NCBI GenBank assembly: GCA_963744145.1
Contig: CAVUSO010000001.1
Location: 5,248,001-5,312,000 of the forward strand
Length of the DNA: 64,000 bases
Direction: 5' to 3'
Origin: an uncultured cyanobacterium
GTDB lineage: Bacteria; Cyanobacteriota; Cyanobacteriia; Cyanobacteriales; CAWUOF01
The notes below the pieces were generated by a model, which was not told the DNA's origin, ran no database searches, and worked only from the letters and a program-made list of their open reading frames with translations. Made by a program: the position numbers and the translations under genes. Shown piece by piece: positions 1 to 64,000 of the stretch (position 1 is the stretch's first letter; every line of letters begins with the position of its first letter).

Positions 1-1
1 A

Positions 2-91
2 TATCAGGATTATTGTTTGATTACTGTATTTGATCAAGCTGTAGAAACGACTCTGACAAGTCAAGGTTTTAAGAGTGTATGGCCATGTTGA
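2..91 (+). CDS. 3' end of a gene entering the window (YQDYCLITVFDQAVETTLTSQGFKSVWPC*); possibly a Cas RAMP (Cmr1/Cmr6-like)
   Basis: Open frame from the window edge to TGA at 89-91, just upstream of the CRISPR leader; identity is only a guess from context. Confidence 0.35.
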   Translation, partial: YQDYCLITVFDQAVETTLTSQGFKSVWPC

Positions 92-149
92 AAAATCAGG
101 CGATCGATCTTTATAGTGTACTAAAGTGCGCTTCCACCTATCCTCAATT

Positions 150-338
150 TCCCCAAATTGCGAGGCTGACGAAAAATGGCTGAAACAACGCAAATTGGTT
201 CTAAGCTTCGCTACCTTACGGAGCATGGGTTTCAGGCGTTTAGACAGGTGCAAGTAAGGAGGTTTGTATTAACAAAATCGGTCAGCCTCGCAAACTGCCT
301 CTGGACATCAGGCAGGATAAGAGGTTGAATAGGGGTAG
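150..338 (+). promoter_or_regulatory. CRISPR leader
   Basis: Non-coding stretch directly before repeat 1; contains a perfect 13-bp inverted repeat (TTGCGAGGCTGAC 158-170 / GTCAGCCTCGCAA 281-293); repeats end in GAAAC on + and degenerate at the far end. Confidence 0.75.
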
Positions 339-1749
339 GTAGCGACCTTCATTAGAAGGTAAAGGTGTTGAAACTGCCACCAAAATTGGTATTAGCTGAA
401 TCAGACGGATTAGGTAGCGACCTTCATTAGAAGGTAAAGGTGTTGAAACCCAAGACTGCTTTATGGTGGATAAAAGCATCAGAAATATGTAGCGACCTTC
501 ATTAGAAGGTAAAGGTGTTGAAACTGCCAGCATTATTAAAAACAACAATATATAACTCAGGTAGCGACCTTCATTAGAAGGTAAAGGTGTTGAAACGCAT
601 CTGCCGGAGTTTAGAAAATGGTTGAGATTAACATAGTAGCGACCTTCATTAGAAGGTAAAGGTGTTGAAACGCATCAGACCACACTACATCAGCAGGATT
701 AGTAACCGTAGCGACCTTCATTAGAAGGTAAAGGTGTTGAAACAATTCCTCCATAATTGAATATTCTTGGAAATCCTCGTAGCGACCTTCATTAGAAGGT
801 AAAGGTGTTGAAACTGTCACGAGACTGGTACTTACCATAAACGTTGTCATGTAGCGACCTTCATTAGAAGGTAAAGGTGTTGAAACCTTATCGAAGTCGT
901 CAGGTAGGATTGAAGTCTCAAAAACGTAGCGACCTTCATTAGAAGGTAAAGGTGTTGAAACCATCCTTTTTAATTCCTTGTTTGTTTAATTCGGTGTATA
1001 GTAGCGACCTTCATTAGAAGGTAAAGGTGTTGAAACAATTTAACAAAATTTTCTTTGTGTTCATCGGTTAGGTAGCGACCTTCATTAGAAGGTAAAGGTG
1101 TTGAAACTAAACAAAAATGTCCAATAAATATAAATTTTAACGTCACTTGTAGCGACCTTCATTAGAAGGTAAAGGTGTTGAAACCTATGGGTAAAGGAAA
1201 ATCGACCCCATTATGGAACTGGTAGCGACCTTCATTAGAAGGTAAAGGTGTTGAAACATAAAATGTAATTGCGTTTTTGGTTTCTTTTTAGGCTTAGTAG
1301 CGACCTTCATTAGAAGGTAAAGGTGTTGAAACCGTAAATTAGGATTTACATGGATTTCTCCTTGATGTGTAGCGACCTTCATTAGAAGGTAAAGGTGTTG
1401 AAACTATATAGCTATATATGTCTTTCCCCCTCCAGTAAAGTAGCGACCTTCATTAGAAGGTAAAGGTGTTGAAACAAGATTTCCTTGGAATGTTTATACT
1501 GCTCATAAGTAGTAGCGACCTTCATTAGAAGGTAAAGGTGTTGAACCCGTTAAAATGCCCTATACACCTATAGAATTACCAGGTAGCGACCTTCATTAGA
1601 AGGTAAAGGTGTTGAAACAAGAACAAGGTTTAAGAAAGAATTTATATCTAGAAGGTAGCGACCTTCATTAGAAGGTAAAGGTGTTGAAACTCTTTCTGTA
1701 CTACATCAAATACAAGAATCTCTTTACTGTAGCGACCTTCATTAGAAGG

Positions 1750-3206
1750 CAGGGTAAGAGCATCTCAATTAGGCTTGACACAAGGATTAAGAAGGATCTA
1801 ATGTAGACTCAGAGAAACAAGAAAGGAGGATTTGGAGCATATAATTATTATCCATAGCAGCGCGTTTACTTTTCTGGCGTAAACTGCGTTTGTAAGTTGA
1901 CTCGCGATTAAGAGCGTTGAGAGCTAATCGTCTGAGCAGAGAAAAGTTACGAGGACTGTGAAAAGAACGAATGCGACAGCTATCTTCAAAAAAAGTACAA
2001 TCTAAAGTCCAGTGTGCAGAATTTTCGATTTCCCAATGTTGACGAATAGCTCGACCTATGAATTCAGCATTGTTGTCTAAAGAAGTAAGATAGTATTGAG
2101 TCTCGCAAGTAGTTTTGTTCCAAAGATGACGGATACGATGAATGATGACAATACTTTTTAAACCTGCCCATAATTTGGGTTGGTAAAGGTCAGGAATGGC
2201 CGTAATAGGGAGCACCCAAACTTCACGAATTTCCACCCGATGATGCCCTTTCTCAATCCGTTTGTCATGAGTGAAATCAATTCCTGAAAAATTATTTTTC
2301 TGTGCAGTTTGGAAGAATTGTTGTACCTGATTATGTAAAGTTGGATGATTGGCTTTAAGTGTCAGAATATAATCAGCTTTTTTATCAATAATCTTTTGAG
2401 CAATTTCGGTTTGGGTCCCCATCGCATCAATAGTAATAATTGAGCCAGCGATATCAAGTAACTCTAGTAATGCTGGAATAGCTGTAATTTCATTGGATTT
2501 ATCTTGGACTTTCATTTGTGCTAAAACTAATCGTTGTTCACTAGCCCACGCACTAATCAAATGTAATGCTGATTGTCCTTGATTTCGGTCATAGGAACCT
2601 CTGACAGTCTTCCCATCTATGGCAATTACTTCTCCTCCCATTTGAGTAACTAAGGTGTTTACCCAAGCTTGAAAACATTGCTCCAATTGGTTGGGGTTAA
2701 TACTTTCAAATACTCGACGAAAGGTATCATCTGAGGGAATACCATTGGGTAATTCTAAAAACTCTTCTAGCCAAATTTGTTTACTAATCCCATAATTCTC
2801 AATGTCTTCCCAGCCTTGTGCTCCAGCTATTATGACCAGAATTGCCATCACTAAAATGTCTATCAATAAGTGTTTTTTTGTTCGGTTTACTCTCGGGTCT
2901 TCAACATCTTCAAAATGCTTGACTAAACTCTGTTGTATTTCCATCAAGTCAGCTACTACTTGGTTTTTCCTAGCAGAATGGGAGTTTTGTTTAGCATTAG
3001 CTATATTGATATCGAACCCTTGAGACATTTGAATATTCCTGGAGATTATGAGTTGGACGGTATAGTTTTTCACCTACCACTCTCTATGCTCTTTTGTCAA
3101 CTATTTTCTCTACCAGATTTGTGATGTTCTGATCTCGATGGCTATATTTCATATTTGATGAAAATATTCTGTATCCTCGGTGACAAAATTAGATGCGCTA
3201 ACCCTG
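1750..3206 (-). mobile_element. ISAs1-family insertion sequence (1457 bp) inside CRISPR repeat 20
   Basis: Terminal inverted repeats CAGGGTAAGAGCATCT / CAGGGTTAGCGCATCT (rc); 10-bp TSD CATTAGAAGG at 1740-1749 and 3207-3216; encodes a DDE transposase. Confidence 0.96.
1787..3028 (-). CDS. ISAs1-family (H-repeat-associated) transposase
   Basis: DPR...KKH, GIPSDDTFRRVF, IAIDGKTVRGS, KSNEITAIP, ITIDAMG, HWEIEN..HW.LD motifs; ORF could extend to 3073. Confidence 0.95.
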   Translation of the reverse strand: MSQGFDINIANAKQNSHSARKNQVVADLMEIQQSLVKHFEDVEDPRVNRTKKHLLIDILVMAILVIIAGAQGWEDIENYGISKQIWLEEFLELPNGIPSDDTFRRVFESINPNQLEQCFQAWVNTLVTQMGGEVIAIDGKTVRGSYDRNQGQSALHLISAWASEQRLVLAQMKVQDKSNEITAIPALLELLDIAGSIITIDAMGTQTEIAQKIIDKKADYILTLKANHPTLHNQVQQFFQTAQKNNFSGIDFTHDKRIEKGHHRVEIREVWVLPITAIPDLYQPKLWAGLKSIVIIHRIRHLWNKTTCETQYYLTSLDNNAEFIGRAIRQHWEIENSAHWTLDCTFFEDSCRIRSFHSPRNFSLLRRLALNALNRESTYKRSLRQKSKRAAMDNNYMLQILLSCFSESTLDPS

Positions 3207-4054
3207 CATTAGAAGGTAAAGGTGTTGAAACATCATTAATTTAATGACCGCTTCTGGAGTTGGGTAATAGTAGCGACCTTCATTAGAAGGTAAAGGTGTT
3301 GAAACAATGTTTTATTGCTATTGTTTTGTTCGGAAGTTCAATGTAGCGACCTTCATTAGAAGGTAAAGGTGTTGAAACTACAGATATCTATATCTAGATA
3401 CTATGGTAGATACCTGTAGCGACCTTCATTAGAAGGTAAAGGTGTTGAAACTTACGGAAATAGGGTTCCGATTGTTCCCCGTATTGAGTAGCGACCTTCA
3501 TTAGAAGGTAAAGGTGTTGAAACTTCATATCCTCTTTAGGAGGTTGAATTGACCAAGGCAGTAGCGACCTTCATTAGAAGGTAAAGGTGTTGAAACTGCG
3601 CGAAATTAACCGCGATTTTTTGAGCAGTTTCTTGTAGCGACCTTCATTAGAAGTAAAGGTGTTGAAACTAGTAGTAGGGTTTTCCCGTCAAAAGATTTTC
3701 TGAAGTAGCGACCTGTAGCGACCTTCATTAGAAGGTAAAGGTGTTGAAACCCTTCATTACTACGCTTCAGAAGTGCAGTAGTATCTAGTAGCGACCTTCA
3801 TTAGAAGGTAAAGGTGTTGAAACACTATTGGCTAAATCTTTGGTTAAGCAATGGAGCATGGTAGCGACCTTCATTAGAAGGTAAAGGTGTTGAAACCAGC
3901 CAATCATCGGATTGCAAGTCTTACCAGTCCATAAAATGTAAAAATGTTGAACCTTTCTAAAGAAAAGCTATATCAATTAGCTATTTGTTGATCGCCACTA
4001 TCAAACTCGTGGCATCGGCACAATCTTAATAAATTAGGCAAAATTGTTATATAT

Positions 4055-4232
4055 CAATACAGTTCAGTTAAGGATGTTTTGGGATATCCCGGCGCAGAAA
4101 AATGGTGAAGTATTCCGATATAATATTAATCATTTTGAATCAATAATTACCGCCCGATGCTGCCTACAGCACGCTAAACGTTCGCGCAGCGTGCCGTAGG
4201 CGATCGCCCCTACAGTTAACTGAACCGTATTG
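4055..4232. mobile_element. MITE (178 bp), resembling the Nezha-type cyanobacterial MITE
   Basis: TIRs CAATACAGTTCAGTTAA / TTAACTGAACCGTATTG; exact 10-bp TSD TGTTATATAT at 4045-4054 and 4233-4242; no ORF. Confidence 0.85.
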
Positions 4233-4363
4233 TGTTATATATCTAGAGGGATTAAATCTCTATACACTTAGAAACAATACAAGGGTAAGAGCCTTTTACG
4301 AACGTAATTTCTGATGCTGCCTTCTCCAGCCTATTAACTAACAAATTTACCGAACCCACTTAC

Positions 4364-4798
4364 TCAAACCTGAGTATTACACTTATGAGCATCTTTCAAC
4401 CGCATTGTCCAAAACTGAATCGTATCGGAAATTTCCATCAACAAATCAGTTAACACAACTTGCTGATTAAAAGTCAAATCTCGAAAGCGATTCTGAAACT
4501 GTTCTGTCGTCATCCTTTCGTTAATTTGCAAATCATTACCGACAATTCTACACAAAACTACCCGCGCTACACCCCAAGCAAAATAACGCTTTTCGTCATC
4601 AGAACCCGTTGCAGCATCGGGCATTCTACCGCCTAATAATGCCTGCGATCGCGACATCGCCCAAAAACGTTCTACACCCCAACTAGCAACATAATCCGCA
4701 ATTCCACTTGCCGCTCCTTGCCAATCCTCTAATTGATTTTCGCCAGGTTTGAGCAATTGAAAAACTTCTCTATCCAATTCATAAGAACTCACTGGCAT
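4364..4798 (-). CDS. cmr5: Type III-B small subunit Cmr5/Cas11-like
   Basis: 144-aa protein directly after cmr4; size and operon position fit the small subunit. Confidence 0.7.
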   Translation of the reverse strand: MPVSSYELDREVFQLLKPGENQLEDWQGAASGIADYVASWGVERFWAMSRSQALLGGRMPDAATGSDDEKRYFAWGVARVVLCRIVGNDLQINERMTTEQFQNRFRDLTFNQQVVLTDLLMEISDTIQFWTMRLKDAHKCNTQV

Positions 4799-4801
4799 AA
4801 A

Positions 4802-5596
4802 TCACTCCTTACTATCAACCAACGCATCAGAAATAATCACCCGTCCATAACCTACACTCCACAATCCTCCAAGATAATGTTCTTGAATTAAAAAATTGTT
4901 CCATTTCTCTAACCCTTCCACGTTTCCCCGTGTAGTCCAAGTAATCATAAACACTGACCCTGGGGGAAAACCTTCAACTGCAAATAAATGGTTGACTAAA
5001 TTTCCTTCTTCATCAGCTTCATCTTTGAGGCTAACTCGCGGTTGTCGTACTAAGCCCATATCGACTATTAAATTAATGCTAGTATCTGGTACAATAATTC
5101 GTCTGTCTTTTGGTATTTCTACTGGCGCTGGCAAATCACCTTTATAATGGCTCACCTGGGTTAACTTTAACCAACGGAGATAAACAGTTTTATTATTAAG
5201 TTGCGAGTCCGTAATGTAAACCTGACTACGCTCATTAACAATATTTAGAAGTGGTTGTTGGGATAATTGGCGAAAGCGATTTAACCAACTCGGACAACTC
5301 ACCCACCAATTACCATATCCCAATACATGAACTGGCCACCACACAGGCCACCCCCAACCCAAAGAAATATAGCCTGGAGAAATATCATTATTCTCACCGC
5401 CAAACCAATTTTTTACGAGTGCTTGATAGTCAGGTTCACTTTTAGCGTGTTCTCGCAACGCCCCCCGCAAAGAACTGCCGGGAATCGCCGGACTGCGATC
5501 GGGTAATCGAAATATAGGATTATTATTACCGCGACTGCTACTATCCGCACCCCCAATATGTACAGGTTCTCGACAAATTAACCATGCAATAGCCAT
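4802..5596 (-). CDS. cmr4: Cas7-group RAMP, Cmr4
   Basis: PVHIGG, P.IPGSSLRGALR, WFGG, WPV motif, C-terminal G-rich loop LGGLWSVGYG. Confidence 0.88.
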   Translation of the reverse strand: MAIAWLICREPVHIGGADSSSRGNNNPIFRLPDRSPAIPGSSLRGALREHAKSEPDYQALVKNWFGGENNDISPGYISLGWGWPVWWPVHVLGYGNWWVSCPSWLNRFRQLSQQPLLNIVNERSQVYITDSQLNNKTVYLRWLKLTQVSHYKGDLPAPVEIPKDRRIIVPDTSINLIVDMGLVRQPRVSLKDEADEEGNLVNHLFAVEGFPPGSVFMITWTTRGNVEGLEKWNNFLIQEHYLGGLWSVGYGRVIISDALVDSKE

Positions 5597-5602
5597 TTAA
5601 AC

Positions 5603-6595
5603 TCACTCCTGAAATAACCACAAATGTCCGTAACCCAAAACGTGGCGGTTGTAGGAATCCCGCACAGGTTCGGATTTCAACAAAGGTACAGTTCCTTCCC
5701 ATAGATACACCGCACCTGCGGGAGTCATCCATTCTCCGGGAGTTAATACCGATACCCGCTTTTCTGGATCGTGACGATCTCTAACTCGTTTCCAAGATTG
5801 CCAGGGAACCCCAGTATCAGCAGCATAAGCTTTGATTGGGAATGGTGGGACGGGACAGGATACTTGGCGATCGCAATGTGTGGCTGATGACATATCGTTC
5901 CGTTGCCACAACGCCCCAGTTAATAAGACTGCACCAGTGGATTTTGTACAATCTACTGTTAACCAATTATCCTTTACTTCTTTTACAGGTGCGATCGCGA
6001 CTGGTGTACCTCCTGCGCCCAAAAAACCCCAGTCAGGTAAAGTGCAATCTCCTATCACCTTCACCAAAATCGACCACCGAGGCAACATTAAAGTGGTCAT
6101 TTCTGCAAAAAAGCCCCCCTCATCTTTAACTTGAAAATCTTCGCGGCTATTGTGACTTAAAGTAAGTGTTTCCCAAGGGAACTTTTTCAGAAGGGGATTT
6201 TTGAACTTTCCTGCCTGCCAAAATACCTTTAAAATATAACCACTAATTAAATATTTGCCACCGATGATTTCAATTGGTTGTGTTTGATGTTCCGATCGCA
6301 CCTGCCATTGTTGATCTCGCCATTGTAATCGAAAAATTTCTTGGGGTAGTTCTTCTGTTTTAGATTCCAACCGATAAACAGGCAAAGGCAATGTAACGTA
6401 AATATCGGTTTCTCCAGCATACCACCAAAATGGCCCCCAAATTTGGCAATTCGATGGTAAATTCAAACAAGCTGCCAGGTGATGACCGTTCGGTGGCCAA
6501 CGACAGCCTACCTGTCCGCTATTTTGTCCTACCGGAGTGAGATTTCCGATCGCTACCGTCCCTGCTGGCGTAATAGAATACCATCCACTCATCAT
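5603..6595 (-). CDS. cmr3: Cas5-group RAMP, Cmr3
   Basis: WYSITP start, WPP motif, PAGAVY and LGYG C-terminal loop; directly follows cas10 with ATGA overlap. Confidence 0.85.
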   Translation of the reverse strand: MMSGWYSITPAGTVAIGNLTPVGQNSGQVGCRWPPNGHHLAACLNLPSNCQIWGPFWWYAGETDIYVTLPLPVYRLESKTEELPQEIFRLQWRDQQWQVRSEHQTQPIEIIGGKYLISGYILKVFWQAGKFKNPLLKKFPWETLTLSHNSREDFQVKDEGGFFAEMTTLMLPRWSILVKVIGDCTLPDWGFLGAGGTPVAIAPVKEVKDNWLTVDCTKSTGAVLLTGALWQRNDMSSATHCDRQVSCPVPPFPIKAYAADTGVPWQSWKRVRDRHDPEKRVSVLTPGEWMTPAGAVYLWEGTVPLLKSEPVRDSYNRHVLGYGHLWLFQE

Positions 6596-8799
6596 TGTCT
6601 CCCTGTTATCAATTCCACCCACTTCTGACGCTGTTGCGCTTGTCTTGCCAAAAAAGCTTTCAGACTAATCCAATTAATCCACCACTGCCAATCTTTGATT
6701 TCAGGCTCAAATTCCGATTTTGCTACATCCAGAACTTGTTGCCAAGTCAGAGAAATTCCAACACTAGCCCACAGAGTTTCAATCAAATCTCTTACTGTCA
6801 AAATAGAAAGCTCTTGCAATCGACTGCTTTCCAAATAAGAAAGTAGTTTTTCCCAGCGATTTAGTTCAGTTTTTTGAGTATTAATTGGTTCCACAGGCAT
6901 CAACAAATTCCATAATGGCCAAGGACAAACCCAATCTAAAGATTGTCCGCTATTAAACAAAACTTTCACACAAACTCGATTTCGCCCTTTATTTTTAGCT
7001 TCCTTATATGCTTGATTCAATCCTCGATGCCACAAAGATTGAGGAATTCTCCGTTGGGCAATTACTAATCCCAAACTGAAATTCATCTTCTTTCCAGGTA
7101 TCGGGTAAATTTGGGAATTGTACTGCACCCAACCATCTACAGGCGGATCTAAAGGTTGTGTTAGGGTTGAAATTTCTCCTGTCCAAAGCGAATGCAAATC
7201 ACTGGTAAGGGAAATGGTTTCAGTTAAGGGTCCTAATAACAGAAAATCATCGCCTCCAGCAAAAATAACTTTACCATGATGAAGTTCTTCTGTTAAAGGA
7301 TAAAGCAATTGATTCCACAATCCAAATAATACCGACAGGTCAAGGATATGGGGTAATTCCATCTGTCTACATTGAGCGGTCGCGATCGCTGGATTAATCG
7401 CTAAATTATGTTGTTTGATCATTTCCGAATTAGGATGCCATCGCGACCAAAGTAATTTTAATGTTTCATATTGTTCTCCCGATAACCACTTGCCCATATT
7501 ATCCCCATCACCACGCCATCCCACAGTCCATTCAATGGTACTTTCCCAACCTTGTCCTACATTGTTTTCCCAATCCTCAATCATTATTTCATCTTCAATA
7601 TTCCGCTGTTCTAAAACTCGCGGATGAGCAAAAGAAGGAGATTGTTTATCTACTTTTGGCATTCCCCAAATATAAATTGGTTTCTTGTTAAGATAATATT
7701 CATGCCAAACTTCAATTTCTTGATTCCATGTATATGCTTCGATAGAAGTTGTCACCCATGCTGCTGCTACTGCTGTTCGATCTGGAAAGCGACCCCAAGG
7801 ACATTCGGGAGGATTATAACCCCACAAACGTTTTAAAGTTTGGTTGATAACTTCTGGAACAGAAGCCAAACGTTTCACTAATTCGATGCTATTAAGACGA
7901 TCTGTAGTGGAAAACAATCCTTGGAATCTACTCCTTTGAGTTGCCCTTTCCCACCAATTATTGATCTGGTCGTCAGGTAATCCCCAAGTTCCACCTTGAT
8001 AAAACAAACGTAAACCGGGATGCCAGATTGACAAACAACCATCGCTCGGACTGGTCCGACCGCCCCACCAAGTACCCGACCATTCTCGACCGATTTTGCG
8101 CGACTCAATTCGCTGATGTAACCTATCAATATCTTCACTGACAGTTGCAATATTAAGAGCAGTTTCTTCAGCGTAAACCGACCAGAGATATTGATTGTCG
8201 GAATGAATAACGCGCCATCCTTGACCACCTAGCAAGTGGGGGTCTTCATCGATTGCAGTATCTTCTAAAGCTTTCAAAAAGCGTCTCCACTCGTTTTTAA
8301 TAACGGCTTCTCTTTCAGCTAACCAATAATCATTATTAGGGTATAATGCGGTAATTACATTAGGTAATTCTGCCTGCCAAAATCTCTCTGAAACTGCATT
8401 ATTTCCGTTTAACCAATTGACTAATTCTGAATTTTGGTGTAAAGGTAGTAAAACTTTACCACCTGCTTCTTCCCAGCGATAAATTAGAACTGCTGAAAGA
8501 TAGTGACATAACCAGGAAGCTACCGCCCAATCTCTCAATCTTTGTCCACCACCTAAAAAGGTTTGTACCGGACCGAATGTTAGTACCGCTACTCGATTTA
8601 AGTTGTCAAAATCGGTTTCAGCAATTTGGTTACAAGCTTCCTGAGATGCCCCACCACCCCACCAAAATTGACTTTGTATATGTTCAGAATCTTGCCATTC
8701 ACCGCTAACTGGATGACAAGACAAGTTAGGGCTTACATCGGGTAAGGGTTGCTGGGGATAAATTTGCTGTTGTTTGGATAACCAGGCTCTTATATTCAT
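6592..8799 (-). CDS. cas10: Cas10/Cmr2, no HD domain, intact Palm2
   Basis: TFGPVQTFL..R..D.AVASW N-terminal motif, DGDNMGKW, FAGGDDFL, AK..GRN; no N-terminal HD region. Confidence 0.95.
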   Translation of the reverse strand: MNIRAWLSKQQQIYPQQPLPDVSPNLSCHPVSGEWQDSEHIQSQFWWGGGASQEACNQIAETDFDNLNRVAVLTFGPVQTFLGGGQRLRDWAVASWLCHYLSAVLIYRWEEAGGKVLLPLHQNSELVNWLNGNNAVSERFWQAELPNVITALYPNNDYWLAEREAVIKNEWRRFLKALEDTAIDEDPHLLGGQGWRVIHSDNQYLWSVYAEETALNIATVSEDIDRLHQRIESRKIGREWSGTWWGGRTSPSDGCLSIWHPGLRLFYQGGTWGLPDDQINNWWERATQRSRFQGLFSTTDRLNSIELVKRLASVPEVINQTLKRLWGYNPPECPWGRFPDRTAVAAAWVTTSIEAYTWNQEIEVWHEYYLNKKPIYIWGMPKVDKQSPSFAHPRVLEQRNIEDEIMIEDWENNVGQGWESTIEWTVGWRGDGDNMGKWLSGEQYETLKLLWSRWHPNSEMIKQHNLAINPAIATAQCRQMELPHILDLSVLFGLWNQLLYPLTEELHHGKVIFAGGDDFLLLGPLTETISLTSDLHSLWTGEISTLTQPLDPPVDGWVQYNSQIYPIPGKKMNFSLGLVIAQRRIPQSLWHRGLNQAYKEAKNKGRNRVCVKVLFNSGQSLDWVCPWPLWNLLMPVEPINTQKTELNRWEKLLSYLESSRLQELSILTVRDLIETLWASVGISLTWQQVLDVAKSEFEPEIKDWQWWINWISLKAFLARQAQQRQKWVELITGRQ

Positions 8800-10277
8800 T
8801 GTAGAATTGTCAAGATTTGTAAGATGCGATCGCGATATTGATCAGACCGATTTTTGACTTCATTGGATAGATCAGCTAGTTGCACAACGTATTCTAACCA
8901 ATTGACAGCAATTTGTGATGGATGTGCTGGGTCATCAACTCGATTATTTAGTTCGCGAGTCTTAATATCTAAAAGGCGATCAATACTATCTCCCATCAAA
9001 CTGTGATATAGTTTGTTTCTTAATGTAATAAATCCCAATTTTTCTTGTGGATTATTTCCCAATTTCCAATTATTAATATAAAAACAGTTTTTAAACTTGT
9101 CCCATTCTGGTGACACAATGGGAGTAATGGGAGTAGCCTGAAAATTAGTTATTTTACCACTATGATTAGTGAAATCAAACAAGCCGTCAGTTAACAAATT
9201 TGTAACAATCGAGTTTATACTGCATCGTCCAATTTTTCCGTCCTTTGTATCATTATTAAAAATTAGTTCCTGTCCATGCCATTGATAATTACCATTTCCT
9301 TGCTTTTCTACAACTAGGAGTAAAGCCAATTCTAAAGCTCCAGCTATTCTAAGATACCAGTGCATCCACTGACTGCGATCGCGAAAAGCTTTTTCACTCC
9401 ACAAAGCAATACTTATTCGCTCAATAATGCTATCTCGTCCCTCTATATTTCTTCCTTCTAAATTTAAAGAAACTGATCTGTCAAGAAAAGAGAAAGACTC
9501 AGCTAAATCTTGATATCTCGGATGACACAAATCTAGTAGCTTGAAAGCACCACTAAAATCTTGAATTTCCAATAATTCCCGAATTTGAGGCACTTTAAGT
9601 CGCCACTGCCAATGCTTACCGGGATGGGTATAGCAGTCTATTTCTTGTTCGGAAATATAAACAAAATCTATATTATTACCAGCCAGCTTTTGTTCAATAC
9701 CCCAAAGATACAACGCACCACTTAAAGCAGGCGTACCGCTATTATGCTGTACAATAATTTTTTCAAGTAGAATTCTATCTCCTTCTTCTGGTTTAAAATA
9801 TATTGAGTTATTTTCAAACACAATATACTTACCTAATAAAGGATCAACAGATTCTGCCATTCCTTCCCAATCAGCCGCTCCATTACGTATGCCTGGGTCA
9901 ACATCTAGACGGATAGGATAACAGATAATATTTTGGCTTTGACACCAAGCTAATAAAATCTTTTCCCACCAAATGCCATCTAAGGTAATAACACTGCTCC
10001 ACCCTTCTGGGGTGTCATTCCAATTTTGTATCCATCGAATTTGATCTGTTAGGATAAAAGCAAACAAAATATCCGCATCAGCCGATAAATTGCTGTAAAG
10101 CTTTTGTACCAAAGGAAAACTAACTCTGTCTAAGTCTTGAATAAAATTTTTCTCATTAAGAAGAGCCTGTTCCTGGAAATCGTTTAGAAAATATAGTCTT
10201 TCTAACTTCTTTAACCCATCTTCTCCGTCAACTTGGATATCACTATTACCGAGAACCTGCACAATTAGCTTAGTCAT
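8796..10277 (-). CDS. CARF-HEPN ancillary RNase (Csm6/Csx1-like)
   Basis: VLGNSD and NSGTPA CARF-like motifs, helical linker (QDFSGAFKLL), HEPN RxxxxH (RNKLYH); overlaps the cas10 start. Confidence 0.75.
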   Translation of the reverse strand: MTKLIVQVLGNSDIQVDGEDGLKKLERLYFLNDFQEQALLNEKNFIQDLDRVSFPLVQKLYSNLSADADILFAFILTDQIRWIQNWNDTPEGWSSVITLDGIWWEKILLAWCQSQNIICYPIRLDVDPGIRNGAADWEGMAESVDPLLGKYIVFENNSIYFKPEEGDRILLEKIIVQHNSGTPALSGALYLWGIEQKLAGNNIDFVYISEQEIDCYTHPGKHWQWRLKVPQIRELLEIQDFSGAFKLLDLCHPRYQDLAESFSFLDRSVSLNLEGRNIEGRDSIIERISIALWSEKAFRDRSQWMHWYLRIAGALELALLLVVEKQGNGNYQWHGQELIFNNDTKDGKIGRCSINSIVTNLLTDGLFDFTNHSGKITNFQATPITPIVSPEWDKFKNCFYINNWKLGNNPQEKLGFITLRNKLYHSLMGDSIDRLLDIKTRELNNRVDDPAHPSQIAVNWLEYVVQLADLSNEVKNRSDQYRDRILQILTILQ

Positions 10278-10309
10278 TAAGATTACCCTGAAAAACAAAT
10301 TTTAATAGC

Positions 10310-10463
10310 TCTACCGAACTTGATCTGTAATAAATCGCTGAAATCCTTATTTAGTCAGCTTTAGCGGGAAAATTGATTAAAATGAACCTATCAGAATCTA
10401 AAACTTATGCCAAATGAGGCTTTCGGCTGTTTCACTTGGTTCTTAAAGCGCAGGTTCGGTAGA
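10310..10463. repeat. Short inverted-repeat-bounded element (MITE-like)
   Basis: TCTACCGAAC 10310-10319 / GTTCGGTAGA 10454-10463. Confidence 0.45.
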
Positions 10464-10494
10464 ACCCAATAAATTGTTGCCTAGATTCTGATGT

Positions 10495-10768
10495 CTATGG
10501 CACGCTACGTGATCGCCTATGGCACGCAATGCGATCGCGAGAGCGTACCGTAGGCAATCGCCCCTACAATTAACTGAACTGTATTATACTATAGCCAATA
10601 CTCCAATGTCATTAATACTTGGTCTTCTGAACTGAGTTTACCAGCTCGTTTACCCGTTCGCGTAGTCGAAGAGGGCGTAGCCGAAAGGTATGTAGTTGTG
10701 ATCAGGGCGCTGAAGCGCTACTACATACCTAAGAATAATATATTTTCTTCTCTAACTGAACTGTATTG
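10495..10768. repeat. Nested MITE/REP-like remnants
   Basis: Two copies of the MITE right end (TAACTGAACTGTATT near 10571 and 10754), CTATGGCACGC duplicate, GTAGG..ATCGCCCCTAC as in the 4055 MITE. Confidence 0.6.
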
Positions 10769-10822
10769 AGTTATAATAGGAATAACCTTGCTACATTTGT
10801 CAATCAAATTATCATAATTGCA

Positions 10823-12025
10823 ATGTTTAACTCTAACGAAACTCCCTTAACTGAAAAAAACGAACGTTTACGTCGTTGGAGACTAATTCTTGGGGGTGAT
10901 CAAGCAGATGGAATTTGTAACAATACAGGGGATGGTCAAGGAGCAGGTTTTAGCTTAAGTAGCACAGATAAAGCGATCGATGGTGTTCTCAGTGCGCTGT
11001 ATGATAGCGATCGCGCAGGTGGATTAGGTAGTTCAGCTCCAAATGTAGCTCGTTGGTTAGGAGATATCCGTCAATATTTCCCCACCTCGATCGTGCGGAT
11101 TATGCAAAAAGATGCTTTAGAACGACTACATTTAAGACAAATGTTGCTTGAACCTGAATTACTGGAAGCAGTTGAACCAGATGTGCATTTAGTCGCTGAT
11201 TTACTAGCAATTAGCAATCTTATTCCTAGCAAAACTAAGGATACAGCACGTCAAGTAGTGCGTCGTGTGGTTGAACGATTACAGCGTCAATTAGCTAATC
11301 CCACTCGTCAAGCAATTATGGGAAGTCTAAACCGTGCTATTCGTAATCGTCGTCCTCGTCATAATGAAATTGACTGGAATCGCACTATCCGTGCTAACCT
11401 CAAACATTATCAGCCAGCATATCGTACTATTATCCCAGAAACTCGGATCGGTTATGGACGTAAACGTTCATCCCTGCGTGATATTATTCTTTGTATTGAT
11501 CAAAGTGGATCAATGGCAACTTCTGTAGTTTATTCTAGTATTTTCGGTGCAGTTTTAGCATCTTTACCCGCAGTTCAAACCCGAATGGTGGTTTTTGATA
11601 CTTCAGTGGTAGACTTGACTGAAGATTTACAAGACCCGGTTGATCTCCTCTTTGGTACTCAATTAGGTGGTGGTACGGATATCAATCGAGCCCTAACTTA
11701 CTGTCAGAATTTAATCCAACGTCCCCAAGAAACTATTTTGGTACTTATTAGTGACTTATATGAGGGTGGTAATCAAACTGAAATGCTCAAACGAGTAGCA
11801 ACATTGGTCTCATCTGGAGTTCAATTTATTGCTTTATTAGCTTTAAATGATGATGGGGCTCCCTCGTTTGACCATAATGTTGCTACCGCATTTGCTAATT
11901 TGGGAATTCCCTCTTTTGCTTGCACTCCTAATCAATTTCCTGATTTAATGGCAGCAGCGATTAATCGTCAAGATATTAATCAATGGGCTGCAAATCGTGA
12001 TCTGGTTACAACTCGCAGTAAATAA
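10823..12025 (+). CDS. VWA domain protein (CoxE/YehP-like)
   Basis: RRWRLILG start, DQSGSM MIDAS motif, GGGTDI, LISDLYEGG. Confidence 0.88.
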   Translation: MFNSNETPLTEKNERLRRWRLILGGDQADGICNNTGDGQGAGFSLSSTDKAIDGVLSALYDSDRAGGLGSSAPNVARWLGDIRQYFPTSIVRIMQKDALERLHLRQMLLEPELLEAVEPDVHLVADLLAISNLIPSKTKDTARQVVRRVVERLQRQLANPTRQAIMGSLNRAIRNRRPRHNEIDWNRTIRANLKHYQPAYRTIIPETRIGYGRKRSSLRDIILCIDQSGSMATSVVYSSIFGAVLASLPAVQTRMVVFDTSVVDLTEDLQDPVDLLFGTQLGGGTDINRALTYCQNLIQRPQETILVLISDLYEGGNQTEMLKRVATLVSSGVQFIALLALNDDGAPSFDHNVATAFANLGIPSFACTPNQFPDLMAAAINRQDINQWAANRDLVTTRSK

Positions 12026-12095
12026 TAATTTGGTTACTCGTTCTCATGGTATAATTAATCAGCAAAAATATCTAGTCATTCAGTTTATTGATCCG

Positions 12096-12653
12096 ATGAT
12101 GAACTCTGAACGTAAGCCAAGCAACTCTGATGAAGAATCACAATCTTATCGAACTATTTATGAAGGCGATCGCGCTTTACGACAATTTGCTGAACGACTA
12201 TCTGAACATTTAGAAAATGATCAATTAGTGCAGCAAACCACTGAAGAGTTAAGAAGTTTTTTAAATGTTGATCGAGTCGTGATATATTACTTTTATCGAG
12301 AGTGGAAAGGACAAGTTACCTTTGAAGCTTTAAGCAATTTCCAATTATCAATTTTTGGTTCAACTGGACCAGATGGTTGTTTTAATGATGAATATGCAGC
12401 CCTGTATAAAGCGAGAAGAATTCGGGCGATCGCAGATATTGAAACTGAGCCGATCGCAACTTGTCACCGAGACTTTCTGCGGAGTATTCAAGTGCGAGCT
12501 AATTTAGTAGTACCAATTCTCACCACCCGATTGTGGGGATTATTAATTGCCCATCATTGTCAAAATCCTCGTCACTGGATTCAATCGGAGATCGAAGTAA
12601 TGCAACAAGCAGCGCATAAAATCGAAACCGCACCAACAATTTTAAAAAATTAA
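12096..12653 (+). CDS. Stand-alone GAF protein, cyanobacteriochrome-like (DXCF)
   Basis: DRVVIY, DGCF, TCHRDFL, VRANLVVPI, LWGLLIAHHC. Confidence 0.8.
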   Translation: MMNSERKPSNSDEESQSYRTIYEGDRALRQFAERLSEHLENDQLVQQTTEELRSFLNVDRVVIYYFYREWKGQVTFEALSNFQLSIFGSTGPDGCFNDEYAALYKARRIRAIADIETEPIATCHRDFLRSIQVRANLVVPILTTRLWGLLIAHHCQNPRHWIQSEIEVMQQAAHKIETAPTILKN

Positions 12654-12716
12654 TCCCAGTTATGGCTAGTGGTAACTAACCATAACCCATTAACTATTTG
12701 AGCAGTGGAGATGAAC

Positions 12717-13427
12717 TTAAAACGTTTCAGGATTGATAATATAATCAAAATTATCTATCCCGACATTTTTTTCCAAAGTCTTCATAATCTGACGAGCATT
12801 GTCATAAGGTCCACTAACATAACAGGGTTTACCAGTACGACCAAAGGTTAATTGACAATCACCATTCCATTCTCCTAAATGCGATCGAGATTGGGCAAAA
12901 TCTCGATGGGGGCTAAATCCTAAAGCTTGAGCATAATTGATCGCACCAAAAACAAACTCTTGAGCTTGTTGTAAGGTAATTTCTTGGTAACCATAAGGAA
13001 AATAGTTATAGACTTGTTCAATAAATTCAACATACTTGTTGCCATTCATGTTTTTTGGTCCAATAGTATCCTTTACCCCTAGACACCAATAATCTACCAG
13101 GTAAGTACAGACACTAAACATCCCAGACTTCACCTGACGAGAAATAAAAACTAATCCGAACCCAGAAGAACCATTGGATTTCTCTAGAGCCTCATCATCA
13201 TTATCATTATTAGAAAAAAACTTTTCCGCACAGGTAACATTCATCAAACACTTGTCTAGGGGAGCTAATTCACCTGTTTCTGCTTGAATAATCGCTTTTT
13301 TCTCAGCTTCTTCTTGCAGAATAGCAGAAACAGCAGATACTTTTAACCCTAACTGACGCGCAATTAATTTAGGGGTTAGCTTCAAAGAACGTAAATCGAG
13401 GATTTTTTGACGTTGTTCGGAATCCAT
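12717..13427 (-). CDS. Hypothetical protein with N-terminal helix-turn-helix
   Basis: LTPKLIARQLGLKVSAVSAIL HTH; YLVDYWCLGVKD and YVSGPYD motifs. Confidence 0.7.
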   Translation of the reverse strand: MDSEQRQKILDLRSLKLTPKLIARQLGLKVSAVSAILQEEAEKKAIIQAETGELAPLDKCLMNVTCAEKFFSNNDNDDEALEKSNGSSGFGLVFISRQVKSGMFSVCTYLVDYWCLGVKDTIGPKNMNGNKYVEFIEQVYNYFPYGYQEITLQQAQEFVFGAINYAQALGFSPHRDFAQSRSHLGEWNGDCQLTFGRTGKPCYVSGPYDNARQIMKTLEKNVGIDNFDYIINPETF

Positions 13428-13633
13428 TAATATCAACACCTTAATTTTGCAACAGGGACGATTGGTCAATAGTCCCTCATCTAAATATAAACAAAATCCA
13501 CCTCGATCGGGTAGCTGGCCCTGATGGTCAGCCAAAGCTCAAATTAATCTGTTAAGATCTCAATCTGAGCTTGCTTTCACCTGGCACCCGCGATCCGCAG
13601 TGCCGACTTCAATCCTCGTTGGGAACAAAGCTG

Positions 13634-14716
13634 ATGGCCACACAAACAAATGGAAAATCGGATAAAGAAAAAGCCCTGAGCCTAGTGTTCAAGCAGATTG
13701 AACAGCAATTTGGTAAAGGGGCAATAATGCGGCTTGGAGACGCAGCCCGCATTAAAGTAGAAACTATTTCCACTGGAGCATTGACCCTGGATTTAGCTTT
13801 GGGGGGAGGATTGCCCAAGGGACGAGTGATCGAAATATATGGTCCGGAAAGTTCCGGGAAAACTACCTTAGCATTACATGTGATCGCAGAAATTCAAAAA
13901 GGAGGGGGCATCGCGGCATTTGTTGATGCTGAACACGCCCTTGATCCCACCTATGCGACCCAATTAGGTGTAGATACAGAAAACCTCCTCGTCTCACAAC
14001 CAGATAATGGTGAAACAGCACTAGAAATAGTCGATCAATTGGTGCGATCGGCAGCAGTAGAAATTGTGGTCATCGATTCAGTCGCCGCCTTAGTCCCACG
14101 GGCAGAAATCGAAGGGGACATGGGCGATACCCAAATTGGTTTACAAGCTCGCTTAATGAGCCAAGCTATGCGAAAAATTACTGGTAACATCAGCAGATCT
14201 GGATGTACGGTAATTTTCCTCAACCAATTACGCCAAAAAATTGGTGGCAATAGCTATGGTCCCTCAGAAGTTACTACGGGTGGTAATGCTCTCAAGTTTT
14301 ATGCTTCAGTACGTCTAGATATTCGCCGCAAAGAAACTTTGAAAAAAGGCACCCAAGAATACGGGATTCTGGCGAAGGTCAAAGTCGCCAAAAATAAGGT
14401 AGCTCCTCCTTTCCGTGTGGCTGAATTTGATATTATTTTTGGTAAAGGGATTTCACGGTTAGGCTGTTTACTAGATCTAGCAGAAGAAACTGGAGTGGTC
14501 ACCCGGAAAGGGGCTTGGTATAGTTTCAAAGGTGATAATATCGCTCAAGGTCGGGAAAATACAGTCAAATATTTAGAAGAAAAAACTGAATTTGCCAAAG
14601 ACATTGAGCAGTTAGTCCGCCAAAAATTAGAAATGGGCGCAGTGGTTTCTGCTAATTCAGTTGTGCCGATCGAAGCCGAAGAAGAGGAAGAAGAATACGC
14701 AGAAGAAGATTTATAA
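13634..14716 (+). CDS. recA: Recombinase RecA
   Basis: GPESSGKT Walker [29 protein letters not shown]. Confidence 0.99.
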
Positions 14717-14892
14717 GTAGCCAAGGGTCAGATCTAACGGTTGGTCGGTGATCCTGGATCTCTATTGGCGTTCCTCAGCCTGCAACTTAATAATGGTAAT
14801 ATTTGCGAATTTAATCAAGTTCCCCCTTGCCAACGATCCCTCACAGTCAGACACTTGACTTTGAGAGTTCATCGGCAGTTGAGAGGTATTGT

Positions 14893-16182
14893 GTGAAAAA
14901 AGTCTTAGCCATTATTCTCGGTGGGGGTGCAGGTACTCGCCTTTATCCATTGACCAAGGTACGGGCCAAACCTGCGGTGCCCCTAGCAGGTAAATATCGT
15001 CTGATTGATATACCCGTTAGTAACTGCATTAATTCAGAAATTCTCAAAATCTACGTTCTCACCCAATTTAATTCAGCCTCACTAAATCGCCATATTGGTC
15101 GTACTTACCATTTTTCTGGTTTTAGTGAGGGGTTTGTCGAAGTGTTGGCTGCCCAGCAAACAACAGACAATCCCAACTGGTTTCAAGGAACAGCAGATGC
15201 GGTACGTCAGTATATCTGGCTACTAGAGGAATGGGACGTGGATGAGTACCTGATCCTCTCGGGTGATCACCTCTATCGGATGGATTATCGCCTATTTTGG
15301 CAGCGTCACCGAGATACTAATGCGGATATTACTCTTTCCGTTTTGCCGATCGATGACAAACGTGCTTCGGATTTCGGTTTAATGAAAATTGACGATTCGG
15401 GTCGAGTAATTGATTTCAGTGAAAAACCTAAGGGTGATGCTCTGACAAAGATGCGGGTCGATACCACTAAACTTGGTTTAACTCCTGAACAAGCAGAGCA
15501 TAGTCCCTATATTGCTTCGATGGGAATTTATGTCTTCAAAAAAGAAGTCCTGATTAAATTACTCAAAGAAGCCCCAGAAAGAACTGATTTTGGTAAAGAA
15601 ATTATTCCTGCTTCTGCCAAAGACTATAACGTTCAAGCCTTCTTGTTTGATGGTTACTGGGAAGATATTGGAACGATTGAGTCATTCTATGATGCTAATT
15701 TGGCTTTAACTAAACAACCTCAGCCTCCTTTCAGTTTTTATGATGAAAATGCTCCCATCTACACCCGCTCTCGTTATTTACCTCCTTCTAAGCTGCTAGA
15801 CTGTAAGGTCACAGAATCGATTATTGGTGAAGGTTGTATCCTGAAAGAATGTCGGATCGAACACTCCGTTTTGGGAGTACGCACCCGAGTTGAATCAGGT
15901 AGCATTATTGAAGACTCACTGATTATGGGTTCTGACTTTTATCAGCCTTATGTAGAACGACAAGCTAGTTGGGAACAGGGTGAAGTTCCCTTGGGAATTG
16001 GTGCTGACACTAGGATTCGTCGTGCCATTGTTGATAAAAATGCCTGTATTGGTCATAATGTGCAGATTATCAACAAAGACCGAGTGCAAGAAGCCGATCG
16101 AGAAAGCGAAGGTTTTTACATTCGGAGTGGAATTGTGGTGGTGATGAAAAATGCCGTTATTCCTGATGGAACGATTATTTAG
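14893..16182 (+). CDS. glgC: ADP-glucose pyrophosphorylase
   Basis: [33 protein letters not shown]. Confidence 0.98.
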
Positions 16183-16212
16183 TGGGTCATAGGTGATTGC
16201 TCACCAAAATAT

Positions 16213-16242
16213 GGGGGTACAAAAACTTTTGTGCCCCTATTT
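16213..16242 (+). terminator. Putative intrinsic terminator after glgC
   Basis: GGGGTACAAAA-AC-TTTTGTGCCCC hairpin followed by TATTT. Confidence 0.5.
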
Positions 16243-16442
16243 CGGCTCATTTCTGCTTGAGTAAACCAATAATAAAGTTATGTCCTGATCGCCAGCTAGG
16301 AAAAATAACTGAGCTTAACAAATTTTTCTTTCTGATACCCTAAATTTAGGGAACTAGTATAGATCTGCCTGAGTCCAGATTTTTGGCCAGACTATGCCCA
16401 CACACATATAGTAAAAATATAGATATAAGCAGGAGGAAATTT

Positions 16443-17465
16443 ATGGCAGCAACTGATTTTAAAGACTATTACGCCATTCTCGGGATTACTAAAACTGCGA
16501 CTTCCGACGAAATCAAAAAAACTTATCGCAAACTTGCTCGTAAATATCACCCGGATATGAATCCGGGTAATCGGGAAGCTGAAGCTCGTTTTAAAGAAGT
16601 TAGTGAAGCCTATGAAATTTTATCTGATCCGGAAAAACGGAAAAAATACGATCAATTTGGTCAATATTGGAAACAAGCTGGCACTGGAGCTGGATGGCCC
16701 AATAATGCGAGTAATGTAGATTTTGGTGGTTTTGACTTTAGCCAATATTCTAATTTTGATGAATTTATTAATGAATTATTAGGACGCTTTGGCACTTCAG
16801 GAACTAGCACAAATCGTACCGGACGCTGGTCCTATTCTCACTCTACTAATGGTAGTTCTACCAGTCCCAATAGTGGATTTAGCGGATTTAATGATTTTGC
16901 TGGTTTTGATCACAGGACTACTACCTCATCTGTAGATCAAGAGGTAAGTTTATCTCTGTCTTTATCCCAAGCTTTTCGCGGTGTCGAAGAATCCTTACGT
17001 TTGGGTAATGAAGTGATTAAAATCCGCATCCCTCCTGGAGCAAAACCTGGTAGTCGAGTCCGGGTTAAAGGTAAAGGTAATGTTGCTCCTTATACCCACC
17101 AACGGGGAGATTTATATCTAAAAATTGAAATTCAACCCCATCCTTTTTTCCAATTTGAGGGAGATAACCTGATCTGTGAAGTACCAATTACTCCTGATGA
17201 AGCAGTTCTAGGTGCGAAAATCGCCGTACCTACTCCCGATGGTACGGTGACGATGAATGTACCTCCTGGAATTCGTTCTGGTCAATCTCTGCGTTTACGC
17301 GGTAAGGGTTGGCCCCAAGTTAAAGGTGGACGTAGTGATCAACTGGTGCGAATTATTATTACTCCTCCCAAAGATATCAGTTCAACTGAGCGAGAATATT
17401 ATGAAAAAATCAAGGCGATTCGCCAGTTTAATCCTCGTAGTCATTTATCACAAGTTAAACTCTAA
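16443..17465 (+). CDS. DnaJ-class chaperone (CbpA-like, no Zn finger)
   Basis: J domain with HPD, G/F-rich linker, C-terminal DnaJ domain. Confidence 0.92.
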   Translation: MAATDFKDYYAILGITKTATSDEIKKTYRKLARKYHPDMNPGNREAEARFKEVSEAYEILSDPEKRKKYDQFGQYWKQAGTGAGWPNNASNVDFGGFDFSQYSNFDEFINELLGRFGTSGTSTNRTGRWSYSHSTNGSSTSPNSGFSGFNDFAGFDHRTTTSSVDQEVSLSLSLSQAFRGVEESLRLGNEVIKIRIPPGAKPGSRVRVKGKGNVAPYTHQRGDLYLKIEIQPHPFFQFEGDNLICEVPITPDEAVLGAKIAVPTPDGTVTMNVPPGIRSGQSLRLRGKGWPQVKGGRSDQLVRIIITPPKDISSTEREYYEKIKAIRQFNPRSHLSQVKL

Positions 17466-18021
17466 TTAGCCGATCTGATTTTTTTTCTGCCAGCATAGCC
17501 ACAGTTTTTTGGAGGGTATCTACATCAGCGTTAAAAGAGAAAAAAGAAAATAAATGCTTAAACCGAATTTTGAGGTTTCGATCTAGGACAAATTGGGCTG
17601 GGAAGGGTGCACCTAATGCTTGACCTAATTTGTAAGCTCGAAAAACTCGACCATCTGGGTCGCTCAGTACAGGCATTTTTAATCCTAAATTTTTGATGAT
17701 GATTTGGCTTTGACGTTGATCTGTACTGGTGATCATTAAAATTTCTGCGCCCAATTGCTGAAATTCGGCATAATTTTCATTCAAAGCTATGATATGAGGA
17801 AAGCAAATCGGACAGAATTGTTTCGGACTAAAAATGCGCGTAAATGCTAAAACAACGGTTTTTTGATGTCGATAATCTGATAATTTGACTTGACATTTAT
17901 GCGTGATATCAGGTAGTTGAAAACCTGTTGCTGGATTTCCCAATTTCAGTTCATTGGTAGCTGGAATTGGGAAGAAGTGATTCAAGAAACGTTGATTTAA
18001 TAAGTCATTCAATGTGAGCAT
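17455..18021 (-). CDS. Peroxiredoxin-like AhpC/TSA family protein
   Basis: FQLPD, FCPIC motif, thioredoxin-fold pattern. Confidence 0.85.
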   Translation of the reverse strand: MLTLNDLLNQRFLNHFFPIPATNELKLGNPATGFQLPDITHKCQVKLSDYRHQKTVVLAFTRIFSPKQFCPICFPHIIALNENYAEFQQLGAEILMITSTDQRQSQIIIKNLGLKMPVLSDPDGRVFRAYKLGQALGAPFPAQFVLDRNLKIRFKHLFSFFSFNADVDTLQKTVAMLAEKKSDRLIRV

Positions 18022-18118
18022 AGATTTTTTTTGCTCCTCTAATTAATTAAAATCCCAACACTCTTGGCGAAAAATTGCAGATTTAGTGTTGGGTTGTTTC
18101 TGCAAAAGCTACGAAAAA

Positions 18119-18730
18119 TTATATGGCAGCAAAATATTCTTTCGATTTGACTGGATCTGGATTCATAGTTTTGTCACCCGGTTTCCAATCAGCAGGACAA
18201 ACTTCATCGGGGTGAGATTGCACATGTTGAATTGCTTGTAAGGTTCGCAGAGTTTCTTCGATACTACGACCAAAGGCGTGATTGTTGATGGTAGCATGTT
18301 GGATGATCCCGTCTTTATCAATGATAAACAATCCCCGTAATGCAATTCCAGCTTCCGGATCTAATACGTTGTAACTGGTGCTAATTTCTTTTTTGAGATC
18401 GGAAACTAATGGATAGTTAAGATCACCCACACCACCTAGCTTACGCTCTGTCTGAATCCAAACTAGATGGGAAAATTCACTGTCTACCGAAACACCAAGC
18501 ACCTCGGTGTTATTTTTTTTGAAGTCTTCGTAGCGATCGCTAAAAGCAATAATCTCGGTTGGACAAACAAAAGTAAAGTCTAAGGGATAAAAGAACAAGA
18601 CTACATATTTACCACGATAGTCAGACAGTTTAATATTCTTGAATTCCTGATCGACCACAGCGGTTGCAGTAAACTCGGGTGCAGGTTGTCCAACCCGTAA
18701 GCATTTTTCTGCTACGTTAGTCAAGCTCAT
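18119..18730 (-). CDS. 2-Cys peroxiredoxin
   Basis: [13 protein letters not shown] and EVCPADW motifs. Confidence 0.97.
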
Positions 18731-19012
18731 GAACTGATTCTCCTTAAATGTGTTTATTTTATTTTACTGTTTTTAATGGGGGTAAAGATTTGAGAACTTA
18801 CTCCCACTGCTGATGATTCATTTTTTACGAACTGTAACAACCATAGCATATTAATCACGATTTTGAGCGATTTCACCAGTAATTAGGACTACTAAGCGGT
18901 TACACTCCGATCGCGCTCAAAATTCCTATTAACAATAGTTTCAATGCTACCAAGCGAAGGGAAATATTTTTAGCTTAATTAGATTTCAATTTAACTGCAT
19001 AATGGTTAAATT

Positions 19013-19579
19013 TTAACCTGACCGACTATATTTTCCAATTAATTCTGCGGTTGCTAAAATATGACCTGTCATTGCTGATAGTAATTCCTGCTTAGTTATA
19101 CCTGGTTTCAAACCCAATTTTTGATTTAAAGCATAGAGTTTAAAAAAATATCGATGGGTTCCACTAGGAGGACAAGGACCACCATAACCAGATTGACCAA
19201 AATCATTTTTTCCCTGAACACCAATTACTTGGGACTGAGTTGCAAAACCTTCTGGTAATTGACGAATTTCGGGACTCAGATCATAAAGAACCCAATGGAC
19301 AAAAGTCGCTCCCGGAGCATCTGGATCATCTACAATTAAAGCCAAGCTTTTTGTACCTGGTGGAATTTCTTCCCAATGGAGGGGAGGGGAGATATTGTCG
19401 CGATCGCAGCTATATTTAGCTGGAATTACACCATTTTCAGTAAAAACTTTACTTTCTAGTTTGATAGTTTTTGGTGCTAGAGATTGATCAGGGGTGCTAC
19501 TGTTGACAGAATTACACCCAACTAACAACGCCGTGATTACGGCAATAATAGTATAATGTCGAAAATATATTTGACTCAT
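19013..19579 (-). CDS. YbhB/YbcL (PEBP-like) lipoprotein
   Basis: Lipobox LVGC, DPDAP, HWV, YGGPCPP, HRYFF. Confidence 0.92.
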   Translation of the reverse strand: MSQIYFRHYTIIAVITALLVGCNSVNSSTPDQSLAPKTIKLESKVFTENGVIPAKYSCDRDNISPPLHWEEIPPGTKSLALIVDDPDAPGATFVHWVLYDLSPEIRQLPEGFATQSQVIGVQGKNDFGQSGYGGPCPPSGTHRYFFKLYALNQKLGLKPGITKQELLSAMTGHILATAELIGKYSRSG

Positions 19580-19592
19580 ATTAGCATCAAAA

Positions 19593-20313
19593 TTAGGTCG
19601 AACGTTTGGCTAATTTTCCATCTTCCATATAAACAATTCGATCAGCAATATCAAGAATCCGATTGTCGTGAGTAACTAGCAAAATTGTACAAGACTTTTC
19701 TTTAGCGAGATTTTGCATTAGATTAACTACATCACGACCTGATTTGCTATCTAATGCTGCGGTCGGTTCATCTGCAAGTACAATTTTGGGATTACTTACT
19801 AGGCCCAGCGATCGCTACCCGTTGTTTTTGTCCACCAGATAAATCGTCAGGATAATATTGCAATCGATGTCCTAATCCCACTAATTCTAGCATAGCCGCA
19901 GACCGTTCTTGCATTTCTTTGAGGGATAAATGGTGATGTAGTTCTAGACCCATTTTTACATTTTGCAAAGTTGTCAAACTTCCATGAAGGTTATGTGCTT
20001 GAAATATATATCCATGTTGACGACGCGCTTGGGTCAGTTGATTTGCACTTGCTCCACAAAGTTCTTGTCCTAATACTTGCAGACTACCGATTTGAGCTGA
20101 ACGTAATCCACCGATCAGAGTAAGTAAAGTGGTTTTACCAGATCCAGATGGTCCAGTCATGATCACAATTTCTCCTGCTTTGATCTCCAAATTGATATCA
20201 AAAAGAACTTGTTTACGCAGTTGTCCATGACCGAAATAGTGATGAAGATTTTGGGCTGAAATGACGACGGATTCTTGAACAGAAATTTCTGGGAGAGTAT
20301 TTGTTAGTTGCAT
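19593..20313 (-). pseudogene. devA: DevA-family ABC ATPase, frameshifted near 19803
   Basis: GPSGSGKT and LSGGQKQRVAIA, then a 2-nt deficit; LVSNPKIVLADEPTAALD...VTHD continues in another frame to TAA at 19593; may be a sequencing error. Confidence 0.8.
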
Positions 20314-20328
20314 AGTTTATACTTGATT

Positions 20329-21501
20329 TTAAAACATATCGGCTGGATCAGCAGATTGCAGTCTGCGAATAGCGATCGCTCCGGAAATAACACACATTAA
20401 AAAGGTCAATACTAACACTGTCAATGCTCGTGCTACTGTCATTGCGATCGGTAAAGCTGTGGCTTTTGCTGCTAATTGATAAAGCATCATCGGTAGAATT
20501 GAGCCAGGAATAAAACCCAAAGATGCGAGAATAATAGTTTCTTCAAATACTACCCCCATTAAGTAACTATTCCGATAGCCCATCGCTTTGAAAGTTGCAT
20601 ATTCTTTTAGATGAGCATTCACATCAGTAGAAAGAACTTGATAGACAATTACTATACCAACTACAAATGCCATCCCCGTACCTAAGCCAAAAATAAATCC
20701 GATTGGACTTTGTTTTTTCCAATAATCTTCTTCAAATTGAACAAATTCTTGATGGGTGAATACTTTCACATCATCGGGAAGATAAGATTTTAATCTTTTG
20801 GCAATTTCCTCGGCTTTATAGCCTGGTTCAATTTGAATTAAACCAAGACTAATGCTAACAGCTTCTCGGCGTGGAAATAAGACTAAAAAATTCTGATCGC
20901 TGGTGATTAAGTTGCCATCAGCGGCAAAAGAAGCTCCGAGTCTAAACAATCCAGAGATGGTAATTGTGCGCCTTTCTACTTCAGTATTAATCGATTTTCC
21001 TTGCTCAATTTGAGCAATAACTTTTTGATAATCTCCCCGAGAATTGCGATCAAATAAAACTGTATCAGGCAGTTTAATTAGATCTAATTTTTGATTGACT
21101 TCTGGCAAATTAAATGCAGCCTGACTTGGATCAAATCCCAACACCTGAATGTCTTTTTGCTGGTGCGTTTGGGGATTTTTCCAGGTAACTATTTGGGAGT
21201 GAAGAGCTGATGCTGATTGCACCCCCGGAATGTTCATTGCTTGATATAGTCGGCGTCGGGAAAAGGTAGATGTGAATTGCATATTCCGCCCCTGGGGACT
21301 GATTAATATTAAGTCAGCTCTTAAAGAACGACTAAGACGGGTATTACTATCATAAAGAGCATTTTGAAATCCTAGCTGCATAAACATTAGTACATCAGCA
21401 AAGGCAATTCCTGCTAAAGCTACTACTAACCGACCTTTTTCTCGACTTAGTTGCAGCCATCCGAGGGGTGTTCGTCGGAAAAATTGTTGGATAATTCCCA
21501 T
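20329..21501 (-). CDS. devC: DevC-family ABC permease
   Basis: TPLGWLQL, FADVLMFMQLGF, EYATFKAMGY, ADPADMF. Confidence 0.92.
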   Translation of the reverse strand: MGIIQQFFRRTPLGWLQLSREKGRLVVALAGIAFADVLMFMQLGFQNALYDSNTRLSRSLRADLILISPQGRNMQFTSTFSRRRLYQAMNIPGVQSASALHSQIVTWKNPQTHQQKDIQVLGFDPSQAAFNLPEVNQKLDLIKLPDTVLFDRNSRGDYQKVIAQIEQGKSINTEVERRTITISGLFRLGASFAADGNLITSDQNFLVLFPRREAVSISLGLIQIEPGYKAEEIAKRLKSYLPDDVKVFTHQEFVQFEEDYWKKQSPIGFIFGLGTGMAFVVGIVIVYQVLSTDVNAHLKEYATFKAMGYRNSYLMGVVFEETIILASLGFIPGSILPMMLYQLAAKATALPIAMTVARALTVLVLTFLMCVISGAIAIRRLQSADPADMF

Positions 21502-22709
21502 TATTGTTTGATCACTACTTTAACTTGTAGGTTAGTAAATTTGGCGGCTTTCTGACTAGATTCCTCATCTAATCCAACCCTAACTTCTACGATCCGCGAG
21601 TCAATATTGGTACTTGGATCGGTGTTGACGATCGCTTGTCGTCGGACCTGAGAACCTATTCTTTCTACTGTTCCCGCTAATTCCCCATTAATAGAATCGC
21701 TCTTTACAGATACGGACTGACCTAACTTAACTTTACTAACATCGCTTTGATAAACTTCGGCTAGTACATCCATTTGTCGCGTCTGTCCAATCTCTACAAT
21801 CCCATCATTAGATACAACTTCTCCTGCATGAGTATGTACATAAAGAATTTCACCATCTATGGGCGATCGCACATAAGCTTGTGCTAATTCGGCTTTAGCT
21901 TGATTCATCGCAGCGATCGCTCTTTTGATATCTATCCGATTTGCTTCTACATCTACAGCACGAACTTCAGCAATTTTTTCTAGGTTGGCTTTGGCTTGAT
22001 TTATTTCCGTTGGACTGGTAGACTGAAGCCGATTTAAAACTATTTGTGCCTCTTGTAAGCTTTTTTGAGTAGTTTCTAGGGTTAAGCGTTTACTATCCCG
22101 TTGAGATGCGGAAATAGCTCCTTCTTCATACAAGGATTGATAACGATTATACTCAGTCTGAGCATTCCGAAATTCCGAATCTAATCGGTCGATCGTAGCT
22201 TTCTGAGCATCGATTTCACCTTGTCTTTGTGTCTCTAAACGGGTAATCTCCGCTTTTTGATAGTCAATTTCACCTTTTTTTGCACCTGCTTGGGTAATCG
22301 CGAGTTTTGACTCAGCTACTTTTATATCTTCCTGTGCTTGTTCAAATGCTGCTTGCAAGCGATCGCGATTGTCTAAAATTGCTATTACCTCTCCTGCTTT
22401 AACCTGATCTCCCTCTTTCACGAGCAACTGATCCACTCGATTACCGTTAGTTGAGCTGGGTGCAGAAAGTTTAATGATCTCTCCGTGAGGTTCTAACTTT
22501 CCTAGTGCTGTTACGGTTTTGATTTCTGGAGGAGCCACGATTGTGGTTTCGCTAATGCTAGTCTGGGGTGTTTGTGATCTCGAGAGATTGTATGCTAAAA
22601 ATCCACTGACTGAAAGAATAGTGGCGATCGCTAGTCCTGTCCATGGGCGATCGCGCCATTTCGTCACAATCGACCCGTTCACTGTGGTATTTTGCACCAT
22701 TGGGAACAT
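21501..22709 (-). CDS. devB: DevB-family membrane fusion protein (HlyD-like)
   Basis: TALGKLEP, LLVKEGD, coiled coil, VRSPIDG, TNLQVKV. Confidence 0.9.
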   Translation of the reverse strand: MFPMVQNTTVNGSIVTKWRDRPWTGLAIATILSVSGFLAYNLSRSQTPQTSISETTIVAPPEIKTVTALGKLEPHGEIIKLSAPSSTNGNRVDQLLVKEGDQVKAGEVIAILDNRDRLQAAFEQAQEDIKVAESKLAITQAGAKKGEIDYQKAEITRLETQRQGEIDAQKATIDRLDSEFRNAQTEYNRYQSLYEEGAISASQRDSKRLTLETTQKSLQEAQIVLNRLQSTSPTEINQAKANLEKIAEVRAVDVEANRIDIKRAIAAMNQAKAELAQAYVRSPIDGEILYVHTHAGEVVSNDGIVEIGQTRQMDVLAEVYQSDVSKVKLGQSVSVKSDSINGELAGTVERIGSQVRRQAIVNTDPSTNIDSRIVEVRVGLDEESSQKAAKFTNLQVKVVIKQ

Positions 22710-22739
22710 CCTGCTTATAATTGAAGTGTTTTCTGTTAA

Positions 22740-22788
22740 ACTAAACCGATTAGTTTAACTATATTTAGACTAAACTGGTTAGTTTAGT
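22740..22788. promoter_or_regulatory. Two TetR-type palindromic operators (ACTAAAC-N6-GTTTA)
   Basis: ACTAAACCGATTAGTTTAAC at 22740-22759 and ACTAAACTGGTTAGTTTAGT at 22769-22788 between divergent devB and tetR. Confidence 0.7.
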
Positions 22789-22811
22789 TTGTCAAGAGGT
22801 ATAGTAAAAAA

Positions 22812-23426
22812 ATGAAACCAACCAAAATCGGGGCCAAAGAGCGGGAACTATCCCCAGAAAAAACTGAAGCGATCCTAACGGGAGCAATCCAAGAATTTTT
22901 GAAGAATGGCTATGCTGCGACCACAATGGACAAAATTGCCGCAGGTGCAGGTGTATCTAAAGCTACCGTCTATAATCACTTTCACGATAAAGAAGCCTTA
23001 TTTAAGGCAATTATTGAGCGAATGGCACAGAAAAAGTGTTTAGCATTGCATAATCCAGCCAACAATCAATCACTTGAGGGAGAACCTGGTGTAGTTCTAC
23101 GTTATTTTGCTAACAATATGTTGGATTCAACCATTCAAGATCCAGAATTTCTCGCATTTGTGCGACTAGTTATGGGAGAGTCAGAACGTTTTCCCGAATT
23201 AGCTCGCACATTTATTTATACTTTTGATCAGACAGGTAGGAAAGCACTGTCCCAATATCTAGCATCTTGTTCCGATCTAAGATTACCTGATCCGGATGCG
23301 GCTAGCTATATTTTTATTGGTTCCATTGTCAACTTCTTGATTCATCAGGAGATTATGCACGGTAAGGATGTAGTATTTATGGATCGCGATCGGTTTCTTA
23401 ATAGTTTAATTCACCTGATGACCTGA
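22812..23426 (+). CDS. TetR/AcrR family regulator
   Basis: GYAATTMDKIAAGAGVSKATVYNHF HTH. Confidence 0.95.
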   Translation: MKPTKIGAKERELSPEKTEAILTGAIQEFLKNGYAATTMDKIAAGAGVSKATVYNHFHDKEALFKAIIERMAQKKCLALHNPANNQSLEGEPGVVLRYFANNMLDSTIQDPEFLAFVRLVMGESERFPELARTFIYTFDQTGRKALSQYLASCSDLRLPDPDAASYIFIGSIVNFLIHQEIMHGKDVVFMDRDRFLNSLIHLMT

Positions 23427-23515
23427 ACAGGAAATGGCATTATTGAACTTCATAATATTCTGGTAAAATCCAGACAACTTTAATGCCAATTGCACGATAT
23501 AAGTTCTTTTGCTCA

Positions 23516-23689
23516 TCAAACTTTACGGTTCAAACCGCGTCTTTCTTGTAATTCTAGTTCTATATCATCCCATGTCAATAAACTAACTCCACTATTGACA
23601 ACTTTTTGACGAATTTCCCATAATTTTTTGGCTAATTCAGTTTTGGGACTAAAAGGAGGTTGGTTTTTAACTGTTATTAACGAAGTCAT
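23516..23689 (-). CDS. Small hypothetical protein (antitoxin-like)
   Basis: PKTELAKKLWEIRQK...ELQERRG pattern; upstream extension of the ORF is AT-rich and probably non-coding. Confidence 0.5.
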   Translation of the reverse strand: MTSLITVKNQPPFSPKTELAKKLWEIRQKVVNSGVSLLTWDDIELELQERRGLNRKV

Positions 23690-24067
23690 AGATTTAATTT
23701 TGTATTTAGCGAACATTTTAACAACTATTGTAATATAATAATATATTATTATCAAGTAGTTCTTTTTGTCTTCAAGCATATATCTAAATTCAAAAAATGA
23801 CAAACGTAGTCGAGATGAGTCGAAGGGTGCTAATATTATATCCGAAATATCTCACCCAAATACCCTTGATGATGCTGGTATTATGGAATTTATTAAACCG
23901 ATTCGGCGATCGCCATAATTTAATCTGGAGAAATAAATAAAAACTTTACCTTGATTTAATCCCAGTGTCATAAATTGGCACTACAGATCATATATAGATT
24001 CTCTGTAGTCAGAATTGCCAGAATTGTGATAAGATTAAAATCATCAAGTAGCAGAAAAGGATTGTAG

Positions 24068-24940
24068 ATGCTGAGAATGTTTCGATCTCCTAGAAAATTG
24101 GTTGCTGGACTGACAGTTTTAGCTAGCGTTGCGATCAGTGGTAACAGAGCTTTAGCAGCAACAGTACCGACTTTCGATCATATTGTCGTTGTCATTGAAG
24201 AAAACCACAGTTACACAGAAATTTTTAATTCTAGTAATGCTCCATACATCAATTCCTTAGCACTTCAAGGAGCTTTGTTCACAAATTCACATGGTGTGAT
24301 GCACCCAAGTCAACCTAACTACTTGGCTTTGTTTAGTGGCTCTACACAAGGTGCTACAAATGATCATTGCCCATTAACATTCATAAGTGCTAATTTGGCT
24401 ACCCAGTTAATCGGAATCAACAAAACTTTTACAGGTTATTCGGAAAGTCTTCCTAGGGCTGGTTCTACAGTTTGTTCTTCATCCGGTCATGGTGGTTACT
24501 ATCGTAAACACAACCCTTGGGTTGATTTTACTAATATCTCTTCTTCTGCAAATCAACCATTTACAAGTTTTACAAAAACACCATTTGATCAGCTACCTAC
24601 TGTTTCAATTGTTGTTCCCAACCAACAAGATGATATGCACGATGGCACAATTCAACAAGCTGACACTTGGCTGCAAAAGAATCTGGATGACTATGCAAAT
24701 TGGGCTCAGACTCACAATAGCTTGTTGATTCTTACCTTTGATGAAGATGATGAAACAATCAACAATCAGATTGCAACTATCTTTATTGGCGCTCATGTCA
24801 AACCAGGACATTATAGTGAGAGCATCAATCACTACAATGTATTGCGGACAATTGAAGCGAGCTATGGATTGGATGGGTTGAATAATGCCTCGTCAGTGAC
24901 TCCGATTACGGATGTCTGGCTCCCCCAAAAAAATGACTGA
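24068..24940 (+). CDS. Secreted acid phosphatase / phosphoesterase
   Basis: Signal peptide, EENHS, HPSQPNY, RKHNPW, DMHDG, TFDED. Confidence 0.9.
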   Translation: MLRMFRSPRKLVAGLTVLASVAISGNRALAATVPTFDHIVVVIEENHSYTEIFNSSNAPYINSLALQGALFTNSHGVMHPSQPNYLALFSGSTQGATNDHCPLTFISANLATQLIGINKTFTGYSESLPRAGSTVCSSSGHGGYYRKHNPWVDFTNISSSANQPFTSFTKTPFDQLPTVSIVVPNQQDDMHDGTIQQADTWLQKNLDDYANWAQTHNSLLILTFDEDDETINNQIATIFIGAHVKPGHYSESINHYNVLRTIEASYGLDGLNNASSVTPITDVWLPQKND

Positions 24941-25135
24941 TAGAGTTGCTGGTTTGAATGCGATCGCTACTCGGAAAACCTCTAAATATTTGGCCACACC
25001 GATTAATCATGAATCAGACGATCGAACAGGAGGTTAAATAATGTGATCATGTTGTTAGAGTAAAGTAAATAATGATATATTTTCTATTGATATCCCAGAA
25101 GTTGTTCTACTATTCATTGGCCAAAAATAACTTAT

Positions 25136-25660
25136 ATGTTTAAACTTAATCAGCCAGCTTTTTGGTTATTAGCTGGTACAGCTATGATTCTAACATCATT
25201 ATCTCTAAGCCAAGTTCAAGCTCAAAGTAGTCTGGTGAACCAAAGAGAACTTTTAGCCGCCCATAATCGTTATCGTAATGAAGTTAATGTACCGGACTTA
25301 ACTTGGTCGGATGAGGTAGCTAAATCGGCCCAGGAATGGGCTGATCATTTAGCTTCTACTAATAGTTTTGAACACAGTCAAAATTCGCATTATGGTGAAA
25401 ATCTCTGGCAAGGTACTGCGAACAGTTACAGCCAAACCCAGATGGTGAATAGTTGGGGTGATGAGAAAAAAGACTTTGTTTTTGGGACTTTCCCAGATGT
25501 TTCTAAAACAGGTAAATGGTCTGACGTGGGACATTATACCCAAGTTGTCTGGAGAAATACCACCCAAGTCGGATGTGGTTTAGCTACAGGTGGTGGAAAT
25601 GATGTTTTGGTTTGTCAGTACAATCCCCCTGGAAATTATGAAGGCGAAAAACCTTATTAA
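25136..25660 (+). CDS. CAP/SCP (PR-1-like) secreted protein
   Basis: LAAHNRYR, YGENLW, GHYTQVVW, VCQYNPPGN. Confidence 0.95.
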   Translation: MFKLNQPAFWLLAGTAMILTSLSLSQVQAQSSLVNQRELLAAHNRYRNEVNVPDLTWSDEVAKSAQEWADHLASTNSFEHSQNSHYGENLWQGTANSYSQTQMVNSWGDEKKDFVFGTFPDVSKTGKWSDVGHYTQVVWRNTTQVGCGLATGGGNDVLVCQYNPPGNYEGEKPY

Positions 25661-25688
25661 CAAGTAAAGTGGTGGGCGATCGCGAAAT

Positions 25689-25720
25689 TCCCAATGGAAA
25701 ATTTTCCATTGGGACTTTTC
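25689..25720 (+). terminator. Perfect 26-bp palindrome, probable terminator
   Basis: TCCCAATGGAAAATTTTCCATTGGGA followed by CTTTTC after the CAP gene. Confidence 0.55.
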
Positions 25721-25800
25721 ATCCGTTTGTGATAGATTCAAATCTGTCCGCGTCGGTTTATCTACTAGGCTATAATTTAGTACGAAACTCTGGTTAACTT

Positions 25801-26217
25801 ATGCCAGCTAAAGATTTATTTCACAATACAGTAAAAATAGCCCTTGAAAAAGATGGGTGGACGATCGTTAACGAGAATCTATTCATTAAAATTGATAAGA
25901 TTGAATTTTATATAGACTTAGTAGCAGATAGAATTTTAACAGCAGAGAAAGCTGATAAAAAGATAGCTGTAGAGGTAAAATCTTTTATAGGAGTATCTCT
26001 AGTAAGTGAGTTTCATACAGCGCTAGGTCAGTTCCTCAATTATCGCTCTGCTTTAAGAAAGCAACAACCAGAGCGGGTTTTATACTTGGCAGTGCCTTTT
26101 GATATTTATGATGATTTTTTTGCCAGTAGTTTTATTCAGGAAGTTATCGCAGAACATCAACTAAAACTGCTAATTTTTGAGCCAAACATAGAGGAGGTTG
26201 TTTTATGGATAAACTAA
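25801..26217 (+). CDS. xisH: XisH family protein
   Basis: MPAKDLFH..VKIALEKDGW, IAVEVKSF, FHTALGQFLNY. Confidence 0.93.
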   Translation: MPAKDLFHNTVKIALEKDGWTIVNENLFIKIDKIEFYIDLVADRILTAEKADKKIAVEVKSFIGVSLVSEFHTALGQFLNYRSALRKQQPERVLYLAVPFDIYDDFFASSFIQEVIAEHQLKLLIFEPNIEEVVLWIN

Positions 26218-26534
26218 ACTACAGCGAACTGGTGCAGAACATCATAAAAAATCATTTGGGGAATGGTTTAAATGCTAATACAGAAGTGCAATTAATATTT
26301 GATACGGAACGCGATCGCTATCAATTATTGCATATCGGTTGGCAAGATTTGCACCGAGTATTTGGTTGCATTATCTATATCGAAATCAAAAATAACAAAA
26401 TCTGGATCGAACGTGATGGCACTGAAATCGGAGTAGCTAATGAATTACTTGAAACTGGAGTACCTAAAGAAGATATAGTTTTAGCTTTTCACGCTCCTTA
26501 TAAACGGAAATATACCGAGTTTGCTGTTGGTTAG
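26205..26534 (+). CDS. xisI: XisI family protein
   Basis: MDKL, FDTERDRYQL, KIWIERDGTE, DIVLAFH.P. Confidence 0.93.
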   Translation: MDKLNYSELVQNIIKNHLGNGLNANTEVQLIFDTERDRYQLLHIGWQDLHRVFGCIIYIEIKNNKIWIERDGTEIGVANELLETGVPKEDIVLAFHAPYKRKYTEFAVG

Positions 26535-26790
26535 ATAAACATAATCTGCCAAATTCCTCTAGATATTTAGGATTATAGGAGAGGTCTTCAAGATCGCTAT
26601 CAAGACAGCCGATAAATTTTTGAGTCGCTGCGGCGAAGGATGTTTCGGCGGCTTCTAGTGCCACGGGTGTTTGCTGCTGAAGAGTACGGCTCGCTTGAAA
26701 TTCCAGAAATTCAATAAACTCAATGACTTTATTTTGTTGTTCGGGAGGAAGTTGGTGGATTTTTTGGATTGCTATTTCGAGAGTTAGCAT
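26464..26790 (-). CDS. DUF2281-like small protein
   Basis: LPPEQQNKVIEFIEFL; DLSYNPKYL; 3' end runs into xisI, possibly through a lost stop. Confidence 0.6.
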   Translation of the reverse strand: MLTLEIAIQKIHQLPPEQQNKVIEFIEFLEFQASRTLQQQTPVALEAAETSFAAATQKFIGCLDSDLEDLSYNPKYLEEFGRLCLSNQQQTRYISVYKEREKLKLYLL

Positions 26791-26798
26791 ATTGGGTG

Positions 26799-27446
26799 TT
26801 AGGTGATGGGTAGTGGGGAATGGGTAATGCTTTTGTTATACTCCCCATCCCCGAGTTCAAGGGTCAAACCGCGATAGACTTGCTCGATCGCCAAATTGAG
26901 ATTGATGCTTTTTAGTTCTATGATGTCGCCTGCTTGATAATTAATAATAATCCATTCGCCAGCATCGTTCTTGTGATACAAGTCTATTTCAATGGAAGTG
27001 GAGCTAACCAGTAAATAGTCCTTTAAGGCGGGATTATGGCGATATAGCCTAAACTTGCCGCCTCTGTCGTAAGCTTCTGTACTTTTGGATAAAACTTCAA
27101 CGATCAGACAGGGGTAGGTGAAGTAGTTGGGGGTGCTTTTGTCGCGATCGTCGCAGGTGACGCTGGCATCTGGGTAGGTATAGTTTTGAGTTCCAGCAAT
27201 GTTGATCTTGATATCAGAATTGCCGGGTATGCAGTTGCTGCCATCTAAATGAGCATCGAACAGGGCGGTAAACCGGATAGCAATGCGACCATGATTTACA
27301 CTGCCACCGCTCATAGCATAAACTTGGCCGTCGATATATTCATGCTTTTCGAGTTGCTGTTCTTCCCAAGTAAAATATTCTTCGGGGGTAAGAGGTGGGG
27401 CGTTATCTTTTGTGGTGATCATTTTTGGAGTGATAGGTAATGGCAT
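26799..27446 (-). CDS. Uma2 family (DUF820) endonuclease-like protein
   Basis: KHEYIDGQVYAMSGG, YPDASVTCD, PCLIVEVLS.STEAYDRG.KF. Confidence 0.92.
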   Translation of the reverse strand: MPLPITPKMITTKDNAPPLTPEEYFTWEEQQLEKHEYIDGQVYAMSGGSVNHGRIAIRFTALFDAHLDGSNCIPGNSDIKINIAGTQNYTYPDASVTCDDRDKSTPNYFTYPCLIVEVLSKSTEAYDRGGKFRLYRHNPALKDYLLVSSTSIEIDLYHKNDAGEWIIINYQAGDIIELKSINLNLAIEQVYRGLTLELGDGEYNKSITHSPLPIT

Positions 27447-27508
27447 AATGTCAAAATCCTTTAAGGTACAAGATATTTGGGCTGTATTGGATTTGAAGAG
27501 GTCAAGAA

Positions 27509-27724
27509 ATGCTCAAAGCCTATGAAGTCATAATTACAAATGGACAGATTCAATGGCAAGAAGAACAGCCAGATATTTATTCTGCACGAGCTATTATCAC
27601 CATTTTAGAAGAATTGCCTAAGTTTAAACGAACTACACCTCGACATTTGGTTGGCAAGATCAAGACTCTGGGTGATATTGTTAGTCCCATTGTCGATGAG
27701 GATGATTGGGAATGTCTGAAATAG
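27509..27724 (+). CDS. Putative antitoxin
   Basis: 71 aa with GKIKTLGDIVSPI...DWE tail, overlapping a PIN-toxin pseudogene. Confidence 0.65.
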   Translation: MLKAYEVIITNGQIQWQEEQPDIYSARAIITILEELPKFKRTTPRHLVGKIKTLGDIVSPIVDEDDWECLK

Positions 27725-28125
27725 TGGTTCTCCATACTCATATATGGGTGTGGTATATCAGTGAAGAGTTCCATCGTTTCCCTTCTTCATAGCTAAATCA
27801 GATTATAGATGCAGATATTGTTGGTGTTTCTGCCATTTGTTGCTATGAAATTGCCCTAGCTTATACTTGCCAAAGGCTAGAAATTGATATGCCACTTATG
27901 GATTGGTTTCAAAATGCTTTAGAACCTGCTGGCATTACATTATTACCCATTACTCCAGGCATTTCCAATCAAGCGGTAAGCTTATCTCCGATTCATAAAG
28001 ACCCCTTTGATCGCATCATTATTGCTACTGCTTTAGTGTACAATGCCCAACTTGCTAGTGTCGATCGCTGTTTTAGGGAATATCCCGAACTGATCAACCA
28101 TTTAATGCGTAATGAAGGGGGTTAA
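27712..28125 (+). pseudogene. vapC: VapC/PIN toxin pseudogene
   Basis: VVLHTHIWVW (LDTH motif with D to H), in-frame TAG near 27790, HKDPFDRIIIATA. Confidence 0.8.
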
Positions 28126-28688
28126 ATCATGTTAACGCAAGATTTAAAACTTATCTTTTGTGGTGATCATTTTTGGGTAGGAATAAAGATGGGGCTGATT
28201 CGGTTGTATGGAGCTTTTTATGCTGAGTTGTCTTGTTATAAAATTGAAAGGGAGCTTAAGACGGTGATAGGGTGCGATGATCATGGATTAAGCTTGTTGT
28301 CAGAGTGCCCCCTATTGTGGGGCGAGGTTTAAAATTCCGGCATTGTGGGTGGATGGGTAGTTTCAGAGGTGTTTTATATTGTTTCCATAAATAGTAAATT
28401 GGCAAAATCCTAGGTCAAATCAACTTATCTCGCTAAATATAGCGCCATTGCTACCTGCGGAATTCATCCTTTCGTGTATTCGTAAGGCATCTGTAGAATA
28501 AAGAGGTCGTGAAAGGCTACATTGTTTCTCTAAAGTTATACGAGTGAGGTGCGATCGCTTTCTCCCTCTCAAACTCTAACACGGTCGCGATCGCCTCTTT
28601 TCTCTTGTATTCAAGCACATTTCCTCCAGTCCCCAATCGATATTTGAATGAGGTCAGCCTCTACCCTACTAGATTAACCTTAATTATA

Positions 28689-28762
28689 TGGACACAACTG
28701 GGCTCGAACCAGCGACCTCGTCGATGTCAACGACGCGCTCTAACCAACTGAGCTATGCGTCC
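28689..28762 (-). tRNA. tRNA-Val(GAC)
   Basis: GGACGCATAGCTCAGTTGGTTAGAGCG-CGTCG-TTGACAT-CGACG-AGGTCGCTGGTTCGAGCCCAGTTGTGTCCA cloverleaf. Confidence 0.97.
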
Positions 28763-28864
28763 AGTCTGGATAATCACTATAGCATGAGGTTTTTGCAAAA
28801 TGCAAGTGGTAAGAACAATTTTTTTTGAGGTGGGCAATGAGTAGTCTAGAGCGGATAGCTGACG

Positions 28865-29080
28865 CTAATTCGGAAATGCTTTGTACCAATGGGGACATCC
28901 ACCCAAAGTATCAAAGTCCTTAAATATTCGATGTCCAGATCCATAAAAGGCAATTACTATGGTCATTACTTCAGACCCACTAAGCTGGTCGTTTGAGGGC
29001 AATTGAGGCTGTTTGTCGATCACGTCTTTCTTGTGTATTGGCAAAAATAGTCCAAATCGCAAAATATTTGGGCTTGCCAT
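28865..29080 (-). pseudogene. IS982-family transposase remnant
   Basis: LSGSEVMTIVIAFYGSGHRIFKDF...FPN resembles the IS982 N-terminus; truncated. Confidence 0.65.
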
Positions 29081-29137
29081 TAATGGTGGTATTTTTTAGA
29101 CCATCCAGAAGTGTCTATTGCATAGCCTCGTATTGAT

Positions 29138-31432
29138 CTATAACCGACTGCTAAATGCCAAACAGTATATGGTAATTGTAATTAATACGATCCCCATATA
29201 CAGGAACCTAGCGCTAATACTGAGCAATCTGATCGCATTTTTATGTCCTTTACCTCGCAAACTTTCCACGATTAACCCAATTAGAAGACAGAACAAACAG
29301 AGACTAAAGAAGATATAGAAACCATATTCGATCGCAAATATATAGCCCGTGCTAGCAAGTTGAGAGTTGATTCCAGTTAAAAGTAATGCACTAGACAAGA
29401 GTGCAGATATAGCGACAGTTAGACGCTCTTTTACCATGTTCTCTGAAAAAAAGAGCGTACTAAATAATACTAATACCAAGAGACCCAATGGCAGTAATGT
29501 CTTGACTAAGAAAATGATAAACTGTCTTTGCAGTGTAATATTAGCAATTAAACCAGGATAATCGAGCTGAAGTTGTGCATTAAACAGTCGTGGATTGCCC
29601 CTAGTTGACTTGCTGCTAAAGGTTTGTTGAGCATATTGGATATTTTTGAAATTCCAGATTTCTAGAGATTTATAGGGATTTTTAATCTCCTCCGGATCAG
29701 GTTTAAACAATTTTAGTCCAAAGATATCGACAACATACATCAGGCGCTCACTGGGGATACGGATGTTTTGAAAGTAGAGTTTCAATGTTTGCTGATCAAA
29801 CGGGTAATCATGGAAATCATAGTTATTTCTAAATTCACCAGTAATATGATAAAGGCGATAGTTCAGTCCGTTAATAATATCAGTACGGATCGGTTTTTTT
29901 GGGTCGAATAAAGGCAGATTAGCATCCAGACTATTAGCAATACCCGTCGGAAAATTAATCGCGATCGCATCCTCATTACCACTGTAGCGCATCCATAAAT
30001 AAAAATCAGCAATAAAGCTGGATTTACTCTGATCAACGCGATTCAATTTGTTAATATCAATTCCCGTATATACTACTTCTTGTCTCCAGAAATATTGCTG
30101 ATTTGTTTGATGTGAATCAGTTAACTTAATCATATTTCCATTATTAATTTCTCGCTCCAAATTTACCAATTCAAAATGTTTTACAGGACTAAGCTGAGTT
30201 GAAGCTGAGATAATTGAGCGTCCGATAAACTGACCAAATCTAATTGCTGGATTATTATCATGATTGGCATTGAAATAAATATCACCGCTCAATCCTTTAA
30301 CAGCGACATCCGGAGAGTTAATGGCTTCAAGCTGATTACGAATTTGTTGGCGATCGCGTTTGATACTGGTAGGAGTATTTTGAATATTGGCGTTTTGAAT
30401 TGCTCGCACTGCCACCATAGCCGCATTGTAAAAGCATACTGCTACATAAGATGGAGACTTTCCATAAGCGTTCTGATAAGCACTGATAAACGATTGAGCT
30501 TCCACACCTGCACTATCTGCAATAATCGGTATCGCAAATCGAAGTCCGTTGATAAAATAACCTGGCTGCTGTTTTTCCTCATCATATTGGTCAAACAGAG
30601 CTGGAAATGTTTCTCTCCCGATGGTATCATTGCCAAGTAGTGTAACATTGAGATTACGTCGATGAATAGCAACAATGAATTCTTTGGCAAATTTATCACT
30701 AATGGCTAGAAAAACAATACCTGGTTCAGGATCTTTTGCTAAATCATTCACAATTTCATCAACAGATAATTGTAAATCCTCTGTTTCCGAGAACAACTCC
30801 CAAATATGTTTGATTTTCCCAGTTTGTTTAAAGGTTGCTGAAAATGCCATGCGAAGTGATCGCCCTGCGGCATCATCTGATGTAATTATGCTCGCAGTAT
30901 TGAATTTCAGTATTTGTTGAGCATATAGTGCTAAAAGAGTTCCCTGTTGCGTGTTAGTAAAAGTTGTGCGGAAATAGTAGGGATTAGCTTGGGTAAGGGT
31001 ATCAGCACTAGCTGTTCCAGTAATAACAGGAATTTCAAGTTTTTTATAAAGGGGAGCGGCTGCTATTGAAGTAGTGCTAGTCAGGTGCCCCAGGGTTACC
31101 AAGGCTGGACTTGTATCAATCTCCTTGACAACTTCCTGTGCAATCGTTGGATAGTCGCGATCATCATATATCAGCAACTTTAGGGGATAGCCATTGACAC
31201 CTCCTTGACGATTGATAGTATTGAAATAAAGTTGTACACCTTGAACCATTTCTTTTGCTGCTTCGCTACGGTTGCTGCCCAATGGAGCTACTAAAGCAAT
31301 CGGAATCGCATGAGCTTTTTTTAAATTTTGGCGGATCAGACCAGTAACTAACCCAAGTATAAGTAATGTTACTAAGGTAATTCCGACGTATTTTGTATAT
31401 TTATTGGTTCTCAACCGACTGAATTGCTGCAT
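29138..31432 (-). CDS. LIVBP-like binding domain fused to pentameric ligand-gated ion channel (paralog A)
   Basis: N-terminal TM; IALVAPL/GGVNG/YYFRT type-1 PBP; FIADFYLW, DFHDYPFDQQ Pro-loop, LQR-M1(LLP)-M2-M3-M4. Confidence 0.85.
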   Translation of the reverse strand: MQQFSRLRTNKYTKYVGITLVTLLILGLVTGLIRQNLKKAHAIPIALVAPLGSNRSEAAKEMVQGVQLYFNTINRQGGVNGYPLKLLIYDDRDYPTIAQEVVKEIDTSPALVTLGHLTSTTSIAAAPLYKKLEIPVITGTASADTLTQANPYYFRTTFTNTQQGTLLALYAQQILKFNTASIITSDDAAGRSLRMAFSATFKQTGKIKHIWELFSETEDLQLSVDEIVNDLAKDPEPGIVFLAISDKFAKEFIVAIHRRNLNVTLLGNDTIGRETFPALFDQYDEEKQQPGYFINGLRFAIPIIADSAGVEAQSFISAYQNAYGKSPSYVAVCFYNAAMVAVRAIQNANIQNTPTSIKRDRQQIRNQLEAINSPDVAVKGLSGDIYFNANHDNNPAIRFGQFIGRSIISASTQLSPVKHFELVNLEREINNGNMIKLTDSHQTNQQYFWRQEVVYTGIDINKLNRVDQSKSSFIADFYLWMRYSGNEDAIAINFPTGIANSLDANLPLFDPKKPIRTDIINGLNYRLYHITGEFRNNYDFHDYPFDQQTLKLYFQNIRIPSERLMYVVDIFGLKLFKPDPEEIKNPYKSLEIWNFKNIQYAQQTFSSKSTRGNPRLFNAQLQLDYPGLIANITLQRQFIIFLVKTLLPLGLLVLVLFSTLFFSENMVKERLTVAISALLSSALLLTGINSQLASTGYIFAIEYGFYIFFSLCLFCLLIGLIVESLRGKGHKNAIRLLSISARFLYMGIVLITITIYCLAFSSRL

Positions 31433-31476
31433 AACTGCTAATATTGGATTTAATTAAAAGTACAAGATCAATGATT

Positions 31477-33804
31477 TCAACTAATACGGTCCTTAAACAT
31501 AACCCAATAAACGATTACCGTCATTACCATCACTAGAATGTAAATAATTCGCGCTGCTTGATCAAGCCTTCTTGCCTGGAGATTATGTCCTTTCACGTTC
31601 AGGTTATCAGTGATAATAGAAATTGTTATACTGAACAAACTTAAGCAAAAGAAAATGTAGAAAACGTATTCTAATACTATGATATAGCCAACTTCCGATA
31701 GTTGATTGTTCATCCCAACTAGCAGTACCGTACCGGTAATTAAAGCTGCTACAGCAACGGGTGGACGATCTTTGCTGATTTTATGCGGAAAGTAAAGTGT
31801 TGTCATTGGTACAAGCATCAGCAAGAATAAAGGCAGCAGATTTTTGACTAAAAACACTAAGGAGCGTCGTTGCAAGGTGACAGTAGCACTTAAACCAGAG
31901 TAATCTACCCGATTTTTACTGCCAAATAGACGCGGATCGCCCTCATTAGATGTGATCCGAAAGGCTTCCTGAGCATAATCGAGCTGCTTAAATTTCCAAA
32001 GTTGCAAATCTTGATAGGGATCTTGTGCTGCTTCCGGATTGTTTGAGGAAAGTCTCAACCCAAAAGTATCAATTACATAAATCAGACGATCTATTGGCGT
32101 GGTAGTATTTTGAAAGCGAATGGTGAGATGCTGCTGATCAAACGGGTAATCATGGAGGTCAAATGGAGTTTTGAACTCGCCATGAATTTGATACAACCGA
32201 TAGTTGAGTCCGTCGATCTTGCTCGTTTCTAAGGGTGTATCTGGATTAAACAGTGGTTGACTGAGCGATAGACTCGTGCCACTGGGAAACTTAATATTGG
32301 TTGGATCGGCACCGTTAGGATAGCGAAACCATAGATAAAAATCAACAGTGAAGCTTGATTTGCGCTGATCTACTTGGCTAATCTCATTGATATCAATGCC
32401 TGTATAAACCACATTCTGTCTCCAGAAATAGATATTCCCTATCTGCACTATCCTTCCAGCTTGCAATTCACGCGGTATATTCACCCGATCTGGATTAAAG
32501 ATGGTTTCAAACTGCTGGGGTGCTGAGACAAATGTACGTTTCTGGAATTGAGCTATCTTGACTGGCTGATCGCTATCACGAGTGGCATTAAAATACAGGA
32601 GACCAGTTTGACCACTGGGTGCGACCTTGCGGCTATGAATCTGTTTAAGGGCATCGTAAACCCGTTGGCGATCTTGATCTCGACTACTGGTAGTCGCTTG
32701 GAGATGGGCATTCCGAATTGCTTCAATCGCTAGAATAGTCGCCTCATAATACTTTGTGCCCACATAGGAAGGTATTTTGCCGTAGTTTTTTTGATAGGTA
32801 TCCGCAAATTTTTGAGCATCAATACCTGCACTATCAAACAACAAGGGAGCCGTAGCATAAATGTCATCAGTAAAAAATCCTGGTTGCTGTTTTTCCTCTG
32901 GATATTCGTGAAAACGGTTGGCAAAGTCTTCTCTAGAAAGTGCCTGTCCTACCATGATTGGCAGTTTTAAGCCCTTCCTTTTCATCGCAACCAATAACTT
33001 TTCTGCTTCTTTCTCACCACGCATTGATAGATAAACAATTCCAGGATTAGGATCGGCAGCTAGTTCGTTGACGATCACCTGAATTGACTGATCCTTTCGT
33101 TGAGAATTGTTATCAATCGTGAGTTTGCGTTTAATGGTGCCACCGCTCTTGGTAAACGGGATCTCAAATTCTTCGGCTAACTTTTCCCCATACTTTTCAT
33201 ACTGAATGATGGTGGCATTATTGAGGCGGAGAACCAGGTTAGCATAGACACCAAGGACAGTGTTCAGGGTTGATCGAGTGTAGGTGTTCCGGAAATAGTA
33301 TGGATTATTGAGGGTGACACTATCGGTGTTGGCTGTACCCGTAATTGCGCTGAGGTGAGCTGCTTGATAAATTTCTCCCGCAGATTCACAAGATGCGGCT
33401 GTACGATGTCCTAACAAAACTACTGATGGACTATTAACAATTTCTGATGCTCGTTGTTTGGCAACTTTTTCATCGGCTCGATCATCAAATGTCAACAGTT
33501 TGATCGGATGTCCATCGATCCCACCCTTGGTGTTAACAGTATCAAGGTACATTTGCACGCTATGTACCATTTCTTCGCCAGCGATCGCTTCGTCTCCGCT
33601 TAACGGCGCTGCCAACGCGATGGAAATAGGAAAGTTATTTATCTTACTAAAAATAGCAGATATCAGCCCGAATAAAACAATTACCATGAGACCCCCAACT
33701 AATGCGATCACTCCATACCGCACTCGACGGTTCATGCTTTTAAACCAGGAAACCGCTTTTGAGCAGAATTCAAAAATCTGCTGGATCATAAACATTCCTT
33801 TCAA
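31477..33804 (-). CDS. LIVBP-like binding domain fused to pentameric ligand-gated ion channel (paralog B)
   Basis: Same architecture: IALAAPLSG, GGIDG, YYFRN; FTVDFYLW, DLHDYPFDQQ, LQRR-M1(LLP), four C-terminal TMs. Confidence 0.85.
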   Translation of the reverse strand: MKGMFMIQQIFEFCSKAVSWFKSMNRRVRYGVIALVGGLMVIVLFGLISAIFSKINNFPISIALAAPLSGDEAIAGEEMVHSVQMYLDTVNTKGGIDGHPIKLLTFDDRADEKVAKQRASEIVNSPSVVLLGHRTAASCESAGEIYQAAHLSAITGTANTDSVTLNNPYYFRNTYTRSTLNTVLGVYANLVLRLNNATIIQYEKYGEKLAEEFEIPFTKSGGTIKRKLTIDNNSQRKDQSIQVIVNELAADPNPGIVYLSMRGEKEAEKLLVAMKRKGLKLPIMVGQALSREDFANRFHEYPEEKQQPGFFTDDIYATAPLLFDSAGIDAQKFADTYQKNYGKIPSYVGTKYYEATILAIEAIRNAHLQATTSSRDQDRQRVYDALKQIHSRKVAPSGQTGLLYFNATRDSDQPVKIAQFQKRTFVSAPQQFETIFNPDRVNIPRELQAGRIVQIGNIYFWRQNVVYTGIDINEISQVDQRKSSFTVDFYLWFRYPNGADPTNIKFPSGTSLSLSQPLFNPDTPLETSKIDGLNYRLYQIHGEFKTPFDLHDYPFDQQHLTIRFQNTTTPIDRLIYVIDTFGLRLSSNNPEAAQDPYQDLQLWKFKQLDYAQEAFRITSNEGDPRLFGSKNRVDYSGLSATVTLQRRSLVFLVKNLLPLFLLMLVPMTTLYFPHKISKDRPPVAVAALITGTVLLVGMNNQLSEVGYIIVLEYVFYIFFCLSLFSITISIITDNLNVKGHNLQARRLDQAARIIYILVMVMTVIVYWVMFKDRIS

Positions 33805-34112
33805 ACTATGGGGTCATCACTAGAGTAAAATCTTACTCCTTTCCTGCTAGAAGATCACATAACTATATCTATATATCACGGTAAGTAATTTTATGGTTGG
33901 AAGAGAGTAGGTTGAATAATTTCACACACAACCCGAATATTAAATGGTTAGATTTTTAATGGAATATTTGAGTGAACACCAACATCATCTACTGAAAAGA
34001 GCAGGCGAATGGGTTTTTGATAGATCGCGATCGCATTAACTAAACTTAATCAATATGGACAGTAGTTTAAGGTTTCACTGTCTATTTTTGTCAGCAGGTC
34101 TTTTTGTATATA

Positions 34113-34234
34113 AGACCTCTTGCAAAAGTCCTTATTCATCTATTTATTGACAGGCAAGATGCCTGTCCCACCAGAAAAAATCACTTTTGTGGGACAGGCA
34201 TCTTGCCTGTCCTATTTATTTTTGCAAGAGGTCT
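34113..34234. repeat. MITE/REPIN-like element with nested REP palindromes
   Basis: TIR AGACCTCTTGCAAAA / TTTTGCAAGAGGTCT enclosing the inverted pair GACAGGCAAGATGCCTGTCCCAC / GTGGGACAGGCATCTTGCCTGTC. Confidence 0.75.
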
Positions 34235-34324
34235 ATAGAACATCATCTCACTTCCATGCTACACTCCTCAATACCTACCTGACCTGAATCCTTACGTTTT
34301 GCTAATTCAGTCCAAGGTCAGATA

Positions 34325-34591
34325 TTACCCGATCGCACTCTCCCCAATCATATAGTTATTCACTCAAATCAAAATATTAATGGTGAGGGGATTTTGGTAG
34401 ATTGAAGCGATCGGGAACCTCAAGATCATGAGCAGCTTAAAAAAGCTTTAATATTGACTAATCCTCAACCAGAACTAGTCGAAGCTAATGGATGGGTAAT
34501 TAAAAGTAATGGTCAGGTCAAATTGGTGCCAGATTCATCGAAATTTACTAACCACAATTTTTGGTTTCAACCGCTCCAATGTCGTGGATAA
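34325..34591 (+). pseudogene. C-terminal remnant of a filamentous-haemagglutinin-like (TpsA-type) protein
   Basis: LVEANGWVIKSNGQVKLV...QPLQCRG* resembles the conserved cyanobacterial FHA-family C-terminus; no intact 5' part. Confidence 0.5.
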
Positions 34592-34614
34592 TTTGCAGAG
34601 CGATCGCATCTAAT

Positions 34615-35631
34615 TCAAATTTCATAGTAAATGGGAAAAGCTTTAGCATCTTTCGGCTTAACATAGACTGGTTGTTGAGGTTGCAACTGTAACTCATCAA
34701 ACCGTTCACGGGTCAGGTTAGCTGTGAGGATTTGACCATCATCTAAAATTAATTCAGCCTGAATTTCCCAACCTAAATGAATCAGACGATTAACTCTAGC
34801 AGCAACAGTAGAACCATTTGGTTGATTGGAAATTAAAATATCATGGGGACGTAAATAAACCTGTGGTTGAGCTGAATCAAACCCATTATCTTGAAAAATT
34901 GGCGCACTACTGGGGAGAACATTGACCGGTCCAATAAAACTCATCACAAATGCACTAGCAGGATGATCATAAATTTCTGCTGGTTTACCCATTTGTTCAA
35001 TTTTACCTTTATTGGTAATGACAATTTCATCAGCAACTTCCATGGCTTCTTCTTGGTCATGGGTAACAAATACTGTAGTCACATGAACTTCGTCATGTAG
35101 ATGTCTTAACCAAGCCCGTAAGTCTTTCCGCACCTTAGCATCTAAAGCTCCAAAAGGTTCGTCTAGTAGTAATACTCGGGGTTGTACAGCTAAAGCTCTA
35201 GCTAACGCAACTCGCTGTCTTTGACCACCCGATAGTTGAATTGGGTAGCGATCGCCCAATCCCTTTAATTGAATTAATTCTAACAATTCCTCTACTCTAG
35301 TTTTAATTTTTGCCTGGGGCGCTTTGCGAATTTCCAACCCAAAGGCAATATTTTGACGGACTGTCATGTGCTTAAACAACGCATAATGCTGAAACACAAA
35401 CCCAATATTCCGGTCTTGGACACTTTTATGGGTAGCATCTTCACCGACAATTGATATTTTGCCAGTATCTGGTTTTTCTAAACCAGCGATCAGTCTTAGC
35501 AAAGTAGACTTTCCCGAACCGGAAGGACCCAATAGCGCTACTAATGACCCAGCTTTAATTTCCACACTAACTTGGTCTAGCGCTTGAAAATTGCCAAACC
35601 TTTTCGATACATTCTCAACGATTATGCCCAC
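34615..35631 (-). CDS. cysA: Sulfate ABC transporter ATP-binding protein
   Basis: [44 protein letters not shown] domain. Confidence 0.93.
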
Positions 35632-35962
35632 GATGATAGACCTGTGAATCTTCAAATTTTGACTAGATTGAAACTTGCAAAACTGACCCTCTCCGTCAAG
35701 ACTTATTCATTCCGAGACTAGACCGGATTAGTCGGTAACTTCTAGATGACCTGATTTTTAGATCAAAATCTTCTATTTATCTATTGGTTTACAGTAGTAT
35801 AGAGCATAACTACTAAGGTTTGGCAATTTTTTCATTGAGAAAATTGTGTTAAGGACTATTTCAATTTGGTTGAATCAGACACTCTGGGCAAACAAGGCCA
35901 AAAACTCCGTGGTAATATTTCTCCCATAAACCTAACGGTGAGAGATTTTTAGGAGAAAACCT

Positions 35963-37183
35963 TTGGTACTACGGGTTGCTGTTGTTGGCTCAGGACCGGC
36001 TGGCGCTTCTGCTGCCGAGACATTGGCAAAAGCTGGAATCGAAACTTACCTATTTGAACGCAAATTAGATAATGCCAAGCCTTGTGGTGGGGCAATTCCT
36101 CTCTGCATGGTCAGCGAGTTTGATCTGCCGCCTCATATTATTGATCGGCGGGTGCGAAAAATGAAAATGATTTCCCCCTCCAATATCGAAGTAGATATCA
36201 AACTCGAAAACGAAGATGAATACATCGGGATGTGTAGAAGGGAAGTGCTAGATGGGTTCCTACGCGATCGTGCGGCTAGTTTAGGAGCTCATCTCATTAA
36301 CGGCACTGTCCATAAACTCGACATCCCCACCAACAATCTTGATCCCTACACCATTCATTATGCTGACCATAGTAATGGCCAAATGGCAGGGGTAATTAAA
36401 ACCCTCAAAGTTGATCTCGTCATTGGTGCTGATGGTGCTAATTCTCGCATCGCTAAAGAAATTGATGCGGGAGACTATAACTATGCGATCGCTTTCCAAG
36501 AACGCATTCGTTTACCAGAAGACAAAATGGCTTTCTACCAGGATTTGGCGGAAATGTATGTTGGTAACGATGTTTCCCCAGACTTTTATGCTTGGGTATT
36601 TCCCAAATATGACCATGTAGCCGTAGGTACGGGCACCATGAAGGTCAACAAAGCCAAAATCAAAGATTTGCAAGCAGGGATTCGGGCTAGAGCTGCTCGC
36701 AAGTTAGCTGGTGGCACAATTATTAAAGTTGAAGCTCATCCCATTCCCGAACATCCGCGTCCGCGTCGTGTTGTGGGTCGAGTAGCTTTAGTGGGAGATG
36801 CTGCGGGCTATGTAACTAAATCATCTGGTGAAGGCATTTATTTTGCTGCTAAATCTGGTCGGATCTGTGCTGAAACTATTTTGGAAGTATCAAACCAGGG
36901 TACAAAAATTCCTACTGAAGCAGAGATTCAGCTTTACGTGAAGCGTTGGGATAAAAAATACGGTCTGACCTACAAGGTGCTTGATCTTCTTCAGACAGTT
37001 TTTTATCGTTCCGATGCGACTAGAGAAGCTTTTGTGGAAATGTGTGCTGACTTGGATGTCCAGAGACTTACCTTTGATAGCTATTTATATAAAACAGTTG
37101 TACCTGCTAATCCTCTGGTCCAACTCAAGATTACCGCAAAAACCATTGGTAGTCTGCTTCGTGGTAATGCTTTAGCACCCTAA
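35963..37183 (+). CDS. chlP: Geranylgeranyl reductase
   Basis: VVGSGPAG, AKPCGGAIPLC, SGEGIYFAAKSGR. Confidence 0.97.
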   Translation: MVLRVAVVGSGPAGASAAETLAKAGIETYLFERKLDNAKPCGGAIPLCMVSEFDLPPHIIDRRVRKMKMISPSNIEVDIKLENEDEYIGMCRREVLDGFLRDRAASLGAHLINGTVHKLDIPTNNLDPYTIHYADHSNGQMAGVIKTLKVDLVIGADGANSRIAKEIDAGDYNYAIAFQERIRLPEDKMAFYQDLAEMYVGNDVSPDFYAWVFPKYDHVAVGTGTMKVNKAKIKDLQAGIRARAARKLAGGTIIKVEAHPIPEHPRPRRVVGRVALVGDAAGYVTKSSGEGIYFAAKSGRICAETILEVSNQGTKIPTEAEIQLYVKRWDKKYGLTYKVLDLLQTVFYRSDATREAFVEMCADLDVQRLTFDSYLYKTVVPANPLVQLKITAKTIGSLLRGNALAP

Positions 37184-37277
37184 TTTGTTAATAGCACCAA
37201 TCAGACCAAATAACTTGGCCTGGTTGGTGACTAAAAATGAGCAAATCGGCCAGAAAAATCGCTCAAATCTAGATTAT

Positions 37278-38045
37278 TTAATCAAGAACCGTTTCTTTTT
37301 CCGTCTCTGTGGTTTCTTCCGTTAACTCAGAAGATGGGTTGCTGCTTGGTAATTCTAAGCAATATCCTGCACCATAAACAGTTTTAATGTAACGGGGATG
37401 GCGAGGTTCAGGTTCTAGTTTGGTTCGCAAATGTCTGACATGAACCCGAATGGTTTCAATATCATCATCGGGATCATAACCCCAGACTTCCTTGAGAATT
37501 TCACTAGGTGAAACAGTTTGACCATGACGTTGTAATAAACAGTGAAGTAACTCAAATTCCAAGTGAGTTAGCTTCACAATTTGATTGAACCAAATCGCTT
37601 CAAATCTTTCTGGTACTAAGGTCAACGGTCCATAGCTGAGAATTTCTGTATGCTTGACTGACTGCGGAATCCGATCTGTGCGTCGTAGCAACGCTCGCAC
37701 TCTGGCCAACATTTCTTCAACTTCAAAGGGTTTAGTTAAATAATCATCGGCACCTGCGTTGAACCCTTCAACTTTATCCTGAGTTTGGCCTAAAGCAGTC
37801 AACATTAATACCGGAATATCCGCCGTTCGCTCATCTCGACGCAACCGTTGGCAAACGGTAAAACCATCGACACGAGGTAGCATCAGGTCTAGCATAATCA
37901 AATCTGGTTGGATTTGAACGGCCAGAGCTTGACCTTTGATCCCATCTTCGGCTTGGATAACTGCGTAGCCACCCATTTCCAGATTGACCGCGACTAATTC
38001 GGAAATTGCAGGGTCATCGTCGATGACGAGTATCCTTGGCATCAT
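37278..38045 (-). CDS. rpaA: OmpR-type response regulator RpaA
   Basis: [49 protein letters not shown]. Confidence 0.93.
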
Positions 38046-38363
38046 TAAAAAGCTTATGCTAAGTGTGTTTTTGCTTGGTATGGATTGAGAAATTTTTTAG
38101 GAATACGAATAATCCTATAGAAATTATAAACTAATATTTTAAATAATTTCTTAATAACTGTTTTTTGAGACAACCATTTTTCCTACCTCACCTTTGGACA
38201 TCTCTCAATTATTGGTGATCTGGTGATTTCTCTGTCCTTGGATTTGCTTAATTTAGCTGGGGATCGGTAAAGATGATCGCTAATTCGTAGCACAGGATAC
38301 TTATGTGCTTTAAATTGATGATAATTCCATGATTTACTTTTTAATATTTATTCAATTAGTTAT

Positions 38364-39581
38364 TTAAATCAAATGGGCGTTTTTGAGTTCTTGCAGCGCG
38401 ATCGCGAGTTTTTCATATTGCGTCAAGTGATTATACACCTGTGCTGAAATCCGGATCAGACGTTTAGGGGCAGATGGCCAAAAAATGATCGGGACTTCAA
38501 TCTGAAACTTTTCCCACAGAGCATTTTGTAAATAGGGAATTAATTCTGTCTCTGGCTGAGTTCCATTGGTTAAAGGAATTGATGCCATTGCTCCAATCAT
38601 TTCATCTGGACAAGGAATATCTAACCCCAAACTATAACAGATCAGGCGACGGGCATTAATGGCCATGAGATGATTTTTCGCCATTAATTCTGACCAACCA
38701 CCAGGATATAGCGATCCCATGAAGTCGATCGCGATCGGTACAGATAAATAAGGTGAGGGATCAGTAGTCCCCATCCAATCGAATTCTAGGTGAAAGCGAG
38801 ACCGATCGCGGCGAGAGGAGTTAGCACCATGACTAATAGTAGTTGGTCGAATGGTTGTTTGCCGATCGCGTTGGACATACAAAAATGCTGCTCCTTTAGG
38901 GGCACATAACCATTTATGACAGTTACCTGTATAGTAAGTAGCACCGATTTTGGCCAGATTTAGGGGCAACATTCCTGGTGCATGGGCACCATCGACGAGG
39001 AGGTCAATTCCTTTGCTAGTTAATTCTTGAGCTAATTCGGCGATCGGAAAAATTAACCCCGTCTGACTGGTGACATGATCCAAGAGTGCTAATCTAGTTT
39101 TGGGAGTAACACATGGCATGATCGCTGCTCTAATTTGCTGGGGATGGGCGATCGGGAAAGGAATTTTCGCGACTACCACTTTTGCCCCACTGTGGGCAGC
39201 GATAAAATTTAGCACGTTAGCAGAGGCATTATATTCGTGATCGGTGGTGAGTAATTCATCACCAGGTTGGAATTGGAGCGATCGCAATACAGCATTAATT
39301 CCGGTAGTAGCATTAGGAACAAACACTAAATCCTGTGCATCTACACCAATAAATGTCGCTAGGTGAACTCGAGCAACATCAAGTAAAGGTTCGAGTTCCC
39401 TAATAAAAAAACTTACTGGTTCTTGTTCAATTTGTTGACGTATTTTTTGTTGCGCGGTCAATACTGGTAAAGGACAAGCTCCAAAAGAACCGTGATTGAG
39501 AAAAGTTACCTTTGGATCAAAAGACCAATATTTGCCATGATTTGTCCCAGAATCAACGATTACAGAAGCACTAGAAAGCAT
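38364..39581 (-). CDS. Class V PLP aminotransferase (isopenicillin N epimerase-like)
   Basis: FLNHGSFG, DGAHAPG, GNCHKWLCAPKG. Confidence 0.9.
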   Translation of the reverse strand: MLSSASVIVDSGTNHGKYWSFDPKVTFLNHGSFGACPLPVLTAQQKIRQQIEQEPVSFFIRELEPLLDVARVHLATFIGVDAQDLVFVPNATTGINAVLRSLQFQPGDELLTTDHEYNASANVLNFIAAHSGAKVVVAKIPFPIAHPQQIRAAIMPCVTPKTRLALLDHVTSQTGLIFPIAELAQELTSKGIDLLVDGAHAPGMLPLNLAKIGATYYTGNCHKWLCAPKGAAFLYVQRDRQTTIRPTTISHGANSSRRDRSRFHLEFDWMGTTDPSPYLSVPIAIDFMGSLYPGGWSELMAKNHLMAINARRLICYSLGLDIPCPDEMIGAMASIPLTNGTQPETELIPYLQNALWEKFQIEVPIIFWPSAPKRLIRISAQVYNHLTQYEKLAIALQELKNAHLI

Positions 39582-39662
39582 AGTGGATTTCCAGAATTAA
39601 AAAAAACAAACCTATGTACAAGCTGCACACAGGTAAAAAAAATCCTATATTGATTTAGTTAG

Positions 39663-40412
39663 TTACTTATTCTGTGGGTTATTAGGATCTACTGGCTGAC
39701 CATCACGAAATATGCCCGCAGTTTGCTTACCAGAAGCATCAGTCAGGACACCTTGACCATGAGGACGACCTTGACGTAACTCTCCTTTATAGTGAATTCC
39801 ACCAGGAAAGGTACAATCTCCTCGTCCATCAAGTGCAGCATTAAAAAACTCTGCTTGACAAGTAGTTCCATCTTTGCGGGTCAGGACACCTTGACCACGA
39901 GGATTACCAGCGAAAAACTCTCCTGTGTAGCGATCGCCATTAGCAAAGGTGAATGTTCCTAGTCCGTGGGGCTGAGTGCTAATTTTTTTAGTATCTACAA
40001 TTTCGACAACCTCAAAAGTACCTTCGTATGTGTCACCGTTTTTAAAAGTAGTTTTTCCTTTTTTGAAAAGACCATTCTCAAATGTTCCTTCATAACGAGC
40101 ATCATCTTTAAAGATAAATAGACCATTACCGTTAAATAGTCCATTGCTAAACTGACCTTCATAGCGATTACCATTAGCGTAAACATACACTCCCGTCCCA
40201 TCGGGTTTACCATTCCGAAAGCCTCCTACATAATAATCAGCATTTTTGTAGGTGCATTTTACGTTCCCCGTCGATACATTAGGTTCACAGTTTGGTTTAC
40301 CAGGATCAGTTCCATCAGCTAGGGACGGAAGAGTATGATTGGTGTAACTTCCTAGTTCAAATATTGATGTAACTAGGAAAATTAGTCCAAGTTTTTTAGT
40401 TAATTTCATCAT
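39663..40412 (-). CDS. MORN repeat protein
   Basis: Repeated YEGxFxNGxxxGxG units after a signal-like segment. Confidence 0.9.
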   Translation of the reverse strand: MMKLTKKLGLIFLVTSIFELGSYTNHTLPSLADGTDPGKPNCEPNVSTGNVKCTYKNADYYVGGFRNGKPDGTGVYVYANGNRYEGQFSNGLFNGNGLFIFKDDARYEGTFENGLFKKGKTTFKNGDTYEGTFEVVEIVDTKKISTQPHGLGTFTFANGDRYTGEFFAGNPRGQGVLTRKDGTTCQAEFFNAALDGRGDCTFPGGIHYKGELRQGRPHGQGVLTDASGKQTAGIFRDGQPVDPNNPQNK

Positions 40413-40546
40413 CACTAAAATTCTCCAAGGAAATATTTTCAAGCTTGGCTGAATCGCGAAAAATAGTTATTGAAATTGATTGTCACAAATTTTGAGCAGA
40501 CTAACAATTAGCATCCTGTAATTGAGCATTAATGACCGAATAACAA

Positions 40547-41155
40547 CTAATTTGGGGTCTTGGGAACTGGAGACAGATCGACACTGGGAGTTTCTGGTGA
40601 TGAGGACTGGCTAGAAGGTAGAGATAGTTCTATATTAGGACCACGATCATAGATTTCGATATCCCATTGTCCTCCTCGATTATATTCAAAAGCTACAAAT
40701 CGCCCATTACCGCTAATCGTGGGATGACGAATTTCCCCGGGAAAATTATTAGTGATCGGTTCGGAACGAAAGGTTTGCCGATCATATATAAATACATCTG
40801 GTTTACCTCTTTGTTCAGATACATAAACAATGTAGCGACCGTCAGCACTAAGGTCAGGCTGATCTTGCATCACATTAGGTAAATTGAGACCAGGTAGAGC
40901 CACTAGACGACGTTGTTGTACATCGTAGAGAAATATATTCCGCTCATAATTACGGTCTGATGTAAATATCAGATAGTGACCATCATAGGAAAACCTGGGA
41001 TATCCTTCATTAGCTTTGCTATTCAGAGTTGCTCCCCAATCTTGTGGTGGTGGTGTGAGCCAACGGGAATCACTACATCCATTTATGCCTACCAAGAAAG
41101 CGGCAAAAACTGGCAGATCCCATTTCCAGGTTTTCCCGAACAGTTTTGGGAACAT
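40547..41155 (-). CDS. TolB-like (PD40) lipoprotein
   Basis: Lipobox INGC; repeated P.lS.dGr.ivf.S motifs. Confidence 0.85.
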   Translation of the reverse strand: MFPKLFGKTWKWDLPVFAAFLVGINGCSDSRWLTPPPQDWGATLNSKANEGYPRFSYDGHYLIFTSDRNYERNIFLYDVQQRRLVALPGLNLPNVMQDQPDLSADGRYIVYVSEQRGKPDVFIYDRQTFRSEPITNNFPGEIRHPTISGNGRFVAFEYNRGGQWDIEIYDRGPNIELSLPSSQSSSPETPSVDLSPVPKTPN

Positions 41156-41162
41156 TGTCTGA

Positions 41163-42272
41163 TTAAGCAGGAGTCAAGAGACTGCTTGGTTGGGAGGGAT
41201 TATGTGGGGTTGACTTACCAGGAGCATCTGAAGTTCCTGATGTGGTTGGTTTTTCCCCAATAGTTTTGGCTACTTCAATTCCATTTTGTTCCAAAATTAC
41301 CACTGGATCTCCACCGGGATTCATTTCCACCCGTTTGATAATTACTTGACCATTGGCTAGCTTTTGGCCTACAGAAACATATCTAGTGGTAAGTTCATTT
41401 GGTGCTCGGACAATAACTTGTGTGGTATTTCCTACTTGGACAACACCGCTCACTTCCGTAGCTCTGGCCAAATCTGGTTGGGGGATAGCAGGTAATTTGG
41501 GCACATTCGGTCCAGATGGATTAGTAGCAACATCAGGTTTTGGTGGAAGTGGTAGTTCTGGTAAATTGGGAATATTCACCTCCGGCACCTTGGGCAAATT
41601 TGGTCTACTAGGAGCGCTAGGCTTCCTGCTGATTTTAGGTTTGTTTCCAGATGATAAAGGTGCCTCGCTAGGTTTGGGTTTGTTTCCAGATGATAAAGGT
41701 CCTCCGCTAGGTTTGGGTTTGTTTCCAGATGATAAAGGTCCTCCGCTAGGTTTGGACACTTCAGGTGGTAAAGGTAGTTCGGGTAAATTTGGGAGTGAGA
41801 CAACTGACTGATTGGGTATTTTTGGACCTTTGGGGCCACCAGACAGATTAGGAAGTTCTGGTGGTAGAGGTAGTTCTGGTAGAGATGGCAATTGCTGGGG
41901 ATTTTGCTTGGGTAGTTGTAGCTGATTAGGAAGATTAGGGCTTTGACCAGCTCCGAGTTTCGGTGGAACCGGTTTCAGGTCAATGGGTAATCCAAAGGGA
42001 TTACTTCTTCCTTGCCCAGCTAGTTTGACTCGTTCAAGTGGATTGACCGGTTGAATGAGGTCTGATGCAGCTACAGCAATTTTATCCTGGCCAGAAGCCA
42101 CGGTTGGTTGATTACCAGCGGGGGGCGTTGGTACACTCGCCCCAGTTGTTGGACTGGGGGTAGCTGGACTAGCAGAAGGAGAAGAAGTAGCGGCTGGTGG
42201 GGTACTAGAACATCCACCCAGCAGTAATGCCGTAAGAATTCCTAGATAAACGATCAATGAACTTAGACGCAT
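41163..42272 (-). CDS. Proline-rich lipoprotein
   Basis: Lipobox LGGC, GRSNPF, Pro-rich middle, conserved-looking C-terminal VSGVVQVG..RYV.VG domain. Confidence 0.8.
   Translation of the reverse strand: MRLSSLIVYLGILTALLLGGCSSTPPAATSSPSASPATPSPTTGASVPTPPAGNQPTVASGQDKIAVAASDLIQPVNPLERVKLAGQGRSNPFGLPIDLKPVPPKLGAGQSPNLPNQLQLPKQNPQQLPSLPELPLPPELPNLSGGPKGPKIPNQSVVSLPNLPELPLPPEVSKPSGGPLSSGNKPKPSGGPLSSGNKPKPSEAPLSSGNKPKISRKPSAPSRPNLPKVPEVNIPNLPELPLPPKPDVATNPSGPNVPKLPAIPQPDLARATEVSGVVQVGNTTQVIVRAPNELTTRYVSVGQKLANGQVIIKRVEMNPGGDPVVILEQNGIEVAKTIGEKPTTSGTSDAPGKSTPHNPSQPSSLLTPA
41637..41755 (-). repeat. Intragenic 39-nt tandem repeat x3 (KPSGGPLSSGNKP)
   Basis: CTAGGTTTGGGTTTGTTTCCAGATGATAAAGGTCCTCCG units. 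Confidence 0.85.
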
Positions 42273-42533
42273 GGCTAGTTCCCAATTGGTTTTATTATAA
42301 AATAACTTATCTAACCTTTTTTCCGCTAAAATTAGTAGTTTCCTGCGGGAAAATTAGCTAAAACCACAACTGCACAAATACCTGTTAACCTCAGATCAAA
42401 AGTTGCAGATCGAAGCGATTCCTAAGTTAAACTTAAGGCTAGGTTTACCTGTTTCCTGGCTGATCGCCCAAAAGTGGTTGTTTCTGCTCCAACCTTTTGC
42501 CTTAGTATTGCTATCCAAAACCAAGGAGATTTT

Positions 42534-44135
42534 ATGACAGAAGCACCGATATCACCAGTGGTGCTAGTCATCTTAGACGGCTGGGGTTATAGTGAAGCCC
42601 CCAACGGCAGTAATGCGATCGCCAGCGCGAAAACACCAGTGATGGATAGTCTCTGGGCTGCTTATCCGAGAACGACAATTCGCACTTCGGGCAAAGCTGT
42701 CGGTCTACCAGAAGGACAAATGGGCAACTCAGAAGTAGGGCATCTAAATATTGGTGCTGGGCGAGTAGTACCCCAGGAATTAGTCAGAATATCTGATGCG
42801 ATCGAAGATGGCAGTATCCGGAATAACCCGGCTCTAGTCCAAGTTTGTCAGGATGTGCGTCAGCGTTCTAGCAAACTCCACTTGGTGGGATTATGTTCAG
42901 AAGGTGGTGTTCACTCCCATCTTAAACATCTGTTTGGATTGTTGGATTTAGCCAAGAGCCAAGCAGTAACGGATGTTTGTATTCACGCGATTGGAGATGG
43001 TCGTGATACCTCACCAAAAGAAGGGATTGAAGCAATTACTAAGTTGCAAGCATATATTGACCAGATTGGACTCGGAAGAATTGTGACCTTGAGTGGTCGT
43101 TACTATGCGATGGATCGGGATCATCGCTGGGATCGCACTCAACTTGCTTACAATGTGATGACTCAAGATGGCGAGGGCAATGGTCGCAGTGTGATCGAAG
43201 TTTGGCAAGCTGCTTATGATCAAGGAGTGACGGATGAGTTTATTATTCCCACTCGCATTGCTCCGGGCGCAGTAGCACCAGGAGATGGTGTGATATTTTT
43301 TAACTTCCGACCCGATCGGGCTAGACAGTTAACTCAGGCTTTTGTTGATCCCTCTTTTGCCGGATTTACTAGGACTGAGATCAAACCGTTAACTTTTGTC
43401 ACCCTGACTCAGTATGATCCCGGATTGCCAGTCTTAGTCGCTTTTGAACCTCAAAACCTCAATAATATCCTCGGAGAAGTAATCTCTAAAAATGGTCTGC
43501 GTCAATTGCGGACAGCGGAAACGGAAAAGTATGCTCATGTCACTTACTTTTTTAATGGTGGCTTAGAAGACCCATTTCCTGGAGAAGACCGAGTCTTAGT
43601 ACCTAGTCCGATGGTGGCAACCTATGATCAAGCACCTCAAATGTCAGCTCAAGCAGTGACAGATGGGGCGATCGCTGCGGTGGAGAAGCAAATTTATGCT
43701 TTCATTGCCATTAACTATGCTAATCCAGATATGGTCGGCCATACTGGCGATATTCCCGCGACAATTGAAGCGATCGAAACAGTCGATCGCTGTTTAGGAC
43801 AGTTAATAGCCAGCATTAGTCGAGTTGGGGGAACAACGATGATTATTGCTGATCATGGTAATGCTGAATGTATGCGGGATGAAAAAGGGAATCCTTGGAC
43901 AGCGCATACAACTAACCCCGTTCCGTTTATTCTGATCGAGGGAGAAGGGTTAAAAATTCCTGGACATGGTACTGATGTACCGCTACGGACTGATGGCTGT
44001 TTAGCGGATATAGCACCGACTATCCTAGAAATTTTAAAGCTACCCCAACCCAAAGAAATGACGGGTCGTTCGATGATTGAAACCGCAGAATTCAATGTCC
44101 AACCTAGCCGTACCCCAGTACGAGTGCGTTTGTAA
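42534..44135 (+). CDS. gpmI: 2,3-BPG-independent phosphoglycerate mutase
   Basis: ILDGWG, GQMGNSEVGH, GRYYAMDRD, ETEKYAHVT, ADHGNAE. Confidence 0.98.
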   Translation: MTEAPISPVVLVILDGWGYSEAPNGSNAIASAKTPVMDSLWAAYPRTTIRTSGKAVGLPEGQMGNSEVGHLNIGAGRVVPQELVRISDAIEDGSIRNNPALVQVCQDVRQRSSKLHLVGLCSEGGVHSHLKHLFGLLDLAKSQAVTDVCIHAIGDGRDTSPKEGIEAITKLQAYIDQIGLGRIVTLSGRYYAMDRDHRWDRTQLAYNVMTQDGEGNGRSVIEVWQAAYDQGVTDEFIIPTRIAPGAVAPGDGVIFFNFRPDRARQLTQAFVDPSFAGFTRTEIKPLTFVTLTQYDPGLPVLVAFEPQNLNNILGEVISKNGLRQLRTAETEKYAHVTYFFNGGLEDPFPGEDRVLVPSPMVATYDQAPQMSAQAVTDGAIAAVEKQIYAFIAINYANPDMVGHTGDIPATIEAIETVDRCLGQLIASISRVGGTTMIIADHGNAECMRDEKGNPWTAHTTNPVPFILIEGEGLKIPGHGTDVPLRTDGCLADIAPTILEILKLPQPKEMTGRSMIETAEFNVQPSRTPVRVRL

Positions 44136-44213
44136 GGGATAGATTTTTTGGGTTGCTGATGCTGACCAGATTACTAAAATCCCCACTGTTAAAACTTATA
44201 CCTGACCAACACA

Positions 44214-44438
44214 ATGACCGTTACTACTTTTCTCAAAGCAATTTGGCTTTTATCTGCTCTAGGTCTCATCATCTTTGTACTTCTGCACAGTCCGAAAGGT
44301 GATGGGATTGGGATTGGTGGACAAGCACAAATGTTTACCAGTGCAAAAAGTGCGGAAACAACCTTAAACCGTATTACCTGGACGCTCAGTATTGTTTTTA
44401 TGGGCATAACAGTAATTTTGAGTGCAGGTTGGTTGTAA
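44214..44438 (+). CDS. secG: Preprotein translocase subunit SecG
   Basis: VLLHSPKGDG..IGG, KSAETTLNRITW; follows gpmI. Confidence 0.95.
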   Translation: MTVTTFLKAIWLLSALGLIIFVLLHSPKGDGIGIGGQAQMFTSAKSAETTLNRITWTLSIVFMGITVILSAGWL

Positions 44439-44502
44439 TCTAACTAAAGTGGTAAAATTCAAACCTCCGTGTTTAATTCTGATTGGGTTAGCAATCAAAA
44501 CC

Positions 44503-44531
44503 GTAGGGGCGAATTGTTTTCGCGCCCCTAC
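44503..44531. repeat. GTAG-type REP-like palindrome
   Basis: GTAGGGGCGAATTGTTTTCGCGCCCCTAC. Confidence 0.55.
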
Positions 44532-44665
44532 AAAATAATTCGCCTTTTTCAGAAAAGAATTGCTTCTAACTAGTGAATATCTAATGGCTTTGCTAAATTA
44601 AAAAGATGCCATAACTGTCAATTTACGCTTAGAGCTACTGACAATAGTAAGTGGTGAAAGTTTAG

Positions 44666-45451
44666 TTAAATAGTATCTGGATCTATATTTAATTCTCGTA
44701 GTTTAGCCGCTAAACGTTCAGCTCGTTGAGATGCCTGTTGGGCTCGTTGAGATTCTTGTTGGGCTCGTTGAGATTCTTGTTGGGCTCGTTGAGATTCTTG
44801 TTGGGCTCGTTGAGATTCTTGTTGGGCTCGTTGAGATTCCTGTTCGGCGGTTTCTTCTGGTGTTGGTACTAATTTCCCAACTGATGTAAAAAATCTTAAC
44901 ATTCTGTGATGAATTCCTAAATATAACCCTAACTGTTGACTCCACAGATGTCCTTTTGGATTTGGTTCTAGAGGTTGATATTTACCATCGACTAAATGAA
45001 ACCCAGCAAATTCTAGGGTATAGGGATCGAACCAAAAATAATCTGGTGTCTGAAATATGTCTTGATAAATTTCTTTCTTTTCCCCTTTGTCATTGTTCGC
45101 GGTTGATGGCGATAAAATTTCCAGAATCACATTGGGATATTGATCATTTTCTTCCCACACTACCCAACTTTTCCGGACTTTGCGCTCCGTATCCAATACT
45201 ACAAAAAAATCTGGTCCCCGGCTGTCGTTGGTTTTACTTTGCTGGGAACTATAGTAGATGGTTAGGTTGCCCGCAGCATAAAAATCAGTTCGGTTTCGCC
45301 ATAACCATTTGAGACATTTGAGTAAGAGCATAATTTGCTCTAGATGTAGTTCACTTTCCAAGGGAGGCTCATCGCTATATATACCACTTGGGGAAACGAT
45401 ATCATTTGGGATAATCGCTTGGGAAGATTCTAATTCTTTAGCAATAGTCAT
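44666..45451 (-). CDS. Uma2 family protein, copy 1 (6 heptad repeats)
   Basis: SDEPPLES, GPDFFVV, PNVILEILS.ST, coiled-coil tail RAERLAAKLRELNIDP. Confidence 0.9.
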   Translation of the reverse strand: MTIAKELESSQAIIPNDIVSPSGIYSDEPPLESELHLEQIMLLLKCLKWLWRNRTDFYAAGNLTIYYSSQQSKTNDSRGPDFFVVLDTERKVRKSWVVWEENDQYPNVILEILSPSTANNDKGEKKEIYQDIFQTPDYFWFDPYTLEFAGFHLVDGKYQPLEPNPKGHLWSQQLGLYLGIHHRMLRFFTSVGKLVPTPEETAEQESQRAQQESQRAQQESQRAQQESQRAQQESQRAQQASQRAERLAAKLRELNIDPDTI

Positions 45452-45758
45452 AATTGAGATAATTGGATTTATTAGTTTATGGTAATACAATAGTCTAGGC
45501 AGCTTTTAGGTCGCTGTCTGAAAACCTTAATTTGACATTGACAAAGCTATGGGATAATCACCAATACTAAATCAGGTTTTTTTTGTTCGAGTTCCGATCA
45601 GGTTTTTCGTTCCGGAACCCATACCAGGAAGAAATCTGGTCTTCGGCTGTCCTTGAGCAATAGTCATTGCTTGACAGAATGGGATTGAGCAGTTAATTTT
45701 AGCAATTGATTGAGGAAAGCCAAGATACCTAGCCCACATTTAGCAGTAGTCAGGTTGC

Positions 45759-46502
45759 CTAAATAGTATCCGGATCTATATTTAATTCTCGCAGTTTAGC
45801 CGCTAAACGTTCAGCTCGTTGAGATGCCTGTTGGGCTCGTTGAGATTCTTGTTGGGCTCGTTGAGATTCTTGTTGGGCTCGTTGAGATTCCTGTTCGGCG
45901 GTTTCTTCTGGTGTTGGTACTAATTTCCCAACTGATGTAAAAAATCTTAACATTCTGTGATGAATTCCTAAATATAACCCTAACTGTTGACTCCACAGAT
46001 GTCCTTTTGGATTTGGCTCTAGGGGTTGATATTTACCATCGACTAAATGGAACCCAGCAAATTCTAGGGTGTAGGGATCGAACCAAAAATAATCTGGTGT
46101 CTGAAATATGTCTTGATAAATTTCTTTCTTTTCCCCTTTGTCATTGTTCGCGGTTGATGGCGATAAAATTTCCAGAATCACATTGGGATATTGATCATTT
46201 TCTTCCCACACTACCCAACTTTTCCGGACTTTGCGCTCCGTATCCAATACTACAAAAAAATCTGGTCCCCGGCTGTCGTTGGTTTTACTTTGCTGGGAAC
46301 TATAGTAGATGGTTAGGTTGCCCGCAGCATAAAAATCAGTTCGGTCTCGCCATAACCATTTGAGACATTTGAGTAAGAGCATAATTTGCTCTAGATGTAG
46401 TTCACTTTCCAAAGGAGGCTCATCGCTATATATACCACTTGGGGAAACGATATCATTTGGGATAATCGCTTGGGAAGATTCTAGTTCTTTAGCAATAGTC
46501 AT
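45759..46502 (-). CDS. Uma2 family protein, copy 2 (4 heptad repeats)
   Basis: As copy 1. Confidence 0.9.
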   Translation of the reverse strand: MTIAKELESSQAIIPNDIVSPSGIYSDEPPLESELHLEQIMLLLKCLKWLWRDRTDFYAAGNLTIYYSSQQSKTNDSRGPDFFVVLDTERKVRKSWVVWEENDQYPNVILEILSPSTANNDKGEKKEIYQDIFQTPDYFWFDPYTLEFAGFHLVDGKYQPLEPNPKGHLWSQQLGLYLGIHHRMLRFFTSVGKLVPTPEETAEQESQRAQQESQRAQQESQRAQQASQRAERLAAKLRELNIDPDTI

Positions 46503-46809
46503 AATTGAGATAATTGGATTTATTAGTTTATGGTAATGCAATAGTCTAGGCAGCTTTTAGGTCGCTGTCTGAAAACCTTAATTTGACATTGACAAAGCTA
46601 TGGGATAGTCACCAATACTAAATCAGGTTTTTTTTGTTCGAGTTCCGATCAGGTTTTCCGTTCCGGAACCCATACCAGGAAAAAATCTGGTCTTCGGCTG
46701 TCCTTGAGCAATAGTCATCGCTTGACAAAATGGGATTGAGCAGTTAATTTTAGCAATTGATTGAGGAAAGCCAAGATACCTAGCCCACATTTAGCAGTAG
46801 TCAGGTTGC

Positions 46810-47533
46810 CTAAATAGTATCCGGATCTATATTTAATTCTCGCAGTTTAGCCGCTAAACGTTCAGCTCGTTGAGATTCCTGTTCGGCTCGTTGAGATTCC
46901 TGTTCGGCTCGTTGAGATTCCTGTTCAGCAGTTTCTTCTGGTGTTGGTACTAATTTCCCAACTGATGTAAAAAATCTTAACATTCTGTGATGAATTCCTA
47001 AATATAACCCTAATTGTTGACTCCACAGATGTCCTTTTGGATTTGGTTCTAGGGGTTGATATTTACCATCGACTAAATGAAACCCAGCAAATTCTAGGGT
47101 GTAGGGATCAAACCAAAAATAATCTGGTGTCTGAAATATGTCTTGATAAATTTCTTTCTTTTCCCCTTTGTCATTGTTCGCGGTTGATGGCGATAAAATT
47201 TCCAGAATCACATTGGGATATTGATCATTTTCTTCCCACACTACCCAACTTTTCCGGACTTTGCGCTCCGTATCCAATACTACAAAAAAATCTGGTCCCC
47301 GGCTGTCGTTGGTTTTACTTTGCTGGGAACTATAGTAGATGGTTAGGTTGCCCGCAGCATAAAAATCAGTTCGGTCTCGACCATAACCATTTGAGACATT
47401 TGAGTAAGAGCATAATTTGCTCTAGATGTAGTTCACTTTCCAAGGGAGGCTCATCGCTATATATACCACTTGGGGAAACGATATCATTTGGGATAATCGC
47501 TTGGGAAGATTCTAATTCTTTAGCAATAGTCAT
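46810..47533 (-). pseudogene. Uma2 copy 3 (3 repeats), +1 frameshift at 47380
   Basis: TCTCGACCATA versus TCTCGCCATA in intact copies 2 and 4. Confidence 0.85.
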
Positions 47534-47840
47534 AATTGAGATAATTGGATTTATTAGTTTATGGTAATACAATAGTCTAGGCAGCTTTTAGGTCGCTGTC
47601 TGAAAACCTTAATTTGACATTGACAAAGCTATGGGATAATCACCAATACTAAATCAGGTTTTTTTTGTTCGAGTTCCGATCAGGTTTTTCGTTCCGGAAC
47701 CCATACCAGGAAAAAATCTGGTCTTCGGCTGTCCTTGAGCAATAGTCATTGCTTGACAGAATGGGATTGAGCAGTTAATTTTAGCAATTGATTGAGGAAA
47801 GCCAAGATACCTAGCCCACATTTAGCAGTAGTCAGGTTGC

Positions 47841-48605
47841 CTAAATAGTATCCGGATCTATATTTAATTCTCGCAGTTTAGCCGCTAAACGTTCAGCTCG
47901 TTGAGATGCCTGTTCGGCTCGTTGAGATGCCTGTTCGGCTCGTTGAGATTCTTGTTGGGCTCGTTGAGATTCTTGTTGGGCTCGTTGAGATTCCTGTTCG
48001 GCGGTTTCTTCTGGTGTTGGTACTAATTTCCCAACTGATGTAAAAAATCTTAACATTCTGTGATGAATTCCTAAATATAACCCTAATTGTTGACTCCACA
48101 GATGTCCTTTTGGATTTGGTTCTAGGGGTTGATATTTACCATCGACTAAATGAAACCCAGCAAATTCTAGGGTGTAGGGATCAAACCAAAAATAATCTGG
48201 TGTCCGAAATATGTCTTGATAAATTTCTTTCTTTTCCCCTTTGTCATTGTTCGCGGTTGATGGCGATAAAATTTCCAGAATCACATTGGGATATTGATCA
48301 TTTTCTTCCCACACTACCCAACTTTTCCGGACTTTGCGCTCCGTATCCAATACTACAAAAAAATCTGGTCCCCGGCTGTTGTTGGTTTTACTTTGCTGGG
48401 AACTATAGTAGATGGTTAGGTTGCCCGCAGCATAAAAATCAGTTTGGTCTCGCCATAACCATTTGAGACATTTGAGTAAGAGCATAATTTGCTCTAGATG
48501 TAGTTCGCTTTCCAAGGGAGGCTCGTCGCTATATATACCACTTGGGGAAACGATATCATTTGGGATAATCGCTTGGGAAGATTCTAGTTCTTTAGCAATA
48601 GTCAT
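47841..48605 (-). CDS. Uma2 family protein, copy 4 (5 heptad repeats)
   Basis: As copy 1. Confidence 0.9.
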   Translation of the reverse strand: MTIAKELESSQAIIPNDIVSPSGIYSDEPPLESELHLEQIMLLLKCLKWLWRDQTDFYAAGNLTIYYSSQQSKTNNSRGPDFFVVLDTERKVRKSWVVWEENDQYPNVILEILSPSTANNDKGEKKEIYQDIFRTPDYFWFDPYTLEFAGFHLVDGKYQPLEPNPKGHLWSQQLGLYLGIHHRMLRFFTSVGKLVPTPEETAEQESQRAQQESQRAQQESQRAEQASQRAEQASQRAERLAAKLRELNIDPDTI

Positions 48606-48784
48606 AATTGAGATAATTGGATTTATTAGTTTATGGTAATGTAATAGTCTAGGCAGCTTTTAGGTCGCTGTCTGAAAACCTTAATTTGACATTGACAAAG
48701 CCGAATGGAATTGAGCAGTTAATTTTAGCAATTGATTGAGGAAAGCCAAGATACCTAGCCCACATTTAGCAGTAGTCAGCTTGC

Positions 48785-49592
48785 CTAAATAGCATCTGGA
48801 TCTATATTTAATTCTCGCAGTTTAGCCGCTAAACGTTCAGCTCGTTGAGATTCCTGTTCGGCTCGTTGAGATTCCTGTTCAGCTCGTTGAGATTCCTGTT
48901 CGGCTCGTTGAGATTCCTGTTCGGCTCGTTGAGATTCCTGTTCGGCTCGTTGAGATTCCTGTTCGGCTCGTTGAGATTCCTGTTCAGCAGTTTCTTCTGG
49001 TGTTGGTACTAATTTCCCAACTGATGTAAAAAATCTTAACATTCTGTGATGAATTCCTAAATATAACCCTAACTGTTGGCTCCACAGATGTCCTTTTGGA
49101 TTTGGTTCTAGGGGTTGATATTTACCATCGACTAAATGAAACCCAGCAAATTCTAGGGTGTAGGGATCGAACCAAAAATAATCTGGTGTCCGAAATATGT
49201 CTTGATAAATTTCTTTCTTTTCCCCTTTGTCATTGTTCGCGGTTGATGGCGATAAAATTTCCAGAATCATATTGGGATATTGATCATTTTCTTCCCACAC
49301 TACCCAACTTTTCCGGATTTTCCGTTCCGTATCCAATACTACAAAAAAATCTGGTCCCCGGCTGTCGTTGGTTTTACTTTGCTGGGAACTATAGTAGATG
49401 GTTAGGTTGCCCGCAGCATAAAAATCAGTTCGGTCTCGACCATAACCATTTGAGACATTTGAGTAAGAGCATAATTTGCTCTAGATGTAGTTCACTTTCC
49501 AAGGGAGGCTCGTCGCTATATATACCACTTGAGGAAACGATATCATTTGGGATAATCGCTTGGGAAGATTCTAGTTCTTTAGCAATAGTCAT
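48785..49592 (-). pseudogene. Uma2 copy 5 (7 repeats), +1 frameshift at 49439
   Basis: Same extra A as copy 3. Confidence 0.85.
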
Positions 49593-49702
49593 AATTGAGA
49601 TGATTCCATTTATTAGTTTATGGTAATGGTAAGTAATGTTATTTTATAAAACGCAGAGCTTTTCCCTTTAAATGTAGGGATTAGCTCTGCGATCGCTCCT
49701 AC

Positions 49703-51094
49703 TTAACGACCAATTCCTACATAACGGAAACCAGCACTTTCTAACAATTGCCGATCGAGGAAATTGCGACCATCAATCATCACACGATTATTCATCAACT
49801 TCGCCATTTTTGCGTAATCTAAATTCCGAAATTGTTGCCATTCTGTTACTAATAACAAAGCATCACAACCATCGGCTAAACGTTCAGCATCAGTTTCAAT
49901 AATTACCCCCGAAAAACCGTGCCGAATCCCGGTTTGGGAGACGATCGGATCGTAAGCTTTTACTTTAGCACCCAACCGATTGAGATGTTCAATAATATTC
50001 AAGGATGGTGCATCACGCATATCATCAGTATCTGGTTTAAATGTAAGTCCTAACAAACCCACAATTTTTCCTTTCAGAATTTTGAGTTCATGTTGCAGTT
50101 TTTCAATCACAATCAACCGTTGATGTTGATTAACTTCCACCGCAGATTTCAACAATTGAGCATTATAACCATAATCATCAGCCGTATGAATTAAAGCTGA
50201 GACATCTTTGGGAAAACAGAATCCTCCCCAACCAATTCCTGATTGCAAAAACTTATTACCAATGCGTGAATCTAACCCAATTCCCTTCGCTACTTGAATC
50301 ACATCCGCACCAACGCGATCGCAAATATTGGCAATTTCATTAATATAGCTAATTTTGGTCGCTAAAAACGAATTAGCCGCATATTTAATCATCTCTGCTG
50401 AACTGATATCAGTAATTACTACAGGTACTGGAGGTAAAGACTTATTTTCAGCAAACTTCCGTTCCACGATCGGACTATATAATTCCTGCATCATGTCTAA
50501 AGCTTTCTGACTATTACTACCCAATACGATCCGATCGGGGTTGAAAGTATCGTAAATTGCTGAACCTTCGCGTAAAAATTCCGGATTACTGACGACATCA
50601 AATTTAGCTACAATTTCTTTTTGGACTTCATTACCAACCCCATGATCTTCAGTGGTTAAAGATTTTTGACGTTCATCAATTCCATCTAAAACAATCCGTC
50701 TTACCCAGTCACCCGAACCAATCGGTACTGTCGATTTATTCACAATCACTTTATAACCATCATGGAGATGAGCTCCGATCCCGCGAGCTACAGCTTCTAC
50801 ATAACGAGTATCACTTTCACCTGTAGGTAAAGGAGGAGTACCTACAGCAATAAATAAAATATCACTTTTAGTTACACCATCACCTAAATCTGTGCTAAAT
50901 TCTAAACTGCCATTATTAGATGCTGACTGCATCAGTTCTGACAACCCCGGCTCAAAAATCGGAGACTGACCAGCCTTCATCAATTTTACTTTTTCTTCAT
51001 TATTATCGACACAAATTACCTGATGACCAATATGAGCCAAACAAACTCCTGTTACCAAACCAACATATCCCGTACCAATTACACATACACGCAT
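49703..51094 (-). CDS. ugd: UDP-glucose 6-dehydrogenase
   Basis: VIGTGYVG, KSTVPIG, SNPEFLREG, GG.CFPKD, FKPDTDDMR. Confidence 0.96.
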   Translation of the reverse strand: MRVCVIGTGYVGLVTGVCLAHIGHQVICVDNNEEKVKLMKAGQSPIFEPGLSELMQSASNNGSLEFSTDLGDGVTKSDILFIAVGTPPLPTGESDTRYVEAVARGIGAHLHDGYKVIVNKSTVPIGSGDWVRRIVLDGIDERQKSLTTEDHGVGNEVQKEIVAKFDVVSNPEFLREGSAIYDTFNPDRIVLGSNSQKALDMMQELYSPIVERKFAENKSLPPVPVVITDISSAEMIKYAANSFLATKISYINEIANICDRVGADVIQVAKGIGLDSRIGNKFLQSGIGWGGFCFPKDVSALIHTADDYGYNAQLLKSAVEVNQHQRLIVIEKLQHELKILKGKIVGLLGLTFKPDTDDMRDAPSLNIIEHLNRLGAKVKAYDPIVSQTGIRHGFSGVIIETDAERLADGCDALLLVTEWQQFRNLDYAKMAKLMNNRVMIDGRNFLDRQLLESAGFRYVGIGR

Positions 51095-51203
51095 ACTGTA
51101 AATCCTCCTTGTCAGAATTTAATGGTTGATCGTTAGCAGCAATATTCCTGGTTAAATGTTCCCTGATTTTTTAATTAAATTTCACTTATTCACGACCGTG
51201 CGA

Positions 51204-52136
51204 TTACGCTGATAATAAGCGATCGCGAAAATCTTCAATCATCAGCTTTAGTCCTTCTGGAAGGGAAATAGTTGGTTCCCAACCTAACCAAGTTTTAGCA
51301 CGAGTAATATCGGGTTGACGTTGACGAGGATCATCCTGGGGTAAAGGTTTATAGATAATCTCTGCGTTGGGATTGATCATGGCTTGGATTTGGTGTGCTA
51401 ACTCTAAAATTGTATATTCACCAGGGTTTCCCAAATTTACTGGTCCAATATGTTCCCCATCCATCAGACGTAATAATCCTTCTACCAGATCAGAAACATA
51501 ACAGAAACTGCGAGTTTGCGACCCATCTCCATATACAGTGAGAGGGATTCCTCGTAAAGCTTGAGCGACAAAATTACTAACTACTCGACCATCATTCTCC
51601 AACATTCGCGGTCCGTAGGTATTAAAAATCCGAGCCACCCGAATATCAACATGATTTTGACGATGATAATCGAAGGACAAAGTTTCTGCGACTCGCTTGC
51701 CTTCATCATAACAACTACGAAGTCCAATCATATTCACATTACCCCAATAATCTTCATTTTGGGGGTGAACATGGGGATCTCCATAAACTTCTGATGTAGA
51801 AGCAAGTAAAAAACGACCTTTGACTCGTTTGGCTAACCCTAACATATTCAAAGTTCCAATCACATTGGTTTTAATCGTTTTCACCGGATTAAATTGATAG
51901 TGGACTGGAGAAGCAGGACAAGCGAGATGAAAAATCCGATCTGCTTCTAATCGAATTGGTTCAGTCACATCATGTCGGATTAATTCAAAATCGGGATGAT
52001 CCAACCATTTCCTAATATTGCGCTTATTGCCCGTATAAAAATTATCCAAGCAAATCACTTCATGTCCAGCGGTCATTAGGCGATCGATCAGATGGGAGCC
52101 AATAAATCCAGCCCCACCAGTAACTAAAATTCTCAT
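51204..52136 (-). CDS. UDP-glucuronate decarboxylase (UDP-xylose synthase)
   Basis: [38 protein letters not shown]. Confidence 0.95.
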
Positions 52137-52401
52137 AGTTGTCAACTACCACCAGTGAATAGAACGACAAAATCATCTTACACAGGTTCTTAACCCAAAC
52201 CGGATCTTGTTAGTAAATTTGCGCTCAATCAGAGAAAAGATATTAAGAAAATCTAGTTTTTGTCGCATAGCGTATTTATTCTCACTCCAGCTTTACTCTA
52301 AATTAGCTTGCTGAATAACAAAAAAGCGTCTGAATAACTATTCAGAACGCATAATTTATGAAATCTTTAAACTTGCTGTCCCAAGCTTGGGCAAAAGGAG
52401 A

Positions 52402-54213
52402 TTAGGACTGATCTAACTTTAACACTGCCATAAAAGCTTCTTGAGGTACATCGACAGTGCCGATCGCTTTCATCCGTTTTTTACCTTTAGCTTGCTTTTG
52501 GAGTAACTTTTTCTTCCGACTAATATCACCACCATAGCATTTAGCCAGAACATCTTTCCGAATCGCGGGGATATGTTCACTCGCGATAATCCGACTACCG
52601 ATCGAAGCTTGAAGAGGTACTTTAAATTGGTGACGTGGAATTAGCTCTTTGAGTTTTTCTACCAATCCTTTACCAACTCCATAAGCTTTATCCCGATGGA
52701 CAATCATCGCGAGGGCATCAACTGGGTCATTGTTAATCAAAATATCTAACTTGACCAACGGGTTAGCACGATAACCAATCAGATGATACTCCATGCTGGC
52801 ATAACCCCGGGAACGAGACTTCATTTGATCAAAAAAGTCAGTCACTACTTCCGCTAGGGGTAACTCATAAATTAAAGTTGTGCGACCTTGGGTGAGATAT
52901 TTCATATCCTTAAACACACCCCGTCGATTTTGACTCAGTTCCATCAGAGCCCCGACATAAGTTTCCGGGGTAATCATTTCGACTTGAACATAAGGTTCTT
53001 CAATTTCTTCACGCACATGAGGGTCAGGTAAATGACTAGGGTTATCAATATCCATGACTTCCCCAGTGGTAGTAGTCACACGATAGACCACCGAAGGTGC
53101 AGTGACAATTAAATCGAGGTTATATTCACGTTCTAAACGTTCTTGGACAATTTCCATATGGAGCAAACCCAAGAAACCACATCGGAACCCAAATCCCATC
53201 GCGCTAGATGTTTCTGGTTCATAGTGTAAAGCAGCATCATTCAGCTTTAATTTTTCTAGAGCTTCCCGTAATTCGGCAAACTGGTCAGCATCAGTGGGAA
53301 ATAACCCACAGAACACCATTGGTTTAGCTTGAGTATAACCGGGTAAAGGTGCAGTCGCAGGTTTTTTAACTAGAGTAATGGTGTCACCTACCCGAGCATC
53401 TTCCACCGTTTTAATCGCAGCAGCAATATAACCTACTTCACCAGCATGGAGTTCATTTACTTGGACTTGAGTTGGGGAGAGTACACCAAGTTCATCAATT
53501 TCATATTCTTTACCACTTGCCATTAACAAGATGCGATCGCCTTTTTTAACCGTCCCATCCATGACTCGAAAATAGACAATCACACCCCGATAGATATCAT
53601 AATAACTATCAAAAATTAAAGCCCGTAATGGTTCACCTACCGTATCGCTGGGAGCAGGGACTAAATGCACAATTGATTCGAGGATTTCATCAATCCCGAT
53701 CCCTTCCTTCGCGGACGCTAGAATCGCCCCAGAACAGTCAAGACCAATAATCTCTTCAATTTCACCACGAACCCTTTCTGGTTCAGCTCCAGGTAAATCA
53801 ATCTTATTTAAAACCGGAATAATTTCCAGATTATTTTCTAGAGCGAGATAGACATTGGCCAAAGTTTGGGCTTCCACACCTTGGGAAGCATCGACCACTA
53901 ACAGAGCACCTTCACAAGCAGCCAGACTGCGAGATACTTCATAGGAAAAATCGACGTGACCAGGAGTATCGATCAAATTCAAGACATATTCCTGACCATC
54001 GCGAGCTTGATAATTCATTCTAGCTGCTTGTAGTTTAATCGTAATGCCGCGTTCCCGTTCTAGGTCCATATTGTCGAGGAACTGCTCCTTCATCTGTCTC
54101 GCTTCCACCGTACCTGTCGCTTGCAGCAGACGATCTGCCAGGGTCGATTTGCCGTGGTCGATGTGGGCAATAATAGAAAAATTACGAATCCGAGAAACGG
54201 GCGCGTCAGTCAT
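52402..54213 (-). CDS. lepA: Elongation factor 4
   Basis: [40 protein letters not shown]. Confidence 0.99.
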
Positions 54214-54587
54214 AAAAAACACACAGTAAATAGGAAACTCAGTTCTTTAGAGCCAAGAGGTAAACGACCCGGGTGGTTTTAACCACCTACCCAGTATTTA
54301 CTACGAAACGGCGAATTTTCGCTTGCTTAATATATTTTAATCCTAAATGACCTGCTAAAACTGTTGTTGCCCTATATTTAGGAATAGTGGTTAATGTTTA
54401 TAGCAGCCATTAATCTAGTCTTGGGTGGGAGAGCATCGTACAATGGGAGTTGAGGAGATCAAGAATGGTGAAAACCCCTTAATCTGTAAGCTGGGAGTGA
54501 AAAACGATCAATCACAGCTAGTCCATCTCAACCCAAAATCTCAGTCCTTCTACTGTCGCGTGTAAGTCCACAGGATTTTTTTTGTTT

Positions 54588-54818
54588 ATGAATGATCAAA
54601 CTATTCCTTCCCATCATCCTTCAGAAAAGGTAGAACTCTCTATCCACCTTGATTCTGACTTATTAGACGAAATCAAGCACTTAACCAATAACCCCAGTAA
54701 AGTAATTGAAACAGCCCTGCGACAGTGGCTGAGAGGGGCTAATTATCGTGATGATGAACTGACTCGCAGTCTAACGCGCAATCCACCAGTACCTCCTTTA
54801 GGTGAATGGAATGATTAG
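54588..54818 (+). CDS. Small conserved protein (RHH/CcdA-like)
   Basis: KVELSIHLDSDLL..IKHLTN.PSKVIE.ALRQWL. Confidence 0.7.
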   Translation: MNDQTIPSHHPSEKVELSIHLDSDLLDEIKHLTNNPSKVIETALRQWLRGANYRDDELTRSLTRNPPVPPLGEWND

Positions 54819-54953
54819 GACTGGATCAATGAGTCAGCCATCAAGATTTGTTAACAAATAGCAGATGTGTGGGTCGTGGGTTGATTCAACAATTCATTTA
54901 GGGCTCGAACCATCTAGGTTTTATCTACTCTTGTTTCCACCCTCACAGTTTTC

Positions 54954-56810
54954 ATGGCTAGTCAGATGAGTTCTTGCAGCGATTTCCAATTTCCTGGTTC
55001 TAAGTCATCAGATTTAGAACCAGATTTAGATAAGAAAAATCCGGCTTTCTTATCAGAATTAGGAGCCCAGTTAGCTTTTATCCAAGACGCTACGGGCAAA
55101 TACTTGTCATTTTATTGGCAAGAAGCAGAACTATACAATATTTCATCCGTCCAAGTAGTCGATCGCTGGATGGGCGATATTTTTGGCCCTTCAGTGGTGG
55201 CTCCTTATTTAGAGCGGGTGCGACAAATTTTGGAAACCCTGATTCCAGAAAGGTTTAGTTATCTGTTTAAATCGACGGAACATTATTTTCTGTTTGATCT
55301 GATTATTAGTCCGATTCTGACTTTCGAGTCCAGACCCACTCAAGTGTTGGTAATGGGATGTCTCCTAGAACATAGCTCGCGGGAATTAGTCAATCCAGAA
55401 CATCAAGATTTTACAGAACACTTAAATATTCGCCAAAAACTGCTGTATAAAGTTATCTCAACAATCCGTAAAACTCTACCCCCTAGTTCGGAGCTTTACC
55501 AAAAACTGCAAAGCCAAATTGCCAGAAATATTCGTCGGACTCTAGATTTAGAAACGATTTGGCAGCAAACAGTTAATGGGTTAGGTCAAGCTCTCCGAGT
55601 CAGTCGTTGTTTGATTTGTCCTTATCAACCGGCTAAACTAGAAAGTTCATCAGCACCAGTATTAGAAATAGTAGCTGAATACCATGTTGCTGAGGTATCG
55701 ACTGTATTAGGACAAACGATTCGACTGACAGAAGAACCTTATTTAACTCAGGCACTAGAAACAACTGAACCGATCATAGTTGAGCAAATGCCAGTTAATC
55801 CCTGGAATTGTAATTCACTAATGGCGGTGATCACTTGCTATCAAGAAAAACCCAATGGGTTGATTATTTTACATCAGTGCAGCATCAGCGATCGCCCCTG
55901 GAGTCGAGTCGAGATTGAATTTGTGCGGGAAATTGCTGATCAAGTGGGAACGGCGATCGCTCATGCTACTCTCTATAAAGAATTAGAGGATGCTCGTCAA
56001 CAAGCGGAAGCAGCATCGCGTCTGAAAAGTGAATTTCTCGCGAATACTTCCCATGAGCTACGCACTCCTCTAAACGGAATGATTGGTTTTCTCAAATTAA
56101 TCATTGATGGAATGGCTGATGATCCTGATGAACAAAAAGAATTTATTGAGGAAGCATACCGTTCGGCTCTACATTTGTTGAACCTGATCAATGATGTCTT
56201 AGACATTGCCAAAATTGAAGCTGGCAAAATGCAGCTTGATTTGAGTCCGGTGAAACTCAATGAACTCCTAGTTGATGTGGAAGATTTGACCCGGGCTCAA
56301 GTTCATCAAAAACGCTTAAATTTTAAAGTTGTCAAACCTGCTACTTATGACGAAATTATCCTCTATGGTAACTACCAGCGTCTGCTTCAAGTGCTGTTAA
56401 ATCTAGTTGGTAATTCGATTAAGTTTACCCATGAAGGTGGAGTTACCATTAGTGCAGAGATCATGAAAAAGAAAGTAGTAGTTCACAATGAGGAACTTCC
56501 TGGGATGGTAAAAGTCCGAGTCGCTGATACAGGGATTGGGGTTTCTCTCGATAAACAAGATAAATTGTTTCAATCCTTTTCTCAAGTAGATGGTTCCCGC
56601 ACTCGTCAATATGGAGGGACTGGATTAGGATTAGCTATTTCCCAAAGATTGGTAGAAGCAATGGGTGGAATTGTCAACTTTTTTAGTATGGGAGAGGGAT
56701 TAGGATCAACTGTTACTTTTACGATCCCCTTGTATCAAAATCCAGTAATGATTTTATCTTCAGCTAATGGAGAAGCAAACAATAAAAGTGATTTAGATGA
56801 CGTGAATTAA
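54954..56810 (+). CDS. GAF sensor histidine kinase
   Basis: IRRTLDL GAF, FLANTSHELRTPL, NLVGNSIKFT, DTGIG, GGTGLGL. Confidence 0.95.
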   Translation: MASQMSSCSDFQFPGSKSSDLEPDLDKKNPAFLSELGAQLAFIQDATGKYLSFYWQEAELYNISSVQVVDRWMGDIFGPSVVAPYLERVRQILETLIPERFSYLFKSTEHYFLFDLIISPILTFESRPTQVLVMGCLLEHSSRELVNPEHQDFTEHLNIRQKLLYKVISTIRKTLPPSSELYQKLQSQIARNIRRTLDLETIWQQTVNGLGQALRVSRCLICPYQPAKLESSSAPVLEIVAEYHVAEVSTVLGQTIRLTEEPYLTQALETTEPIIVEQMPVNPWNCNSLMAVITCYQEKPNGLIILHQCSISDRPWSRVEIEFVREIADQVGTAIAHATLYKELEDARQQAEAASRLKSEFLANTSHELRTPLNGMIGFLKLIIDGMADDPDEQKEFIEEAYRSALHLLNLINDVLDIAKIEAGKMQLDLSPVKLNELLVDVEDLTRAQVHQKRLNFKVVKPATYDEIILYGNYQRLLQVLLNLVGNSIKFTHEGGVTISAEIMKKKVVVHNEELPGMVKVRVADTGIGVSLDKQDKLFQSFSQVDGSRTRQYGGTGLGLAISQRLVEAMGGIVNFFSMGEGLGSTVTFTIPLYQNPVMILSSANGEANNKSDLDDVN

Positions 56811-57262
56811 GACAATAGACGTTCTAAGTTGAGATAAAAGCCAGTTTTATCCTCAGCTAAATTAATGAGTTTTTCGATCGCGAGCGGTAATTCATTTCCT
56901 CGATATAATTGAGGGAGATCAATAAATTTGTCTGCTGGAACTTCAATAATTTTTGGCATTTCTACAATAGGAATACCAAGACGTTCACCATTTTTAAGCA
57001 GACTAACAATGAGATAATGATAATCATGAGATTCGGCACTATTTAAAAATATTGCTGATAAATCAATTAGAGTAATTGCACCCCGATTTTGGACTAAACT
57101 ATGACCATTTTTGAGAGTAGCATGGGGAGTAAATTCTTTCAAAATGTACTGAACTTGGGCAATGGCGATCGCATATTGTTCTCCACTAAGCTGGAAAAAA
57201 ATTAGTTTTCGCATCTGAGTTCGAGTATAATTTTGACGTTGATTATAAAAGCGACGATTCAT
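56807..57262 (-). CDS. CheW-like protein
   Basis: FFQLSGEQYAI, divergent CheW pattern, downstream of cheA. Confidence 0.75.
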   Translation of the reverse strand: MNRRFYNQRQNYTRTQMRKLIFFQLSGEQYAIAIAQVQYILKEFTPHATLKNGHSLVQNRGAITLIDLSAIFLNSAESHDYHYLIVSLLKNGERLGIPIVEMPKIIEVPADKFIDLPQLYRGNELPLAIEKLINLAEDKTGFYLNLERLLS

Positions 57263-57268
57263 AAATTT

Positions 57269-60107
57269 TTACTTATTCAAAATGCTAGCGATCGCTGCCA
57301 ATAATTGCTCTTCACTATAAGGTTTAGTAAAATAGTGAATTGCACCTAATTCTAGCGCCATTTGTCGATGTTTTAAACCGCTGCGGGAAGTTAAGATAGC
57401 GACCAAAATATGTGCAAATTGAGGGATAGATTTGAGTCGTCGTAAAAATTCAAAGCCATCCATCCGGGGCATTTCAATATCCACGATCGCCAAATTACAA
57501 TCTAACCCATTTTCTAATTTTTCGAGAGCATCTTGTCCATCTTTAGCTTGGACAACCCGGTAGTGAGCGCGAGTTAAAGTTAAAGATAATAACTGACGAA
57601 TAGTATAAGAATCATCGACAATTAAAATTTGCGGTTGGGTCGCAGAAGTATGCTCTAATTTTAAAGCACTTTTTTCCATTATTTGCGCGGCTGTGCTGTG
57701 GTGAGGTTGGAATTCTCCCACTAAATCATCAACATCGAGAATGGTCACGACTCGACCATTCCCTAAAATGGTGCAACCAACTACACCACGGGGTTTAGAT
57801 AAGGGAGGAGGTAAAGGTTTAATCACAATTTCTTGTTGACCAACTAGTCGTTCTACCGCAGTAGCTAAAATACCTTCTGTCGAAGCTAAAACCAATACTG
57901 GGATATAATCTTGAGTCAGGGGATCAGGGGATGGTCCGATCAGGATGGGGAATACTATAATGCAGTAAATTTTGCAAAGGTACTAAACGAATAAATTCAT
58001 CACGCCAACGTAACATAGGTTGATTACCAGCCATCTGGATTTGTTCTGCACGAAGATGTAAAATCTCCTCGACTGCATCTAAGGGAACGGCGATAATATT
58101 ACGATCTACCCTCACCATTAATGCCTCTGTAATTGATAGCATTAAAGGTAATTTGAGAATAAAACTGGTGCCTTTTCCCGGACGAGAATCAACTTTTACC
58201 TGTCCCCGAACTTGACGCAAATTATTCCGGACCACATCAAGACCGACACCACGTCCAGATAGGTCTGTGGTTTCCGTATTAGTGCTAAATCCTGACCAAA
58301 ATAGAAATTCATATAAGTCAGCGATCGCTAATTCTTTAGCTTGTTCAGTAGTTGCAAAACCTTTAGTTACGATCGCTGTCCGAATTGCTTCTGGATCAAT
58401 TCCTTTCCCATCATCACTCACCGTAATAATTGTTTGTCCACCTTGATGTCGAGCTTGAATTTCAATCGTACCAGTTGGTGATTTCCCGACAGCTTTTCGT
58501 ACTTCTGGAGGTTCAATTCCATGGTCAAAAGCATTACGAACTAAATGAACTAGAGGATCGCGCAGTGCATTAATTAGACTTTCATCAATTTTGGTATCTC
58601 GTCCTAGCAAAACTAGATTTACTTCTTTATTATAGGTAACACTTAATTGTCGTAAAGCACGAGGTAAGTGATCGACAGCACGACCAAAATTGACTACCCG
58701 TAATTGCATCACCCGCGATCGCAATTGTTCTGTAATCCGACGGAGTTGAATTGTCCCTACTTCAATTTGGAGCGCGACTTCATCAATCTTACCTGCGGAT
58801 TGAGCGATCGCATGAGAAAGCTCAATTACTTCTCCAGCACTAGCGTGAAATTCTGTATATTGATCCAATTCTAGCGGATCAAAATTAGGGAAAGATCGAG
58901 ATTTTTTTGGTTTAAATTCTCCTTCCCCATCCAGTTCTAAATTACCAATACTTAACCGATCATACTCATCCCGCAAAATACTATCAAATTGCTTTAATTC
59001 TCCCAGATGTCGTCGCATCCGTTTCACTTCAATCCGCAATTGGTTTTCTTGGAGTTCCAAATTTGTCCGATTAATCACTAATTCTCCTACTAAATTGATT
59101 AAATCCGTCAGACGCTCTAAATCTACTCGAATTGTCGGACGATAAGTTTGATTTGGAGTCGGAATCGAATCACTAGATGGAGAGATCATCTCAGTTGCAA
59201 TTGGGGAATCTGGTGCTAATGGATCAGAGACTGTACTAGTTAGCTCCAGTGGATTTATTTCTTCAGCAGAACTGTTCGTGATTGGTGGGACAGTAATTGA
59301 TAATCCAGCGATCACTTGAGTCCGAGCTATTTGTAAATTTTCAACTATCTGAGTTCCAGTTAATTGGAGTGTTTTCACATCTAGGTCAGGAGTATTAACT
59401 AATTCTTTTAAGCTGGTAGCGATTGTAGCTAATTCAGGTAAATGTAACATTCCAGCTACCCCGGAAAGCTGATAACAAATTTGATTTAATGTCGTAATAG
59501 TTTCAGCAAGTGTAGCTGAGGTTGCTTGGGCAAATGCTGTTTCTAACTGTTGGAAAACAGGTGGTAACTCTTGGTCAAATATTAACTTAATCAGATCGAG
59601 ATTAGGTGGGGAAGCTCCTGGTATAGTCGGTAATATTTCTGGGTTACCATACTGAATTTCTAGTTGCTTTTTAATTGCACAAACTCCATTTAAACAAGCA
59701 TGAGAAGTTAATTGTTGTGAGTTAGATAATCTGGTATATCCATCATGACTACCTCCTAATTCTTTATTTTTTACTTCTAGATCTACAACAGCTTTTAGTA
59801 GATTTAGCCCTTCCAGTAAAGCTGTAATTATCTCTGGCTTTAAATCAGAAAGATCCACCTGATCTCTTAAAATTGCAAAGCTATCTTCTAAACAATGAGC
59901 AACTTGAGACAGCTCATTCATTTCAAACATCAATGCTGATCCTTTAATTGAATGCGCTGCGCGGAACATTTCTTTGACTAATTGCAATCGAGATTGACTG
60001 GTAAGACTAGTTTCCATAGCCAAGAGATTCGTCTCTAAAACCTGAATAAAATCATGAGTTTCAGCCACAAAGACACCAATCAATTCATGTAAATCATCAG
60101 CATTCAT
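57269..60107 (-). pseudogene. cheA: Hybrid CheA (Hpt-kinase-CheW-receiver), +1 frameshift near 57938
   Basis: FRAAHSIKG, HLVRNAFDHGIE, SGRGVGLD; removing one base joins the ORFs via PDGPSPDPLTQDYIPVLV to the CheW/REC part; may be a sequencing error. Confidence 0.8.
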
Positions 60108-60135
60108 ATTCTTTATTTAGACAGAACTTATGTTT

Positions 60136-62667
60136 CTAACTACGAAAATTAGCGACCGAGCTTTGTAATTTATTCACCGCGACACTTAAACCATCTAAAG
60201 AAGTAGTTACTTCTTCAGCTTTTTGAGCTGTCGTAATCGAAATCGAGCTGACCTGCTGGACAGCTAGGGATATTTCATCAGCAGATACCGCTTGTTTTTC
60301 AGCAGTACGGGTAATATTTTGCACTAACCCATTAATCTCGCGACTAACTTCAATAATTGCAATCAGATGAGTTTTTGCTTCAGCAGATAGCTTAGTTCCT
60401 TTTACCACCTCCTGAGTACCATCTTCCATTGCTCGCATCACACGACTAATTTCCTCTTGAATTGTACTAACAATTTCCGAAATATCTTCTGTAGCTGCAG
60501 CACTACGTTCTGCTAATTTGCGGACTTCTTCTGCAACTACAGCAAACCCTAAACCCTGTTCCCCAGCTCGAGCTGCTTCAATAGTTGCATTGAGAGCTAG
60601 TAAATTAGTTTGAGAAGCAATTTGGGAAATAGAAGTGACAATTTTGCCAATTTGCTGGGAAGACTCACCCAGACGTTTCATCATTTTAGATGTATCAGCA
60701 ATTGTTTGTCGCAATTCAGCAATTCCTTCTACAGCCCGATCTACTGCTGCTCCACCAATTTCCGCAGTTTTTGCTTGAGTTTCTGCAACTTTTTCAGCTC
60801 GTTGAGCAACTTCAGAAACATCTTTAATCGAGTTAACTATGCGTTTAACTTGCAACATTGTCCGCTCAATTTGCTGCGCTTGTGAGCGAGCTTGGATCGT
60901 TAAATCATTGGTATTCGCGATCGATTCTCCGGTCGCATTAGTTACTTGGGTAGCTAAATCTTGAATTCCATTGACTACCTTGCGTAAAGAACCAATTAGA
61001 AAATTAAAAGAATCAGCTACAGCACCTAAACTATCTTTAGTTACATGAGCTTTAACGGTTAAGTCTCCTTTAGCAGCTCCTTTAATTTCTGCCAATAGTT
61101 TGGCTACTTGTTGGGTGAGAGCATCGGTTTCTTCCTGACGTTCTTTTGCTGTATTTGCTAATCTTTCTTCTACTTTTTTTCTTTCGGTAATATCAAACCG
61201 AATCGCAATATATTTGCTAACTTTTCCCGTGGGATCAAAAATTGGAGCGATGGTAGAATCTACCCAATAAAAACTACCATCTTTACGTCGGTTCTTTAGT
61301 TCTCCTTTCCAGACATTTCCGTGAGATATAGTTTTCCATAGCTTGACAAAAAAATCTTTAGGATGATATCCTGAATTCAGAACCCGGTGGTCTTGTCCAA
61401 TCAATTCTTCTGACCGATAACCGGATATTTCCAAGAGTTTGTCGTTGGCAAAAGTAATGATCCCACTCAGGTTAGATTCGCTGACGATCGCAGCTTCATC
61501 TAAAGCACTTTGGCGATTTTTTAGCTCTTGCAATAACTGGGATTGGCTATCTGCAAGTTGTTTTAATTGTTCGGCTGCTTTTTTTTGTTCAGTAATATCG
61601 TGAGCAACTGCATAAATTGATTTTTGTTCTAAATACGCAACAGCACTCCAGGAAAACCAACGTTCAGCACCGCTTTTGCTCAAATAGCGATTTTCAAAAG
61701 AAATTGTTATTCCCCCTTGACCCAGTTTATCAACTTCTTTGATGGTATTTTCTCGATCATCTGGGTGAATAAATTCTAGAAAAGGTTTAGCTAATAATTC
61801 TGCTTCTGAATAACCTAAAACTTGAGTCCAGGAGGGATTGAGTCGTTTTAAATATCCGTCAAAATCTGCTATACATAGTAAATCCAAGGAAAGAGTAAAA
61901 AAGCGATCGCGTTCCATTTCGGCTAATTTCCGAGCAGTAATATCTAATCCCATTTCTACCACTAACATTTCACCGTTCCGCTCATAAATGGGGTAGTTAT
62001 AGATATCATAGGTTCTACCAACATGATCAGACCATTCCCAATTTTGTGGTGTTTGGGTGGTAAATACTCGTCTAGTTGGACGATCTTTTTCTAGCTGATC
62101 AGATTTAGCGATCGCTATGGCGATCGTTGGATTTTCCGATTCTCCAAATTTATCTCGAAAGAGTTGATTAGTAAATTTCAGATCAGCGTCTTTTCCTTGG
62201 ACATATAAAAATGCCGGGATTCCTTCTAAAATAGCGATCAATCGTTGTCGTTCATGTGCTAGGGTTTCTAGTGCTAATTTAACCGTATCTAGCTCTTGGG
62301 TTAATTTGGCTGAATCCTCACTGAGTTTATTTGTTCTCATGGGAGAAATATAATTAGTTGCCCAGACCAGACAGCCAATAATTGGTAAAATGTTAAAGCT
62401 ATCGAAAAAGGAGCTGAACAGGATATCTCCGTGGAAAGCTAAAACCAAACGACTCAGAGCAGTCGAACCAAAAAAGGCAGTGATCAGCAAAGATGTAGTA
62501 AGATTGGTTTTATCTGGCCAATGCCTAAATTGTTTGAATAAGATCAGGATTGATAGGAGTAAACTTAACATCCCATTGATTAAATTTACTTGTGTATCGA
62601 ACCATTGCAACTGAATTTCGGTAAGTGTGAATGTATAAATTTCGGCTAACCAGTAACTTAATTCCAT
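60136..62667 (-). CDS. Methyl-accepting chemotaxis protein with N-terminal TMs, three PAS domains and HAMP
   Basis: [37 protein letters not shown] motifs IHPDD and KDGSFYWV. Confidence 0.95.
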
Positions 62668-62693
62668 ATTTCACCTAAGTCTAAAAATGTTTT

Positions 62694-63203
62694 TTACCAG
62701 CGTTCACGGATATGAGTAATCGCTTCTATATCGATAATCATTAATAATCTTTCCTGATCATGATAAAGACCTCGCAAAAAAGGGGCGATTTCCGCGCTGA
62801 CTTCTGCTGCTGAACCAATTTGATCGGGATTGAGAGACAAAACACCTTCTACAGATGAAACTGCTAACCCAAGACGGATCAGTGGTAAGGTAACATCTTG
62901 AGGGTGAAGAGCTTCTACCACCAAAATTCGACTTTTGGTAGCATTGCGATCCACGGGAATTCCCCCACTCAAGCGACCAAAATCAACGACAGCTAAAATT
63001 TCTCCCCGTAAGTTGCTTAATCCTAGCAAAAATGGCATGGTATTGGGAATGGGTGTAATTGGCTGTTGACTCAAAAAAAGAACTTCACAGACTGAAGTAA
63101 TTTCGACAGCAAACAAACTACGTTCTTGTCCAAACAGAACAAATTGACGATTTAGTCCTGGATTCGCTGCGGTAGAATTTGCAGAAGCTTTCATAAACAT
63201 CAT
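62694..63203 (-). CDS. cheW: CheW
   Basis: ITPIPN...LGLSNLRGEILAVVD. Confidence 0.9.
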   Translation of the reverse strand: MMFMKASANSTAANPGLNRQFVLFGQERSLFAVEITSVCEVLFLSQQPITPIPNTMPFLLGLSNLRGEILAVVDFGRLSGGIPVDRNATKSRILVVEALHPQDVTLPLIRLGLAVSSVEGVLSLNPDQIGSAAEVSAEIAPFLRGLYHDQERLLMIIDIEAITHIRERW

Positions 63204-63211
63204 AGCTATTG

Positions 63212-63357
63212 GTGACTGAGTGTAGTCGAAGTCATGGTGACTGAGCCTTGCCCTGAGCCTTGCCCTGAGCGTAGTCGAAGGGGTAGTCGAAGGGAGTCGA
63301 AGTATCTGTGACTTTGACGACCCTCAGTCACCGTTTAGTCTTAACTGAACCGAATTG
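63212..63357. repeat. Short dispersed repeats (CTGAGCGTAGTCGAAG family) plus a MITE end
   Basis: Repeated GTAGTCGAAG and CTGAGCCTTGCC units; TTAACTGAACCGAATTG at about 63341. Confidence 0.6.
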
Positions 63358-63448
63358 AGTCCTGCGCTACTTATTTTTTTTTGTAGCATGATATCACCAA
63401 AAATTGTATGATTGTCACTGAAACACTCGACTATTAACCAGGTAAAAA

Positions 63449-64000
63449 ATGATTCGTTTTTACTTCCATCATACCCCGAACCCCATGAAGGTTGGTTTAT
63501 TCCTAGAAGAATCAGGTTTACCTTACGAGGTTATTTCTGTAGATATTCTTAAGGGTGAACAGCATAATCCAGATTATGAAAAGATTAATCCTAATCGGAA
63601 AGTTCCAGCCATTATAGATGGAGAAAATATAGTTTTTGATTCCAATGCAATTCTGCTTTATTTGGGAGAGAAAACCGGGAAATTTATTGATGCAGATCGG
63701 GCACAGTTGCTTTCATGGCTAATGTTTATTGCGACAGGATTAGGTCCTTATTCTGGACAAGCTGTTCATTTTCAACTTGTTAGTGATCCCATTCCTTATG
63801 CTATTAATCGTTATCGTCGAGAAGTGGAAAGACACTATGGGATTCTCAATGATCGTCTTAGCGATCGCACATTTATTCTAGGAGATAACTATACGATCGT
63901 AGATATGGCAGCTTGGGGATGGATTGATCGTTATCCCCGTGTTTTAGGCGAAAATGCCCTAGATGAGTTTCCCCATTTAAAACGTTGGTATGAAACTGTA
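63449..64000 (+). CDS. Glutathione S-transferase (partial, runs off the window)
   Basis: TPNPMKV..FLEE, INPNRKVPAI, FDSNAIL.YL, YTIVDMAAWGW. Confidence 0.9.
   Translation, partial: MIRFYFHHTPNPMKVGLFLEESGLPYEVISVDILKGEQHNPDYEKINPNRKVPAIIDGENIVFDSNAILLYLGEKTGKFIDADRAQLLSWLMFIATGLGPYSGQAVHFQLVSDPIPYAINRYRREVERHYGILNDRLSDRTFILGDNYTIVDMAAWGWIDRYPRVLGENALDEFPHLKRWYETV

Follow-up and report, generated by a model that had tools for sequence, protein, structure and literature searches.

[quoted passage not shown] In the available text of that survey, the PBP-I domain lies N-terminal to a complete pLGIC, and the bacterial forms are considered probable homopentamers because genomes usually carry one copy. 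Full-text literature searches returned no functional study of any PBP-I::pLGIC fusion, in agreement with an earlier note on the DNA analyzed here, which held such fusions to be known from genome surveys. DeCLIC (PDB 6v4a) is, by the available text of two reports, the only structure-solved pLGIC with an extra N-terminal domain; both lobes of this domain are described as relatives of calcium-binding regulatory domains, and calcium modulates the channel, which is a homopentamer (PMC9897478, PMC12664993).

The window, a 64,000-nt stretch of a 7.7-Mb uncultured cyanobacterial genome, encodes two fusions with the same domain order. They differ from the class of Tasneem et al. (2005, PMC549065), as far as the available text of that paper describes it, in belonging to an array of two or three genes for differentiated subunit types that is conserved in cyanobacteria. 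The novelty is comparative and lies in this array and in a distinct pore clade; the flytrap-pLGIC fusion itself is already known.

Genomic context and domain architecture

The two genes are encoded on the minus strand and are the only pLGIC genes in the genome. Gene B (31477..33804, 775 aa) is upstream and gene A (29138..31432, 764 aa, ATG start) is downstream; the letters are those of the earlier note. A 44-nt spacer (31433..31476, minus strand) runs from the B stop (TGA) to the A start, and a terminator scan reported no terminator-like hairpin in it. The proteins are 43% identical over 759 aa, so the genes are indeed the closely spaced, co-oriented paralogs that had been described. The listed start of gene B is a TTG at 33804, with in-frame ATGs three and five codons further in (33795 and 33789). 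The non-coding region upstream of gene B (33805..34215, minus strand) is, judging by position and sequence, the presumed site of the operon's own promoter.

Both proteins consist of a TM/signal segment, a flytrap (type-1 PBP) domain, and a pLGIC module. An N-terminal TM had been claimed for each; a hydrophobic helix is present in both, and in A it could instead be a cleaved signal peptide, given the AHA directly after the segment. The flytrap of A (30179..31312, minus strand, residues 41–418) matches Peripla_BP_6 with 115.3 bits (E 6.1e-33) and that of B (32545..33630, minus strand, residues 59–420) with 93.2 bits (E 3.2e-26), both above the Pfam gathering threshold of 31.7. Both also exceed the cut-off for ANF_receptor, and B matches LivJ (1z15) at E 7.5e-11. 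The predicted A flytrap has the two-lobe fold of LivK (3td9) and LivJ (4gnr), with Z 44.9 and an rmsd of 1.8–1.9 over 345–346 residues. It also matches the extracellular domains of mGluR2 (Z 33.7) and GABA-B (Z ~30) and the amino-terminal domains of GluK (Z ~31).

The pLGIC extracellular domain of A (29525..30097, minus strand, residues 446–636) carries FYLW, DYPFDQQ, a conserved loop-C-like STRGNPRLF, and R636, and is followed by M1–M4 (29156..29521, minus strand, residues 638–759; M2 K668-E-R-L-T...S676 at 6'...L679 at 9'). In B, the extracellular beta-sandwich (31867..32451, minus strand, approximately residues 452–646) has the DYPFDQQ Pro-loop and the pre-M1 Arg; M1–M4 (31498..31863, minus strand, approximately residues 648–769; M2 K678-D-R-P-P...I689 at 9') include an extra M1 Pro (LVPM). 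With PBP-I preceding the extracellular and four-TM domains on a single chain, both proteins belong to the PBP-I::pLGIC fusion class, and by their profiles and models they are flytraps joined to complete pLGICs. As such, they would be expected to assemble as pentamers and to mediate ligand-gated ion flux.

Two main readings of the pair were weighed. A and B may be subunits of one heteropentameric, periplasm-facing receptor-channel, which we regard as an evenly balanced proposition. Alternatively, tandem duplication followed by divergence of ligand specificity and pore produced two independent homopentameric flytrap-gated channels, co-transcribed merely as neighbors; this reading has to be taken seriously, although we consider it somewhat less likely. 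Homopentamers are the default, since the family clearly works as single genes elsewhere, and they are what Tasneem et al. (2005, PMC549065) argued for in bacteria, in the text available.

Differentiation of the pore and the ligand pockets

The M2 helices read ERLTVAISALLSSALL in A and DRPPVAVAALITGTVL in B. With prime numbering set on the M2 of GABA-A alpha through a family-profile alignment, position -1' is Glu in A and Asp in B, 0' is Arg, and 9' is Leu in A and Ile in B, as expected from the acidic -1' and hydrophobic 9' reported earlier. The polar rings and gate of A (2' Thr, 6' Ser, 9' Leu) form the canonical pattern, from which B departs (2' Pro, 6' Ala, 9' Ile). The M2–M3 loop Pro of the wider family (consensus QLPEVGY) is absent from both proteins, again as reported. 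The acidic -1' residues are consistent with the cation selectivity that had been proposed, and the pore is probably cation-selective on this evidence.

Across 159 channel modules with an M2, the 9' residue is Leu in 144 and Ile in 11. All 11 Ile modules (nine non-redundant genes) occur in B/A-type arrays, and every stand-alone relative has Leu. The B-type channel clade thus has Ile instead of the superfamily's Leu at 9', with Pro-Pro at 1'–2' in most members. That B leaves a near-universal Leu in array context only is difficult to reconcile with independent homopentamers. The replacement of Leu by Ile is a conservative one, which counts against a heteromer, and A could work alone because an A-like M2 (KERLTIAIS) is present in single-copy Verrucomicrobiota genes. 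Neither paralog looks degenerate, as all 12 family-invariant residues are kept in A and in B; this too counts against a heteromer and in favor of independent homopentamers.

The ligand pockets also differ. Residues Ser79 and Thr102 of Escherichia coli LivJ, which we take to hold the alpha-amino acid backbone, correspond in an alignment to 1z15 to Ser119 and Ser142 in A and to Ala136 and Asn159 in B, with the C-lobe residues unaligned; among B-clade orthologues, the Ser79 position is occupied by Ser or Thr. Differences at pocket-lining positions are systematic between the clades (Arg55/Leu117/Ser142 in A versus Glu72/Arg134/Asn159 in B). Such clade-conserved differences are expected of two independent sensors and weigh against a heteromer. 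Each flytrap may bind its own ligand, an amino acid being a candidate.

Conservation and distribution of the array

Conservation of the pair, which the original proposal suggested checking in other cyanobacteria, was found at seven non-redundant loci: the window, L028 (Nostoc), L029 (Phormidesmis), L030 (Limnothrix), L034 (with L027), L104, and L106. These orthologous B-then-A arrays have two or three genes, with A and B in separate orthologous clades, one gene of each type per array, and the A type always last. An A-type gene is directly downstream in 6/6 array loci with enough sequence, which are not six independent events because the arrays share a single ancestral array and some of them are closely related. 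Intergenic gaps in four measured genome loci are 44, 51, 25, and 8 nt. Apart from the array, no neighboring gene is common to these four loci, so the array is a self-contained unit. Preservation of order and tight spacing across cyanobacterial families, with all flanking genes different, argues against two independent homopentamers.

The tree of channel modules has a B clade (10 rows, support 99) made up of array genes only, whose sister P-type clade (eight rows, support 100) is made up of stand-alone genes only. Among the modules examined, none of the B-channel clade turned up in an array that lacks a terminal A-type gene, which counts against independent channels.

Single-gene relatives are nevertheless the rule, in favor of independent homopentamers. 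A single gene is present in 72/76 genome loci, and two complete Pseudanabaena genomes have exactly one copy each. Relatives were found in 32/301 order-level genomes, only a few of which have two genes on the same contig. The tandem pairs G028 and G006, also members of the family, are recent lineage-specific duplications without A/B-like differentiation, and such undifferentiated duplicates count against the heteromeric reading. Flytraps and channels have also been reshuffled, as expected of modular, self-sufficient sensors: a B-type flytrap is joined to a stand-alone P-type channel in L105, and an A-like flytrap to a B channel in gene 2 of L106. At L104, the different channel modules of two adjacent genes carry nearly identical flytraps (99.84% over 1247 nt), an arrangement that is difficult to reconcile with two sensors for different ligands but may be an assembly artefact.

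A candidate heteromeric receptor-channel

Because the unusual-pore B type is found only beside the A type, the two may make up a mixed-subunit channel; this is favored by the conserved B-then-A arrays together with a B pore signature that is absent from stand-alone genes. These comparative data strengthen the earlier proposal of a heteromer while stopping short of proof of co-assembly. Among membrane oligomers of bacteria, tandem paralogue pairs commonly form obligate hetero-oligomers; examples are paired SMR transporters, CrcB/Fluc pairs, and heterodimeric ABC exporters.

In such a receptor, the A and B genes would be read as a single transcript, each chain would be exported via its N-terminal signal or anchor, and the chains would co-assemble into a heteropentamer, with each flytrap standing on top of the pLGIC extracellular domain and four-helix pore domain. 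A would contribute the canonical 2' Thr, 6' Ser, and 9' Leu ring, and B, as a derived and non-autonomous subunit (1'–2' Pro-Pro, 9' Ile, extra M1 Pro), would tune gating or conductance and bring a second ligand specificity. Closure of the flytraps on small ligands, in pockets that differ between A and B, would be passed through the extracellular domain to open the pore, which would probably be selective for cations (-1' Glu from A and Asp from B). The canonical site of the extracellular domain is an alternative gating route.

We suggest more tentatively that this is the first bacterial heteropentameric pLGIC, encoded by a conserved operon whose two or three subunits have differentiated into the canonical A type plus derived B and B'' types (Ile 9', non-functional alone), each with its own flytrap. 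If so, signals from two or three different ligands of the periplasm would be combined in one channel, and subunit heteromerization and flytrap-to-channel coupling, deemed features of animal receptors, would have arisen independently in cyanobacteria. The proposed parallel is with the heteromeric Cys-loop receptors of animals (nAChR, GABA-A, heteromeric GlyR), in which paralogous subunits have differentiated M2 helices. A and B lack the Cys-loop disulfide and the intracellular domain of these receptors, and their heteromeric assembly is inferred. An LIVBP fold precedes a membrane signaling module in class C GPCRs (mGluR, GABA-B, T1R) and iGluRs as well, and GABA-B and T1R use heteromeric flytrap pairs. 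There the membrane module is either a tetrameric channel or a 7-TM dimer, whereas here it would be a pentameric channel, and the five flytraps of one complex cannot all pair as dimers.

Integrity of the channel module

A further alternative, which we consider very improbable, is that A and B are binding-protein-type receptors whose pLGIC module is no longer a ligand-gated pore, serving as a mere membrane anchor for a flytrap used in uptake or in signaling via another partner, or that B is a decaying duplicate. Curated models give this reading some footing: in HMM searches, which the note had called for with Peripla_BP_6 and Neur_chan_LBD, Peripla_BP_6 scored above its cut-off and the channel models did not (best 11.9–14.6 bits versus 26–28 for Neur_chan_LBD and Neur_chan_memb of Pfam; 35–39 bits versus 500 for NCBIfam LGIC_1). 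A family profile built from 70 C-terminal modules (339 positions) matches GLIC at E 1.5e-15 and the GLIC-GABAAR chimera 5osa at E 7e-21 over positions 31–338; because it reaches PDB pLGICs, the missed cut-offs are attributed to divergence from the curated models.

The predicted structures agree with the pLGIC fold proposed for the C-terminal halves. The model of B residues 436–775 has a pLDDT of 88.4, and the Foldseek matches listed for it are all pLGIC chains (best E 4e-20, TM ~0.7); chains of heteromeric GABA-A and Gly receptors are near the top of the list. VIA-align gave Z 23.7 for GluCl (rmsd 2.7, 291 aligned), 22.6 for GLIC, 22.3 for sTeLIC, 21.4 for DeCLIC, and 18.9 for ELIC; the GluCl, GLIC, and DeCLIC matches cover the whole extracellular and transmembrane parts and, like the confidence of the models, count against this alternative. 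In the full-length A model (pLDDT 90.2), residues 446–759 show the same order of strands and helices as B. The motifs quoted in the note are all present, including FYLW (FIADFYLW and FTVDFYLW in the two proteins). P544, D546, and the pre-M1 R636 are unchanged in 100 family rows, and M1 LLPL is nearly invariant. Orthologues only 52–71% identical keep full-length frames, the Pro-loop, the pre-M1 Arg, the M1 Pro, and the polar/hydrophobic M2 pattern, which argues against this alternative.

An uptake role could be read from an ABC ATPase gene with a TOBE domain 0.8 kb upstream of gene B, and from database names: both orthologues in Nostoc sp. CHAB 5844 are annotated "ABC transporter substrate-binding protein", the mis-annotation that had been anticipated. 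Against it, no ABC permease was found among the neighboring ORFs scanned (80 aa or longer, a few kb around the pair, 26–37 kb of the window), and the ATPase gene is separated from gene B by a palindromic, terminator-like unit that occurs twice at the far end of the upstream non-coding region (~34140–34215). A and B do not fit the description of a free or lipid-anchored ABC substrate-binding protein encoded beside permease genes, given the covalent channel fusion, the lack of a permease in that interval, and the lack of a conserved neighbor in four loci.

A and B share with GLIC, ELIC, and sTeLIC the extracellular and transmembrane fold, the Pro-loop, the pre-M1 Arg, and the acidic -1' of cationic channels. 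Those characterized homopentamers are encoded by single genes and have no accessory domain, and B differs from them in its Ile 9' and Pro-Pro 1'–2'. DeCLIC, in which a large periplasmic accessory domain precedes the extracellular domain of a prokaryotic pLGIC, as in A and B, is the highest-identity structural match to the B channel module (21% identity), and by phmmer B 441–773 aligns to DeCLIC chain residues 306–639 (E 2.9e-6). The LIVBP-type flytrap appears to set the cyanobacterial proteins apart from DeCLIC, going by the available description of its N-terminal domain; the encoding of two subunit types at one locus versus a homopentamer is a further difference (PMC9897478, PMC12664993). Bradyrhizobium relatives of the fusion class were recovered at 35–36% identity.

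Organization of the gene pair

Two long co-oriented reading frames 44 nt apart, read in an earlier note as a tandem pair of Venus flytrap and pentameric ligand-gated ion channel (pLGIC) fusions, were confirmed by ORF listing, and the observation of paired flytrap-pLGIC genes was borne out overall by ORFs, profiles, and model fold searches. The upstream gene, B (31477..33804, minus strand), encodes 775 aa from a TTG start, has in-frame ATGs 3 and 5 codons downstream, and ends with TGA. The downstream gene, A (29138..31432, minus strand), encodes 764 aa from an ATG. The 44 nt separate the B stop from the A ATG, and a consensus scan reported no terminator-like hairpin in this gap. A search of sequencing runs listed no RNA data set for the 4667-nt stretch, which speaks neither for nor against co-transcription of the pair. 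The two proteins share 43% identity over 759 residues; the extracellular part of the channel is the most similar (54.8%), ahead of the membrane part (43.5%) and the binding domain (39.5%). The G+C content of the pair (0.37–0.44) is unremarkable against its flanks, and no pLGIC genes other than A and B were found in the 7.7-Mb genome.

Genes flanking the pair are unrelated to A and B. An ABC ATPase with a TOBE domain lies 0.8 kb upstream and is followed by a terminator-like repeat, in which a palindromic unit with a 12-bp stem occurs twice (34140-34215) before gene B. This intergenic region is rich in GCGATCGC-type octamers. A geranylgeranyl-reductase-like gene also flanks the pair, and no ABC permease was found among the neighboring ORFs scanned. 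Downstream of gene A are the genes for XisH (25801-26217) and XisI (26205-26534) and, both on the minus strand, a Uma2 nuclease gene (26799-27446) and a tRNA-Val(GAC) (28688-28763). A 78-aa ORF in this segment (27889-28125) matches a PIN domain in its C-terminal half only. About 1.7 kb of the segment 25801-28763 holds no ORF of at least 80 aa.

Fold of the channel and flytrap modules

The profile matches that the earlier note proposed to look for were obtained for the binding domain of both proteins, where Peripla_BP_6 scored above the Pfam cut-off (E 6.1e-33 and 3.2e-26; ANF_receptor likewise), and not for the channel, where curated Pfam and NCBIfam models scored far under cut-off owing to too much divergence. 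A channel profile built from 70 C-terminal modules matched 306 distinct PDB sequences at E <= 0.001, and the best 60 of the 306 are all pLGIC chains. The top match is a GLIC-GABAAR chimera (5osa, E 7.4e-21), covering profile positions 31-338 of 339.

Full-length A was modeled with AlphaFold2 from a 100-row family alignment (mean pLDDT 90.2, pTM 0.86). Foldseek and VIA-align searches with this model returned, among the matches listed, binding-protein and flytrap chains only. Because the flytrap domain fills the match list of A, a separate model of B residues 436-775 (pLDDT 88.4) was used for the channel fold. The Foldseek matches listed for it are exclusively pLGIC chains (best E 4.2e-20, TM ~0.7). 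A Foldseek-independent search gave GluCl (Z 23.7), GLIC (22.6), sTeLIC (22.3), DeCLIC (21.4, 21% identity), and ELIC (18.9), and the next rows beyond pLGICs were unrelated helical bundles at Z 8–9. The C-terminal halves are thus predicted to adopt the proposed pLGIC fold, and the earlier note's refuting condition of another fold in these halves is not borne out. For B the fold was searched directly with the model; the assignment for A draws on 49% identity to B in this region, the order of secondary structure in the model, and the shared profile.

In mGluR, GABA-B, and iGluR amino-terminal domains, the flytrap serves as the sensor. By sequence, the nearest solved relatives of the A and B binding domains are LIVBP-type binding proteins (3hut, 4gnr, and LivJ 1z15). 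Modeled A residues 41-418 align with LivK 3td9 and LivJ 4gnr at Z 44.9 (rmsd 1.8-1.9 over 345-346 residues), whereas the flytraps of mGluR, GABA-B, T1R, and iGluR amino-terminal domains score lower (Z 26-35). Ligands of the close structural neighbors of the A flytrap are amino acids, aromatic acids, pyroglutamate, amides, and urea.

A conserved array of differentiated subunits

Relatives were collected from genome and metagenome scans as numbered loci. For two-gene loci in Nostoc sp. CHAB 5844 (L028), a Phormidesmis MAG (L029), and a Limnothrix MAG (L030, on the same contig as locus L007), the trees group the downstream gene with A and the upstream gene with B, so the pair is kept in other cyanobacteria, as the earlier note had proposed to check. 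In an Oscillatoriales MAG, one gene joins the A clade (L027) and another the B clade (L034). These orthologous clades place the A/B duplication before the array-bearing lineages. In all four genome loci B precedes A, separated by 44, 51, 25, and 8 nt, and no neighboring gene beyond the array is shared across the four.

A metagenome scan with a B-clade alignment identified 55 relatives at 52 loci, four of which are of this type (L103-L106). L103 is identical to L034, L104 and L106 each have three consecutive genes, and L105 is a single gene. The three-gene order is B'' (KERAS/KERAA, Ile 9'), B (KDRPP, Ile 9'), and A (KERLT, Leu 9'), found in L104:1668-8678, in L106:3968-10295, and in L034 with L027. 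Given these arrays, the subunit cluster is variable, and the two-gene form in the window is one of its states.

Whole-protein trees placed L070, L105, and the second gene of L106 inconsistently, which sliding-window identities and a channel-only tree attribute to domain reshuffling; clades were therefore defined on the channel module. L105:899-3334 has a B-type flytrap (64-84% identity to those of B types) on a P-type channel, and L106 gene 2 (L106:6202-8601) has an A-like flytrap on a B channel. The first two genes of L104 (L104:1668-6295) share 1247 nt of flytrap at 99.84% identity and have different channel modules, reflecting gene conversion or, alternatively, an artefact of metagenome assembly. 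By these comparisons, paralogues have swapped flytrap and channel modules. Three cyanobacterial channel clades are well supported in the channel-only tree. The A-type clade has 6 rows (support 98). The B-type clade has 10 (support 99) and includes a B'' subclade with M2 start KERAS/KERAA. The P-type clade has 8 (support 100), including Pseudanabaena, L070, and L105, and consists of stand-alone genes throughout. An A-type gene (KERL[TK]VAIS, Leu 9') is directly downstream in all six non-redundant loci with enough sequence. A seventh array (L034) is cut short by the end of its contig; the A gene of the same MAG is on another short contig (L027).

Every motif quoted in the earlier note was found, including the Pro-loop, the pre-M1 Arg, and the M2 strings, and 12 residues are invariant in 100 family rows, among them Pro-loop P544 and D546 and pre-M1 R636. 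Prime numbering was set by profile alignment to GABA-A alpha M2. The A segment reads K(-2') E(-1') R(0') L T(2') V A I S(6') A L L(9'), and the B segment K D R P P(2') V A V A(6') A L I(9'). The -1' residue is acidic in both. Since an acidic -1' residue in the pLGIC selectivity filter goes with cation selectivity, we infer that both pores would be cation-selective. Pro-Pro at 1'-2' occurs in 5/6 B-clade rows and 0/94 remaining rows of the 100-row set. The M2-M3 loop Pro (QLPEVGY), a feature of the wider family, is absent from A and from the B of the window. Conservation is striking in loop C (S-x-S-T-x-G-[DN]-P-x-[LF]-F), where G612 is invariant and S609 and T610 are almost invariant; we speculate from this that coupling of the flytrap to gating may involve the canonical inter-subunit site or a contact of the flytrap with that site.

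Position 9' was surveyed in an alignment of 163 family ORFs to the channel profile. The 159 that span the position have Leu (144), Ile (11), Val (2), Ala (1), or Phe (1), and all 11 with Ile (nine non-redundant genes) are B or B'' genes within arrays. The derived (B) pore type was never seen alone among the ORFs surveyed. The canonical type stands alone elsewhere, for example in single-copy Verrucomicrobiota genes with near-identical M2.

N-lobe pocket positions of the two clades were compared through the LivJ alignment. LivJ Val15 corresponds to Arg in the A clade (5/5) and Glu in the B clade (6/6), Leu77 to Leu and Arg (5/6), Ser79 to Ser and to Ser, Thr, or Ala, and Thr102 to Ser and Asn (5/6); Tyr150 is Tyr in 1/5 and 6/6, respectively. 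Because these positions differ between clades, the A and B flytraps probably bind different ligands. The B of the window has Ala at the Ser79 position; a GABA-B2-like loss of ligand binding was rejected as a clade feature, as other B-clade genes have Ser or Thr.

Proposed assembly of A and B

To our knowledge, the bacterial pLGICs studied to date (GLIC, ELIC, sTeLIC, and DeCLIC) are all single-gene homopentamers, and the origin of heteromeric assembly has been addressed in animal receptors only. A heteromeric channel, with A and B in one pentamer, fits the evidence best, and we give it an even chance. It is favored by a derived subunit type that is kept in fixed order beside the canonical type and never found alone, by the tight spacing of A and B, and by the array moving as a unit among different genomic contexts. 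The case is circumstantial because the arrays are of common descent and several are closely related, Leu to Ile is a mild change, and every invariant residue is retained in both paralogues. That A and B form separate, independent homopentamers is a serious possibility, if somewhat short of even: homopentamers differing in ligand and pore properties would also stay in tandem. A non-channel role for the two proteins is very unlikely. A predicted complex of the A channel module (440-764) with that of B scored 0.02 against a mark of 0.32 and says nothing either way on binding.

The earlier note held that similar fusions were known from surveys and knew of no functional study, which the literature supports. 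PBP-I fusions to pLGICs were described by Tasneem et al. 2005 (PMC549065), who suggested a role in chemotaxis and a homopentameric make-up for the bacterial forms. A 2022 review notes periplasmic-binding-protein likeness in many prokaryotic N-terminal domains. DeCLIC is described (PMC9897478 and PMC12664993) as the only pLGIC with an extra N-terminal domain that has a solved structure. The main text of Jaiteh et al. 2016 has no mention of N-terminal, PBP, or heteromer. Neither a functional study of a flytrap-pLGIC fusion nor a report of a bacterial heteromeric pLGIC was found in the full-text literature searched, in which subscription journals are thinly covered. The suspected misannotation was also seen: 'ABC transporter substrate-binding protein' is the name given to both orthologues in Nostoc sp. 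CHAB 5844; annotation as ABC-transporter binding proteins hides the channel nature of this family in databases.

The fusion architecture is known, in silico, and what is new is a conserved array of differentiated subunits, which deserves a bench test. A canonical and a derived subunit in a compact two-gene bacterial system would be an expressible model of subunit specialization, and the pair would be a natural system for testing how a pentameric pore can be driven by a flytrap domain.

Distribution and related architectures

Relatives of the A channel module were found in 32/301 genomes of the same order, mostly as one gene each. A scan of a species-representative genome collection identified 132 relatives. 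The best 80 of the 132 represent 76 loci in cyanobacteria (many Pseudanabaena), Bradyrhizobium, Verrucomicrobiota, Chloroflexota, and others, and these loci have one channel gene (72/76) or two (4/76). Two complete Pseudanabaena genomes have exactly one copy apiece. By these counts single-gene forms are the norm, and they are presumably homopentamers.

Stand-alone P-type channels (L031-L069, L100, and L070; 39/100 rows of alignment A2) have V-P-R at M2 -2' to 0'. P-type channels of Pseudanabaena and relatives are without the acidic -1' residue, which hints at an ion selectivity unlike that of A and B. One family gene, G180 (L023:4941-7388), has a very long branch (end branch 2.0-2.5) and an odd amino-acid composition, was matched as two pieces inside one open frame, and may be decaying or misassembled. 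Some cyanobacterial relatives (1096-1225 aa stop-to-stop) combine Peripla_BP_6, pLGIC, and a C-terminal SBP_bac_1 or SBP_bac_8 domain in one chain (L008:903-4466 and L008:4553-8107 in tandem, L009:3457-7131, L020:4276-7563, and L021:2774-6391). The M4 end faces the periplasm in the usual pLGIC topology, so this second binding domain would also sit outside.
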